Counted from the first letter of the stretch, positions 1 through 64,000 are shown. The stretch: 64,000 nucleotides of DNA from Candidatus Latescibacterota bacterium (GCA_965205655.1 CBDBIJ010000029.1:32001-96000); one strand, 5' to 3'. Notes: generated by a model not told the origin, from the sequence alone. Numbers and translations are program-made.

Positions 1-1
1 C

Positions 2-118
2 CGCGGCGAGCTCGAGCCGTCGAAAGCGGACGTCGACCGCCTGGAGAGGGAGTACGACGAAGTCCAGCGCGAGGTCGATGAGGAGGCAGCAAAGCAGCGA
101 CCGCCCGATCAATCGTAG
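2..118 (+). CDS. 3' end of an unidentified CDS (partial)
   Basis: Open frame RGELEPSKADVDRLEREYDEVQREVDEEAAKQRPPDQS*, TAG at 116-118, coiled-coil-like composition. Confidence 0.5.
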   Translation, partial: RGELEPSKADVDRLEREYDEVQREVDEEAAKQRPPDQS

Positions 119-136
119 CGCGGCAGATGAATTAGC

Positions 137-165
137 TTGACAAGCAGTTTAAGAGGTTTTACTTT
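137..165 (+). promoter_or_regulatory. sigma70-type promoter of the lipoprotein gene
   Basis: TTGACA (137-142), 17 nt, TACTTT (160-165) in an AT-rich intergenic region; GGAGG RBS at 208-212. Confidence 0.65.
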
Positions 166-219
166 GTTTTTATTCTATTTAGGGCTATTCTTCGCACCAG
201 AAATTTTGGAGGTCAGGAC

Positions 220-846
220 ATGAAAGGTCGGTTCATGCCCCTCGTCGGCGGGCTGCTGAGCGTCGCCCTTCTCGCATGCGGAGGCGATCCACCCAAGGCT
301 TCATTGGATGCGGCTGGCAAGGCGTTGCAGGATGCGAAAGCGGCAGGGGCTGAGAAGTATGCCGCGAGCCAGCTGTCGGCGGCTCAGGGCGTCTACGACA
401 AGGCCGAAGGTGCATACAACGCCGAGCTGGACAACTTTTTCAAGAGCTGGGATCAAGTAGTGCCTCTCTTAAACGAGGCGAAGAGCAAGGCTGACCAGGC
501 GAGGTCTGCCGCCACGCAGGCGAAGTCCAGGGCCAAGAGTGGCGCCGAGTCAGCCATCGCCGCGGCCTCGGGTTCGATCGACGGTGCCCGTGGCAGCCTC
601 GATGCCGCCCCCGCGGGGAAGGGCACGCAGGGAGATATCGATCAGTTGCGCTCCGATATAGGCGGCGCCGCGGCCGATCTTGGTGGCGCCAAATCTGCAG
701 CGGCCCGCGAGGATTACGAAGGGGCGACTTCAAAGGCGAACAACGCCAAGTCGGCCGCTGACAGGGTTTCTGACGGTGTCGCCGCGGCAGTAGCCGCCTA
801 CAGCGAACTGGTGGAGAAGAACACGCCCTGGTACATGAAGATGTAA
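220..846 (+). CDS. Ala-rich helical lipoprotein (DUF4398-like)
   Basis: Signal peptide with lipobox LLAC; 'A..AGAEKYA..L..A' DUF4398-like pattern; good RBS. Confidence 0.75.
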   Translation: MKGRFMPLVGGLLSVALLACGGDPPKASLDAAGKALQDAKAAGAEKYAASQLSAAQGVYDKAEGAYNAELDNFFKSWDQVVPLLNEAKSKADQARSAATQAKSRAKSGAESAIAAASGSIDGARGSLDAAPAGKGTQGDIDQLRSDIGGAAADLGGAKSAAAREDYEGATSKANNAKSAADRVSDGVAAAVAAYSELVEKNTPWYMKM

Positions 847-909
847 TACGACCTCCCATCGGGGAGCGAGGGGCGGCCTGATGGCCGAAGCCCTCGAAAA
901 GAAAGATCG

Positions 910-946
910 CGGCCGGTGAAGGGGAACCCTTCCCGGCCGTTTTTTC
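910..946 (+). terminator. Rho-independent terminator
   Basis: Stem cggccgg(t)gaaggg / cccttcccggccg followed by a T6 run; two further hairpins at about 853-896. Confidence 0.7.
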
Positions 947-958
947 GTAGCAACGACT

Positions 959-1558
959 ATGGAAACGCACTTGTGCCAGGTAGCACGAGCCACGTCGTGC
1001 CTGCTCCTGACGGCTTCATCGTTCGTCTCGGCTGGAAGTGACGATCTGCGAGCGCTGAAATCGGAGCGAGATCAACTCCTGGAGCGATTGAAGCGGGCCG
1101 AGCAAGAGACGCCCTACATCGTTATCGATACCCGGGACAACGAGTTGATCCTCAGGGATGCCGATCACCGCACCCTGCGCAACGCCGTGTGCGCCACCGG
1201 GGCTGCGCGCAAACTCGAGGGGCCGAAGACCTGGAAGCACAAGTGGGAGTTCTCCACTCCCACCGGCCGATTTTCGCTGCTGCGCAAGGTAGCCGACCCC
1301 ATATGGACGAAGCCAGAGTGGTTCTTCGTGGAGGCAAGCGAGGAGATCCCCATCTTCGCGGAGGACCCTCGGCGGTTTCAACGGGGAGTCCTCGGTGAAT
1401 ACGCTCTCTACTTCGCCAAGGACTACATGATTCACGGCACTCTCTACGAGATCAACCTTGGCAAGAGCATCACTCACGGCTGCGTCAGAGTGAGCTCGTC
1501 CGATCTCACCTACCTCTACCGCGAAGTGGATGTAGGCTGGCCGGTCTATATCTACTAG
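959..1558 (+). CDS. L,D-transpeptidase (YkuD family)
   Basis: Signal peptide; FSTPTGRF; catalytic IHGT...THGCVRV motif. Confidence 0.9.
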   Translation: METHLCQVARATSCLLLTASSFVSAGSDDLRALKSERDQLLERLKRAEQETPYIVIDTRDNELILRDADHRTLRNAVCATGAARKLEGPKTWKHKWEFSTPTGRFSLLRKVADPIWTKPEWFFVEASEEIPIFAEDPRRFQRGVLGEYALYFAKDYMIHGTLYEINLGKSITHGCVRVSSSDLTYLYREVDVGWPVYIY

Positions 1559-1562
1559 TGCC

Positions 1563-1742
1563 ATGCTGGCCCTATGGCTGGAAGACGCGGATCTGAGTCT
1601 CCTTCATCTGCCGGTACCGACACCACCTGAAAACGAGGCGCTGATTTACGAGCGCTACCCTCTTGGGCGCGCTCTGGAAGCCTTTTCAAAGGCGGCGGAG
1701 CCGGGAGCTCTCAAGGTTCTGCTCGATGTCGAGACGGAGTAG
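1563..1742 (+). pseudogene. 59-aa internally deleted remnant of a Zn-dependent alcohol dehydrogenase
   Basis: MLALWLED...LPVPTPPENEALI (MDR N-terminus) joined directly to YERYPLGRALEAFSKAAEPGALKVLL (MDR C-terminus); not in the ORF track. Confidence 0.6.
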
Positions 1743-1754
1743 GCGGACGTGAGA

Positions 1755-2354
1755 ATGGCACTCGCTACAAATCGACTGCTGCGGCTGCTCCTGTGGACCG
1801 TGTCGGCCGGCGCCATAGAGATGGCAGACCCCGCTCCGGCAGCGGGCGCCCAGGTCGCAACCGGCGTTGACGACGAGCTTCGGCGCGCCGGGCTGAAACG
1901 CATCAACGCGGCACTCAAAGTGTGGCTGCAGGCGATCGAGACTGAGTCGCCGTACCTTCTCCTCGACCGTGAAGAGGGTGTCCTGCATCTGCAGCAGGGC
2001 CGCGCCGTGCTACGCACCTGTCCGACTCTGCGCGATTCCGCGGGTCGAGCCCCGCCGGTTCGTCAGCTCCTCTCTCGTCATCTGCGGAGATACCGGCGCA
2101 GCCACCCCTACTCGCCGCCGCAGCCTGGACCGTTTGACTGGGAGTACTATCTGGTAGGGGAGGCGACAGTGGAGTGCGCCATTGCCTTCTCAGACGGTCT
2201 ACTGTTGCACGCGTCGGATCTGTGGAGAGAGACCAAGGCTCCGTTCGTCGAGATCGAGCCTGACGACGCCCGGGCGCTCTACAACGCGTTGAAACCGGAC
2301 ACCCCCCTCATCATTCTCCCGGCGGGCTGGCACGGGACTGGCGCGGCTCGATGA
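1755..2354 (+). CDS. secreted degenerate L,D-transpeptidase-like protein lacking the catalytic Cys
   Basis: ETESPYLLLDREEGVLHL and AIAFSDGLLLHAS...APFVEIEPDDARALYNALKPDTPLIIL parallel the YkuD protein at 959; HGC replaced by APF. Confidence 0.6.
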   Translation: MALATNRLLRLLLWTVSAGAIEMADPAPAAGAQVATGVDDELRRAGLKRINAALKVWLQAIETESPYLLLDREEGVLHLQQGRAVLRTCPTLRDSAGRAPPVRQLLSRHLRRYRRSHPYSPPQPGPFDWEYYLVGEATVECAIAFSDGLLLHASDLWRETKAPFVEIEPDDARALYNALKPDTPLIILPAGWHGTGAAR

Positions 2355-3697
2355 CGCAGTTGCGCGCAGGTTGGGCTGCTGCCGACATCACTCCCCACGT
2401 GGGCATTCACATGGGGGGGTACCTCGGCCGGACATCGGGCGCGACGGAGGTATCCGATCCGCTTGCGGCGCGGGCCCTCGTGTTTGCCGGGGACGTCGAC
2501 ACGATGGCGCTGCTGACCCTCGACCTCGTGGGACTGGACGCCGGCGACGTCGATAAGATCAGGCAGCGAGTGAGGGAGCAGTCGGGCATCCGGCCCGACG
2601 CTATCATGGTATGCTGCTCCCACACGCACGCCGGCCCTCTCAGCTTTCCATACCGCGGCATGGGTGAGATCGATGAGGCGTATCTCGAAAAGGTGAGAAG
2701 GATGGCAGCGACCGTCGTCGGTGACGCCGTTCGAAGGTTGCGGCCCGCCGCCGTGAGCTACGGCAAGGTGGCGGTCAGAATAGGGGTGAACCGTCGTGAG
2801 GACCTGAACGGGCGCGTCGTGATAGGGCGCAATCCGAGTGGGCCGGTGGCCGACCACGCCCACGTGGTCCGGGTTGAGTGCGACGACGGCGTCTGCATTC
2901 TCTTCAGCCACGCCTGTCACCCGAACGTGCTGGGCCCTGGCAATTGCGCCATAAGCGCCGATTTCGTCGGCGCGGCAATCGAGTATGTGGAGAGCCGGAC
3001 AGGGGCCATGGCGATGTTCGCAAACGGTGCGTGCGGCGATGTCAACCCCAGAATCAAGGGGGTCCGGGAAGGCGTGACCGAACTCGGCGCCGAGCTGGGC
3101 GCGGCGGTCGTGGCGGGTGCGCGAGAGGCTTGCCCGCTGATCGGTTGCGAACGACTGTCCTTTCGCAGTTCCATCCTGGATCTGCCGCTGATCGATCCAC
3201 CTCCGAGGGCACACACTGCGGCCGAGAAGCTGGTGCTGAAACTGCGGATGGGGCTGATGAAACTCGGTCGCGGAGATTACTGGTCGCAGCTGGCACTTCG
3301 GGGCCAGCTCGGGTGGGCCGAGCAGATGCTGGCCCTCGTTCACTCAGGCGGCGAGCGCACGCAACGTTTCGAAGTCCAGGGCCTCAAGCTCGGTTCAATG
3401 GTACTGCTGGGCATGGAGGGGGAGATGTTCGCGCGTTTCCAGCTCGAACTCGAAGGCGCCGCGCCCACACAGCCGACCATCCTGTGCGGCTACGCCAACG
3501 GCTGCATCGGCTACGTGCCGACGGCGGATGAATACGTCCGTGGCGGCTACGAGGTGGGCGCCGGCAACTACAACTTTCGGATCAACGCAGGTGTGGAGGC
3601 GTACCGCATCTACCCGAGCGTGCAGATGATCGCTCCGGAGAGCGAGCAGGTTATCGTAGAGGGGGCGCGATCGCTGCTGACCGCACTCTGTCGCTGA
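2351..3697 (+). CDS. neutral/alkaline ceramidase N-terminal-domain family metallohydrolase
   Basis: AADITP...MGGY, DPL.ARAL, CSHTHAGP, HACHP, ISADF, GACGDVNP, GYVPT...GGYE motifs. Confidence 0.85.
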   Translation: MTQLRAGWAAADITPHVGIHMGGYLGRTSGATEVSDPLAARALVFAGDVDTMALLTLDLVGLDAGDVDKIRQRVREQSGIRPDAIMVCCSHTHAGPLSFPYRGMGEIDEAYLEKVRRMAATVVGDAVRRLRPAAVSYGKVAVRIGVNRREDLNGRVVIGRNPSGPVADHAHVVRVECDDGVCILFSHACHPNVLGPGNCAISADFVGAAIEYVESRTGAMAMFANGACGDVNPRIKGVREGVTELGAELGAAVVAGAREACPLIGCERLSFRSSILDLPLIDPPPRAHTAAEKLVLKLRMGLMKLGRGDYWSQLALRGQLGWAEQMLALVHSGGERTQRFEVQGLKLGSMVLLGMEGEMFARFQLELEGAAPTQPTILCGYANGCIGYVPTADEYVRGGYEVGAGNYNFRINAGVEAYRIYPSVQMIAPESEQVIVEGARSLLTALCR

Positions 3698-3757
3698 GAC
3701 GGTCATGAGCCAGGCGCTTGCGAGCCGGCGCTCTGCCAGCGGGCATTCCGTCACTTC

Positions 3758-3934
3758 TCAATGAGCGTCAAAGAAGCGGGAGTCAGTACCGCCGGGGCCG
3801 ATCTTGACCTCGACGCGCTTGCCACAACTCGGGCAGCCGCCGGTATACGCGGTCTTTTCGCGGTTCATGTAGGCACGCGCGTAGACGTTGCAACACTTGT
3901 AGTGGACGCCGAGAAACTTTCGCTTTTTTTCCAC
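3758..3934 (-). CDS. small Zn-ribbon-like conserved hypothetical protein (58 aa)
   Basis: GTG start behind a GAGGGAG RBS; FLGVHYKCCNVYAR...CPSCGK...GPGGTDSRFF. Confidence 0.7.
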   Translation of the reverse strand: MEKKRKFLGVHYKCCNVYARAYMNREKTAYTGGCPSCGKRVEVKIGPGGTDSRFFDAH

Positions 3935-4076
3935 ATCTCCCTCTGTTCCATATATAGTCGCGGCCATTTTGAGCGTCAAGCGAGCGAGCGGATGCCCAGC
4001 AGACCGCAGAATCTTTTTGCCAAGACCATCGGCTTTTGGCATTATTTGGAAAAGAACACCCCAACAGAAGGTGAGC

Positions 4077-4835
4077 ATGTCCGAGCCTAGACAAGAGTCC
4101 AACCTACCCTCCGGCGCCCTTGCGGTCGATACCGCCGACGTTTCCAAGATTCCCGGACTGGCTTCAGAGCTGGAGGAGATGTACGAGCAGGTGCCATCCA
4201 CCTGCTGCGCCAATTCCGGGGAGTGCTGCGTCCTCACAGAGAAGGAAATCGAGGAGGGATACGCCACCATGTTCCCTCTGTATCGAGCCGAGTACGTCAA
4301 CATCGTCGACTACGTGCGCGCCAACTTCTCACAGGAGCGCCAACAACACCTTCTCAGTCTCACTTCCGAGCGGCCGCAGCGATGTCCCTTTCTCGCTCGT
4401 GACAATCGCTGCACCATCTATCCCGTGCGTCCGCTCATCTGCCGCACCTACGCCGTGATGAACGAGAACACTATCGCAGAGGCGGCCCAACGCCACAAAG
4501 GCGAGGTCCCCGAGCACTGGATCCGCAGCTTCGCGATGAGGGAGGGCAACATGGTTTGCCCGCGGGTAACCGTGTTGCAGCCGGAGAAACTCGTGCGCCA
4601 CGCCCACAACCTGCTGACGCTGACCTATGAGCGAACACTCACGAGGCTGAGCCGCAAAGTCGAACTGGCGACAGGCAACCGCAAAAAGCTCATCCGCGAC
4701 ACCATACGGCGGCGCTCCTGGCCCGTACGCTGGACCTGGGGAGGGTTCAATGCGCTCCGCTTTGCGCCGATCGATTGGCTGCAATCGACTCTGAAGTCGT
4801 ACTGGCAGCGCGCCGAGCTGAGTGAGGCCGACTGA
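4077..4835 (+). CDS. YkgJ-family (CxxCxxCC-type) cysteine cluster protein
   Basis: TCCANSGECC...CPFL...CTIYPVRPLICRTY motif. Confidence 0.8.
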   Translation: MSEPRQESNLPSGALAVDTADVSKIPGLASELEEMYEQVPSTCCANSGECCVLTEKEIEEGYATMFPLYRAEYVNIVDYVRANFSQERQQHLLSLTSERPQRCPFLARDNRCTIYPVRPLICRTYAVMNENTIAEAAQRHKGEVPEHWIRSFAMREGNMVCPRVTVLQPEKLVRHAHNLLTLTYERTLTRLSRKVELATGNRKKLIRDTIRRRSWPVRWTWGGFNALRFAPIDWLQSTLKSYWQRAELSEAD

Positions 4836-4849
4836 TTTCCCCCACCGCC

Positions 4850-5218
4850 ATGCAAAATATCCCGGTAGGTCAGGCGAGCATCGGCGATGTGATCGCCGAG
4901 CCCATCGTCAACGACGAGGGTCGCGTGTTGCTGCCGAAGGGCGCGAAGCTGTCGGCAGCCGTCCTGTCCAGACTTCAGGGGTGGGGGGTCCATCAGCTCA
5001 AAGTCGAGGGCGAGGAGGTCGTGGGCGAGGAGGTCGTGGGCGAGGAGGTCGTGGGCGAGGAGGTCGTGGGCGAGGAGGTCGTGGGCGAGGAGGGGGAGGC
5101 GACGGATTCTGCCGACCTGCTGGAAGAGCTCGAGCACCGCTTCGGCGACTGGGAGGGTGACGAGCTGATGATGGAGATCAAACGAATCGCCCAGGGTCAC
5201 CTGCGGCGACGAAGGTGA
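4850..5218 (+). CDS. HDOD-associated small protein resembling the N-terminal module of HD-GYP/HDOD proteins, with an acidic EEVVG repeat linker
   Basis: GDVIAEPI...GRVLLPKGAKL....SRL..WGV..L.VEG pattern; C-terminal LEHRF...D.LM. Confidence 0.7.
   Translation: MQNIPVGQASIGDVIAEPIVNDEGRVLLPKGAKLSAAVLSRLQGWGVHQLKVEGEEVVGEEVVGEEVVGEEVVGEEVVGEEGEATDSADLLEELEHRFGDWEGDELMMEIKRIAQGHLRRRR
5008..5093 (+). repeat. perfect 15-bp tandem repeat GGGCGAGGAGGTCGT, about 5.7 copies, in frame
   Basis: Units start at 5008, 5023, 5038, 5053 and 5068, with a partial unit at 5083. Confidence 0.95.
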
Positions 5219-5248
5219 GAGAGGAGTGGAAGGGGGGAGGCAATCCAC

Positions 5249-6109
5249 ATGGGTGAGGTACGCATTCGCAACACGACCCAAGACGAATCGGAATCGAAGA
5301 AGCGAGAGGTTCGCGCTCGCATCGAGCAGTCGAAGAACCTTCCCACGCTTCCGGATGTCGTCGTCCGCATCGTGGAGATGGTGGACAGTCCCCAGACAAC
5401 CGGACGCGAGCTGGCCGCAGAGATCGCCAAAGACCAGGTTGTCTCCGCCAAGGTTCTGAAGCTGGTCAACTCGGGGTTTTACGGGTTTTCGCAGCCGATT
5501 TCCACGATCCCTCACGCTGTGACCATGCTCGGCTTCGATGCGGTGAAAAGCCTCATCCTCAGTTCCTCAGTACTGGAAACAATGGACCAGGCCCTGCCCG
5601 GCCTGTGGCGACACTCGCTGGCGTGCGCTCGCACGAGCACCTTTATCGCCGAACACCTCGATCTGGCGGAGCCAGAGGAAATCGGGGTTGTGGGGCTGCT
5701 TCACGATCTGGGCAAAGTGATTCTGTATCAAACGCTCGAGGTCGAATTCGGCCAGGTATCGAGACGGGTCGACAAGAAGGACATGCTGTTCTACCTCGCA
5801 GAGAAGGAGGTGATGGGCTGCCACCACGCTGACATCGCCGGGTGGCTGCTCGAGAAATGGGCCCTGCCCGCCAAGGTCATCGAGCCGATCGCGGATCATC
5901 ACGATTTTCGTCCGAACCGCGACCACGCCCAGCGCACGGCGATCGTTCACTTCGCCGATGTTCTGGCGCGTGCTGAAGGGTTCGGCAGCGGGGCAGACCG
6001 CAAGATTCCGCGACTGGATCCCCGGGCGCTCGAAACTCTGTCGATGACGGTTGACGATGCAAAGGCGATAATGAACCGCATGAACGCGGAGCTCGCCGAC
6101 GCCATCTAA
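5249..6109 (+). CDS. HDOD domain protein
   Basis: LPTLP...D..SAKVLKLVNS.FYG, AV.MLGF, LW.HS, GLLHDLGK, W.LP...I..HH. Confidence 0.92.
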   Translation: MGEVRIRNTTQDESESKKREVRARIEQSKNLPTLPDVVVRIVEMVDSPQTTGRELAAEIAKDQVVSAKVLKLVNSGFYGFSQPISTIPHAVTMLGFDAVKSLILSSSVLETMDQALPGLWRHSLACARTSTFIAEHLDLAEPEEIGVVGLLHDLGKVILYQTLEVEFGQVSRRVDKKDMLFYLAEKEVMGCHHADIAGWLLEKWALPAKVIEPIADHHDFRPNRDHAQRTAIVHFADVLARAEGFGSGADRKIPRLDPRALETLSMTVDDAKAIMNRMNAELADAI

Positions 6110-6128
6110 GACACTCCTCAATACTTCC

Positions 6129-7205
6129 GTGGATTCACAGCTCTCATCATTCCCCATGCCGCTAATGGTCGTCAATGGCGCGCTTGAGGTAGTTGACTAC
6201 AGCTACCGGGTCCTGGCAGCTCTCGATCTGACTACCGACACCGGTGCGGGTGTCGACACAGAGGCCTGCGGGAGAGGGGGAGATGCGCGCGCCGATCTGA
6301 CCGGCTTCCTATCGGGCGACGCCGCGCTCGGCGACAATCTGGCGCTGGCCACAGCGAGGCTCACCAGGCCGGCCGATGAGGAGAGCTTCCGCTGGACGCG
6401 GCACGGACGCACCTACGACGTGACGATTTGCGCCCAGCAACAAGAGAATAGCTTCCTGGTAGTGTTCGCCGACACCACCGATCAGCTGATGACGGAGGAA
6501 ATTCAGCTGAACGCCCGGCACTACCTGGAGCAAGTCCTGGGCGACATTCCCGTCGGCGTGATTGTATTGAATGATCAACTGCGAATCACCTCAGTCAATC
6601 GCCACATGCTGGAGTTGCTGGGGCAGACGGGCGTCGAAATGGATCTCGTCGGCGCAATCGGCGCAACCCTGACCGAATCGCTGCCCCCCGACACTGGCGC
6701 GCGTCTGCGGGAAATGTGTGCGGACGTGCCGCGGACCGGCGAGCGCTCCGCGGGATGGGAGCACCAGCACTCCACCGCGGCCGGCGATTTGGTGCTCACT
6801 ACGGAGGTGACACCGCTGCGCGACCAGGCCTCAGGGGTGGTCGGAGCCATCGTTATTTCGAGCGACGTCACCGAGCGCCGGCGTTTGGAGCAGGAGCTGG
6901 TGCGCATGGAGAAGCTCGCCACTGTGGGTGAGATGGTGGTGACGGTGAATCACGAAATCAACAATCCTCTCAGCATTATCTCCACCAACGCCCAGGCTCT
7001 CAGACTACTGAATCGCGATCTCGACGAAAAAGCGACGAAGAAACTCCTCAGCATCGAAGAGCAGGTGAAGAGGATCTCGGAGGTGACGGAGCGATTGCGG
7101 TCGATGGACGAAGTCGCCTCTCAGGAGTACATAGCCGACGGCCCTCAGATGATCGACGTGTGGAAGCGCTCAGCCGCACAGGATGACGGGGAGGACGAGG
7201 AGTAG
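6129..7205 (+). CDS. PAS + HisKA protein lacking a HATPase domain
   Basis: PAS ending in SSDVTERR; H-box VTVNHEINNPL; protein ends about 80 aa later with no N/G1/F/G2 boxes. Confidence 0.8.
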   Translation: MDSQLSSFPMPLMVVNGALEVVDYSYRVLAALDLTTDTGAGVDTEACGRGGDARADLTGFLSGDAALGDNLALATARLTRPADEESFRWTRHGRTYDVTICAQQQENSFLVVFADTTDQLMTEEIQLNARHYLEQVLGDIPVGVIVLNDQLRITSVNRHMLELLGQTGVEMDLVGAIGATLTESLPPDTGARLREMCADVPRTGERSAGWEHQHSTAAGDLVLTTEVTPLRDQASGVVGAIVISSDVTERRRLEQELVRMEKLATVGEMVVTVNHEINNPLSIISTNAQALRLLNRDLDEKATKKLLSIEEQVKRISEVTERLRSMDEVASQEYIADGPQMIDVWKRSAAQDDGEDEE

Positions 7206-7759
7206 ATGATGGCGATCCTGAAGGATGGGCGCGTCGGCGGGAAATGAATCGCTTTCTCAGACTACTCAACCTGCGGCGCACGGAAATCCGGCGCCTGTCG
7301 CTTGCGGCCGCCATCTTCATCCTCGTTGCGGTCAACGATGGCATCGTCAAGAGCGTCGCCGCCGGTGTGTTCAATATCCGCGCCGGCGTGGATCGCCTCC
7401 CGGAGATGTACACGTGGATCGCCTGGCTGTTCTCGCTAACGATGATCCTGCTGTCGTACCTGTCGACGAAGGTGCAACGGCAGCGGCGGCTGCTCGGTTT
7501 TCTCGGTTTTCTCGGCTTCGTCCTGCTGATCAACACCATCGTCCTCTGGTTCGAGCATACGCGCTCGATCGATCTGACGGGGACGGGATTCTACCCGTTC
7601 CTGTTCGTATCCTCCGAGCTCGTGCGCAATATGGCGAACTTCCAGATCTGGATAGCCGCCGGCGGCATATGCTACACGTCGCGGGCGAAGGTGTCCAGCG
7701 CCCCAGGGTTTTCTTGGACACATTAGAGGGTCCACATGGACCTGAAAGGAGTGTTCGAG

Positions 7760-8089
7760 ATGACTAAGCAGAAGAAGGGTGTTCGGGTCGGCCGATTCTC
7801 CGCTCGTCGAAAGCAGGAGGCGGTGTTGCGCCTGCTGCGTGGGGAGGACCTGGAGGTCCTGTCCCGGGAGTTGGGTGTGATGGCAGCCACGCTGAGTGAG
7901 TGGCGCGAGCAGTTCCTGGGTGGGGGTGAGTCAGCTCTGCACAGCCGTACCCGTGATGAGCGGGATGAACAGATCGCCCGCCTGAAAGCGAAGGTGGGGG
8001 ATTTGACGATGGACAACGAGTTGCTGGAGTCCAAGATCCATCGCCTGGAGGATGGACTCCCTTTGGCATCCCGGAGGTCGAAGCGATGA
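7760..8089 (+). CDS. IS3-family OrfA (HTH)
   Basis: RFSARRKQEAVLRLLRGE...SRELGV....LSEWR; coiled coil; ATGA overlap with orfB. Confidence 0.9.
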   Translation: MTKQKKGVRVGRFSARRKQEAVLRLLRGEDLEVLSRELGVMAATLSEWREQFLGGGESALHSRTRDERDEQIARLKAKVGDLTMDNELLESKIHRLEDGLPLASRRSKR

Positions 8090-8994
8090 GCCAGACCCAG
8101 TCGCCCTCCAGGAAGCGGCCGTACAGGCTGCAGCGTGTGTGTCGGGTCTGGCAGTTTCCTCGCTCCACCGTCCACGAGCATCGGCGTCGGGCGGCTCTGC
8201 GTCCGGAGGAGCGTCTTGAGCGGAAGAAACGAGGTCCCCAAGGGCCGTGTACCGACGATGAGCTAGCTGAGAAGATTCGCGAGTTGCTGAAGGCGTCCCC
8301 CTTTCACGGGGAAGGCTACCGCAAGATGTGGGCCCAGCTGCGGGCGCAGGACATCCGCACCTCGAAGGAACGCGTACGCCGTGTGATGCGCGAGCACGGC
8401 CTGCAGGTGCCGCAACGCGCCGGCCAGCCAAGGGGCCCGCAAGCACACGACGGGACGATCACCACCGAGCGACCAGACCAGATGTGGGGAACCGACTTGA
8501 CCACCACCGTGACCACCGGCGAAGGCACAGCTACGGTCTTCGTGGCTGTCGACCACTGCAGCTCGGAGTGCATCGGCATTCATGCAGCGGCCACAGGCGA
8601 CCGTTTCGAGGCCCTGGAGCCGATCCACCAGGGAGTCCGCGAACACTTCGGCGGCGGCGACAAGGGTATCGCCGGGGGGCTGCAGCTGCGCCACGATCAT
8701 GGCTCTGCGTACATGTCCGACCACTTCCAGAAACAGATCGACTTCCTGGGCATCGAGTCGTCGCCCAGCTTCGTGCGTGCCCCGGAGGGCAATGGCTGCT
8801 CCGAGCGATTCATCCGCACCCTCAAGGAGAATCTCCTGTGGGTCCGATACTTTGCCACGGTCGAAGAGCTCCGTCTTGCCCTGCTCGAATTCAAGAGAGT
8901 CTACAACGAGAAGTGGCTCCTCGAGCGACACAACTATCAGACGCCAAACCAGGTGCGCCGGAGCTTCCAGCAGGAGTTGTCCAAGGCGGCCTGA
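8086..8994 (+). CDS. IS3-family OrfB DDE transposase (rve)
   Basis: GYRK.W, WGTD, DHGS.Y, EGNG.SERF.RTLKE. Confidence 0.92.
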   Translation: MSQTQSPSRKRPYRLQRVCRVWQFPRSTVHEHRRRAALRPEERLERKKRGPQGPCTDDELAEKIRELLKASPFHGEGYRKMWAQLRAQDIRTSKERVRRVMREHGLQVPQRAGQPRGPQAHDGTITTERPDQMWGTDLTTTVTTGEGTATVFVAVDHCSSECIGIHAAATGDRFEALEPIHQGVREHFGGGDKGIAGGLQLRHDHGSAYMSDHFQKQIDFLGIESSPSFVRAPEGNGCSERFIRTLKENLLWVRYFATVEELRLALLEFKRVYNEKWLLERHNYQTPNQVRRSFQQELSKAA

Positions 8995-11809
8995 CCATCC
9001 GCCAAATCAGTGTCCAGAAACCCAGGGCTTTACAGGTGCTGTTTCCGCTACTGGCCGCCAGCACTACCCTCGGGGACATCGCGGGCGGTTTTCTCGTCAA
9101 GCTTTTGGGGCTGATCCTGGCGTCGTATCAGACCTACGGTCTGTCCGTCATAAACATGATTGTCGTCATCGCCCTGATGAGACCGCTCGTGAGACGGTAT
9201 TTCGTGGCACCGACCGGTGCCGGCGGGGAGGAGGAGGCAGCCAGTCTTCCCGAAAATCTGCGCTACTTCGGCCGCTCCACTTACCTGAAGCTGCTCTTTG
9301 TACTCTCCATCGCGATTTTCGCCCTCTACACGGCCATCCATTACGCTTTCAACGTCATCGCCCGGCAACACTACGCCTCGGAAGGGGACATCACCGCCTT
9401 CTTCGGGTTGTTCTTCGGCTTCGCGGGCGTCGCCACCCTCGTAGTAACGACCATGGCGCTGCGGCATATCCTGCGCCTGCTCGGGGCCGGTAACGTCTAC
9501 GCCTGGGTTTGTGTCGTTCACCTGGCCATCGCCGCCGTCCTGATGTCGGTGTTTCGCGACATCCTGCCGCTGCCGGTGGTGGGGGCCATTTTCGCCCTCA
9601 ACATTCTCAACTACGTCCTCCTCGACAGCGTCATCGCTCCGACCTATCAGGTGCTCATCAAGCTCGTTCCGCAACGTAACAGCGACGGCACGCGCATGAT
9701 CATGGAAGGGTGGGTTCATGCTCGTAGGAGGGCTTCTTGGGGCGGCGGTTACGGCGCTGCACGCCCGCGATTTTCTCACCATGGAGCAGTTCTTCGCCGT
9801 CCTCGCAGGAGTCAGCGCGCTGATGGTCATCGCCGGCTGGCGGCTCAAACGCAGCTACACGGAGGTTCTCGTACGAGCCGTGCGCGAGCAAAACTTCGCT
9901 GTAGATGACGAACAGGCCATGCAGTCGATGAAGGAGGTAATCGGTCGCTCGCCTGAATTTCCCCGAGGGCTGCTACTGCACAGCGATGACGGCGTACGGG
10001 AGATGGGGATAGAGATCCTGCGACAGAACGCGGAGGTGGCCGCCGGCGTTTGTCTGCCTCTCGCATCTCACGAAAATCCGAGAATACGGAGCGCCGCCCT
10101 CGATGCCTTGAGCGGCGCCAGGGCCGACGAGGAGTCGCTGGCGCCGGTGCTACCGCTGTTCGACGATGACGACGGGAGGTTCGACTGAGCGCGGCGCGGC
10201 TGGTGGGGCGCGCCATAGAGAGGACGGCTGACCCTGGCTCCGTTCACAGCAACGGTCCGCTGGCTGGCGATTTGCGGCGCCGGGTCATTGACGCCGTAGC
10301 ACCAAGACTCCTGCCGGACGCCGAGAATGCAGCCCTGCAGGCCGAGTTTCTTTTTATCCTGGAAAAATTGAGCGACGAGAATACGATAGCGGCTCGGGAG
10401 ATCATGCTGCGGGATCTCCTGGACAGCGAGGATGCTCAGGAGATCACCGCGGGCATCCAGGCGGCGACTCGTATGTCGGAGGCTGGAAGTCATCCGCAGG
10501 TGTTCGACCACCTCGAACACCCGCATCCTGGCGTGCGCGAAGCGGCCGTTCACGGGGTGGAGATCCTCGGGCACCCGGATATTTTCGAAGCGTTGCTACG
10601 CCTGCTCGGGGATCCCGATCCAGATGTGGTCGAGGCGGCTGTCGGCGCCCTGGCGCGGACATCTTCGAGCGATCATCGCGAACTCATGTTCGGAGCGCTG
10701 CGCTCGAGGCCCGTCAAAGAATGGGAAGGCCTGGTGGCGGCCCTCGCTCAGCAGGAGGATGACGCCGTCATGTCGCAGCTTCTGGAGTCGTGCAGGCAGC
10801 GGTTGCGAGAGGCGAACAGCTACATCGTCGTCGACGCAACTGCCAGATCGCAGTTCCCCGGATCCGCTACCGAGCTGCTCGGCGATCAGCTACAGCTCGA
10901 GTGCCGACGGGTGCAGAACGGGGTGATTCGGCTCTTGGGCCACCTCGGCGACGTCGATGTCGTCCTCGACCTCGTGGAGAGACTCAGCGAGGAGAATCTT
11001 GCAGCTCGGGAGAATGCGATAGAGCTTCTGGAAAACATCGGCGATCGCTCCCTTATGGAAATGCTGCTGCCGTTGCTCACCGACGACGAGGAGGAGCGAC
11101 TGACGCGGGCGAGGGAGATCAGCGGATTCGAGAGTCTGGCCCCGGACACAGCACTTGAATTCGCCCTGAATTCAACAGATACCTGGACTCAGATGGCCGC
11201 CGCGTGGGCGGCGGTCTCGGCGGACAGGGGATCGCTTCTCGAGCAGTTGCCGTCGCAAGTGGAGGGGCCGGTACAGGAAATCACCGAGCTGCTCCGAGTG
11301 AAAGGTGAAAGAGAGATAACAATGACCGAAGACCAACCACTGACGAGTATGGAGAAGATAACATTCCTGAAGGAGTCGCCGTTCTTCGCGGCACTGCCCC
11401 TCGAAGAGCTCTACTACATCGCTCTGTCGGTGCAGGAAGAGACCGTCAAACAAGGCACGACGGTGATCAAGCAGGGGACACTGGGCGACAAGATGTACAT
11501 CGTTGTGAGAGGCCAGCTGGAGGTTCGGGTTTTCGGGGAGGACGACACAGAGGGTCAGCAGGTTGCCGTCACCGGCGAAAAGCAGGTTTTCGGGGACATG
11601 GCACTGCTGGATGACGAGCCCCGCTCGGCCTCCGTCATCGCCCTCGAGGACTCTCGTCTGCTATCGCTGCAGCGGGGCGATCTCGAGCGCATCCTGAGAC
11701 GTTACTCTTCAATCGCCTTCAGCATGATGCGCATCCTATCGAGTCGCTTGCGAGAAAGCATGGCGGCGTGAGATGGCGCAGCGACTGGTCGCCGGCGAGG
11801 ACGACTCAA

Positions 11810-11838
11810 CTAGTGCCGTGTCCGTGACACGGCACTAG
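11810..11838. repeat. 29-bp palindrome CTAG-TGCCGTGTC-cgt-GACACGGCA-CTAG, probable IS630-end relic
   Basis: Perfect 13-bp stem with CTAG at both ends; TAGTG...CACTA termini match the IS630 ends in this window. Confidence 0.6.
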
Positions 11839-13223
11839 TCATTGTCAGCAGGTCGGGCTCGGCCAGCTTTTCGAAGAGCATGCAATATCCCCTCTGTCCT
11901 CGTTCGAAACTGCTGAGGCGAAAGAACTCATCCGGGGAGTGAGCGTTTTCGTCTTCGAGCGCAAAGGCGAAAACCACCGTGTAGACATCGAGCAGGTCGA
12001 GAAACAGACTGCACACCGGCAGCGTTCCTCCCAGCTTCGCGTAGTAGGGGGGATATCCGTACAGATCCTCCAGTACGGCGTGGGCGGCGCGGTTCCCCGG
12101 ATGATCGGCCGGCATGACATACGCTGTGGCAGCAGCCGGTTCGGGTCTGGCACTCACGTGCACGCCCGGGGGCGTGTGCGTCTCGATATGCGCCCTCACC
12201 AGAGACAGTATGCTCTCGGGTTCCTGGTCCGGCACGAGTCGGCAGGTGATCTTGCCGTGCGCCTCACTGGGAATCACAGTCTTTGTGCCCTCTCCCTGAA
12301 AGCCACCCCATATACCGTTGACTTCGAGCGTCGGCCGCACCCATGAACGTTCAAACGTGCTGTAGCCCGGTTCGCCGAACAACTCCTTCACGCCCAGCTG
12401 CTTTTTGAACGTCACCTCGTCATACGGGACCGCATCGATCAATGCGCGCTCGCCGGCGGTGAGCGGCGTCACGTTGTCGTAGAACCCGTCCACGAGGACC
12501 CTGCCATCGGCACTGTGCATCGAGCTCAACACGTCCGCCAGTGCGTGGATCGGGTTCTGGACCGCGCCGCCGTAGATGCCCGAGTGCAGGTCCATGCCCG
12601 GGCCCGTCACATCGACCTGCATGGCGCACAGCCCCTTAAAACCGATGAGGAGGGAGGGGCGCTCTTCGCTGCTCTGCGTACCATCGGCACTCAGCACGAG
12701 GTCACAGGTCAACCGAGAGCGCTGCTCGCGTATCAGTGTTTCCATATTCGGACTGCCGATTTCCTCCTCCCCCTCGAACAGGAGCTTCACGTTGATCGGC
12801 AGCGACCCCTGTGCCTCGAGCATCGCCTCGAGGGCGAGAATGGGGATGAGCATGTTGCCCTTGTCGTCTGACGAGCCGCGGGCGTAGACCCGCTCATCGC
12901 GGATGGTCGGCTCGAAGGGGGGATTCGTCCACAGGTGCTCCGGGTCGACTGGCTGGGTATCGAAATGCCCGTAGATGAGCACGGTCGGCTTTCCCGGCGC
13001 GCCGAGCCATTCACCGTAGACGGACGGATGTCCCCCCGTCTCGAGGGTCTCGACGTTGTCCATCCCCGCCGAGCGCAGGCGCCCGGCTACCCACTCTGCC
13101 GCGCACCTCACGTCGCCGGCGTGCTCGGACAGCGACGAGACGCTGGGAATGCTGAGGAACTGGGATCATCTCGTCTACAAAGCGCCTGCGGCTCTGCTCC
13201 AGACAGGCCTGCCATGCGGGCAT
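11810..13223 (-). CDS. M20 family dipeptidase (one frameshift near 13165)
   Basis: IPSVS, YGHFDTQP, ARGSSDDKG, EGEEEIGS, DLHSG, HSPDE; N-terminus MPAWQACLEQ lies in another frame. Confidence 0.9.
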
Positions 13224-13239
13224 CGTCTTCTCCTATCAA

Positions 13240-14094
13240 TCATTCGCTCGCCGCAGCGACTCGCAGCATGGTGAGGTTTTCGATATCGTCCTGCAAATCT
13301 TCATCCTTCGGTGTCTCGATGACCATCGGGATGTCTTCTAGGCGTGAATCGTTGACGACGTTGTCGAAGCCATCGCGACCGATCTGTCCCCGTCCGATGT
13401 GTTCGTGTCGGTCGACGCGGGAACCGAGCTCTCGCACGCTGTCGTTGAGGTGCATGGATCGCGAGTCTGTCGAAACCGACGACGTCGTCGAATGCTTTCA
13501 TGGTCCCTTCGTACTCACCGGGCTCGATGACGGGGTAACCGGCGGCGAAAATGTGACAGGTGTCGAGGCAGACGCCCATCTGTGCCTCGTTGTCGACGCC
13601 GTCGATGATGTGAGCGAGCTGTTCGAAGGTGTAGCCGAGGTTGCTGCCCTGTCCCGCAGTCGCCTCGAGGCACAGTGTCACGTCGTTGTCAGGAAGCTCA
13701 TCGAAAACCCGGTTCAGGTTTTGCGGCGATTCTGTCCAATCCGACAGCCTCTCCCGATCCCACATGGGACCCTGGATGAAAGACGAGATTCGGAATGCGC
13801 AGGCGATTGCAGCGCCTCACCTCCTCCTCGAAGGAGTTGCAGGACTTTTCACTCAGAGCGGTGTCCGGAGAGGCGAGGTTTATGAGATAGCTGTCTGTGT
13901 GAGCAGACGACGGAGATCCCCGTCTCTTCCTGCTGCTTGAAGTACTCGTCGATTTCCCCGCTGGACAGTTTCTTGGCGCGCCATTGATTGTTCGATTTGT
14001 TGAATATCTGCACCACATCGCAGGTCGCTTTCTGGGCCCGTGTTATGGCGTTGAAGAGGCCACCGGCAATCGATTCGTGGGCTCCGAACAGCAT
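13240..14094 (-). CDS. nfo: endonuclease IV (several frameshifts)
   Basis: [38 protein letters not shown]...DRHEHIG, ETP, spread across frames. Confidence 0.9.
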
Positions 14095-14099
14095 CGGTA

Positions 14100-14554
14100 C
14101 TATACCGGTTTGACCACGACGAGCACGACGATGACGATCATCAGCACCGTGGGAACTTCATTGAATAGCCGGTAAAACCGCTCGCTCCTCTCGTTTTCTC
14201 CCCGCTCGAACTGCTTGCGGAACTTTGCCATCATGGCCGTGGGCGGCGCCGAGGCCGAGGACGAACAACAGCTTGCGTGCATCCAGTGAGCCCGTGCCGG
14301 GCGCTCCTGCCTTGGTGACGATGATGAGGAGGATGCCCAGTCGCGAAAACGACGACACCCGAAGGATTGATGATCACCCGCAGCAATCGCCGCTCCATGA
14401 CCTCAAACTTCTGCGCCGCCTCGGACTCGAATCCCACCTGGCAGTGATAGACGAACAGCCGCGGCAGATACAGCAGGCCGGCCATCCAGGTGATGACGAA
14501 AATGACGTGGACGGCCTTCAACCAGAGGTACTGATCGACCAGAAATTCGCTCAT
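14100..14554 (-). CDS. hemJ: protoporphyrinogen oxidase HemJ (frameshifted)
   Basis: YLWLKAVHVI...WMAGLLYLPRLFVYH, MERRL...INP, HAKL, RLFNEVP...VVKP. Confidence 0.9.
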
Positions 14555-17424
14555 TCTAATTCTCGTCCTTCCGGATTGCCAGGCGGCATTTGCTCGTAGT
14601 AGACCCTGTGAGCGGGATAGGCCAGCGCTATGCCCTCCCGTCGCAAATGGTCGAGCACGCGCCGCGGACAATGGTGTTTCGCGCCTTCGCCGGCGAAACA
14701 TGGCGTGGGATGATGTAGTAGCGGATTTCGTACTCCACACCCATAGAGGTGGTGCCGTTGACCCGGACCTTCGCCGCGGGCTCTGCGAGTGGTCCCTCAT
14801 CAGTGCCGGAAACCGCGTCGAGGGCTTTTCTCATTTCCCCGACAACGCGCTCTGAATCGAAGGTGTAATCGGCGTAGAAGAGAAGCTCGAAACGACTGAC
14901 CTCGTCAGGCTTCATGAAGTTCGTTACCGTCTTCTCGGCGATGACGCTGTTCGGGATGACGACGACGCAGTTTGCGGTGGTCTCGAGTCGCGTGGTGCGC
15001 CAGTTGATATCGACGACTCGCCCCGATGACGCTTTCTTCGGGGAGGGGGGTGCGGCCGTGAACCATGATCCAGTCGCCGATGCGGAACGGGCGCTCGAGG
15101 TTGAGAGCGATGCCTGAGAATATGTTCGAGATGTTGATCTGGACCGCCAGGCCGATGATCATGGCGATGACTCCGGACGTGGCCAGCAGGCTGGTCAGTT
15201 TCTGATCGAACACGAACCCGACGATGCCGAAAATCGCCAGAAGGTAGATGGCCACTACCACGAAGCGCTTGAGAATGGTGGGGATGCTCTGTCCGGTGCG
15301 GCGTTCGAGGGGCTGCCAGACGAAACGGCGGACGGCGATGACGACGAGAAAGGCGGGCGCCATCCACCATAGGATGTCGAATATGCGGGTGAAAATGCCC
15401 ATGTGAAAGGCGCCGAGGCGAGCCGACAGCCAGTTTCCCAGCAGCGTCTCCGCGGTTGCCAACACGGCGAGAAAGAAAACGGTCTGCACCACCCAGAGCG
15501 ACTTGGCGAAACGGTGGAAGGTGGGAGCACGCGATGCCACAGCGAGCAGGAGGGAAATCAGCAGGCCGACGACGAGCACAGCGGCGGCGCGATCGCCGCC
15601 GACAAGCCCGCGCAAGCTGAAGGCGCTCTTCTCGATGAAGATTCCGACGTTGAACCTGGAGAACTCGCGCTGCGCCGAGCTGTCGAGGTAGTCGGGATGT
15701 CCAAGAGCGTGCTCGGCGACAACGTCCTGGAAGAAGACGCGACGACTGACGCGCCAGTCGTACAGCCCTTCCATAGCATCTTCTCCGTCGCTCGTTGAAC
15801 CGAACTCAGGCGACATGCCGGTGAGATCGATGGCATAGACGAGGTTGTTGCGGGTCAACTGCCGATGGCGAAAACTGAGGCCGAGAAAATGTTGCCCGTA
15901 CGGAGGAGCGATGGTGTTTGCCCTGAAGGTTCCCTTGATTCGATAGGCCCGATAGGCCATGCCGTCGCGTGCGGTGTCGGAAACCGGATCGGACAGCAGA
16001 ATGGGCTCGACTGCGTTCTCGAAGACGACATCCTCAGCCTTGAATTCATCGCTATTCCTGAACCAGAGATAGAATTCGAGACTGAAGATGCCCGAGCGCA
16101 GGTCGATATCGGTGATCTGAATCGGCTCGATGCCCGTGTAGACGACATCCGTTCTATACAAACGCTTCCCGTCGACGACGACGAGTCGCTGTAGGTCAAA
16201 TTCGGCCTGCCGAATCGAGAAATCACCGGGGTGGGGATGAACCATCTGCAGCTGCGTCAGCGCCGACACTGTTTGATTGTTGCGATAGACGGCCATGGAG
16301 ATCGGTCGCGGGGCGTCGCCGTTTTCGTCGAAGTAGATCGGTCCGGTAACTCCCTCGACGGCTCTCGCCGGATCGCGCAGGCCGGCCAGGTAGTCCCTGA
16401 TCTTCCGGCGGTCGGCCTCAAGGCTCACCGGCTCAGAGCCGATCCCGCTATGCTCGATGGCATTCACGATCGTCGCGGCGGCGTCGTGCGCGCAGGCCCC
16501 GGGCCAGCCGGCTGATTCGCCGAAGCGGTCGGAGTAGTCCGCCGCGAAGCGATGCACCCGCTCAGAGGCGACGTCGAAGAGCAGTGGCGAAGAGGTGAGG
16601 ATGCCGTCCGTGTAGTAGCCGCTACTGGCCCGCTCCATCGGAAGGGAGGCGAAAGAGCGCGGAAAGGTCTCGTGTGAAAAAGCGTGCGGGGCGATTATCG
16701 GCGCCGCGATTCCAGCGTCCTTCATGAGCGCGACGAGGCGGACACCCTCCGGCAGGTGCGTGGCAAGGAGGATCGGACCCGACTCCTCGTCATCCCGAAT
16801 ATTGGCGACGATCGCGCGCAGCGACTCGTCGAGCTGCGGATCGCCGACGCGGAAGCTCCAGGTGTTTCTGACCGACGCGCCCAGCCGCTCCGACGCCTCT
16901 GCGAAAACCGCCGCGATGCCGGCTCCGTAAGGGAGATCTTCGTGAACGACAGTGACCGCATCTCGCCCCAGAATCGCGGCGACGTAGTGCGCCAAGAACC
17001 TGCCCTGGAATTCGTCGTCGAAGATGACTCTGAAATGCCAGTCGTTGCCACGCGTGACATTTACGTTCGAGGACACCGCGGTGACTGCCGGTACCCCGCG
17101 TTGTCGATACACCTCGCCGCCGCTGACTGAGCAGGAACTGTAGAGGTGACCGATGACGGCGAGCACGCCGTCGTCATCGGCGATTTCGGTGGCGCGCAGG
17201 CGGGCGATCCGAGGGTCGTTTTCATCGTCGAATATTTTCAGCGAGATCTCTTTGCCACCGACGCCCCCCGTCTCATTGACCGAAGCGAGCAGCATTTCGA
17301 TTCCCTTGATGATCGCCTGGCCGTCGCCGCCCGTTCCCCCGGCGTAGGCGATTTCGAGAGTATCTTTCGGATAGGCCCGCACCGCGCTGGCCAAGGCGCA
17401 GAGAGCAAGAAGAGCGCGGATCAT
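14551..17424 (-). CDS. fusion of type-1 periplasmic amino-acid-binding domain, pLGIC-like extracellular domain and MscS channel (frameshifts near 15020 and 14660)
   Basis: Signal peptide; LivK-like AVIGHLYSS...EGVTG.I.FD.NGD; ECD VYTGI...DID...F.LEFYLWFR...PPYGQH; MscS IIGLAVQ..ISN.FSG..L..ERPFRIGDWI...INWRTTRL...IPNS; ATGA overlaps at both ends. Confidence 0.8.
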
Positions 17425-18644
17425 GACGGCGGCGGTAGGATCTGTTCCCCTTCGCGCACGCCTGTCTGATTTCCGAGCTTCGTATAGTCTGTTCCAGACC
17501 GGCCGTTCCAGTCCCATACAACCTCCCCGTCCATAATCGTCATCTCACACAACAGTCGCTGCTGTCCGGCCAACGTGCCGCCGAAGGCGTCCATATACCC
17601 GAACTCCCCCTTCACTATATTCAGCAGCGCTATGTCCGCCGCTGCCCCGACGGTGAGGTGGCCGTGCTGAGGCCGGTTGATGACCTTCGCCGCGTTGCTG
17701 GTGGACAGTCGAATCACATCGTTCAGCGGCATGCCCATCACGAGGAACTTCGACATAGTCGTAGCCATGTCGAGCATACCCACGTTCATGCTGCTCGTGT
17801 GCAGGTCGGTGGAGATAGAATCGGGGTACCACCCCTGCTGAACGCACTGCACCGCATTGCGAAAGACGAAACTGCCGGCGCCATGACCGACGTCGAAGAG
17901 GATGCCGCGCTCGCGGGCGTCCCTCAGGTATCGGTAGACGACGCCGTCTTCATCGATACACGGCACCGGGCCTCGATACATGTGGGTGCTGATGTCGCCG
18001 GGCCGCAAGCGCTGACCGACGAGCTCATAGAACGGCCGCTCGGGGAGGAAATACCCGAAGTCAACCATGACCGGCAACGCGGCGAGCTCGCCAGCTTCGA
18101 TAGTGCGGTCCACGGAGACCCACTCAGGGCCGATGAAATGAGCCGTCTTGATGCCGACGACGATATCGGCGTGCTCGCGGGCAGAGTCCGCCGTGACAGC
18201 CGGGTCCATATCGGAGACGTTCTGCTCCGTCGTCTGAGTGGCCATGCCGAGACCGACGATATTTACGAAGGCATAGGTTCGTGTGGCGAACCGATCGATG
18301 ACGCGCTCGCGAAAATCTCCGAGGTTGCGCCATCCAGCCGAGCCGGTATCGACCATAGTCGTGACGCCGCTGCGGAAGCTGAAGCCGTCCGGGAGAATAC
18401 TATTGTCGCCGGCCCAGGCGTCGGCGTTTCCCGGAGTCGCATACATGTGAGTGTGGATATCGACGAGACCAGGCGTCACCAGCAGCCCGGAGACGTCGAT
18501 CGTGCGCGACGCCCCCGAGGCCGGAATGTCGGCTGCGACGCTGGCGACGACACCGTCTTTGACCGCCACATCCATGGCGGCGTCGATACCATTCTCCGGG
18601 TCGATGACGTGTCCTCCTTTCAGGAGGAGGTCGATTCCCGCCAT
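17421..18644 (-). CDS. amidohydrolase/deacetylase family metallohydrolase (dihydroorotase-like)
   Basis: PGLVDIHTH, GVTT.VD.GS, DVGHGAGSF, ISTDLH. Confidence 0.9.
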   Translation of the reverse strand: MAGIDLLLKGGHVIDPENGIDAAMDVAVKDGVVASVAADIPASGASRTIDVSGLLVTPGLVDIHTHMYATPGNADAWAGDNSILPDGFSFRSGVTTMVDTGSAGWRNLGDFRERVIDRFATRTYAFVNIVGLGMATQTTEQNVSDMDPAVTADSAREHADIVVGIKTAHFIGPEWVSVDRTIEAGELAALPVMVDFGYFLPERPFYELVGQRLRPGDISTHMYRGPVPCIDEDGVVYRYLRDARERGILFDVGHGAGSFVFRNAVQCVQQGWYPDSISTDLHTSSMNVGMLDMATTMSKFLVMGMPLNDVIRLSTSNAAKVINRPQHGHLTVGAAADIALLNIVKGEFGYMDAFGGTLAGQQRLLCEMTIMDGEVVWDWNGRSGTDYTKLGNQTGVREGEQILPPPS

Positions 18645-18667
18645 GTCGTTCCTCGCTTCAGGGGGTC

Positions 18668-19810
18668 CTATTCCCCGTTCGGCACGATGGTCGCTTTGAC
18701 GCACTCCATGGCCATAGCGGTTCGCGTTGCCGCGCCGATGCCCGCTTCGGAAAACTCGAAGGCCATCTGCATCCTATTCCACGGATATCTGGTCTCTGCG
18801 CGTCGCAGCATGTCAATACCGAGCGGCATGTCATTCGCGGTTAAGCCCCAGCTGCCGATCAGTAGAAGGTCCTTGGCGCAGATGCGGTGCCAGTTCGTGT
18901 CGATGGAGCCGGCGTCGGTGAACTGTCCCATCTCCAGATAAGTCCCGCCGTCCCGCAGCATCTCGATGCCCTCGGGGCCCGCCGATGGGTGCCCGCTGCA
19001 ATCGACGACGAGGTCTGCGCCGAATCCCCCGACGATTTCACCCACTGCCGCTATTCTGTCGGCCGCGGTCTCGCACGTCTCGATGGAGACGGTGGCCTCG
19101 GCGCCAAACTCGCGACACAGAGCCAGCCGCGGGTCCTCCGGTGCTCCGATGACGATGACCCGACCCGCGCCCATCTCCGCCGCCGCAGCGACCATGAGCA
19201 TGCCGATGGGCCCGGATCCCTGTATGACGACGGTGTCGCCGGCGCGAAACCCGTTCGCCGTCACGGCGCGGTTGAGCGCCCGAATGCAGCACGCCAGCGG
19301 CTCTGACAACGAGCCGAGCATGCAGCTCATATCGTCGGGCAAACGATAGATTTTCGTGGCCGGCAGCATGTCGAGATCGACGTAGACCATCTCGGCCCAG
19401 CCACCCCACAGATGTGGCGGCTTGTCGAACGGGAGGTAGCGGCCGTAGTAGGTGGGCTGCAGGCATTTGTTAGCGTGATCGGGGTAGCGGCGACAGTAGT
19501 GACACTGGCCGCACGGCATGAGCGGCGGCAGCGCCACTTTGCTGCCCACACTCAGCGGCTGGCCGGTGTAGTCCTCGGTCAGGTCCGGGCCCTTGTCGAC
19601 GATGACGCCGGCGACCTCGTGACCGAGAGTAAACGGCCAGGGCAGCGGTTTTGGCCAATGGCCCTTGAGAATGTGGAGATCGGTGCCACACACGCCGCAG
19701 GCCTCGACGCGAATGAGTGCGGCCCTTGAAGGCACGTCAGGGTAGGGGACGGACTGGATCTGCGGCGCAGAGCCGGGACCGTCAAAGGTGGCGACGCGAA
19801 TATTCTTCAT
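18668..19810 (-). CDS. Zn-dependent alcohol dehydrogenase (MDR)
   Basis: CGVCGTD, GHE, CxxCxxC...C, GSGPIG. Confidence 0.92.
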   Translation of the reverse strand: MKNIRVATFDGPGSAPQIQSVPYPDVPSRAALIRVEACGVCGTDLHILKGHWPKPLPWPFTLGHEVAGVIVDKGPDLTEDYTGQPLSVGSKVALPPLMPCGQCHYCRRYPDHANKCLQPTYYGRYLPFDKPPHLWGGWAEMVYVDLDMLPATKIYRLPDDMSCMLGSLSEPLACCIRALNRAVTANGFRAGDTVVIQGSGPIGMLMVAAAAEMGAGRVIVIGAPEDPRLALCREFGAEATVSIETCETAADRIAAVGEIVGGFGADLVVDCSGHPSAGPEGIEMLRDGGTYLEMGQFTDAGSIDTNWHRICAKDLLLIGSWGLTANDMPLGIDMLRRAETRYPWNRMQMAFEFSEAGIGAATRTAMAMECVKATIVPNGE

Positions 19811-19844
19811 TCACAGTGGGAGCGGCAGGGCCTCGCTGCGGCGA

Positions 19845-20897
19845 TCACCATTCCGTAATGACGTTGAAACCGACGGTGTTGAAGTCGCTCATAGAGAGCA
19901 GGACGTCGCTCGCCTTCTCGACCGGAATCGTCTGAGAGACGAGCCTGTTCGGGTCCAGTGTTTCGTTGACGATAGAAGTGAGCAGCCCGGGGTAGCTCGT
20001 AGTCGGGCAACCGACGCTTCCCACGATGGTGATCTCATTGACCGTTATCATGTCCATCGGCATGCCCACGATCCCCTCATCGGAAGCGTCCGACATGCCC
20101 AGCTGGAGATGGCGGCCGCCCTTGCGCAGGGATTTGACCGCCGGCTGCGTCGTCACGGCGCCGCCGAGAGCGTCGACGGAGACGTGGCTGCCACCCCCGG
20201 TGATTTCCTTCACTGCCTCCACAGCGTCGACCTCAGCTGCGTTGATGGTCGCCACGGCGCCTTCCGCTTCTGCCAGCTTCAGCTTCTCGTTGTCGATGTC
20301 GACGGCGATGGCCTGGGCGCCTCGCATCGAGGCAATCTGCACGACCGACAGGCCGATGCCGCCGAGGCCGAACACGCAGATCCATTCGGCTGGCCGCACC
20401 TGAGCGCGGTCGACGACGCCGTGGTAGGCTGTCATAAAACGGCAGCCGGCCGCCGCCGCGCTGACGAAATCCATTTCGTCGGGCAAGTGCACGAGGTTGA
20501 CATCCGCCGCTGGCACGTTCGCCAGCTCGCCGAAGCCGCCGTTGAAATCCTTGCCGATCACGCCGTGAGCCTTGCAGATGTTGGTGCGACCTGAGTTGCA
20601 GTACTCGCACCTGCCGCAGGCCATATGAAACGGCAGGGTGACGCGATCGCCAGTCTTGAATGCGGTCACATTGTTGCCGACCGACTCGACTGTGCCGCCG
20701 AGCTCGTGACCCAGAACGAGCGGCAATTGGAGCTCGACGCCCAGCCAGGTCCACTCGCCCTGCCAAAAATGCCAGTCGCTGCGACAGACACCGCAGGCCC
20801 CGACGCGAACGACGGCGTCTGCGGGACCGGGCGAGGGATCGGGGAGTTCGCGAATTTCCAGCGGCTCCTTGAACCCGGTCATGACTGCTGCTTTCAT
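19845..20897 (-). CDS. Zn-dependent alcohol dehydrogenase (MDR)
   Basis: CRSD, GHE, CGRCEYC...C, GCRFMTA, GLGGIG. Confidence 0.92.
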   Translation of the reverse strand: MKAAVMTGFKEPLEIRELPDPSPGPADAVVRVGACGVCRSDWHFWQGEWTWLGVELQLPLVLGHELGGTVESVGNNVTAFKTGDRVTLPFHMACGRCEYCNSGRTNICKAHGVIGKDFNGGFGELANVPAADVNLVHLPDEMDFVSAAAAGCRFMTAYHGVVDRAQVRPAEWICVFGLGGIGLSVVQIASMRGAQAIAVDIDNEKLKLAEAEGAVATINAAEVDAVEAVKEITGGGSHVSVDALGGAVTTQPAVKSLRKGGRHLQLGMSDASDEGIVGMPMDMITVNEITIVGSVGCPTTSYPGLLTSIVNETLDPNRLVSQTIPVEKASDVLLSMSDFNTVGFNVITEW

Positions 20898-20979
20898 CGC
20901 AATCTCTGTTGTCTCTCAGTGTGGGCGCCGAGTATACCGTGGTGGTATGGGACCGTCAAGAACGCCGACGAGCACCTAG

Positions 20980-22489
20980 CAGCCTGTGGTGAAAGTCGGT
21001 GATTTTCTTGCGGCGCGGATGAGGAGCCTCTCCTTACCTTTGAGCATCAACCTTGCAGGGGAGATGCTGTCATGGCGTTGGGAAAACGGAAGCGCGCGAG
21101 CCAAGCTCAGCTGTGGGTGGCGACGCAGCACCTGAGGGCTCCGGGACATCCTTTTTACAAGAGATTGAATGAGGTGCTGGACAAGCACGGATTCGACGAG
21201 TTTGTGGAAGAGCGGTGCACGACGTTTTACGCCGAGGGCGCCGGTCGGCCCGGCATCCCGCCCGGGGTCTATTTCCGCCTGCTCATGATCGGCTATTTCG
21301 AGGGCATCGACTCGGAGCGTGAGATCGCCTGGCGCGTCGCCGATTCGCTGTCGTTGCGGGCATTCCTCGGCTACGAGCTCGACAAGGCTACGCCCGATCA
21401 TTCGACGGTGTCTCGCACGCGCCGGCTGATCGACTTCCAGACGCATCATGAGGTCTTCGAGTGGGTGTTGAAGGTGCTGGCCACATCGAACCTGCTGAAG
21501 GGGAAGACGCTGGGCGTCGACGCCACGACGCTGGATGCCAACGCCGCCATGCGCAGCATCGTGCGCCGGGACACGGGCGAAAGTTACGAGGAGTTTCTCA
21601 CGAAGTTGGCCAAGGCCTCGGGCATCGAGACGCCAACGCGAGAGGATCTGGCCAGAATCGACAAGAAGCGCCCGAAGAAAGCGTCCAATAAGGACTGGGA
21701 ACACCCGCACGATCCGGATGCCCGCATTACCAAGACGAAGGATCGTCGCACCCATCTGGCGCACAAGGTGGAGACGGCGGTGGACATGGACACCCAGGCG
21801 ATCGTCGCCGTGAGTCTGCCGAGTGCCGATGAAGGCGACACCGAATCGCTGCCGTGGATGCTGGTGCGAACCGAATTGAACGTGGAGGCCGTGTCGCAGG
21901 ATCCCGAGGCCAGGAAGCATCTGCATCCCAAACCGTTGTCGGAAGTCGTCACCGACAAGGGGTATCACAGCAACGAGGTGCTGGTCGATCTCAAAGCCAG
22001 TGCCATTCGCAGCTACATTTCCGAACCGGATCGCGGGCGTCGAGATTGGAAGGACAAAGCGGAAGCACAACAGGCGGTGTATGCCAATCGCCGACGCATT
22101 CGCGGCAACCGCGGGCAGGCGCTGCGGCGTAAGCGCGGCGAGCTGCTCGAACGCCCGTATGCTCATCTGTTCGAAACCGGCGGTATGCGACGGCTGTTTC
22201 TTCGGGGCCGACAAAACATCCTCAAACGCCTCGTCATTCACGTGTGCGGCTGCAATTTCGGCCTCCTCATGCGCACCCTCTTCGGTGCGGGCACTCCGAG
22301 GGGTATGAGGGAGGCGTTTTCCCTCATTTCGTCTCTCATCACTCAGGTTTTCGCGCCTTGGCGCGCTTTGTCGCCGCCCGTGGTTCAACTCTCGGGCACT
22401 GCTCGATTTTCGTCGCCATTGGCGGCAACTCGCACCACGAATCTCAGGCCACCCCAAATCTTCCCAAACGAGGCTTTAGCCACGGGCTG
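20980..22489 (+). mobile_element. IS1182/IS5-like insertion sequence
   Basis: IRs CAGCCTGTGGTGAAAG / CTTTAGCCACGGGCTG; CTAG direct repeats at 20976-20979 and 22490-22493. Confidence 0.88.
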
Positions 22490-22493
22490 CTAG
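21072..22493 (+). CDS. DDE transposase (DUF772 + DDE_Tnp_1 type)
   Basis: GRP..P, SER, PDHST.SR.R, GVDAT, TDKGY, R...ER; stop codon falls in the CTAG target. Confidence 0.9.
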   Translation: MALGKRKRASQAQLWVATQHLRAPGHPFYKRLNEVLDKHGFDEFVEERCTTFYAEGAGRPGIPPGVYFRLLMIGYFEGIDSEREIAWRVADSLSLRAFLGYELDKATPDHSTVSRTRRLIDFQTHHEVFEWVLKVLATSNLLKGKTLGVDATTLDANAAMRSIVRRDTGESYEEFLTKLAKASGIETPTREDLARIDKKRPKKASNKDWEHPHDPDARITKTKDRRTHLAHKVETAVDMDTQAIVAVSLPSADEGDTESLPWMLVRTELNVEAVSQDPEARKHLHPKPLSEVVTDKGYHSNEVLVDLKASAIRSYISEPDRGRRDWKDKAEAQQAVYANRRRIRGNRGQALRRKRGELLERPYAHLFETGGMRRLFLRGRQNILKRLVIHVCGCNFGLLMRTLFGAGTPRGMREAFSLISSLITQVFAPWRALSPPVVQLSGTARFSSPLAATRTTNLRPPQIFPNEALATGC

Positions 22494-22630
22494 CGCCGAA
22501 TCCAGCCCTCGTCGATTTCCATGCCGAATCCGGGGGCATGCAGGCGGAGATGAATCGATACACCGGCAGTTCCAGCAGTCGAATTTCGACAATCTCCACG
22601 GTCGCCATTCCGTCGATGGTGGGTGGCGGC

Positions 22631-22659
22631 TTGAGAAAAGTGTCTATTGGCCGCATTAT
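22631..22659 (+). promoter_or_regulatory. putative sigma70 promoter of the phyH-like gene
   Basis: TTGAGA, 17 nt, CATTAT; GGGAG RBS before the ATG at 22693. Confidence 0.45.
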
Positions 22660-22692
22660 TAGAGAACCGAATTTCCGCACGGGAGACTGACA

Positions 22693-23619
22693 ATGCAACT
22701 CAGCGCCAGGCAAATCGAACAGTTTGAAGAAAGCGGATTCCTCATCGTCGAGAACGCCCTCGACGACGCCGACATCGATCCTGTGATCGCCGACTACGAG
22801 GAACACATCGATCGTCGCGCCCGCGAGCTGCTGGCCGAAGGGAAGATCACCCAGCTCCACGAAGGGGCGCCTTTCGACAAGCGACTGGCACTCATCTGCG
22901 AGGAGAGCACGGACATCTACCCCGAGATGGATATCTATCAGCTTCGAGCCAAGGCAGCCTTCGAATTCCTGGGGAACGAGCGCTTGCTCGACATCGTAGA
23001 GGGGATCGTGGGGCCGGAGATCTCCTGTAACCCGGCCCAGCACCTGCGGGCCAAGCTACCCACGCGCCTGATGCCGGGTCCCGTGGGCCACGTGGCTGGC
23101 TGGCATCAGGACATGGGTGTCGTCCTCGACGAATCAGACCCGCATTTCATTCTCACGGTGTGGCTGCCGATGACTGACGCGACTGTGGAGAACGGCTGCC
23201 TGCAGATCCTGCCGCGCACCCACGGCAAGGGCCTCCTGGATCACGTCAGGATCACGGGAACGGGAACCATCATCGCCGACGATGAGATGCCAGACGTCGA
23301 GCCGCTCGTTCTCGAGATGGAGAAGGGCTCATTGCTGCTGATGCACAAGCAGATTCCCCACCGCTCAACCGAGAACCGTTCGAGCGGCATACGATGGAGT
23401 ATGGACCTGCGTTATCAGAAGACGGGAACCCCCTCTGGCAGGCCCTTCTACCCGGACTTCGTCGTCCGCAGTCGGTCCGATCCGGACTCCGCGCTGACCG
23501 ATCACGGCGAGTGGGTGCGGATGTGGGAGGAAGCACTGGACGCCGAAGCGCTGGCGGCAAAGGAAGGCCGGAAAGTAGAGCACCACCGCTGGCAAGAGGA
23601 ACCGGCCGCGGCCCACTGA
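22693..23619 (+). CDS. phytanoyl-CoA dioxygenase family (PhyH) Fe/2OG dioxygenase
   Basis: WHQD, W.P..DAT.ENGCL...P..H, HRS..N.S...R. Confidence 0.9.
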   Translation: MQLSARQIEQFEESGFLIVENALDDADIDPVIADYEEHIDRRARELLAEGKITQLHEGAPFDKRLALICEESTDIYPEMDIYQLRAKAAFEFLGNERLLDIVEGIVGPEISCNPAQHLRAKLPTRLMPGPVGHVAGWHQDMGVVLDESDPHFILTVWLPMTDATVENGCLQILPRTHGKGLLDHVRITGTGTIIADDEMPDVEPLVLEMEKGSLLLMHKQIPHRSTENRSSGIRWSMDLRYQKTGTPSGRPFYPDFVVRSRSDPDSALTDHGEWVRMWEEALDAEALAAKEGRKVEHHRWQEEPAAAH

Positions 23620-23645
23620 CTTCTCCTGCGATAGACGATCCTGCC

Positions 23646-24116
23646 TTACCTGGTTTTCAGTTCCCGCTCCAACAGTCTCGCCTCTTCCGCCGTGAATCCG
23701 TATAGCGTCATCTTGTCGTCGGTCCGCGCCAGCATCGGGCTGAAGTCCGCCCACCGTCCGTTGATCTGGGTGGCGAGCGGTTTCTTGACGTTTGTCGAAT
23801 CAGAGCTGAAGACCCCCATCTTCTGTCTCGCGTACTCGTTGAGGAGCGCGATCACGGCGACGCTGCCGTCGGCCTGAGATGCCGTTCGAAAGGCGAGGAT
23901 GTTCCAATCAGTTATGAGCGGCTCCTCGGCCACGTAGTATTCCCCCGCGGCGGCCCGTGGATCTCCCTCGAAGGTCACAGCGCGCCATCCCGGCTGCAGC
24001 TCGACCTTCTCTATTTCCCGCACCGCGGGAAAGACCTGAATCGAGATGCCCTCGTCCCGCTCGCACGAGACGAGGCTCAGCGCCAACGCGCACACCGCGA
24101 TCAAGATAGCTAACAT
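23646..24116 (-). CDS. lipoprotein, possibly SecD P1-head-like
   Basis: Lipobox LVSC; 'N...K....S..N.KKPLA..I.G' resembles the SecD head subdomain. Confidence 0.55.
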   Translation of the reverse strand: MLAILIAVCALALSLVSCERDEGISIQVFPAVREIEKVELQPGWRAVTFEGDPRAAAGEYYVAEEPLITDWNILAFRTASQADGSVAVIALLNEYARQKMGVFSSDSTNVKKPLATQINGRWADFSPMLARTDDKMTLYGFTAEEARLLERELKTR

Positions 24117-25222
24117 CAATCGGTTCCTCCCCAGGCCAGACTGTCCGCCTCGGTTGCCGACAGGGTGAGGTCGGCTTCCGGAGAATCGCAGCTCTCGCTT
24201 GCCCGCCAGCGATCGAGAAGCTGCAGCATGTCATCCAGAGACTGGGTCGTCAACAGCTCACGCCGCCTGGCGGTATCGCGCCCCAGTTCCTTGAAGTAGA
24301 GGGCGAGGTGCTTTCTGGATTCGAGCACACCGACGCGCTCGCCCTTGTATCGGGCCATCAAGCGGAGTTGCTCGGCTGCCAGGTCGATGCGCTCTGTCGC
24401 CGTGGCTCCGTCGCGACCGGCGAAGATCCAGGGATTGGCCATGGCGGCACGGCCGATCATCACGCCGTCGCATCCGGTGTGTCGCCGCATGGCGAGGGTA
24501 TCTTCGTAGCTGCAGATATCCCCGTTGCCGAAAACGGGGATTGAAGCGCCATCCTTCGCTTTTGCGATCCAATCCCAGTCTGCTTGGCCTTTGTACCTCT
24601 GCACGACCGTGCGTCCGTGGATGGCAATCGCCAGGGCGCCGGCATCTTCGACGCGCCGCACGACCTCCAGAATGTTGATCGAGGCGTCGTCCCAGCCTAT
24701 CCGGGTTTTGACCATCACAGGGACGTCGACGGCCTCCACAGTCTCGCGGACCGCTCGATAAAGCAAATCCAGATCCTTGAGATAGGCTGCGCCACACCCT
24801 TTGCGCAGGATCTGAGGCACGGAGCAGCCGAAGTTGATGTCGACGATCTGGGCGCCACGGCGCTCGAGCTCGGCAGCCCCAGCTGCGATCAAGCCGATGT
24901 CGTTGCCGTAGATCTGCGCCGCGAGCAGGGAGTCGCCGTTGTCCACATAGATAGGGGCGTCGGAGAAATCGAGGAGTCGCTCGCTCCTTCTCGAACCCTC
25001 TGGAATCACACGGCAGTTGATGAACTCGACTCCGACCACGCGCGCGCCGAGACGGGCACAGATGAGCCGAAAGACCCAGTTGCCCACGCCCGCGAGCGGA
25101 GCAAGGGCGAGAATCGGCATGCCGGGTCTGAGTGGCCTGAGCAGATAGGGACCGAGCTCAAAGCCCGCATGGTCAGCCGACAAGGTACTCGGATACGCAG
25201 TTATGGAAGCGATTTCAGTCAT
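24116..25222 (-). CDS. dusB: tRNA-dihydrouridine synthase (DusB-like)
   Basis: LAP.AG, DINFGC, VK.RIG, HGRT..Q.Y.G.ADW, NGDI, GVMIGRA..NPW. Confidence 0.88.
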   Translation of the reverse strand: MTEIASITAYPSTLSADHAGFELGPYLLRPLRPGMPILALAPLAGVGNWVFRLICARLGARVVGVEFINCRVIPEGSRRSERLLDFSDAPIYVDNGDSLLAAQIYGNDIGLIAAGAAELERRGAQIVDINFGCSVPQILRKGCGAAYLKDLDLLYRAVRETVEAVDVPVMVKTRIGWDDASINILEVVRRVEDAGALAIAIHGRTVVQRYKGQADWDWIAKAKDGASIPVFGNGDICSYEDTLAMRRHTGCDGVMIGRAAMANPWIFAGRDGATATERIDLAAEQLRLMARYKGERVGVLESRKHLALYFKELGRDTARRRELLTTQSLDDMLQLLDRWRASESCDSPEADLTLSATEADSLAWGGTD

Positions 25223-25239
25223 GTCACAGCGACAGAGAA

Positions 25240-25575
25240 TCAGCCCGAACTACGCTGCTGGATTTCAGCGGCCGTCGCCTTTTCGGCTTCGGCCTCGGCA
25301 ATCATACCCTTGCGCTGGTAGATGATGGAGAGACTGGTGTGGGTGAGAAAATCGTCCGGGTTGCACTCGGCCGCCCGCTTCGCCGCCTCGAGGGCGGAAT
25401 CATAGTCGCCCAGCTTTTCGTAGGCGTGGGCCAGAGACTGGTGCACATCGCCGAAATCCGGATCGATTTCAAGGGCTCGCTGAAAGTCGGCGATCGAAGC
25501 CTCGAACTCCTGCTGAACGAATTTCGCCATGCCGCTCTTGTAGAGAGACATCCTGTCCTCCGCCTCGCCACCCAC
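25240..25575 (-). CDS. TPR repeat protein
   Basis: AIADFQRALEIDP-type helical repeats; start codon uncertain. Confidence 0.8.
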   Translation of the reverse strand: MGGEAEDRMSLYKSGMAKFVQQEFEASIADFQRALEIDPDFGDVHQSLAHAYEKLGDYDSALEAAKRAAECNPDDFLTHTSLSIIYQRKGMIAEAEAEKATAAEIQQRSSG

Positions 25576-25576
25576 G

Positions 25577-26228
25577 TCAGTTTGCCCTGGTAAGGGATTC
25601 GAGCTGCTGAACGATGTCCTCAAACACGGCATCGGGAGAGGCCGTGCCGTCGACGAGGACGAGCTGCTTCAGGGAGGCAAAATGCCCGATTACTGCATCC
25701 GTTTCTTGGTGGAAGATGCTGAGGCGCTTGAGCACCACATCGTCGCGGTCATCACCCCGCTGCTGGAGCCGGGCGAGGATCTCGGGAGCGGGTGTGTCGC
25801 CGTCGAAGTTGAGGTTGTAGGTCCGGCCCGTTTCCGGATCGAGGCGGCGGCCGGAAAGACGGGTTATGACGACCTCGTCCGGTACCCGGATCAGGATTAT
25901 CCCGTCCAGAGTGAGCTCCTTTGTCGCCATGATGTCGTCGAAGGACTCCATCTGTCGCTTCGTCCTCGGGTAACCGTCCATCATGAACCCGTTCTTCGCA
26001 TCATCTCTCGAAAGACGCTCTTCGACGAGCGAGGTGACATGGTGGTCCGGCACGAGTCGGCCGGCTCCCAGGTAGTGTTTCCACGAGCTGACCGAGGTCG
26101 GTGCGGGCGGCCACGGCCTCGCGCAGCATCTCTCCGGTCGAGATGTGGGCGAGGTGATAGTGGTTCTCAAGGCGCGCCGCCTGGGTCCCCTTGCCGGAAC
26201 CAGGTGCGCCGAGCAGAATCAGATGCAA
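25577..26228 (-). CDS. adk: adenylate kinase (frameshifted near 26080)
   Basis: [34 protein letters not shown]. Confidence 0.92.
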
Positions 26229-26445
26229 GAATCGTCCCCCATAGTGAAACCACGAATTTCAATATGTAACCAATACCCGAAGGTTTCGCAAGTTCATGTC
26301 TGCACTGTACATTCTGATCACCGTCGCCCGGCGCCCAGTGGATGGATCTGCGACAGATGGCGCCGTAGATTTTCAAGGCGCGCCGGCCCCTTCGCGATGC
26401 TCGCCGTTGCCGAGGGCGCCGACAGCCTAGCTCACCAATGGAGAG

Positions 26446-27589
26446 ATGATTGTGAGCCCCACTTTCCTCACCCTGACCGCGGCGCTCCTGCTGGCGGTCC
26501 CGGCCTGGGCCCAGCTCATCGAGCGTCTCGTCGACATAGAGCCACTCAGCTACGTGGCCTACCGTGCCCTTTCCCGGATCGAGGTCGACGGGCGTCTCGA
26601 CGAACCCTCGTGGCAGCGGGTTCCGTGGACGGGGGAGTTCATCGACATAGAAGGGGCCGACGAAGCGCCCGCACCGCCTTTGCGCACGCGCGCGAAAATG
26701 ATCTGGGACGACGACTATTTCTATGTCGCCGCCGACATCGAGGAACCCCAGCTGTGGGGCTTCGGTGACCGAACGCGACGATTTCATTTACCACGACAAC
26801 GATTTCGAGGTCTTCATCGATCCCGATGGGGACACGCACGAATACTACGAATACGAGATCAACGCCTTCGGCACATCCTGGGATCTGTTCCTCGTCAAGC
26901 CGTATCGGGACGGCGGTCCCTTCATGAGCGCCTGGGACATTAAGGGTATGAAAAAGGCGGTTCAGGTGTGGGGCACCGTCAACGATCCCAGGGATGAGGA
27001 CGAGGGCTGGACCGTCGAGCTCGCTTTTCCGTGGTCGGTTCTCAAGGAGTGCGCCCACCGGCCGGCTCCCCCCAGGGACGGCGACCAGTGGCGCGTCAAT
27101 CTGATACGCGTCCAGTGGCCGCTGGAGTCCGAACAGGACCTCGAAGGCTACGCCAAGATCGACGGAGCGAAAGCGGCGCTCTGGGTGTGGTCACCCCAGG
27201 GGTTGATGGATATGCATTATCCCGAGCAATGGGGGTTCGTGCAGTTCTTGAGCCAGCGTTCAGGGAGTGCTCGAGTGAGCTTCGAACCGCCACCCGAGCG
27301 GGAGGCGCGGCGGTTGCTGCGCGAAATCTACTACCGTCAGCGCCAATTTCATCAACGCACTGGAGCCTACGCCGACAGCCTGGCCGAGCTCGGGATCGGT
27401 CATCGCATTCTCAGGGATTTCCTGTGGCCGCCCGAGATGCAGGCGACAGACCACATGTTCGAAGCATCGCTCGAGGAGGTCGTTGACCTGAATGAGGACG
27501 GCAAAATCAGCCGCTGGTTGATCCGCCACGACTCGAAAGCGTGGAAGGAGGAGGCAGGGGGACGCCGACCACAGGGCACGGACCAGTAG
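26446..27589 (+). CDS. secreted carbohydrate-binding family 9-like protein (frameshift near 26760)
   Basis: DG.LDE..W, WDDDY.Y, DNDFEVFIDPDGD, W.VE.A.PW, MHYPE.WG. Confidence 0.85.
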
Positions 27590-27594
27590 GACGA

Positions 27595-29508
27595 TCAAGC
27601 GCCGGCCGGTTCAGGCTCGGCGGCGGCCCGACCCCTGCGGGCGTGGAGAATGACCATGAGCGACGAAACGTCGGCCGGCGAGACCCCGGAGATCCTCGAT
27701 GCCTGGCCCAGGGTTCGCGGCCTCACAGCCCTCAGTTTCTGGCGCGCCTCTGTGGACAGCTGGCCAGCCTCGGCGTCGTAGTCGAAGTCATGTGGCAGGG
27801 CCAGCGACTCCAATCGTTTCAGCTTCTCGACCATCGTCCCCTGGCGCTCGATGTAGCCGGCGTATTTGATCTCCGCCTCAAGATGCTCGGCGGCGTCCGC
27901 GGAGACAGCGATCGCCGGCGGTGAGAGCTGCGCCACATCCCCATAGCTCAACTCGGGCCTTCTGAGCAGGTCGACGAGCAATGCGGACTCTTTGAGGGGC
28001 GCTGTGCCGCGGCGGCGCAGCAGCTCATTCGTGCGCTCGCCGGCGCTGACGCGGGCGGCACTGAGTCGGCTGAGCTCCGCATCCACCGCCCTCTTCTTGG
28101 CGCCGAACGCCGTCCACATCTCGTCATCCACGAGCCCGAAGCGGCGACCCTGCTCCATGAGTCGAAAGTCGGCATTGTCTTCCCGAAGCAGGAGTCGAAA
28201 CTCCGCCCTCGAAGTGAAAATTCGGTAGGGCTCCTCGGTGCCCTTCGTCACCAGATCGTCGATGAGGACGCCGATGTAGGCCTGCGACCGGTCGAGCACA
28301 AAGGGCTCCTCACCGCGGGCCTTGAGCGCGGCGTTGATCCCGGCCATCAAACCCTGCGATCCAGCCTCTTCGTAACCGGTGGTGCCGTTGATTTGGCCGG
28401 CGAAGAACAGGCTGGCGACCCTCTTCGTCTCCAGCCATGAATACAGCTGCGTCGGCGGTGCGAAATCATACTCCACGGCATACGCGGCCCGCATGATCTC
28501 GGCTCGCTCGAGGCCGGGGATGGTGCGCAGGATGGTGAGTTGCACCTCCTCGGGCAGGCTCATCGACAGCCCGTTGATGTAAAACTCGAGGGTGCGCACG
28601 CCCTCCGGTTCCACGAAAATCTGATGGCGATCCCGCTCGCCGAACTTCACCACTTTGTCCTCGATCGAGGGACAGTAGCGCGGCCCGATGCCCTCGATCC
28701 GACCGCTATACATGGCGGAGCGTGACAGGTTGTCGCGTATGAGCTCGTGGGTGCGCTCGTTCGTATAGGTGATCCAGCAGGGAAGCTGTGGCAGCACAGG
28801 CGCTTCCATCTTGTACGAGAATAGCCGCGGCGGTTCGTCGCCGCGCTGCTCTTCGAGGCGGTCGAAGGCGATGGTCCTGCCGTTGACCCGCGGCGGGGTG
28901 CCGGTTTTCAGTCGGCCGATTTCGAAACCTATCCCCGCCAGCCCGGCAGCGGCTTTGTCGGCGGCGCCCTCGCCGGCTCGTCCCGCCACGTACGAGAAAT
29001 CCCCCACGTGGACCTTGCCGCGCAAGAAGGTTCCGGTTGTGAGAACGACTGCCCGGCCGCCGTAGCAGGTCCCGCCCTTGACCGCCACACCCGTGACGCG
29101 GCCGCTTTCGACGATGAGCTGTTCCATGAGCCCCTGGCGCAGGTCGAGGTGCTCCTGCTGCTCGCAGACGTACTTCAGCTCGAATTGGTAGGTCTTCTTG
29201 TCGCACTGCGCCCGCGTCGCTCGCACCGCCGGGCCTTTGCTCGTATTGAGGCGCCGGAACTGAATGCCGCTGCGATCGGTGTTGAGCGCCATCTGCCCAC
29301 CGAGGGCGTCGATCTCCTTCACCATATGACCCTTGCCGATGCCGCCGATGGCGGGGTTGCAGGACATCTGGCCAATGGTGTCGAGATTCATGGTGAGCAG
29401 CAGGGTCTCGGCACCCATGCGGGCGGCTGCGAGGGCGGCCTCGGTGCCGGCGTGACCGCCACCGACGACGATGACGTCATACGACTTGTGATAGGGGGTA
29501 GTGGACAT
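27595..29508 (-). CDS. mnmG: tRNA uridine-5-carboxymethylaminomethyl modification enzyme MnmG/GidA
   Basis: [48 protein letters not shown]; alternative GTG start at 29532. Confidence 0.97.
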
Positions 29509-29512
29509 GCTC

Positions 29513-29788
29513 TCAGGTACTTTCACCGCCACGCCTGTCGAATTTCTCCTCGAGCTCTCGCACCAGCGTGTCGAGAAGCTCCTGAGGCTCGCCGTCGCGT
29601 TCGAGTTTGTCGGTCCAGCGCCACTGGTCGAGGTAGTCGTCCGAGCCCTCGAGGCCCTCCTCCATGGCGACCCGGTCGATCTCCAGTTGAAACTTGCCGG
29701 GCATGGGTTTCGAGAGCGGCCTGCGGCCGTCGAAGACGCGAACCTGCGCGGGGATTTCCCTCCAGTAGAGGATCTGGTACTCGGCCAT
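29513..29788 (-). CDS. 'Virulence factor' (Virulence_fact) family small protein, typical of corrinoid/folate gene clusters
   Basis: [11 protein letters not shown]...FQ..ID..AM..G...SDDYL.QW. Confidence 0.75.
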
Positions 29789-29790
29789 GA

Positions 29791-30801
29791 TCAGTTCGTT
29801 CCGGTTGTGTCTGCGGCGATCGCGTCGCGAAAGGAACGGATGTGTTCCGGCCTCGTTCCACAGCAACCGCCGATGACGGAAGCCCCAGCGCCGACCAGGT
29901 CGGGTACGAGGGCAGCCATCTCCTCCGGAGACTGATCGTACACCGTGAGCTGACGCTTGTCGAGGCGCGGCATGCCGGCGTTCGGATACGCCATCAGGAA
30001 CTTGCCGGAAACCCCCCTCTCATCGAGAGCCTGTTTGAGTTGCTCGATGCCGCTCACGGCGTACGGCATGCCGGTGTGTTCCGGCCGGCGTTGCTCGGCG
30101 CCGCAGTTCAGGCCGAGGATGTGAACGTCGTCAACCAGGTTATCACCCTGAGAAAATTCGCCAGAGGACAGAATGTCGATCATGTCAGCAGCCGAGTGAC
30201 CCCAGTCGGTGCGGTAGACGATTTCGCCGGTGGCGCGATCTGCGGTGAACTTGTAGGTCAGGTTGAGGGCTATGGGGACGTCGAACTGACGCGCCACATC
30301 GACGGCGAGGGCCGCTTCTTTGGCGGAGAACATGGTTTCGAGGCAGAGCAGGTCGACGCCGCCATCCACCAGGATAGCGGCGACCCGCTCGTGTGCCCGC
30401 CGTGCCTTCTCGTTGGCAATGCCGAATTCGGTATCGCCGCTGTCGGCCTCGATGGCCCCCGGCGACGGTCCGAGGGAACCGGCGATGTAGACTTCACGCT
30501 CGCTACGCGCACACGCGGCCCGAGCTCGCTCGACGGCCAGAGCGACAATGTGCTCCACTTCGTCACCTTCCTTGCCGGCCATCTCGAGATGGAGCGGTGA
30601 GGCGACGAAGGTGTTCGTCTGCACGATGTCGGCGCCCGCCTCGATATAGTCATGCGTGGCCCCGACGACCACATCGCCGTGGGACTCGTTGGCCAACGAG
30701 CTGTTGGCCAGCTCCACGCCCCGGGCGAAGAGCTCGCTGCCGAACCCGCCGTCGTAGAGCATCGGCTCTCCCGAGGCCAGTCTTTCGAGAAAGGGTTTCA
30801 C
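29791..30801 (-). CDS. stand-alone homocysteine S-methyltransferase domain (split MetH/BHMT-like)
   Basis: DGG.G.EL, AGAD...TNTF, GLNC, PNAG.P, GGCCGT.PEHI. Confidence 0.9.
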   Translation of the reverse strand: MKPFLERLASGEPMLYDGGFGSELFARGVELANSSLANESHGDVVVGATHDYIEAGADIVQTNTFVASPLHLEMAGKEGDEVEHIVALAVERARAACARSEREVYIAGSLGPSPGAIEADSGDTEFGIANEKARRAHERVAAILVDGGVDLLCLETMFSAKEAALAVDVARQFDVPIALNLTYKFTADRATGEIVYRTDWGHSAADMIDILSSGEFSQGDNLVDDVHILGLNCGAEQRRPEHTGMPYAVSGIEQLKQALDERGVSGKFLMAYPNAGMPRLDKRQLTVYDQSPEEMAALVPDLVGAGASVIGGCCGTRPEHIRSFRDAIAADTTGTN

Positions 30802-31901
30802 TTCGCAGTCGGTTCAGCTCGGGCTTTGTTCTTTTTCCTGCGACGGGGTTGTGGCCCATAGTCGCCGAGCTCGCCCTGGCGCCAGGCGCCTATGTAGTTG
30901 GCGCAGTGCTCGTCCCTGCCCATGAGCACATCTTCGGCCAGCTCATACGGACGCGACTGGCGGTCGAGCGCAAAGACTTCATCCGGCCGGCTGGTCACCG
31001 GGTCGATGATACCGCTATTGGCGCCGGCCTCAACGGCCAGAATCATGAAGACGTCATTGATCATCTTGCGGCTGGGGATTCCGAAAGAGACGTTGCTCAT
31101 GCCGCCGCTGATATGGATGGCCGGGCCGTATTTCGCTCTGAGCTGTCGAATGGCATCGAAAGCGTGGAGCCCGAATTGGCTGTCGACGGAGATGGGGAAG
31201 TAGAGGGGATCGACGAACACGTCCTCCAGGGCGATCCCCTTCTCCAGGGCCGTGTCGATGACGCTTGAGGCGTTGTCGATGCGCTCCTCCGCGCTCTGGG
31301 GCATGCCGCTGTCGCCGGAAGCGGTGACGACGACGCGGGCGTCGTTCGAGACCGCCAGATCGAGCACATCGAGACGCTCGAGGGATGCCGAGTTGAGGAG
31401 TGGACGGCCCCTGCCTCCATCGACGGTCGCTTCGATACCCACCCGAAGTACATCGGCATTCGACGAGTCGACGGAAACGGGAACATCCGTCATCTCCTGA
31501 ACGATTTTCACGAGCCAGATCATGGCCGTCTCCTGATCCTTGGGCTTCAAGGAGATCTCGTCCACGTTCAGGTCGAGAAAATCGGCGCCAGCCTGCTCCT
31601 GCCGTTGCACCTGGCGGCGGAGGTAGGCCATTCCCTCCGCGCTCGCTGCTCCGTCCTCCGACATGGCCGCCTGGATGGCGATCTTCATGTGCTTCACCCG
31701 GCCTTCTTCGTAGTCCTGCGTTTTCTTGAACTCTTCTGGGATGGGGAGGAAGCGCGGCTCTCCGTCGGTCGATCTGTAGCGAATGGCATCGGTGCCATCG
31801 TCGGTCGTGGTGACCAGTTTGCCGCGGCGCATGACTACGCGAGTGGTGTGGATGTTTTCACCGATGATGACGAAATCGATATCGGGGGCCCGCAGTTTCA
31901 T
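30798..31901 (-). CDS. pterin-binding methyltetrahydrofolate:corrinoid methyltransferase (MeTr/AcsE-like)
   Basis: IIGENI, AGAD.LD.N, SVDS, NS, DPL, G.SNVSFG.P.R. Confidence 0.88.
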   Translation of the reverse strand: MKLRAPDIDFVIIGENIHTTRVVMRRGKLVTTTDDGTDAIRYRSTDGEPRFLPIPEEFKKTQDYEEGRVKHMKIAIQAAMSEDGAASAEGMAYLRRQVQRQEQAGADFLDLNVDEISLKPKDQETAMIWLVKIVQEMTDVPVSVDSSNADVLRVGIEATVDGGRGRPLLNSASLERLDVLDLAVSNDARVVVTASGDSGMPQSAEERIDNASSVIDTALEKGIALEDVFVDPLYFPISVDSQFGLHAFDAIRQLRAKYGPAIHISGGMSNVSFGIPSRKMINDVFMILAVEAGANSGIIDPVTSRPDEVFALDRQSRPYELAEDVLMGRDEHCANYIGAWRQGELGDYGPQPRRRKKNKARAEPTAK

Positions 31902-31902
31902 C

Positions 31903-33633
31903 CTATGGCGCTACTTTCTGGCGCCCGGCTTCCTCGGTGCCCTGTGGTGGGTCGGTGTCCCGAGCGGGAGTCGGCTCTTTCGCAGGGGCAGAATCCTTCT
32001 CCGTTGTTTTCGCGCCGCCGCAAACGCCATCGAGTCCATCGGCGCTGTGGGCGTGATGGTCCCGGTCCAAGAAGGCGTTGCCCCAGGCGCTCGTACCCTT
32101 GAGGGCGCCGTCGCGAAATACGACCGGGCGGTCGAGCATCTGCTCCTCTTCACCGTACGCCTTGAGTCGATCATAGGCCAGTGCCCAGATGCAGTCTTTC
32201 TCGCCGACTTCGCACTTGCCTTCCCTGGTGCCTCCGCATGGACCGTTGCGCTGGTTCTTGACGCACTGGGACTCGGGACACAGAAAGGCGATGTCCGGAA
32301 GGGAGCAGTCGCCGCAGTCGCGGCAGTCAAAGGCCGGCATCTTCAATGCCTGTTCGACGGCATGCATGGTCTTTCGCACCCCAGATCCGGCGTTGTCGGC
32401 CGCTTCGTACAGCTTGACGCCGATCGCGTGGGCGACGTGACCCGGTTCGAACACCCTGTCGTGAAGTCTGCGATTGAGCTTGTAGGAGAAGGGGACACGG
32501 CGGCGTAGAGCTCGCCGCTCCTTCGGGTTCCTCGAGTCGAGGTAGCGCTGGTCGATGCAGGTCGAGCTGAGGCCGGTGGTCGGGTCCGGCTCAAAAAAAT
32601 AGAACTCGTCGGGCAGGTCGTAGGCGAACTCGCCGGCGAACTGCTTCCAGTCGTCGTCGGAGAAACTGTCCGTCCGCTCGAGAATGCGCTCGTAGTCCTC
32701 GTACTGCAGATGCCCCCCGAGGTAGGCGCCGCGATATCCCAAGCCCTTCGCAACGGCACACTGCTTGGCGGCGAATTCGAGAAAGAAGGCCTTGCCCTTG
32801 TCGCGATCGCCGCCCCGTTTTTCGGTGAGCGCGAAGAGCTCGTCTGTGACTACGACCCCGGGAATATTGCCGCCGTGAAAATACCGCGCCGCCGGCGCGC
32901 TCAGCACGTAGACGTTGGCGATGGTGGGGATGTCGTCCATTCCTTTCAACGACATGTATTTGAGGAGCTCATCCTGCTTGCGCGAGTTGTAGCCGATCTG
33001 ATTGATGACGAAAGCCGCCCCCGCCTCGACCTTCTTGGCCAATTTGAAATACTGGGGCATGACTTCGCGCTCGTGGCGCTTGAAATTGTTGACCACCGTC
33101 CCAAGGAAGAAGCTTGTCCGCTTCATTCTGGAGATGCGGCCCTTCGGCGTCTTTGCCTGCAAACCGGCGTTCATGTCCGACAGCATCTTGAGCAGGCCAG
33201 CGGAATCGATGTCGAACACACCGGACGCGGTTCCCTGAAACCCGGCGATGGGGTAGTCGCCGGAGAGAGTCAGAATGTTGTCAAACCCCTCGCTGGCCAG
33301 CTGCCAGGCCTTGCTCTGCAGGCCGTTGCGGTTCCAGTCCTTGCACGACAGGTGAATGATGACGTCCTGGCCACGCGACAGCAGGTCGGTTCCCAGCGTG
33401 TCGGCGCTGAGGACGGCGTTGCCGCCGGGATTGTCGGTGATGCTCAGCCCGTGAACGCCCGGGTGCTGCGCCAAAGCCCTCGCCACCTGCATGACGCGGC
33501 GGCCGCTGCGCTCCGTGATGAGGCCGCGCGAGTTGACGAGCTCCACCATGTTGACGAAGGTGTCTGTTCGCTCGAGGAGATGGCGCAAGGTGCGCTTCTG
33601 CCAGGCGCTGAAAGGGGTGGTTTTCTCACTCAT
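31903..33633 (-). CDS. metF: methylenetetrahydrofolate reductase fused to a MetV-like Cys-rich C-terminal domain
   Basis: ITDNP.G, HLSCKD.NR, L.GD, K..AGA.F...Q; C-terminal CRDCGDC...CPESQC.K..RNGPCGG...CEV...CIW. Confidence 0.85.
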   Translation of the reverse strand: MSEKTTPFSAWQKRTLRHLLERTDTFVNMVELVNSRGLITERSGRRVMQVARALAQHPGVHGLSITDNPGGNAVLSADTLGTDLLSRGQDVIIHLSCKDWNRNGLQSKAWQLASEGFDNILTLSGDYPIAGFQGTASGVFDIDSAGLLKMLSDMNAGLQAKTPKGRISRMKRTSFFLGTVVNNFKRHEREVMPQYFKLAKKVEAGAAFVINQIGYNSRKQDELLKYMSLKGMDDIPTIANVYVLSAPAARYFHGGNIPGVVVTDELFALTEKRGGDRDKGKAFFLEFAAKQCAVAKGLGYRGAYLGGHLQYEDYERILERTDSFSDDDWKQFAGEFAYDLPDEFYFFEPDPTTGLSSTCIDQRYLDSRNPKERRALRRRVPFSYKLNRRLHDRVFEPGHVAHAIGVKLYEAADNAGSGVRKTMHAVEQALKMPAFDCRDCGDCSLPDIAFLCPESQCVKNQRNGPCGGTREGKCEVGEKDCIWALAYDRLKAYGEEEQMLDRPVVFRDGALKGTSAWGNAFLDRDHHAHSADGLDGVCGGAKTTEKDSAPAKEPTPARDTDPPQGTEEAGRQKVAP

Positions 33634-35330
33634 GATCCTGAGACGGCTGCGCTTTCGCGAGCGGCCGTGGCCGCAGCGGCAGCTGCTGTTGGATCCGGAG
33701 GGATCTGCCGCGGCATGGGTTTGAACTGACAGCCTTCGACGAAGACCTCGAAGAAGTCAGGCGTCGTTTCGAGCTCGATGTGGTCAATCTCCTTTACTGC
33801 CTCCTCGATGGCGCTGCGAGCTGTGCGGCTCATGAGAGCCTCCCGGGCCCCCTGCACGGCAGCATTCCCGACCTTTTCGATCCGATCCTCCGGTACCGGG
33901 GCGAGAAAGCCGATATCGATGGCATTGCGAATGTCGATGTAGTTGGCGAATCCACCGGCCAGGTAGAGCTTGGAGACATCAACGGGGTCGACGCCGAAGG
34001 CGCGCAGGGCGATGTACTGGCCGCAGAAGTTGGCCGCTTTGGCCTGGGCGAGATTGCTGGCATCCTCTCTGGAAAAGGTGATGCCGTGCTCGGGAATGAG
34101 CATCATCTCGAACTGCTTCTTGTCCTCGAACACGCCCTTCTCCGTCATCCGTCTCCGCCCTCGCAGCTCGGCGAGCAAGTCGATCAGGCCTGAGCCGCAG
34201 ATCCCCTGCGGTTTCACGTCGCCGATAGTGGCGTACTCGATGTCGCCGGAAGCGGCGATGCGTATCGATTCGATAGCGCCTTCGTAGCCGGGCATGCCGT
34301 AGCGCACCGCGCCGCCGCCTTCGAAAGCGGGGCCCGCCGGACAGGAAGCGGCGAGAATGCGGCCCGCCCCGGCGATGACGACTTCAGTGTTTGTACCGAC
34401 GTCGACGAGCATTTTTATTTCGTCGGAGTCGGCGGACATGTCGAGGGCAAGGAGATCGGCCGCCGTGTCGGCGCCCACATGGCTGGCGATGAGCGGCAAT
34501 CCGTAGAGCCTCGTCTTGATATTCGCCCGCAAGCCCAGACGTCGGGCGAGCTGCACGAGTGCGGTCGTATCGCGCTCACCGGCGCGGTACTCGTGCTCGA
34601 CGAGTGACTTGTACGGTCTCTGGCCGATGCTCTGCACGTCGAGCTTGAAAAGGATGTCCCGCATGGTGGAGTTGCCGGCGACGACGATTTCGTAGATCTC
34701 CTGCCGTTGAAATCCGTAGTGGCTGGCCAGATCCAGGATTTCGTGACTGATCGCATTCGTCACCGCCTTGCGCAACTCACCACGATGCTCGCTCCCGTCG
34801 TACGAAATGCGATTCATGACATCACTGCCGCCGAAGCGCTGCGGGTTTTCGAAGGAGCTCACGTGCACGCATTCGCCCGTCTCCAGGTCGAGGAGTTCCA
34901 TCACCACCGTCGTCGTGCCCAGATCGATGGCGAGGCCGAGCATGTGGCCGCGGTAGCCGTCGATGACCTCTCCGTCGTAGAGCACGTCGTCATCCCGCCT
35001 GGTCACGAATGGGTCCAGCGCGACCTCCTTCTCCTGGGTTAGAGAGAGAATTTTGGGCTTTCGTCGCAGAGGGGTGAATTCGATATCGACATCGTCTCGA
35101 TCGATGACGGCCTGACAGGCGAGGCGATAGCTATCCCGCAGGAACGACTCTGCATCGGTCGGTGGCCGAAGGGCCTCCATGCCCCTGGTGATGTCTACGA
35201 TGCACTCGTGACAGTTGCCGGTGCGATAGCAGGAAGTTGGCACCTGAACCGCGAGGTCGTCGGCATAGTCGAAGATCGTTTTGCCGGGCGATAGCGGGCG
35301 CTCTTCACCGTCGTGGGAAATCGTCGCCAT
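33630..35330 (-). CDS. ASKHA-domain ATP-dependent corrinoid reductive activator (RACE) with N-terminal 2Fe-2S domain
   Basis: C...G.C..C...RLACQA; DLGTTT; G.DV..RI; D.GTN.E; AGPAFEG; GICGSG. Confidence 0.92.
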   Translation of the reverse strand: MATISHDGEERPLSPGKTIFDYADDLAVQVPTSCYRTGNCHECIVDITRGMEALRPPTDAESFLRDSYRLACQAVIDRDDVDIEFTPLRRKPKILSLTQEKEVALDPFVTRRDDDVLYDGEVIDGYRGHMLGLAIDLGTTTVVMELLDLETGECVHVSSFENPQRFGGSDVMNRISYDGSEHRGELRKAVTNAISHEILDLASHYGFQRQEIYEIVVAGNSTMRDILFKLDVQSIGQRPYKSLVEHEYRAGERDTTALVQLARRLGLRANIKTRLYGLPLIASHVGADTAADLLALDMSADSDEIKMLVDVGTNTEVVIAGAGRILAASCPAGPAFEGGGAVRYGMPGYEGAIESIRIAASGDIEYATIGDVKPQGICGSGLIDLLAELRGRRRMTEKGVFEDKKQFEMMLIPEHGITFSREDASNLAQAKAANFCGQYIALRAFGVDPVDVSKLYLAGGFANYIDIRNAIDIGFLAPVPEDRIEKVGNAAVQGAREALMSRTARSAIEEAVKEIDHIELETTPDFFEVFVEGCQFKPMPRQIPPDPTAAAAAATAARESAAVSGS

Positions 35331-35334
35331 CGTC

Positions 35335-35664
35335 TCAGTCGGTGGAATCGTGGTCAGTACGCCGGCGGGCCGCCTGATTCTTGATCTTTTCGATCTTGGC
35401 CTTCGCCTTGTCGTAGGATTGAGGGTCCGACTCCCAGGCCTCGCGATAATCGAAGCGGCCGTCGTGGCCGCACATCAACTCGTCACCCCCTGAAGTGGGG
35501 GGTTGCTGGTTGTGGCAGTGAAACTTCGCCGTGCACTGGTCGAAACGGTTCCGGTACGGGCAGCGGCTGTTGGCCTGCTCGTCGGCATGGGTGACCATAC
35601 CGGCGAACAGCTCTGTAATCCGGTCGAGTCTCTTCTGGAGTTCCTCTTTGGCGATCTCCGCCAT
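35335..35664 (-). CDS. small Cys-rich hypothetical protein
   Basis: RCPYRN...CTA.F.C.NQ...C..D; 3-4 nt gaps to its neighbours in the operon. Confidence 0.75.
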   Translation of the reverse strand: MAEIAKEELQKRLDRITELFAGMVTHADEQANSRCPYRNRFDQCTAKFHCHNQQPPTSGGDELMCGHDGRFDYREAWESDPQSYDKAKAKIEKIKNQAARRRTDHDSTD

Positions 35665-35667
35665 CCG

Positions 35668-36417
35668 TTAAGCGCCGACGCCGGCGAGCTGCTTGGCGAG
35701 AGCGACGCAGGCCAGGGCGTCCTTGCCGTAGCCGTCGGCCCCCATGTCGTCGGCGAACTCCTGGGTCACCGGGGCGCCGCCGACCATGATCTGCACATCA
35801 TCCCTGAGATCGGCATCGATGAACGCCTCGATGGTCTTGCCCATGTTCGGCATCGTCGTCGTCAGCAATGCCGACATGCCCATGAGCGGCGCGCTGTGCT
35901 CCTCCACGGCCTCCATGAACTCATCCTCCGAGGTGTCGACACCGAGGTCGACGACCTCGAAGCCGGCGCCGTTCAGCATCATGATGCACAGGTTCTTGCC
36001 GATGTCGTGGAGGTCTCCTTTCACGGTTCCCATGACCACGGTGCTGAGCTTCTCGACGCCGGATGCCGACAGGATGGGCTCGATATGGGCCATGCCCGCC
36101 TTCATGGCGCGGGCGCAGGCGAGGACTTCCGGTACGAAGATGAAGTTCTCGCGGAACTTGATACCCACGATTCCCATTCCGGCGATGAGACCGTCGTCCA
36201 TGATCTCGAGCGCTTCCACGCCTTCCTCGAGGGCCTGCCTGGTCAACTTATCCACCGTGCCGTGATCGCCTTCGATGAGGGCGGCGGCGGCGTTCTGCAT
36301 CAGAGGGCGCGCCCTGGCGAAGATTTCGATGCTGCGCTCGATCTCCTCGGGGCGCTCGACGTATTCCTCGATCTCGTCGCGAATCGTCTCGTTCTGAATG
36401 TCCGATAGCTCAGCCAT
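35668..36417 (-). CDS. corrinoid (B12-binding) methyl-carrier protein
   Basis: Cap domain GM..VG..F....FVPE; GDLHDIGKN...SALLTTT...GGAP. Confidence 0.95.
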   Translation of the reverse strand: MAELSDIQNETIRDEIEEYVERPEEIERSIEIFARARPLMQNAAAALIEGDHGTVDKLTRQALEEGVEALEIMDDGLIAGMGIVGIKFRENFIFVPEVLACARAMKAGMAHIEPILSASGVEKLSTVVMGTVKGDLHDIGKNLCIMMLNGAGFEVVDLGVDTSEDEFMEAVEEHSAPLMGMSALLTTTMPNMGKTIEAFIDADLRDDVQIMVGGAPVTQEFADDMGADGYGKDALACVALAKQLAGVGA

Positions 36418-36419
36418 GT

Positions 36420-37469
36420 TCAGTTCTTCGATACGTGCTCGGCGTGCCAGTCGCGCACCGCCCTGGGGATCTCTTTCAGGTTATCGATGGAAGTCTGCAG
36501 GGGAATGGCGCACTCCGGACCCACGAGATCGACGCCGGCATCGAGGTTCTTGTAGACTTCCTGTCTCACCGTCTCCGGTCCTTTCGAGAACAGGGTCTCC
36601 GGGTTGTTGATGTTCCCCACAAGGGAGATGCGATTCTTGACGATGTCCATCGACTCTGCCGGCTCGTTCTTCGAATCGTAGTGGAATGCCGCCATGCCGG
36701 TCTGGGCGATGTATTCCATGCGATCGACGGTGCGGCCGCAGATGTGCAGAATCAGGGGAATAGGTATGCGCTCGCAGAATTCGATGTGCATTTCGCGCAG
36801 GTAGCGCTCGTAGTACTCGCCGCTCACCAGATCGCCGGTGGCGTGGTCGGGCAAGGTGAGGCCGTCGGCGCCAGCCTCGATCTGGGCGACCCCGAAATCG
36901 ATCGTCACCTTCTTCAGCTTTTCGAGAATCCGCTTCGTGTGATCGGGATCGTCCAGCGACAGTAGCAGAAAAGGCTCGACTCCGAAGGTGTGATAGGCCA
37001 GCGACCAGGGGCCCATGGTCTTGCCGATGATGGCCACTTCGTCGCCGTATTCCCTTTTGAGAATCTCGATCGCTCTCAGGACACAGCTCGTGTCCTGGTG
37101 CGTCAGCAGGTCGGGAGGGATGACGATATCGTCGGCGGTTTCGTAGATCGGCTCCCGCATTTTCACGGTGGGCCAGTTATCCTTCTGCTCCCACTGAATC
37201 TTGCATCCCAGGGCGGATGACTCCTGGATGATGGTGAAGACAGGCATGATGGAATCGAAACCGAGCTCGGTGTATCCGGTGGCGGCGAGTCGAGCCATGA
37301 GTTCGGGATCACGGTTGGCGTCGGGGAAGGGGGCATCGACGAGATCCATCAGCTCCACAGTGGCAACCGAGGTGGGGTTGCACACCGGCGTTCTGTCCAC
37401 GGCCTCTCGCTTGAAGGCAGCCAGGACCCTCTGGCGTCCACTCATTGCTTTCGGTGTCCGATCGCTCAT
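36420..37469 (-). CDS. MtaA/CmuA-family (URO-D fold) corrinoid methyltransferase
   Basis: DR.PV, E..ALGC, GP.SLA, Zn motif LHICG...PEC, GNI. Confidence 0.88.
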   Translation of the reverse strand: MSDRTPKAMSGRQRVLAAFKREAVDRTPVCNPTSVATVELMDLVDAPFPDANRDPELMARLAATGYTELGFDSIMPVFTIIQESSALGCKIQWEQKDNWPTVKMREPIYETADDIVIPPDLLTHQDTSCVLRAIEILKREYGDEVAIIGKTMGPWSLAYHTFGVEPFLLLSLDDPDHTKRILEKLKKVTIDFGVAQIEAGADGLTLPDHATGDLVSGEYYERYLREMHIEFCERIPIPLILHICGRTVDRMEYIAQTGMAAFHYDSKNEPAESMDIVKNRISLVGNINNPETLFSKGPETVRQEVYKNLDAGVDLVGPECAIPLQTSIDNLKEIPRAVRDWHAEHVSKN

Positions 37470-37478
37470 AGCTCTTCC

Positions 37479-38114
37479 TCACCTCTGTTGGCTCGGGGCG
37501 GCGAGAACGCCGCCGCCCGATTGGTCCTGCTCTCTCATGGCGGCACGCACGTTCGGCGCGCGCACGAGCAACAACCCCGCGAGTGCGTGATGGTCACAGG
37601 CGCAGTCGAAGGCGACGATGTTGTCGGCCTCCGACTCCAGCGTCATTTCGCCCAGTTTGACGAGGCCGCCGGAGATGGCGGAGACTCGCCGACTGTTGTC
37701 GTCGTCGTCCCCTTCAGCGGTGACCTGATATCTTCCATCCCCCGTGGCGACGACGGTGACGTCCCTGTCCGCCTTCTTATCGAAGATGGTCAGCGGCCTG
37801 GGCTCGAGCGTGCCGCCGGTTACCAGCTTGCAGGCTTCGAGGAACACCCTCTTGCACGCCTTGAAATGCCCGGATCCGCAGGGGAAGCGGAGCGTGTGCT
37901 CGCTCTCTGTGCGCTCCATACCGCCGAGCACCGTCATCGCCTCAGCGACAAAATCGATGCGGACCGCAGCGTTATCCTTCGAGCTGTAGGTATGAACGAG
38001 AAATTCGGAGCCGCCCTCCCCATCCTGCTCGTAGAGAGCGATGGATATGTCGCCAAAGTGCGAATCGATGGGCAGGAGCTCGATCCGCCTGCCGAGATCA
38101 AGGGTCAAGCCCAT
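37479..38114 (-). CDS. hypothetical protein, first gene of the corrinoid operon
   Basis: Strong RBS GGAGAGGGAG; duplicated F.C...H motifs (FPCGSGH, FDCACDH). Confidence 0.75.
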   Translation of the reverse strand: MGLTLDLGRRIELLPIDSHFGDISIALYEQDGEGGSEFLVHTYSSKDNAAVRIDFVAEAMTVLGGMERTESEHTLRFPCGSGHFKACKRVFLEACKLVTGGTLEPRPLTIFDKKADRDVTVVATGDGRYQVTAEGDDDDNSRRVSAISGGLVKLGEMTLESEADNIVAFDCACDHHALAGLLLVRAPNVRAAMREQDQSGGGVLAAPSQQR

Positions 38115-38181
38115 ATCCAACTCCCTCTCCCTCTGCGAGTAAAATCGCTTGACACAGCGTGGCCGGTCCGTTATGAATGGT

Positions 38182-38210
38182 AATATGACTGATGGTCAGA
38201 CCTTTGGCAA
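38182..38210 (-). promoter_or_regulatory. sigma70 promoter of the corrinoid operon with a FadR/GntR-type operator in the spacer
   Basis: Minus strand TTGCCA, 17 nt, CATATT; spacer contains GGTCTGACC (TGGTCAGACCT on +, 38193-38203). Confidence 0.6.
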
Positions 38211-38979
38211 GGAAAAAGCGCTTCCGCCCCCAGAGGCCGTCGACGAGCTTCGGCCGATCCCTCGTAGCTCGGTGAGCGACGCCATCGTTGACCAACTCAT
38301 CGACCTCATCACCCGGGAAGTGCTCAAGCCAGGCGATCGTCTGCCGTCAGAGCGCGAACTCTGCAAACGATTCGGCGTCGGGCGCACATCGGTCCGGGAA
38401 GCTCTGCGTTCACTCGCCGTCATGGGGATCCTCGACGGCAGGGTGGGGGACGGGACCTTCGTGTCCGACAACCGCCGATACCTCGAGCGGACTCTCCAAT
38501 GGGGACTGCTCCTAGACCCCAAGAAGGTCGACGATCTCATAGAGACCCGTCTCATGCTCGAGTCGAACACGGCCTGTTGGGCAGCCGAACGAGCCGTCGA
38601 AGAGAATCTCACGCAGATGCGTGGATCCCTCGATGGCATGGAACGATCGATCGGTGAACCCGAGCGCTTTCTGGAATTCGATCTCCAGTTCCATCTCGAG
38701 ATCGCGCTCGCGAGTCACAACTCCATCCTCCACAATCTCGTGAGCATGATCCGGGGCTATTTGCAGGAGTGGATCGAGGGAAGCCTGAAAACGCCCTCTT
38801 CCGCAGCGACGGAGCGGGCGCGCCTCTCCGTGTCACAGCACCGTTCCATCGTCGCCGCCATCGCTGATCGAGATGGCGATCTGGCGCGTCGGGAGATGAG
38901 CGGCCACATCCTCTCGAGCAGTCGCGACCTCCGGGATCACATCGGGGTCGATTCGGATAATGATTCGGATAATGGTTGA
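38185..38979 (+). CDS. FadR/GntR family transcriptional regulator
   Basis: LKPGDRLPSERELC..FGVGR.SVREAL; FCD domain D..FH; start codon uncertain. Confidence 0.93.
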   Translation: MTDGQTFGKEKALPPPEAVDELRPIPRSSVSDAIVDQLIDLITREVLKPGDRLPSERELCKRFGVGRTSVREALRSLAVMGILDGRVGDGTFVSDNRRYLERTLQWGLLLDPKKVDDLIETRLMLESNTACWAAERAVEENLTQMRGSLDGMERSIGEPERFLEFDLQFHLEIALASHNSILHNLVSMIRGYLQEWIEGSLKTPSSAATERARLSVSQHRSIVAAIADRDGDLARREMSGHILSSSRDLRDHIGVDSDNDSDNG

Positions 38980-38984
38980 GTGAG

Positions 38985-40167
38985 CTAGTGTATTGTCGTA
39001 TAAATAACTTGTACTAGTACAGTTGTGTGGTTAAGTTTCATCCAGACCTATTCCACAAACAAGGAACGGAGGAAACTCATGCCACGCGGACGCTTTCTTC
39101 CACCTCTCGAAATGACGGGGCAAACTCGGCAGCAATTGGAATCAATGGCCAAATCTCGATCCCTGCCGCACGGTTTGGTGCGACGCGCCGAGATCGTGTT
39201 GCTGGCCGCCGAGGGATGGCCCAACAAGGCCATCGGCGAAGCTGTGGGGCTGTCACAAGTGACCGTCGGCAAGTGGCGTCGTCGCTTCGTGGAAAACGGC
39301 CTCAACGGGTTGTACGACGAGCTGCGACCCGGTGCGCCCCGATCGATCTCGGACGAACAAGTGGCCGAGGTGGTATACAAGACACTGAAGACCAAGCCGG
39401 AGGACAAAACCCAGTGGACGGTGCGCTCCATGGGCGAGGAGACCGGCCTGACCAAGGACGCGGTCCATCGCATCTGGCGCACATTCGGCTTACAGCCGCA
39501 CCGGACCCAGAATTTCAAGCTGTCCACTGATCCTTTCTTCGTGGATAAGGTGCGCGATGTTGTGGGCTTGTATCTCAACCCGCCCGACCATGCCGTCGTC
39601 CTGTGCGTTGACGAGAAGAGCCAAGTGCAGGCTCTGGAGCGCAGTCAGCCGTTGCTGCCGCTGGGCCTGGGCTACGCGGAGGGCGTCACCCACGACTACA
39701 AGCGACACGGCACCACAACGCTGTTTGCCGCTCTGGATGTGGCCACCGGTGAAGTCCTGACTCAGTGCAAGCCTCGTCATCGCCATCAGGAGTTTTTGCA
39801 GTTCCTACGCCATATCGACGCGAACGTGCCTGCGGATCTGGACGTTCACTTGATCGTCGACAACTACGGCACCCACAAGTACGCCAGCGTCAAGAAGTGG
39901 TTGGCCAGCCGGCCCCGATTCCACCTCCACTTTACTCCGACCTACGCCTCGTGGCTCAACCAGGTCGAGATCTGGTTCAACATCATCACGCGGCGAGCCA
40001 TCCGGCGTGGCTCATTCCGCAAGGTCAAAGAGCTCATTCAGAGGATCGAGCGCTACACCGACAAATGGAACGCCAACGCCCATCCCTTTGTGTGGACGGC
40101 CACGGCCGACTCGATCCTTGCCAAGGTCAAACGACTATGTCAATGTATTTCTGCGACGGAACACTAG
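38985..40167 (+). mobile_element. IS630-family insertion sequence, copy 1
   Basis: Ends CTAGTGTATTGTCGTA / TGCGACGGAACACTAG; inserted at CTAG (TA duplication). Confidence 0.93.
39079..40167 (+). CDS. IS630 transposase
   Basis: [29 protein letters not shown]. Confidence 0.95.
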
Positions 40168-40172
40168 GAACC

Positions 40173-40970
40173 ATGACTGTTGAAGAAATCCTGTCGCGCC
40201 TGCAGACCGACGGCTGGTGCACGGTCGAGGGGGTGATCCCCGCCGACAGGATAGGTCCCGTTCGCGCGGAGGTAGAGGCGGTGACCGCCGCCCATGGTGT
40301 GAGCAAGACCTACGAAGGATTGCGCAGTGGCTGGGGTATTATCGGTTCCATCCCCTCCTTCGTACCCCACGTAGCGGACGAGCGCGTCTTCGGTGTGGCG
40401 CAGAGGTGGTTCGGCCCGCACGTGCGGATTTCCTACACCTATTCCATGGTCACGACGCCGGGCAACGCCCGTGGCGGCTGGCACGCGGACTGGCCCTATG
40501 CCCAGAACAAGGCCGGCCATATTCCGGCGCCCTACCCGGACTTTTCGGTGCAGCTTTCGAGCCTGTGGCTGATCTCCGACTTCACCATAGAAAACGGCGG
40601 CACCTGGATCGTGCCCGGCAGTCACCGGCAGCGCAACAACCCCACCGGCGACATGGGCGTCGACCGCTTCGAACCCGACCCGACCGAGATGCAGGTCACC
40701 GGGCCGGCCGGCAGCGTCCTCGTCTTCGACAGCCGCCTGTGGCATGCCACGGCGAGCAACGACAGCACTGAGCCGCGAGTGGCGGTGGTGGTGCGCTATG
40801 TCCCCTGGTGGCTCAATCTGGAGGTGTTGATGCCCGGTTCGGATGAACGCAAGCGCATGGTGGAGGAGCCGGGCCTGTTGGAAAACGAGGTACCGGCGGT
40901 GACGCCCGATGAGTACGCGGCCCTGCCGGATGAGGTCAAACCCCTCTACCGGCACTGGGTAAGAGGGTGA
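40173..40970 (+). CDS. PhyH-family dioxygenase
   Basis: WHAD, DFT.ENGGT..VPGSH, LWH...N....R. Confidence 0.88.
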   Translation: MTVEEILSRLQTDGWCTVEGVIPADRIGPVRAEVEAVTAAHGVSKTYEGLRSGWGIIGSIPSFVPHVADERVFGVAQRWFGPHVRISYTYSMVTTPGNARGGWHADWPYAQNKAGHIPAPYPDFSVQLSSLWLISDFTIENGGTWIVPGSHRQRNNPTGDMGVDRFEPDPTEMQVTGPAGSVLVFDSRLWHATASNDSTEPRVAVVVRYVPWWLNLEVLMPGSDERKRMVEEPGLLENEVPAVTPDEYAALPDEVKPLYRHWVRG

Positions 40971-41034
40971 GACGTGAATCTCATTCGCTACATAGACAAT
41001 GTCCGCAACAGATAATAGCACAGGAGATTGAGTC

Positions 41035-42678
41035 ATGGATGCAGAACGACACAAGGCGCGCTGGCGCAAACGCCGGATCATCTACAACAACGACGGCGAC
41101 GACGTCATAGAAGCGCGCTCCGGCATGGAAAACGAACACGATGTAGCCGAAGGCCTGATGGTGCGCCGGACAGGAGATACGGTCCAGGATTTCCTCGATA
41201 CCCGCAGCACACCACTGATCGGCTCGCAGGTAGACAGCAACTGGTTCGCCAGCGCCATGGCCGGCGTCACCTTTTCCCACCACACCAAGCTCGGCGGTTT
41301 TTACGGCGAGGGGGTCCCCTTGGAACTGGTGGAGAAGTACGGTCGCGACGCGCTCCAGGTCCAGCTGGACTTCAGCCACGAAAACGGCATGGAGGCGGCG
41401 TGGGCTTTGCGCATGAACGACGTTCACGACTCATATCCACCTGGAAGCCGCCGTTGGAACTATGGTTTGGCAAAGTTCAAGCGAGATAACCCGGAATACA
41501 TGATGCGCGAAGAGCCTGACTGGGATAACCTGGAACATCCCGAAAATGTGCCGTCGTGGTCGGGATTGGATTTCGCCATTCCACAGGTCCGGGATCACAT
41601 CTTCGCCATCATCGAGGAGGTGGCGGAGAACTACGACGTCGACCTCATCGGCATGGAGTTCTTCAAGTACTTCCCGTTCTTCCGCGAATCGCTGGACGGC
41701 AGCCCCGTCGAGCCCGAGCACCTCGAGATGATGAACGATCTCCTGCGCCGAATTCGCCGCATGGCCGACGACGTTGCCAGCCGTCGCGGCCGCCCACTGC
41801 TGCTGGCCGCCCACACCCCGTTCAGCCTGGAGGATTCCGTCCACGTCGGCGTAGACCTGGAAACATGGCTCAAGGAAGGACTGATCGACCAGTTTTGCCC
41901 CGGCGGCAATATGGAGTCCGTCTTCCGCGATTCCTACACCGACATCATCGCATTGGGACACAAGTACGAGGTCCCGGTCTATCCATGCGTGTCGTGGGCG
42001 TTTTGGGATCGCTGGGTATTCCTGGGGCACAGCGAGGGCAAATACAGGGATTACCGCGAATGGTTGGAAACCCTCTACGGGGGGCAGCCCGATCGCCTCG
42101 GCAAACCGACGTATATCCTGGTGTTCAATCGGTGGGAGGGCGCATTCCCGGCCTGGCGCGGCGCTGCCATGAACATGTTGAATGCCGGCGCCGACGGACT
42201 CTACATCTTCAACCCCGGATTGGGAGATCCGCGGTGGTGGCGGGAGATCGGCGAGGTGGCGACCATGGCGGGAAAAGACAGACTCTACGGCATCGACCGT
42301 TTCGAAGGAGCGACCAGCTTCAGCCACCTCAAGGAGGTAACACTCGAGCCGGACGCCCCCCTGTCGGTGAGCTTTCAGGTGGGTGAGGACGTGGGGGCCG
42401 CAGGCGCCAGGAGTCTGGATTTCAGCCTGCATCTGTGGGACCATGTTCCGAGTGATGACCTCTCCGTGAAACTCAACGGCGCATCTGTCGAGGGATTGGA
42501 ACCGGCAGACCCGGACCGCAACCCACAGGAAGGCCAGTGGCTGCAGGCCAATCTCGATGCCAGACAGATCGAGCGAGGCGAGAACTTGCTCGAAGTGGCG
42601 GTAAAAGAACGGGGCGCCTCCGCCTCATCTCCGGTTGTGCTGGATACCGTGCAGCTGCGCGTGCGCTGCGAATCCTAG
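41035..42678 (+). CDS. uncharacterised glycoside-hydrolase-like TIM barrel (GHL10-like) with a C-terminal beta domain
   Basis: RRIIYNNDG, RMND.HD, LDFA.P.VR...YDVD, D.ETW..EGL.D, GADG.Y.FN. Confidence 0.7.
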   Translation: MDAERHKARWRKRRIIYNNDGDDVIEARSGMENEHDVAEGLMVRRTGDTVQDFLDTRSTPLIGSQVDSNWFASAMAGVTFSHHTKLGGFYGEGVPLELVEKYGRDALQVQLDFSHENGMEAAWALRMNDVHDSYPPGSRRWNYGLAKFKRDNPEYMMREEPDWDNLEHPENVPSWSGLDFAIPQVRDHIFAIIEEVAENYDVDLIGMEFFKYFPFFRESLDGSPVEPEHLEMMNDLLRRIRRMADDVASRRGRPLLLAAHTPFSLEDSVHVGVDLETWLKEGLIDQFCPGGNMESVFRDSYTDIIALGHKYEVPVYPCVSWAFWDRWVFLGHSEGKYRDYREWLETLYGGQPDRLGKPTYILVFNRWEGAFPAWRGAAMNMLNAGADGLYIFNPGLGDPRWWREIGEVATMAGKDRLYGIDRFEGATSFSHLKEVTLEPDAPLSVSFQVGEDVGAAGARSLDFSLHLWDHVPSDDLSVKLNGASVEGLEPADPDRNPQEGQWLQANLDARQIERGENLLEVAVKERGASASSPVVLDTVQLRVRCES

Positions 42679-42790
42679 TATGACCACGCGCTCGAGCGCA
42701 CTCCGGCCTGACCCGTCGTCGGTGCAGACCGATGCGCCCTTGACCGAGGACCTCCAGAACCGGTAACTGATTTCAGAAGGAGAAACCGAG

Positions 42791-44158
42791 ATGGCAGACA
42801 ATCTGGAACTGATGAGCGACGAGGCCATGCAGGAGTTCATCCGCAAAGGGTTCGTCAGTTTTCAGGCCGACATGCCCGCCGGCTTCCACCACTCACTCTA
42901 CGAGCGGACGGCGGAGCTGATGGAAGAGGCCGGCAATCCGGGAAACAACATCGTGCCGGTGTTGCCGGAGCTGCAACAGGTCCTGGACCATCCAAAGGTC
43001 GCCGGCACTCTCACCAGCGTTCTGGGAGCCGGATACCATGAGCACGCGCACCGCTACTGCCACCGCCGCGAGCTCGGGGCCGAAAGGGGATACCCCGCGC
43101 ACAAGGACGGAGACAGCCGCCATCATCACCGCACCCGCTGGTGCATGGCCTTCTACTACCCACAGGACACGACCCTGGAGTTGGGCCCGACCTCCGTGGT
43201 GCCCGGGTCACACTACTACAACCAGGAGCCCGACTCCGAGGTGGGGGACGAGATGCCCGTCTGTGGAGCCGGCGGCACCGTCACTATCGTTCATTACGAT
43301 TTATGGCATCGCCGCACCGAGAAACCGGGCGATGGCCACCGCTTCATGTACAAGTTCCTTTTTGCCCGCATGGAGGAACCGACCTCGCCGACCTGGGATT
43401 CCAACGATCTCAGCTGGCCCGAGGCAGACGACCGCCGCAATCTCATGTGGAGAGCCATGTGGGAGTGGAGCGCTGGCCGCAGCGACAACGGCCCTCAAAG
43501 TGCCGACGACGGCGACGTCGGCGAGCTGCTCGGACGACTCGAAGATGCCAATGAGACCACCTCCTTTCAGGCAGCCTATTCGTTGGCTACCATGGGCGAG
43601 CAGGCAGTGCCTCAGCTGATCACACGGTTGTCATCCGACAGTGAAGACGTGCGGCGCAACGCCGGCTACGGCCTCTCGTCGGCCGGCCAGGCCGCGGTGC
43701 CGGCACTCGAGGAAGCTGCTGGTGCCGAGCGCGCCGAGACCAGAGCTGCCGCCGTCGATGCCCTGGCCCACATGGGCCACCCTGCCGCACCGGCGACCGG
43801 GACACTGCAGGCAGCTCTCAAGGATGAGGACGACGATGTCCGCAAGTACGCCTCCTACGCCCTCTGCAATGTCGGTGACGCGGCGGCAACCGCCGTCCCG
43901 TCCCTCATCGACGCACTCGACGATTCTGAGGTCTGGGTAGTCCGCAACTCTTCGCTGGCACTGGCAAGGCTGGGTGCAAAGGCTGCCGAAGCCGTGCCGG
44001 CGCTTGCCCGCAACCTGCACCACGAGAATCGCTACGTTCAGGGGAAGGCGGTGTTGGCGTTGAGACGCATCGGCACCCGGGAAGCGACCGATGTGTTGAT
44101 CGAGCACCTAACGACGGCGAGGTGGTGTCCGCTCACGAGCTCGAAGAGCCAATATTGA
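42791..44158 (+). CDS. PhyH-family dioxygenase fused to HEAT (PBS-lyase-like) repeats
   Basis: HKD, YYPQDT...GPT...PG.H, HYDLWH; C-terminal AVP.L..AL.D...VR..A..AL repeats. Confidence 0.85.
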   Translation: MADNLELMSDEAMQEFIRKGFVSFQADMPAGFHHSLYERTAELMEEAGNPGNNIVPVLPELQQVLDHPKVAGTLTSVLGAGYHEHAHRYCHRRELGAERGYPAHKDGDSRHHHRTRWCMAFYYPQDTTLELGPTSVVPGSHYYNQEPDSEVGDEMPVCGAGGTVTIVHYDLWHRRTEKPGDGHRFMYKFLFARMEEPTSPTWDSNDLSWPEADDRRNLMWRAMWEWSAGRSDNGPQSADDGDVGELLGRLEDANETTSFQAAYSLATMGEQAVPQLITRLSSDSEDVRRNAGYGLSSAGQAAVPALEEAAGAERAETRAAAVDALAHMGHPAAPATGTLQAALKDEDDDVRKYASYALCNVGDAAATAVPSLIDALDDSEVWVVRNSSLALARLGAKAAEAVPALARNLHHENRYVQGKAVLALRRIGTREATDVLIEHLTTARWCPLTSSKSQY

Positions 44159-44200
44159 CGTCCGCTGCGCTGTTGTGATTAGGTCGCGCAGTGGGCCCTT

Positions 44201-45220
44201 TCACCGAAGGCTGGAGCCCAAAATCTCGGCCAACCTCGGCCTCATCCCCTCGGCCATCCGGGCAAAACCGAGGTCGTTCGGGTGTCCCCCGTCAACCGCG
44301 CCATCCGTAAAATCGGCCCCCAGATAATCCGCGGCCTCAAGCACATAGACCCCCCGATCACCCTCCTGCTTCTGGGCTTGAACCGCCGCACGGATAATGT
44401 CCCGCTTCTCCCCTACCGTCTGCTGAAACTCTTCTGACCAGAGTTCTTGATTGTAGAAAATCGGTGTGGTCGCCAGAAGCGGCGTCTGTGGCTGGGCCTC
44501 ACGCAGGATATTCAAAAAGGGTTTGAAGCGTTCGCGGAGTTGCTCAGGGCTCGTATTCTGTCCCACGTCCAGCACCCAACAACAAGCCTCGACCTCGGCT
44601 AGAGCCTCTGCCACCTCCAGGTCGCACCGCCCCTTCCCGGCAAAACCGAAATTGGCATAATCCAGGTTGAGGTCGCGGGCGAGCATGGCCTGATAGCTCA
44701 GCCCGGGGCGGGAAGCGCACCCCCCCTGGGTAATGGACGTACCGTAGAACACGACCGGTTTCTCAACCGCAAACGGCGCAGGCAGCTCAAACCCAGCGCC
44801 CTCATCCACGCCAATTGCGAGCACCTCCACCGGCCCGTAGAGGGGCAGGTACACACACACATCCCGCATCTGCCGGGGCACTCCGTCGAACAGGGACAGC
44901 TCTGCCTCCCCGCCTTCCGCGCCCGGAATCCTGGCCGACCAGCAGCGGCCGTCCACGTAGGTGGAAATCCCGTGCGAAGCATACTGCGTCATGTTCGGGT
45001 GAATTGAAAATCCGGGAAACCGGGCCTTCACGGAAAGCGATCCCGTATCGGTACGAAATCGCAGGCGGCCACCGGCAGTCTGCCGCCCGGCCTCAAAAAG
45101 CCACCTGGGCAGGCGCTCCTTCATGCGTTCGGGGAATCGCCACAGCATCGGCGCGGTCTCTGAGAACCAGGGAAACCCGCAGACCTGACAGTTCGGATCG
45201 GGAAAAGACAACCACTGCAT
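44201..45220 (-). CDS. SGNH/GDSL hydrolase with an N-terminal GxDLY-type domain
   Basis: GGR.RF.T, YLPLY, YGTSITQG, N.GF.G, DG.HP. Confidence 0.88.
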   Translation of the reverse strand: MQWLSFPDPNCQVCGFPWFSETAPMLWRFPERMKERLPRWLFEAGRQTAGGRLRFRTDTGSLSVKARFPGFSIHPNMTQYASHGISTYVDGRCWSARIPGAEGGEAELSLFDGVPRQMRDVCVYLPLYGPVEVLAIGVDEGAGFELPAPFAVEKPVVFYGTSITQGGCASRPGLSYQAMLARDLNLDYANFGFAGKGRCDLEVAEALAEVEACCWVLDVGQNTSPEQLRERFKPFLNILREAQPQTPLLATTPIFYNQELWSEEFQQTVGEKRDIIRAAVQAQKQEGDRGVYVLEAADYLGADFTDGAVDGGHPNDLGFARMAEGMRPRLAEILGSSLR

Positions 45221-45277
45221 AAAACTTCCTCATCGTCCCGGATGAAAGCCGGGATCTGACCGGAGGGTGGATCGCGT

Positions 45278-45652
45278 TTATTGCCGCTCCCATGTCTCGG
45301 ACGAAGCCAGTATCGTCGATGATGACTGTCAGCCGGTCGCTGTGATCATGTAATCACCAGAGGATGTGATGGTTTCACCTCCCATAGTAGTAGCAATGAT
45401 CAACTTGCCTCCTGCGATTTCCAACGTGGCCTCCACCGAGTCCACATTTCCGATTTCCACGGAGATTGTGTACGTCCCATCGGCACGTATCACCATGGTG
45501 GTGGCCTGCATGAACTCTTCAGAAACATCAGGATCGCTTGAGGATACTCCAACCCAAGTGCCCACAAGCTCGTTTCCGGGTCCCGTCGGAGTGTCATCGC
45601 CGCACCCGATGATGGCGGCAAAAAGGCACAGCGGAAGCAACCATCTCATCAT
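45278..45652 (-). CDS. lipocalin-like lipoprotein (frameshifted near the C-terminus)
   Basis: Lipobox IIGC; LVGTW motif; ...DRLTVIIDD...ETWERQ* continues in shifted frames. Confidence 0.6.
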
Positions 45653-45774
45653 CAATACCCCATTCCGGACTATTTGCTCTGAGACCGACAATCTCAGCCA
45701 ACTTCGGCCTGGCGGCCAATATCCATAGATTTAATACTGTTGTGAATCACGACTATCGAGAAAAGGAGTGAACT

Positions 45775-46503
45775 GTGTCGCAAGCGAAAACACTCAGACA
45801 ACGCATGAAAGACGGCGAAGTGCTGGTTGCCCTACGCGGCTCGATACTGACGAGCAAAAACGAGCTGGCCGATATATGGTCGACAGGCAATTACGACTAT
45901 GTCTGGATAGACGGTCAGCATACCGCCTTTCGCGAAGAACAGCTGGTCCAGTATTGCGCCGCTGCCGAAGAATTGGGCATCGACGTGCAATTGCGCATCC
46001 CCCACACCCGCCATGCCTATCTGGTCGGGCGCTTTCTGGACTTCGGATTCACCGCGGTGCTAATCCCCGAAGTGATGGAACCCGAGACGGTGGATGACGC
46101 CATCGCCTATGCCTATTACGGACCGATAGGACGACGCAGTTGGGGCGGTCTCGCCCGCCGGGGCCTGGCCCTGCGGCCTGATCGGCTCGATTATGCGGCC
46201 TGGTGGAACGACTATGTGATTTTAGCTCTTCAGATAGAATCCGCCGAAGCGGTGACCAATATTCGCAAGCTGGCCAAACCCGGGGTAAGCGTCGTCACCT
46301 TTGGACCGAACGACCTCACATTCAGCTTGGAGGGCCATCCGGAATATCCGCTGCAAAACGTCGAAGATTGTATGCGCAATGTGGCCGCGCAACTGGCAGG
46401 CACCGGCATACGTCTGGCCATGGGCACGCCAACAGAGCCGGAAGAGCGCGATAGGTACCTGGAGATGGGGGTCACACTCTTTATGCAAACCGCGCCGGCC
46501 TAG
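45775..46503 (+). CDS. HpcH/HpaI aldolase family protein
   Basis: D.VWID.QH, LD.G..., Y.P.G.R, QIES, GPNDL. Confidence 0.88.
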   Translation: MSQAKTLRQRMKDGEVLVALRGSILTSKNELADIWSTGNYDYVWIDGQHTAFREEQLVQYCAAAEELGIDVQLRIPHTRHAYLVGRFLDFGFTAVLIPEVMEPETVDDAIAYAYYGPIGRRSWGGLARRGLALRPDRLDYAAWWNDYVILALQIESAEAVTNIRKLAKPGVSVVTFGPNDLTFSLEGHPEYPLQNVEDCMRNVAAQLAGTGIRLAMGTPTEPEERDRYLEMGVTLFMQTAPA

Positions 46504-48869
46504 CGCTGCCCGGCAGGGGCGGCGTCCGCCGCATGAGGACGAGGATGACGGCGATGAGGACGAGGGACGCTGCACCCAGCGATGGGAAAACGGCGTCGAG
46601 GCCGAGCCTGACCTCAATGACGCCGAGAATCTGTACCGCGGCGGCGCCCACACCAAAGGTGAGAACGAACTTGGCACCGAAGGCGGCGTGGTGCAGCCTC
46701 TTCGGAGTGAGCCGGGCGACGAGAGTGTTCTCGATCGGCTGCATGCCGAACAGGAAAAAGAAGTAAGCCACCGCGAGCAGAACGAGCCCTGTCTCGGCGG
46801 CCAGAGACATGAGGAAGGTGAACAAGGCCACCAAAACCTAGTGTTCCGTCGCAGAAATACAGTGACATATTCGTTTGACCTTGGCAAGGATCGAGTCGGC
46901 CGTGGCCGTCCACCCAAAGGGATGGGCGTTGGCGTTCCATTTGTCGGTGTAGCGCTCGATCCTCTGAATGAGCTCTTTGACCTTGCGGAATGAGCCACGC
47001 CGGATGGCTCGCCGCGTGATGATGTTGAACCAGATCTCGACCTGGTTGAGCCACGAGGCGTAGGTCGGAGTAAAGTGGAGGTGGAATCGGGGCCGGCTGG
47101 CCAACCACTTCTTGACGCTGGCGTACTTGTGGGTGCCGTAGTTGTCGACGATCAAGTGAACGTCCAGATCCGCAGGCACGTTCGCGTCGATATGGCGTAG
47201 GAACTGCAAAAACTCCTGATGGCGATGACGAGGCTTGCACTGAGTCAGGACTTCACCGGTGGCCACATCCAGAGCGGCAAACAGCGTTGTGGTGCCGTGT
47301 CGCTTGTAGTCGTGGGTGACGCCCTCCGCGTAGCCCAGGCCCAGCGGCAGCAACGGCTGACTGCGCTCCAGAGCCTGCACTTGGCTCTTCTCGTCAACGC
47401 ACAGGACGACGGCATGGTCGGGCGGGTTGAGATACAAGCCCACAACATCGCGTACCTTATCCACGAAGAAAGGATCAGTGGACAGCTTGAAATTCTGGGT
47501 CCGGTGCGGCTGTAAGCCGAATGTGCGCCAGATGCGATGGACCGCGTCCTTGGTCAGGCCGGTCTCCTCGCCCATGGAGCGCACCGTCCACTGGGTTTTG
47601 TCCTCCGGCTTGGTCTTCAGTGTCTTGTATACCACCTCGGCCACTTGTTCGTCCGAGATCGATCGGGGCGCACCGGGTCGCAGCTCGTCGTACAACCCGT
47701 TGAGGCCGTTTTCCACGAAGCGACGACGCCACTTGCCGACGGTCACTTGTGACAGCCCCACAGCTTCGCCGATGGCCTTGTTGGGCCATCCCTCGGCGGC
47801 CAGCAACACGATCTCGGCGCGTCGCACCAAACCGTGCGGCAGGGATCGAGATTTGGCCATTGATTCCAATTGCTGCCGAGTTTGCCCCGTCATTTCGAGA
47901 GGTGGAAGAAAGCGTCCGCGTGGCATGAGTTTCCTCCGTTCCTTGTTTGTGGAATAGGTCTGGATGAAACTTAACCACACAACTGTACTAGTACAAGTTA
48001 TTTGTACGACAATACACTAGGTACCCGCGCTTCAACTCGAAGCGCTCGGCCACACGTCCACCGGTGTACTGCCCGAATATCCCGACGGCGAAGACGAGTG
48101 AGGCGATGGCGGTGGCGGCCACGTTCTCGGAAACGCCGCCAGCCCAGGCGGCCAGCTGCTCGAAGATGCGGTGGCTCTCCACTTCGAAGTATGCCGGCAG
48201 TATGACGGTGGCGCCGCGGTAGACGAGTCCCCCCAACATCATGGCCACCAGCAAAATGAGGAAGGGACCGAGCATACCTCCGTCCCGCTCGGCGCCATCG
48301 TCGGCGGCGTCCCCATCCTTTTCCCGCGGCGAGAGCAGGACAGACAGGGCTCCCACAACATTGAGGCCGGCCACGGCGACGTAGGCCATCTCCGGACCCC
48401 ACAGGTAGTTGAGGATGCCGGCCAGCAGCGGGGCCACGGCGATGCCGAGGTTGCCGAACATGCCGTTGTAGCCGAGGCCGATACTGACGCGTTCCAGGCG
48501 TCTGGAGATCCAGCCGAGCCCGGCCGGATGGTAGATGCCGGAGAACAGACCCAGAGCTGCCAGGGCCAGAGAAAGCCTGGTGGGATCATCGATCCACAGG
48601 GCGGCGGCCACACAGCTGAGGGCGGCGCCGGTGTGATACAGGAAGAGGAGGCACGGGGCCCCCCACCGGTCAGTCAGCATCCCCCACGGCAGGGCGGTGA
48701 CACCGAAGAGGAGGTACATCCAGAAGGATATCGCCAGCACGGCTGCCATCGATAGCTCGAGACGGGCGGCCAGCGGCAGAACGAGCGCCGGGAACACGAG
48801 CATGTTGACGTGGCTGAGAAAGTGTCCGAAACAGGTGACGACGAGAATGCGGCGGTCACTGGAACGCAT
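46481..48869 (-). pseudogene. MFS transporter interrupted by IS630
   Basis: 5' part 48869-48017 (GH...H, G.L.DRWG, IYHP.G) and 3' part 46837-46481 (MQPIENTLVA) flank the IS; an extra frameshift lies at the junction. Confidence 0.85.
46838..48020 (-). mobile_element. IS630-family insertion sequence, copy 2 (transposase 46838-47926)
   Basis: Nearly identical to copy 1, inverted; CTAG at both ends. Confidence 0.93.
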
Positions 48870-49033
48870 AGATACAGGCTCAGGGTTGAGTCGCGCGGTG
48901 GAGTGTGGCTCACATCACAGCAGTGATGGTCGGCCAAGAGTGGCTAAACTGGCAACCCTTATGCCTGTAGCGCCACCCGACGACTCGAGCATGACGTACG
49001 CTACGAATACTCAACCAGCGGAGGAATAATAGG

Positions 49034-49530
49034 ATGACGATCGAGTGGAAATTGGCTTTCGAACAAGACAGTGAGCTTGTGACCGTGAGCGGCAGCGCCG
49101 CCGCTGTCGCCGATGCCGTCCGACGGGGCGCCGATCTGCGACTCTACATGACGACGCCGACGTATGAGGAGACTCTCTACTTCCAACAGACATACGCCGG
49201 CGAGGGTGACGCGTTCGCCGGATTGATGAGCCACCATCACTCCTATGTATGGGACGGAAAGCCGTTCGGTGAACCCTACGTCTGTCTGTTTAGATACGAC
49301 GCCTCGGGGGGCTTTTCCATGGTTAAGTGGCTACTGGGGGATCGAGCCGAGGATCACAGCTCGGCCGGTGCCTATGGTGTCTATCGCTGGTTCGTCTGTG
49401 ACCGCTGGAAGCCGGTCTACGAGCATGACGCACACGGCAATTCCGTGGCCGGCAATTTGAGTGATCTAATGGAGGCGGTCCGAGCCGGTCTGTCCATCCG
49501 TGTCGGGGTGCGCCAGCTGTTCGGGTTGAG
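49034..49530 (+). pseudogene. hypothetical protein with an internal repeat, truncated by IS256
   Basis: GAGGA RBS; duplicated W...E.D.....G....AVR.G..R motif; frame runs into the IS left end. Confidence 0.65.
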
Positions 49531-50911
49531 GAGCTATAATCAGAAGGTGTGGAAATAGACAGACGGCGATCCTACCCTTCCTTTGTAATTAGCCATCACA
49601 AACGCCGGGGCTATCCCGGCAGGAAGAGGAGAATCGCCATGGCACAACCTAAGCCGAGCACGACGGAAATGTCCATGCCCACGTTCGAAACGCTGGAAGA
49701 GTGGACACGCTCGCAGATTCAGTCGCTGATGCAGTCGGTTCTGGATGAAGAAGTCACCCATGCGCTGGGACGGTCACGGTACGAGCGACAGGCACCGTTG
49801 GACGCAGCCGGCGGCTACCGCAATGGGTACGGGAAGCGGCGGCGACTGTCCTTGACCTCGGGCACGATCGAGGTGAAACGCCCTTGGGTGCGGGGTCTGG
49901 AAGAGCGATTTGAGAGTGCGGTACTGCCGCTGTTCGCCCGGCGCACCCAAGAAATAGGTCAGCTGCTGCCAGAGCTTTACCTGCACGGTTTGTCTCAGGG
50001 CGACTTCGAGCTGGCGCTGCGCGGCCTGCTGGGCAAGGGAGCGCCTTTGTCGGCGTCCTCGATCGCTCGTTTGCGTGAGAAGTGGATCGTCGAATACAAC
50101 GCCTGGCGCAGCGACTGGACGACTGGATGACCGCGAGCTCGTCTACGCCTGGGCGGACGGGATCTACGTCAAAGCCGGTCTCGAGAAGCAAAAAGCCGCT
50201 CTCCTGGTGGTCATCGGCCGCGATGAGCGATGGGCGCAAAGAAGTCCTGACGATTGTCCCGGGCTATCGCGAATCGACAGAGTCGTGGCGGCGTACTGCG
50301 CGATCTGCGTGACCGCGGACTGAGCGTGGCGAAGTTGTTGGTGGCGGATGGGCACCTGGGTATCTGGGCGCCCTGGCAGAGGTCTGGCCGGAGACGGCTG
50401 AACAGCGATGCTGGAATCACCGCATCCTGAACGTGCTGGATAAGCTGCCAAAACGCGTGCAGGTCGAAGGGCGGCACCTGCTGACACAGATCCCGTACGC
50501 GCCGACCCGTCAGGGAAGCGACGAAACGTCGCGATCAATTCGCCAAACGGTTTCGCCGCGAGTGTCCAGACGCCGTCGATATCCTTGAGCGCGATTGGGA
50601 CCGTATGGTGACATTCTACGACTTTCCCGAGGCCCACTGGCAACACCTGCGCACCACCAACGTCGTCGAAAGTCCCTTCGCTTCGGGTACGGTTGCGAAA
50701 CCAATGCGGCCAAACGATACAGGAAGGTGGCCAATGCCACCGCCCTCATTTGGCGGGTACTGATGGTGGCCGAGAAACGATTCCGGCGACTCAATGCACC
50801 GCATCTCATGGCTGACGTCTACGCCGGGGAGTGCTACGAAAACGGATCACCCATCGCGCAAAGGAAGAAGATCGCCGCCTGAGTCGTTTACACACCATTT
50901 GACCCTAGCTC
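49531..50911 (+). mobile_element. IS256-family element with a frameshifted transposase (49639-50882)
   Basis: IRs GAGCTATAATCAGAAGGTGTGGAAA / TTTACACACCATTTGACCCTAGCTC; YRNG, LYL.G.S, WADG, QRCW.H, RTTN..ES; no target duplication. Confidence 0.88.
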
Positions 50912-51137
50912 GAGGCGAGCGACGATAGCGTGCAATCGACTCCCCTCGATACGAGTCAACCGGTCGATGAGGCTGGCCAGATACCATCAGAAGCCTCAGC
51001 CGAAGACGGCGGAGAGGGGAAGGCTCGGCCGCCCACAGACGCGAGCTGACTCACAACGGCAGTGCGGCGCTGTTCACTTCCTCATTTCTTGACAGAGAGT
51101 AATAGCTCACAGTTACCCTAGCTTCAGTTGATGATAC

Positions 51138-51214
<77 letters not shown>

Positions 51215-51232
51215 TATAACACATACAGAACG

Positions 51233-51269
51233 AGCGGTTGCAAGGCTCCCGGCCATTGCAACCGCTTTT
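51233..51269 (+). terminator. terminator hairpin after the tRNA
   Basis: AGCGGTTGCAA / TTGCAACCGCT stem followed by a T run. Confidence 0.7.
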
Positions 51270-51388
51270 GGTTGTTGTGTTGAACCGGTCCTCAGTCTCG
51301 CATTCCGCTCCTGAAAGCGCGTCGTGAAACAGTTTTCGCATCCAACGGCGTGCCTTTTATCCCCGACTGCAGGAGGAGTAGCGGCAAT

Positions 51389-53171
51389 ATGAGAATTACG
51401 GAAAAGCTGCTGCTCGTCTTTATCCCCACATTCATGCTCTCGGTGGTGACGATGACCTTGTTCTCCAAGCGAGCGGCCCAGCAGGCCCTGGTACACGACG
51501 TCGTCAGAAGCGGCCTGGCGATCAGTCTCAACCTGGCGCAAAGTCGCGGCATGGTGCACAGCTTCGAGAACGGCGACGAGAGGTTTCTCCTGCCAACACT
51601 GCAGAGAATCATGGAAAACACGGGCGCATTGTATGGGATGGTACTCGATCCACAAGGCTTGGTGCTGGCGCACACGAACGTGGGGGAGAAGGGTAGAAGA
51701 TATGACGACGCCATCACATCGAGAGCTGTGGAGTCCGACGAGCCGGTGTACGAGTCGCTCAATGTTGACGGCCACGCGGTGATGGACATCGCCTTCCCGG
51801 CGTGGGAGCTGGAGCGCAGTCAGACGGATGAAGAGTACCTCCTGCTCGGAAGGCAGGACCTGCGCGCCAAGCGACGCCTCGGAACGATACGCCTCGGTTT
51901 GCCGCTCGAAGAAAGCCTGAAAACGGCTGACCGGATCTCCGGCCGCGTGTTCTGGATCGTAACCCTCGTCAACGTCGTCGCTATGGGACTGAGCCTGTTC
52001 TACGTGCGCAGCATCCTGCGACCACTGCGGCTCATGGCTGCGGCCACGCAGAAAATCGGCGCGTGGCGAACTGGGCGAAACGGTGAGTGTGCAGTCGCGA
52101 GACGAGATGGGGGACCTGGCGCACAGTTTCAACCGCATGAGTCGCGACCTGGCAGCCACGACCGTATCCAAGGATCTACTCGATAGCATTCTGTCGAACA
52201 TGCGAGATGTTCTCGTGGTGACGAATCCAGACGGGACCGTAAGGCTGCTGAACCAGCGCATTCTCGAACTGCTCGACCATCGTGAGGAGGATGTCGTCGG
52301 TCGTAGTGCCGCTCACCTGTTCGCGCCAGAAGAAGATCTCTTCCGGCCGCCGGGACTGATCGAGCTCGCCAAACTGGGAGCGATCAGCAGGGAATCGGCC
52401 CTCATCAAACGATCGGGAGAAAGAATTCCCGTCCTAGTCAGGGTCGCGGGTTTTCGGGGCAGGGGCGGAGACCTCGAGGGATTCATCGTCACCGCCACTG
52501 ACATCGCCGAGCGCATCGAAGCGGAAGAGAGGATCAGGGAGTCTCTTCAGGAGAAGGAGATGCTGCTGAAGGAGATCCACCACCGAGTGAAGAACAACCC
52601 TGCAGATCATCTCCAGTCTGTTGAATCTGCAGTCGCTCGGCCTGGACGATGTCCGAGCCCTCGACATACTCGATGAGAGTCAGAACCGAGTGAAGTCGAT
52701 GGCTCTCATCCACGAGAAGTTGTATCAGTCGGAGGACATGACGAAGGTCGATTTCAAGGAGTATATCCAGTCGGCTGGCAGCGAGCCTGTTCCAGTCTTA
52801 CCAGACATCCTCCAACATCCGCCTTGAGCGTAGTCGTCGACGATGTTCTGCTGGGAATTGACCAGGCCATTCCATGCGGATTGATCATCAACGAGCTGGT
52901 GTCGAATTCGCTGAAACACGGCTTCAGTGACGGCCGGGACGGTGAGGTGTCCGTCCATTTCGGCAAGGCGGATGACCGCGTCGCCCTCACCGTCAAAGAC
53001 GACGGTGTCGGTCTTCCTGAGACCGTGGACATTCGCACCACGGAGTCTCTGGGCTTGAAGCTGGTCAATATTCTTGTCGAGCAGCTGGACGGGGAGATAG
53101 AGCTGACCGGAAACTCAGGAACGGAGGTCCGAATCGCGTTCGACCCGGATGCGAAGACCCCGGCGAACTGA
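51389..53171 (+). CDS. membrane sensor histidine kinase (HAMP-PAS-HisKA_2-HATPase), about 3 frameshifts
   Basis: Two TM helices; DE.G.LA..FN.M HAMP; LLKEIHHRVKNN; NELVSNSLKH; DDGVG; GL.LV. Confidence 0.88.
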
Positions 53172-53177
53172 CGCCGA

Positions 53178-54774
53178 TCACGGAGATTCGAGGACGCGGC
53201 GAATGGTGTGCAGAAATCGAGCGGTGTCGAAGGGCTTCAACAGTACCTCCGCCGCGCCCTTCCAGAGTCCGCGCATCGGGTGGCCGGTAACGACGACGAT
53301 CTTCGCTGCCGGATCGATATTGAGCAGCTCTGCGAAAGCTTCCTGGCTGGACATGCCCGGAGCAGACAGCTCCAGCACGACGAGGTCGATATCGGGGACA
53401 TGCCTGAACAGGTTCAGGCCATCCCGGCCATCCAGTCCCAGGTGGACATTGTAGCCGTGTTTCTCGAGCATGAGATCGATAATCTTGCGAGAGCGATCAA
53501 CGTCGGCGATGACGAGTATGGACTCCGCACCTCTCAGTGAGGCTAAATTCTGCCAGATTTGAATAGCCGCCGTCGCCTCCAGTAGGAGGATCGTCGTTCG
53601 GCTTAGCACTCTCCGCCACCGGTAAGTAGATCGATACCGTTGTCCCTTCGGGCCAGCTTACTGTCGCATTCGATCCAGCCGCCGTAGTCCCTGACGATAC
53701 CGTAGACGACGGCGAGACCCAGTCCGTTTGGGCCGTCCGGATTTCTTGGTGGTAAAGAAGGGTTCGAACATGTGGGTTTGGGTGTTGTCGTCCATTCCAA
53801 CGCCGTTGTCGCTCACAGAGACGCACACGTACCGGCCCATCGCCGTCCGGGTGGATTCTACGCCGTCAGAAGACCTCGCGGCATCTGACTGATCGGCTTT
53901 TTTCTGTGGGAATTCGATCAAACCCGAGGAAATGCGAATCGCCGGAATCCGTCCCGTGGGCCTCCTCGAGCACGGCATCTCTGGCGTTCGTGCAGAGATT
54001 GACCAGACTCTGCCTCAACTGATCCCGATTGCCGGAAACGGTGGGCACGCCCGAGTCGCCATCCACCGTGATGGAGATCTTCGCCGAAAAAATCTCGCGG
54101 CACATGCTCGCCACCTCAACGATGACGCCGTTGACGTCGATGCCGCTGTGCTCAATCTGCTCCTGCCTATAGAGCTGCATGAGCTGTGACATCAGCTTTG
54201 CAGCCGCCGTCGCGTCATATGCGGCGTCTTCGAGGAACGGTCTCAATTCATCAGGGGCCTGCATCGAGGCGAGGTCGAGATTGCCGATGACCCCGTGAAG
54301 CATGTTGTTGAAGTTGTATGCCAGTCCCGCCGAGAGTTGACCAATCGCCTCCATCTTTTCGGATTGTTTGAGACGTTCTTCGAGTCTGGCTTTCTCATTT
54401 TCGGTACCACGCTTGTAAAGAGCTATTTCAACGGCAGCGTAGAGCTCGCGCTCCTCGAATGGTTTCAAGAGGTAACCCATCGGCTCGGCCATTTTGGCCC
54501 GCTCGAGCGTGTTCTCGTCCGAGTACGCAGTCAGATAGATGACTGGAATCTGGAGCTGTCTGTTGATCTGTGTAGCCGCTTCTACTCCATCGACGTCGCC
54601 TTCTAGCTGAATGTCCATGAGGATGAGGTCTGGACGAATCTGCCCAGCCTTGTGGATTGCGTCCGCCGCCGACGCCACCACGGCCGGCACTTCGTAACCG
54701 AGGCCTTCGAGTTTGCTCTGGATGTCGAGGGCGACGATACCTTCGTCCTCGACCACCATAATGCGCGCGCTCAC
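53178..54774 (-). CDS. REC-HisKA-HATPase-REC hybrid protein with degenerate phospho-sites (frameshifted)
   Basis: N-terminal REC DLILMDI; H-box AGLAYNFNN lacks His; [24 protein letters not shown]-terminal [11 protein letters not shown]. Confidence 0.82.
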
Positions 54775-54963
54775 CGATCCCTCCTTCGTAGCAGGCCCAG
54801 AATCTACTTTGCGCATGCTGCCGGCGCTACCCGAGTTCGCGCCTCCTGGTTCGCATGCAATCAGTCTTTCCCCGTTCTTAGAGAGTCGGCGTGACATCGT
54901 CATTGGCGTTTAGCGTCTGTGAGTATGATATGACTCGTCGAGAATCTTAGAGGAGAGAGCTTC

Positions 54964-55995
54964 TTGAAGGGTGTCGTCAAATATGAGCGCGGCCACGGCT
55001 TCGTCGAGCTGAGGGACGTGGAGGAGAGACCGCCAGCGCCGAACCAGGTGAAGATCGAGGTGAAGGCCGCGGGAATCTGTGGTTCCGACCTACACATCTT
55101 CCACGACACGATCGACTACGCCATCCGTACTCCCGTCGTCATCGGACACGAATTCAGCGGTGTGGTCGCCGAAAAAGGTGCCGACGTGGGGGAAGGGGTT
55201 TGCATAGGTGACCGGGTTACGGCAGAGGCGACGATAACCGCGTGTGGGCAATGCGACTTCTGCCGCACTGAATACTACAATCTGTGTCCGGAGCGGAGGG
55301 TTTTCGGCTACTACTACGACGGCTGCTTCGCCGGGTTCTGCAATGCCGTCCACGTGCACACGCTTCCGGACAACGTCAGCTTCGAGGCAGGCGCGCTCAC
55401 AGAGCTACTCGCTTGCTGCGTGCACTCCGTCATCGAACAGACTTCTGTATCTGCCGGCGACTTCGTCGTCGTTCTCGGCCCCGGCCCCGTCGGCGTGTTT
55501 GCGGCGCTCGTGGCCCAGGCCGAGGGCGGATCGGTCATGCTGTGCGGCACCTCGCGAGACCAAGACAGATTGCGTATCGCCCGAGAGGCAGCGGGAATCG
55601 AGCACACTGTGAATATCGAGGAAAGCGATCCTGTCGAGATGACGCACCAGATGACGGGAGGCTATGGCGCCGATGTCGTGATCGAGTGTTCGGGAGCAGC
55701 GCCGGCAGTGAATCAGGCTCTCGACATGGTCCGCAGACAGGGCAAGGTGACGCAGATGGGACTGTTCGGTCGACCAGTAGAAGTCGATTTTGAGAAGATC
55801 GCCTACAAGGAGCTCGTCGTCAGCGGCGGCATCGCGCACCGACGACCCTCCTGGATGCGTGCCCTCAGACTGATGGAACAGGGGGTGATCCAACCTGAGA
55901 AGCTGATCACCCACGAGTTGCCGCTGGATGAGTGGTCCACCGGCTTCGAGCTCCTGGAGCGACAGGAAGCTATGAAGGTTCTACTGCGGCCCTGA
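54964..55995 (+). CDS. Zn-dependent dehydrogenase (sorbitol/threonine dehydrogenase-like MDR)
   Basis: GICGSDLH, GHEFSG, CGQCDFC...C, GPGPVG. Confidence 0.92.
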   Translation: MKGVVKYERGHGFVELRDVEERPPAPNQVKIEVKAAGICGSDLHIFHDTIDYAIRTPVVIGHEFSGVVAEKGADVGEGVCIGDRVTAEATITACGQCDFCRTEYYNLCPERRVFGYYYDGCFAGFCNAVHVHTLPDNVSFEAGALTELLACCVHSVIEQTSVSAGDFVVVLGPGPVGVFAALVAQAEGGSVMLCGTSRDQDRLRIAREAAGIEHTVNIEESDPVEMTHQMTGGYGADVVIECSGAAPAVNQALDMVRRQGKVTQMGLFGRPVEVDFEKIAYKELVVSGGIAHRRPSWMRALRLMEQGVIQPEKLITHELPLDEWSTGFELLERQEAMKVLLRP

Positions 55996-56020
55996 AGGTG
56001 AGATCACGGGGGGGACCAAA

Positions 56021-56058
56021 TGACAGGGGGGCTTCGGTTTTCACCTGGGCCCCTGTCG
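56021..56058. terminator. hairpin between convergent adh and dnaK
   Basis: GACAGGGG ... CCCCTGTC stem; no clear U tract. Confidence 0.4.
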
Positions 56059-56094
56059 TCGTCGTCACCGGGTGTCTACACCGACTCAGGTCGA

Positions 56095-58098
56095 TCAATC
56101 GACTACCTCGAAGTCCGCGTCGACCGCATTGCCGTCCTTCTTCTTGCCAACGCCCCTTTGCGTCTGCGGGTCCCCGCTCGGATGTCCGTTTCCCGCGGCA
56201 GGCCCCGCACCTGGAGGCGGTGGTGCGGCCCCTCCCGGGGGGGCGGCCTCACCCTGGGCGTCGGCTTGCTGCTGGGCTGTCTGGTAGATGATTTCGGCGA
56301 GTTTGTGGGAGGCTGTTTTGAGTTTGTCCATGGCTGCCTCGAGGGCCGTATCGTTCATGCCGCTGCCATCGTCGCCGGCCGCCTCGAGGATCTTCTTCAA
56401 CTCCTCGAGGGCGTCTGCCACCTCAGCCCGCTCTTGTTCGGGCAGCTGCTCGCCGTGCTCGGCCAGCGTCTTCTCGGTGCTGTAGACGAGCTGGTCGGCT
56501 TCATTGCATTTGTCCACCCGCTGTCGACGCTGTTGGTCTTCCTTAGCATGAACCTCGGCGTCTTTCTGCATCTGATCGATCTCCTCTGGAGACAGACCCG
56601 ACGAGGCCTCGATACGGATCGACTGCTCCTTGGCCGTGCCCTTGTCCTGTGCCGACACGTTCAGAATCCCGTTGGCGTCGATGTCGAAGGTCACCTCGAT
56701 CTGCGGCATGCCGCGAGGCGCCGAGGGGATGCCGTCGAGGTGAAACCGACCCAGGGTGCGGTTGTCCCGGGCAAACTCGCGCTCGCCCTGCAACGCGTGC
56801 ACCTCCACCGAAGGCTGACTGTCCGCCGCCGTCGAGAAAATCTGGCTCTTCTTCGTGGGAATCGTCGTGTTGCGCTCGATCAGATGGGTCATCACCCCAC
56901 CCAACGTCTCGATGCCCAATGACAACGGCGTCACGTCCAACAGCAGCACGTCGTCCACCTCACCAGCCAACACCCCCGCCTGGATCGCCGCCCCCATGGC
57001 CACCACCTCGTCCGGGTTCACCCCCCGATGCGGCTCCCGGCCGAACAGGTCCGCCACCAGAGCCTGCACCTTCGGCATGCGCGTCGAGCCGCCCACCAGA
57101 ATGACCTCGTCGATGTCCGAGGCGCTCACATCCGCATCGGCCAACGCCTGCTCGCACGGACGACGGGTGCGCTCCACCAAATCGTCGACGAGCTGCTCGA
57201 ACTTCGCCCGGCTCACACTCTGCTGCAGATGCTTGGGACCAGTCTGGTCCGCCGTCACGAACGGCAGGTTGATCTCCGTTTGACCAGACGACGACAACTC
57301 GCACTTCGCCTTCTCGGCGGCTTCCTTCAACCGCTGCAGCGCCATCGGGTCCTTGCGCACATCGATGCCCTCGGCCCGCTCGAACTCCTCCGCCAGCCAG
57401 TCGATGATGCGCTGATCAAAATCGTCACCGCCCAGATGGGTGTCCCCGTTCGTCGACTTCACCTCGAACACCCCGTCGCCCAACTCCAATATCGAAATGT
57501 CGAACGTGCCGCCACCTAAATCATACACCGCGATCTTCTCCGAATGACCGGCCCCCTTGTCCAGCCCATACGCCAACGCCGCCGCCGTCGGCTCGTTGAC
57601 GATGCGCAACACATCCAACCCGGCAATCTGGCCGGTGTCCTTCGTCGCCTGACGCTGGGCGTCGTTGAAATACGCCGGCACCGTGATCACCGCCTGTGAC
57701 ACCGGCTCACCCAGATAATCCTCGGCCGTCTGCTTCATCTTCTGAAGCACCATCGCCGAAATCTCCGGCGGCGTATACTCACCACCACCAACCTGCGCCA
57801 CCGCCAGATCGCGAGGACCCGTCGACACCTCGAACGGCACCTCGGTAATCTCCTGAGACACCTCCTCATACCGACGACCCATAAATCGCTTGATCGAAAA
57901 CACCGTGTTCGTCGGGTTCGTCACCGCCTGACGCTTCGCCGTCTGACCCACCAGACGCTCACCGTCCTTGGCAAACGCCACCATCGACGGCGTCGTTCGG
58001 CCTCCCTCCGAGTTGGCGATCACCTCCGGCTCCTTCCCCTCCATCACCGCCACACACGAGTTCGTCGTACCCAAGTCTATGCCGATTACCTTCGCCAT
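56095..58098 (-). CDS. dnaK: chaperone DnaK
   Basis: [38 protein letters not shown]-terminal DADFEVVD. Confidence 0.98.
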
Positions 58099-58158
58099 CG
58101 CCTTACTCCCTCTTCGACTACGTAGATTTCAGGAATCTCTAAACAATGCAGTTGGAAA

Positions 58159-58174
58159 AGCAAGCCCGGTACCA
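58159..58174 (-). promoter_or_regulatory. sigma54 (-24/-12) promoter of dnaK
   Basis: TGGTAC-CGGGC-TTGCT on the minus strand, versus consensus TGGCAC-N5-TTGCW. Confidence 0.7.
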
Positions 58175-58273
58175 CGTTGGACCGATTATTTACAACTATT
58201 ATAATAACAATAAATTACGTCTACTAAGCGAAACGCAAAATTAGTAGGCCTATGCTGTCGAGACATGAATGTC

Positions 58274-58286
58274 TGCCAAAATGGCA
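58274..58286. promoter_or_regulatory. palindromic putative enhancer (UAS) TGCCA-AAA-TGGCA
   Basis: About 100 bp upstream of the sigma54 box, separated by an AT-rich IHF-like site TAACAATAAATTA (58205-58217). Confidence 0.5.
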
Positions 58287-58321
58287 CTGAATGTGCTCGG
58301 TACATCGCCGACTCTATCGAA

Positions 58322-58351
58322 TTGACAGCGTTTTGTGGCTCCGGTTAGATT
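58322..58351 (+). promoter_or_regulatory. sigma70 promoter of uvrB
   Basis: TTGACA, 18 nt, TAGATT. Confidence 0.55.
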
Positions 58352-58376
58352 TGAGACGAGTGCGAAAGGAAAGGAA

Positions 58377-60389
<2,013 letters not shown>

Positions 60390-60446
60390 CGGCAGGAGCG
60401 AAAAGCTCCTGCGGATCCTCGGCTGGAGTGAGCCTCGGCTCCTCTT

Positions 60447-61127
60447 TCAATTCACCGCGTGGGCGCGGCGCATGACCATCTTGATCCGCGCCGCGAGCTC
60501 CTCCAGGTCGAAGGGTTTTTCGACGTAGTCGTCGGCGCCGTACTCCATCCCCTTGATCTTCTGTGGGGTGGCGTTGAGAGCGGTGATCATGATGATGGGA
60601 ATGACAGCTGTGATCGGGTTTCCCTTTAGGGTCTGGCACACCTGATAGCCGTCGACTTTGGGCAGTCTGAGGTCGAGCAGGATCAGGTCCGGCTTTTCCG
60701 TGAAAGCCTTTGCGAGCGCCTCTTCGCCGTCACCTGCATCGACGACGGCATACCCCTGATTGCCGAGAAACTCTGCGAGATTGCTGCGAACGTCTTCCTC
60801 ATCATCGACGACGAGCACCTTGACCGGTCTACTCGGATCGGGTGGCATGCCGATTGGGTTGCTGCCCGCTGCTGCCGCGACACCGATTTCCTGACGGGCT
60901 GCGGCGAGCTGATCGGCGATTTGCGATAGCGACAGACCCTTGAGTCTGAGGTCGCGAAGACGCTCGCGAATCTTGAGGATCTCCTCTCGGTCGAACAGAT
61001 CCTTGTTGCCGCGCTTATCGGTAACCCGGATTATGCCGAAGTTCTTATACTTTCGTATGGACTCGACGGACTTGCCGAGTGTCTCTGCAACTTCTCTAAT
61101 ATCAATCAGTTGATCGCTTTCGGGCAT
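60447..61127 (-). CDS. MerR-type HTH fused to a C-terminal response-regulator receiver
   Basis: IREVAE.LG....IR.Y...G; LVVDD...DLILLDL.LP..DG...ITA...GADDY..KPF; GGAG RBS. Confidence 0.85.
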   Translation of the reverse strand: MPESDQLIDIREVAETLGKSVESIRKYKNFGIIRVTDKRGNKDLFDREEILKIRERLRDLRLKGLSLSQIADQLAAARQEIGVAAAAGSNPIGMPPDPSRPVKVLVVDDEEDVRSNLAEFLGNQGYAVVDAGDGEEALAKAFTEKPDLILLDLRLPKVDGYQVCQTLKGNPITAVIPIIMITALNATPQKIKGMEYGADDYVEKPFDLEELAARIKMVMRRAHAVN

Positions 61128-61230
61128 CTGTTTGTCTCCTCCACACTTCCGGTTCCCAGGGAGCCAGGACCACCGAAGCGAGAGCGCTATCAGTAGGCGC
61201 TCTGATATAATGTACAATCACGTGGGTACG

Positions 61231-61260
61231 ATTATACTATATAGTAGCGTTTAACGTCAA
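61231..61260 (-). promoter_or_regulatory. sigma70 promoter with a palindrome overlapping the spacer and -10
   Basis: TTGACG, 18 nt, TATAAT; perfect palindrome TACTATATAGTA at 61235-61246. Confidence 0.7.
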
Positions 61261-61466
61261 GTCATTGCTCGTAGATATTATCGGCATGTCATGGGGGTTG
61301 TTTAGTTTTTGCAACTATTTAAAGGCGTGTCGGCTCCCGCTCTGCGAGAAACCTCGATGGATTGACTGGCCCGCGATACATCTGTACATTGAACCTCCCT
61401 TTTTGGGCAAGGCGAGAATACGTTTCACCCAAATCTCTGGCCGCCTAACTTTGCAACTGTAACCGG

Positions 61467-62895
61467 CGCTTTGTCCCGATCTTAGTTGAAACAGCACAGG
61501 CTCCAATCGTTACGTTTTGATACGAGAAGCCCGTTGGAAGAAGTCTCGCATCGGTAACGATGGGGAGCCTGCAATGAGCAAGCTAGTAGCACGGAAGAAG
61601 GGCGCCAAACGAACGGTGAGCATCGGCAAGGTAGCACCCGAGACTGCAGAGCAAGTAGAGGACCTGGATGGCCGGATCGAGGCGATCCAATGGCTGATTC
61701 CCTTGGGGCTGCAGGCGGTCGCGGAGGAGCTGCAAAGAGCGGTCGTTGAGTTGGCTGGGCCGCGGTATCAGCGCAAGGGGTCGGATCAGCCGTTACGCCG
61801 CTGGGGGTCTCAGCTTGGGTCGGTGTACCTGGCCGACCAGAAACTACCCGTCGATGTGCCGCGGGTGCGCAACGTGGCCAACCATACCGAGGTCCCGCTG
61901 GATGTTTACCAGGCACTGCAGACGCCTCGACAGATGGACGAAGGTCTGCTGTTGCGGATGCTGAAGGGCATCGCCACGCGCAACTACGAGGCCTGCGCTG
62001 AGGCCGTACCCGAGGCCTTTGGTCTGTCATCCTCATCGGTGTCCTGTCGTTACGTGAAAGGCACGGCTCGAAAGCTGGCTGAATTCCAGGAGCGATCCCT
62101 GGAAGGATATGATCTGGTGGCGCTATTCCTCGACGGCAAGAGCTTCGCGGACGAGGAGATCATCATCGCCCTGGGCGTCACCCTCGACGGACAGAAGATT
62201 CCTCTTGGCTTCGTGCAGGCGGCCACGGAAAACGAGCGCGTCTGCCGTCGCTTCCTGTCCGATCTGGTCGAACGCGGTATGCAGTACGAAGCCGGACTGT
62301 TGGTCGTCATCGACGGCGCCAAGGGGCTTTACAAGGCGGTGATGTCGGTGCTCAAAGGACATGCCTGCGTGCAGCGCTGCCAGTATCACAAGCGCCAGAA
62401 CGTCGTGTCGTATCTGTCCAAGAGCGAGCAGTCCGGTATGGGTCGCAAGATGGAGGCGGCCTACGGCAAACCGAGATACGAGGCGGCCAAGGCGGCACTG
62501 GACGCGCTCAAACCGGGCTTGAAGTTGATGAATCAGTCCGCCCTACACAGCCTCGAGGAAGGCATGGAAGAGACCCTCACACTCCATCGGTTGGGACTGA
62601 CGCCGATGCTCAAGGATTCCTTCCGCACCACCAACTGCATCGAGAACGTCAACAGTCTCCTGGAGCAGCTCACACACAACGTGCGACGCTGGACCAACTC
62701 ATCACAGCGTCACCGTTGGGTAGCCACGGCACTGCTCGACATCGAACCACGTCTGCGCAGGGTCAAGGGCTATCGCCATCTGCCGATGCTCCGGCAAGCC
62801 ATACAAGCCGAACTCGGCATCAAACAGCTCGCGATGATGGGCTGACACACTCACCCGAGCCTGTGGTTTGTTTCAACTGAAACTGGGCCTTGACA
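61467..62895 (+). mobile_element. intact IS256-family insertion sequence
   Basis: IRs ...CCCGATCTTAGTTGAAACA / TGTTTCAACTGAAACTGGG...; 8-bp direct repeat GTAACCGG at 61459-61466 and 62896-62903. Confidence 0.92.
61574..62845 (+). CDS. IS256 transposase
   Basis: FLDG, ALG...G.K..LG, IDG.KGL, QRC..HK..N, TTN.IE. Confidence 0.93.
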   Translation: MSKLVARKKGAKRTVSIGKVAPETAEQVEDLDGRIEAIQWLIPLGLQAVAEELQRAVVELAGPRYQRKGSDQPLRRWGSQLGSVYLADQKLPVDVPRVRNVANHTEVPLDVYQALQTPRQMDEGLLLRMLKGIATRNYEACAEAVPEAFGLSSSSVSCRYVKGTARKLAEFQERSLEGYDLVALFLDGKSFADEEIIIALGVTLDGQKIPLGFVQAATENERVCRRFLSDLVERGMQYEAGLLVVIDGAKGLYKAVMSVLKGHACVQRCQYHKRQNVVSYLSKSEQSGMGRKMEAAYGKPRYEAAKAALDALKPGLKLMNQSALHSLEEGMEETLTLHRLGLTPMLKDSFRTTNCIENVNSLLEQLTHNVRRWTNSSQRHRWVATALLDIEPRLRRVKGYRHLPMLRQAIQAELGIKQLAMMG

Positions 62896-62920
62896 GTAAC
62901 CGGATTAAAATCAGATAGTT

Positions 62921-63676
62921 ATGGCGAAGACGAACGGTAGCGTGATCGTCGCTGTGCGCGATGTCACTATGGTTTACAATGCCAAGAACAAGGACGAGTC
63001 GACCCACGTCCACGCTCTGCGAGGGCTAACGATGGACGTGGAGGAAAGGGAATTTTTTGCCATCATGGGACCCTCGGGGTCTGGAAAGAGCACTCTGTTC
63101 AACCAGATAGGGGCATTGCAGACGCCGACATCAGGTGAGGTGTTGATCGAGGGAACAAACTTGGCGAGCCTGTCTCCACGGCAGCTGGCCGCCGTCCGCT
63201 GCTTCGAGCTCGGCTACATCTTTCAGACCTACAATTTGCTGCCGATCATGAGCGCTTTGATGAACGTGGCGCTGCCGACGATTTTCGCGGGGATGTCGAC
63301 GGTGGAAGGAGAGGAGCGGGCTCTGGAGTGTCTCACTATCGTGGGACTGCATGACAGGGCCCACCACCTCCCGTCGGAGCTGAGTGGCGGCCAGCAGCAG
63401 CGTGTCGCCATCGCCAGGGCCTTCGTCAACAAGCCCCGAATCATCCTGGCCGATGAGCCCACGGGCAACCTTGATAGCAACACAGGCCAGGAGATCATCG
63501 ACTACATGCGAAATCTGAATTCGGAAATGGGCACGACGATCATCGCCGTCACGCACGACGACAAGATGCTGACGGCGGCCGATCGCGTGGCCTGGATCCG
63601 CGATGGCCGGCTCGAGCGGATCGCCAACAGGGAGGACCTGGAGATCCGCATGGGCAGTATCAAAGAGCACTCATAG
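62921..63676 (+). CDS. ABC transporter ATP-binding protein (LolD/MacB type)
   Basis: [42 protein letters not shown]. Confidence 0.95.
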
Positions 63677-63706
63677 CTCGACCAGCCAAACCCGCACCCA
63701 GTCCCT

Positions 63707-64000
63707 TCAATCCAAGCTGTGCTTCCGTCCGGAGTTCTGCCTCCGCCGGAACCCCTCCTGCAGAAACAACTCCTGATTCGGAAATCCGTTGATGAGCGTG
63801 AAACCCCCGTCTACGGCGATCATCTGTCCCGTCATGTAGGGAATGTGGGCGAAGGAATACGCCGCCTCGCCGATATCCTCGGGTGTGCCAATGCGAGGGA
63901 TCGGCTGTGATCCGCCCTTAGCCATGACCCCGTAGGTCTCCGAGACCAGCAGTTCGTCGCCGCTGTCCGGATCGGTGACACCGGAAGGCCGGGCCGTCAT
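63707..64000 (-). CDS. C-terminus of an SDR-family oxidoreductase (partial)
   Basis: PIPRIGTPEDI...YMTGQ.I.VDGG. Confidence 0.75.
   Translation of the reverse strand: MTARPSGVTDPDSGDELLVSETYGVMAKGGSQPIPRIGTPEDIGEAAYSFAHIPYMTGQMIAVDGGFTLINGFPNQELFLQEGFRRRQNSGRKHSLD

Follow-up and report, generated by a model that had tools for sequence, protein, structure and literature searches.

A conserved corrinoid methyl-transfer locus of an uncultured Latescibacterota bacterium joins a split methionine synthase to an undescribed donor arm that probably demethylates a small sulfur or selenium compound

Where does an operon for cobalamin- and folate-dependent methyl transfer obtain its methyl groups? The question is raised by a locus in the 64,000-nucleotide stretch of Candidatus Latescibacterota DNA that we analysed (the window; GCA_965205655.1 CBDBIJ010000029.1:32001-96000), in which an earlier note had described nine co-directional, tightly packed genes as a self-contained operon served by an uncharacterised CH3-X donor. 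Nine minus-strand ORFs indeed occupy 29513..38114, with intergenic gaps of 9, 2, 3, 4, -4, 1, -4 and -1 nt, and Pfam and NCBIfam profiles, applied with their cut-offs to all nine products, agree with the annotations given there. Beyond these genes the locus includes a divergent gene of the GntR/FadR family with its likely operator, and its features are as follows.

g1, 37479..38114, minus strand: 211 aa, without Pfam or NCBIfam match; alpha/beta repeat in two internal copies; predicted to bind g2
g2, 36420..37469, minus strand: 349 aa, MtaA-like (UroD superfamily) Zn methyltransferase, His242-Cys244-Cys320
g3, 35668..36417, minus strand: 249 aa, corrinoid protein with cap (PF02607) and B12-binding (PF02310) domains and a DLHDIG motif
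g4, 35335..35664, minus strand: 109 aa, Cys-rich, without Pfam or NCBIfam match; putative detached N-terminal piece of the activase
g5, 33630..35330, minus strand: 566 aa, RACE/RACo ATP-dependent corrinoid activase with a 2Fe-2S domain (Fer2); PF14574, PF17651, PF00111
g6, 31903..33633, minus strand: 576 aa, MetF (MTHFR) fused to DUF5981
g7, 30798..31901, minus strand: 367 aa, pterin-binding methyl-THF:corrinoid methyltransferase (MeTr, MtgD-like); PF00809 Pterin_bind
g8, 29791..30801, minus strand: 336 aa, stand-alone homocysteine methyltransferase (MtgE-like); PF02574 S-methyl_trans; LNC and GGCC Zn motifs
g9, 29513..29791, minus strand: 92 aa, PF13769 "Virulence_fact"; accessory
Divergent regulator, 38149..38979, plus strand: GntR/FadR family, with GntR and FCD domains
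Putative FadR-type operator, 38190..38206, plus strand: core GGTCWGACCA

The synteny survey that the note had proposed found the gene order repeated across many genomes, and near-identical contigs occur in sequencing runs of other studies, which together exclude a chance arrangement; these contigs account for a large part of the locus, and one runs across 37003-39013, with no whole-locus contig among those listed. None of the runs listed as holding the locus is an RNA run. The operon is, however, not self-contained: many genomes have its blocks separated, and contig C143 carries a further methyltransferase/corrinoid pair that by tblastn has no activase or acceptor of its own. A homologue of the regulator lies upstream of g1 in 29 loci, and 17 of these 29 have the operator motif in the 300 nt preceding g1, as against 0 of 52 loci without the regulator. 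It is from this contrast that we assign the operator, and not from its genome-wide count, which lends no support (11 matches against ~19 expected, so that the motif is not rare). The putative operator sits inside a minus-strand sigma-70-like site (38210-38182), and the true start of the regulator is probably near 38185. Within the window, promoter and terminator counts show no excess over shuffled sequences, and the only Rfam family at gathering score is a single tRNA, with no riboswitch.

The note had equated the homocysteine-binding, pterin-binding and B12 modules with a split MetH in which RACE takes the place of a SAM-reactivation domain, and domain searches bear this out. The best solved match of g8 is the MetH N-terminal module of T. 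maritima (E 7e-25), with BHMT behind at 1e-11; g7 scores 200 bits on NF005719, under its cut-off of 259; and g3, which scores 199 on NF047996 (cut-off 370) and is ~46% identical to alphaproteobacterial B12-binding proteins, has a median identity of 81% across 50 loci. The activase g5 matches 3ZYY at E 7.8e-69, and a search of the genome, itself 84% complete, gave no reactivation domain PF02965. The two hypotheticals of the note, neither of which it had recognised, fared differently: the first, g1, is the near-constant partner of g2, and the second, g4, is a RACE fragment to judge from its sequence, as it is joined in frame to RACE in 21 of the 51 loci that have both. Cysteines 35, 44, 50 and 65 of g4 are invariant in an alignment of 40 sequences; its predicted structure is of low confidence (pTM 0.36), with no Foldseek match and Atlas matches solely to unnamed clusters. 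The MetF and DUF5981 halves of g6, the latter of which we take to be MetV-like, are encoded separately in loci L100 to L106. g9 is found in 28 of the best 80 loci; "Virulence_fact" is a Pfam label only. A fused MetH appears to be missing from this genome, and a search for a homocysteine-forming gene (PF01053) gave no strong match there. The note's statement that no MttB/MtaB-type MT1 is present holds for MttB, which was not found in the 84% complete genome.

This hub is not new. A split MetH with a RamA-like activase, coupled to a donor methyltransferase, has been published for aerobes (PMC5764234, PMC12478193); the undescribed part is the donor arm. The MtgBCDE system of Ruegeria pomeroyi and Phaeobacter inhibens (PMC12478193, PMC5764234) likewise has separate homocysteine, pterin and corrinoid proteins, an ATP-dependent activase in place of the SAM domain, a MetF paralogue (MetF2) adjoining MeTr, an aerobic host and a donor-specific methyltransferase feeding the same corrinoid protein. 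It differs in that MtgB belongs to the MttB family (PF06253), whereas the donor arm here consists of an MtaA-like Zn enzyme and a new partner protein; in that the 4-Cys domain here belongs to the activase, with no DUF1638 among the nine genes; and in that the homocysteine arm here is constant and MeTr is lost, whereas mtgE usually lies apart from mtgBCD (PMC12478193).

The donor arm itself centres on g2, which exceeds the cut-offs of TIGR01463 MtaA/CmuA (249 bits against 235.4) and NF004889 (261 against 244) and falls under the MtaA and MtbA equivalog cut-offs (243 of 400 and 203 of 600 bits). The zinc motif reported for it is near-invariant: of 82 aligned sequences, 82 have H242, 81 have C244 and 82 have C320. 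A His-Cys-Cys site separates S/Se-methyltransferases from O-demethylases, and in the UroD-type O-demethylases OdmB, VdmB, MtvB and MtoB at least one Zn Cys is replaced by a carboxylate or a non-ligand (PMC10418091). The paralogue on C143 has H-x-D and lacks the third-ligand Cys, whereas g2 has both cysteines; O-methyl ethers, which the note had counted among the possible donors, are thus unlikely for g2. The motif leaves room for halides, since the methyl-halide enzyme CmuA likewise shows H-x-C and a later Cys when aligned with g2. Six pocket residues listed for MtaA (PMC13618148) align to g2 at a constant offset, and the replacement of R70, Q94, Q29 and A201 by M75, W99, S34 and P207 suggests a tighter and less polar pocket than that for coenzyme M.

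The note's view that the donor system is uncharacterised agrees with the comparisons run, none of which yielded a characterised orthologue: the best solved relative of g2 is MtaA (4AY7, E 5.5e-50), and CmuA (the pJM105 copy, locus L085) is 23% identical. No g2 orthologue was found on plasmids (best ~25% identity), and chains of MecC/MecE, CdmB, MtsA and MtpA gave no match to either UroD query in the PDB set, which may lack them. In a quick tree of g2, CmuA, HemE and the C143 protein the outgroup branches are saturated, so that its deep placement is uninformative. g2 shares with Methanosarcina MtaA, MtbA, MtsA and MtpA the UroD barrel and the His-Cys-Cys Zn site; MtsA and MtpA, with which we compare it by their descriptions, show that the family includes donor-side enzymes, for DMS or MMPA (10.1101/548461). 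Unlike the Methanosarcina enzymes, g2 belongs to aerobic bacterial hosts mostly without ComA, has a dedicated partner and probably passes its methyl group to homocysteine via a second enzyme. CmuA/CmuB resembles the present system in superfamily, motif and aerobic corrinoid chemistry tied to MetF, and differs in that CmuA has its corrinoid domain in the same polypeptide and lies in a cluster with purU and folD, neither of which is true of g2. No gene of the MtrH family (CmuB-type) was found in this genome.

The partner g1 has 1,221 homologues and falls in no known Pfam or NCBIfam family. Its two repeats (hhalign probability 97.8) each end in F-x-C-x3-H (C79/H83 and C171/H175), and its AlphaFold model has a pLDDT of 91. 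The predicted g1-g2 complex scores 0.87, against 0.01 for the best of three controls; in a calibration set run without user alignments, 116 of 157 solved pairs attained the mark applied, as did 2 of 215 mismatched ones. Separate runs share at least 91% of contacts, with partner pLDDT of at least 86, and in the model the g2 residues contacting g1 include the invariant V38-D42, K96, D97, W99, P323 and L324. Since PDB profiles, Foldseek and VIA returned no solved relative of g1, recall of a similar complex is unlikely, and we infer that g1 binds g2. The fold searches show neither a known nor a new fold for g1: there was no Foldseek match at E <= 0.001, no notable match among PDB profiles and nothing usable in the Atlas, and a urea carboxylase-like assignment was rejected, the best VIA hit (Z 6.8, rmsd 3.6 over 95 residues) being within the range of common arrangements.

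The two proteins travel together. They are adjacent in 80 of the best 80 loci and present, with g2 at full length, in the same 27 of 31 class relatives, g1 lying apart from g2 in 3 of the 27. g2 is 79-85% identical across phyla in the best 80 loci, and over the donor arm as a whole Latescibacterota, Poribacteria, Acidobacteriota, Lentisphaeria and SAR202-like loci share 63-85% identity, suggesting that a single substrate is in wide use. No cultured carrier was found, the organism names returned for g1 relatives all being MAGs. Among 47 genomes with both genes (the 27 class relatives and 20 from other phyla), a stand-alone homocysteine methyltransferase occurs in 45 and an intact MeTr in 25. 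The class carriers have a g8 orthologue in 24 cases and a divergent homocysteine methyltransferase beside g2 in the other 3, and an intact MeTr in 14; the 20 others have both arms in 9, only the homocysteine arm in 9, only MeTr in 2 and neither in 0. Fused MetH is found in 12 of the 13 class carriers without MeTr and in 3 of the 14 with it (Fisher p 3e-4, overstated because 9 of the 12 belong to one genus). In MeTr-less Poribacteria, g3-g4-g5-g8 form a separate block in 7 of 7 genomes checked. By eye, the 80 clustered loci hold no substrate-revealing conserved neighbour besides the regulator, and no sulfur-compound transporter or catabolic gene among families common to at least 7 of them.

These patterns bear on a catabolic reading, in which a methyl halide or other CH3-X would supply methyl-THF whose oxidation yields energy, on the pattern of the cmu pathway or MtgBCD. 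MeTr and MetF lie within the operon, which has a dedicated regulator, the genome encodes FolD as well as cytochrome c oxidase, MeTr persists in two soil genomes that lack a g8-type enzyme, and MtgD is bidirectional in R. pomeroyi (PMC12478193). However, MeTr is the arm that is lost (22/47), its loss following the presence of MetH; Fhs was not found in this 84% complete genome; folD, purU and fhs were not recognised by eye in the neighbourhood shared by the 80 loci, unlike in the cmu cluster; and g2 is remote from CmuA and lacks its fused corrinoid domain. We therefore consider energy metabolism a very unlikely main role: of the two fates that the note had offered for the corrinoid methyl group, methionine synthesis stands and methyl-THF oxidation becomes secondary.

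The direction of transfer is harder to settle, as thioether-to-thiol methyl exchange is nearly isoenergetic and so cannot be oriented from gene content. Run in reverse near this equilibrium, g2 would be an acceptor-side (MT2) enzyme like MtaA, moving methyl groups from methyl-THF (g7) or methionine (g8 backwards) to a thiol, sulfide or selenide, for detoxification or to make an S-methyl metabolite without SAM cost. MT2 enzymes are its closest solved and HMM relatives. Yet SAM-dependent thiol methylases are a simpler route to thiol methylation, ComA occurs in only 1 of 5 genomes, and searches of the 47 genomes left 22 without an intact MeTr. In five near-complete genomes (97-99%), UroD proteins are limited to HemE and g2, and g2 and the homocysteine methyltransferase are the sole corrinoid partners found; with no other donor methyltransferase there, the reverse donor would be methionine, uphill through g8. 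MttB was found in none of 9 genomes of the family holding these five and MtrH in none of 4, no stand-alone MeTr was found, and MttB (PF06253) is in 1 of 13 MeTr-less relatives. An MtaA-like protein does methylate selenide, and sulfide more slowly, in vitro (PMC10418091). On balance we judge reverse operation unlikely; g2 probably brings in methyl from a CH3-X donor, as the note had supposed.

That the leaving atom might be selenium is suggested by the type 1 mlp clusters (PMC10418091), which also combine an MtaA-like protein, a corrinoid protein and RACE outside methanogens, and for which methyl-S/Se salvage to methionine has been proposed. Their definition requires at least two Mlp proteins (a single one here), no tetrahydrofolate methylase closer than 20 kb (here g7 is part of the operon) and an obligate anaerobe (cytochrome c oxidase subunit I is in 5/5 genomes here, this one included), and g1, g4 and g8 fall outside it. 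On that pattern, g1-g2 would demethylate methylselenol or dimethylselenide, selenium going to selenoproteins and methyl to methionine. The His-Cys-Cys site is compatible with Se (PMC10418091); SelA is above cut-off in 27/27 class carriers and missing in 2 of 3 genomes without g2; SelB is in 19 of 20 carriers from other phyla and in 13/13 carriers of a phylum sample; and selD lies two genes upstream in loci L082-L084. Against this, the SelB background of that phylum sample is already 228/301, one of the 301 genomes being unpublished (Fisher p 0.04, among close kin), selD and the cassette have between them a gene that by eye resembles an arginine-tRNA ligase, none of the 80 main loci holds selD or selA, and no cluster gene has an in-frame TGA at a conserved Cys. 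The selenium link is weak, and this form of recycling seems to us very unlikely.

We thus favour, at what we regard as even chances, a corrinoid methyl hub with two inputs whose methyl groups go to methionine. By analogy with characterised homologues, g3 would be held in Co(I) by the ATP-dependent activase g4+g5 and would pass methyl groups via g8 to homocysteine. One input would be methyl-THF through MetF (g6) and MeTr (g7), a split methionine synthase substituting for fused MetH; the other would be a heterodimer of g1 and g2, with the Zn(His-Cys-Cys) barrel of g2 taking the methyl group from a small methyl thioether and g1 covering the loops that surround the g2 pocket. Excess methyl would return through g7 to folate. 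With the genes, domains, motifs and co-occurrence observed here, the donor-side direction and sulfur as leaving atom are our inferences, and g1-g2 probably draws the methyl group for methionine from a small sulfur (or selenium) compound. Candidates are dimethylsulfide, methanethiol and an S-methyl metabolite, the exact substrate being a guess. FadR-family effectors are usually carboxylates and suit a volatile donor poorly, which speaks against this reading, as do the two soil genomes with MeTr but no g8-type enzyme, the want of a strong PF01053 match in this genome and the lack of a recognisable sulfur-compound gene among the families shared by the loci. A cobalamin-dependent "DMS methyltransferase" type has been postulated without an identified sequence (PMC6548844). 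That g1 and g2 are the two subunits of an enzyme of aerobic bacteria passing methyl from dimethylsulfide (or methanethiol) to the corrinoid, with g1 a new metal-binding fold gating the active site, is a speculation we think quite unlikely to hold in full; if true, it would be the first sequence-defined enzyme of that type, and sponge symbionts, SAR202 and soil Acidobacteriota would turn a climate-active gas into methionine without folate.

The hub is thus already known, and the g1-g2 donor arm is undescribed and conserved across several uncultured phyla; we found no published description of it, and the supplementary cluster lists of PMC10418091, PMC12478193 and PMC13222342 might include it. 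The roseobacter design, in which one corrinoid protein serves both methionine synthesis and a donor-specific demethylase, would be modular and reused here with a methanogen-type donor arm. If the donor is DMS, methanethiol or methylselenide, the system would be an unrecognised sink in marine and soil sulfur or selenium cycling; if it is another compound, the locus would still represent a new protein family and a way of salvaging methionine that is so far uncharacterised.

The nine-gene cluster is a real operon. Its open reading frames, which the earlier note had described as tightly packed and co-directional, were confirmed on the minus strand between window positions 38114 and 29513, where neighbouring genes are -4 to 9 nt apart, and much of the locus is covered by near-identical contigs in sequencing runs from other studies. 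A Pfam/NCBIfam profile search of the nine proteins bore out the domain assignments made in that note:

g1, minus strand, first gene of the operon: 211 aa protein, no family
g2, minus strand: MtaA/CmuA-family methyltransferase
g3, minus strand: corrinoid protein
g4, minus strand: no family
g5, minus strand: RACE
g6, minus strand: MetF + DUF5981
g7, minus strand: MeTr
g8, minus strand: homocysteine methyltransferase
g9, minus strand, last gene of the operon: PF13769

A further gene, mnmG (window 27595-29508), starts 4 nt past g9 on the same strand and may share a transcript with g1-g9; the gene families common to at least seven related loci did not recognisably include it. The assembly, G000 (4.0 Mb), encodes cytochrome c oxidase and FolD and, judging by the nearest relatives of g2, probably belongs to the Latescibacterota. 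At its completeness of 84%, we found no second copies of g5-g8, no MttB, MtrH or Fhs, and no MetH reactivation domain, the last in keeping with the earlier statement that a SAM-reactivation domain is missing. Likewise, no strong PF01053 (MetB/MetY-type) gene was found in this 84% complete assembly, while four relatives have two each; that no homocysteine source was found is perhaps due to assembly incompleteness.

The genes g3-g8 form a methyl-transfer hub, to which g1-g2 add a putative donor arm. Price et al. (PMC5764234) describe, for Phaeobacter inhibens, a methionine synthase made of three parts and paired with a RamA-like activase. Mausz et al. (PMC12478193) show that a donor methyltransferase, MtgB, draws on this corrinoid protein and this MeTr too, with MetF2 adjoining. 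A split MetH combined with a RACE and an extra methyl donor in an aerobe is therefore an established design. The hub itself is already known, the donor arm is the part not described, and the operon is a new version of an MtgBCDE-type hub. The main text of PMC12478193 mentions neither MtaA nor uroporphyrinogen, and literature searches, which covered listings and passages of main text, turned up no account of the g1-g2 pair. The type 1 mlp cluster was rejected as the identity of this operon.

The donor arm is widespread and its two genes travel together. There are at least 471 relatives of g2 in species-representative genomes, the best 80 of which (79-85% identity) come from Latescibacterota, Poribacteria, Acidobacteriota and Lentisphaeria; remoter versions (63-68% identity) occur in SAR202-like and other loci. 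In all 80 best loci g1 lies upstream of g2, and within about 10 kb, with some loci truncated by contig ends, we counted g3 in 50, g4 and g5 in 48 each, g6 in 29, g7 in 30, g8 in 26 and g9 in 28. Of the 31 genomes examined in the class, the 27 that hold g1 are also the 27 that hold g2 at full length, the two genes being adjacent in 24 and apart in 3; one further genome carries a piece of g2 where a contig ends. The first protein has 1221 homologues, no assigned family and two internal repeats, each closing with F-x-C-x3-H; its structure model is confident, and structure comparison returned no clear structural relative. The predicted g1-g2 complex scored 0.87 (a value reached by 116 of 157 solved pairs and 2 of 215 mismatched pairs), compared to 0.01 for the best control, with contact agreement of at least 91% between runs and partner pLDDT of at least 86. 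These models support binding of g1 to g2. The predicted docking surface on g2 (residues 38-47, 95-99 and 323-332) lies near T33, W99 and C320 in sequence, from which we infer that g1 caps the substrate side of g2.

The Zn site of g2 (His242-Cys244-Cys320) is retained, and Kountz and Balskus (PMC10418091) associate such a His-Cys-Cys site with enzymes that transfer S- or Se-methyl groups and not with O-demethylases. By motif, halides are possible substrates as well, because CmuA shares the same site; CmuA was rejected as the identity of g2, the two being only 23% identical. All six residues that PMC13618148 lists for the MtaA pocket map at a single offset onto chain 4AY7 in the g2 alignment, with T33, S34, M75, I80, W99 and P207 as their g2 counterparts and the invariant H209 adjoining them. 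An arginine has been lost from this pocket and Trp and Met gained, which suggests, from the alignment, that the substrate is a small, less polar compound and not coenzyme M. MtaA proper was also rejected as the identity of g2. That an MtaA homologue can work on the donor side is shown by MtsA and MtpA, with DMS or MMPA as the methyl source (10.1101/548461).

The fourth protein has four invariant cysteines in the alignment, and 21 of 51 loci encode it as one chain with RACE. In 29 loci a divergent FadR-type gene is found upstream; 17 of the 29 carry the motif GGTCWGACCA no more than 300 nt from g1, as do 0 of the 52 loci that lack the regulator. Two more copies lie farther upstream, and a TTGTCWGACAA variant was found in six. 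The copy in the window is:

38190-38206: GGTCWGACCA motif within a promoter-like site

Sec machinery is present in nearly all g1-g2 carriers, yet a link of the pair to selenium is weak, since the background is already 228 of 301 control genomes (one of them, G073, unpublished). In three loci (L082, L083, L084), selD lies two genes upstream of a SAR202-like cassette, g9-g8-g1-g2-g3-g4-g5; an in-frame TGA within the L082 gene (L082:6027-7106) is likely selenocysteine.

Several other loci of the window and genome were recorded:

Window 39025-40167 (+) and 46838-47980 (-): IS630 transposase, two copies with identical N-terminal sequence in opposite orientation
Window 51138-51211: tRNA gene, sole Rfam match within the window
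C54:27473-28546, C8:2692-3681, C45:15712-16857 and C133:4171-5155 (contigs of G000): four short core-MetE-like (PF01717) genes
C143:5052-6932 (G000): second UroD-family methyltransferase, its site being H-x-D without a third Cys, paired with a second corrinoid protein

The IS630 copies flank PhyH, GHL10-like, PhyH-HEAT and aldolase genes and may delimit a composite element; given this bracketing, the dioxygenases cited in the earlier note may be recent neighbours. The C45 core-MetE-like gene adjoins an EgtD-like gene, ABC-transporter genes and selD (neighbours judged by eye), and the C133 gene is broken into two pieces. An adenylate-kinase-like ORF (window 25577-26170), a probable secreted protein (window 26446-27589) and selD (C45:11566-12491) have overlapping frames and look frameshifted, either by assembly error or as pseudogenes. 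The C143 corrinoid protein is 61% identical to g3, and in two other loci (L102, L103) similar pairs have the hub and an aldolase of HpcH type as neighbours; judged from this gene neighbourhood, the hub probably takes methyl from a second donor as well. This may be an O-methyl compound, with the C143 pair possibly an O-demethylase arm using the same activase.

The homocysteine arm is retained more strictly than the MeTr arm. All 27 class carriers have it, 24 with a g8 orthologue and 3 with a divergent homocysteine methyltransferase adjoining g2, and 14 have an intact MeTr. Fused MetH occurs in 12 of the 13 carriers without MeTr (four genera, nine genomes from a single genus) compared to 3 of the 14 with it. 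Among 20 carriers selected from other phyla, with g1 and g2 known from the g2 locus survey, 9 have both arms, 9 the homocysteine arm only (two with a divergent enzyme), 2 MeTr only and none neither. The Poribacteria without MeTr that were checked, 7 of 7, have g3-g4-g5-g8 as a separate block. Five more carriers from the Acidobacteriota sample have MeTr beside g2, all with PF02574 genes elsewhere (family-level match only). In one genome (G017), which also has fused MetH, MeTr is in two pieces (C1:1332084-1332588), which may reflect decay of a dispensable arm.

In each of five genomes that are 97-99% complete, HemE and g2 make up the UroD family; MttB and stand-alone MeTr were not found in these five, nor was MtrH in the four tested. 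The corrinoid protein partners found there are g2 and g8, and methyl must therefore pass between the g2 substrate and homocysteine/methionine. The reverse flow, from the methionine side to the g2 substrate, is possible. The simplest reading of these gene contents is that methyl goes from the g2 donor through the corrinoid protein to methionine. With methyl flowing towards methionine, MeTr and MetF would mainly provide de novo methyl supply where MetH is missing, as in G000.
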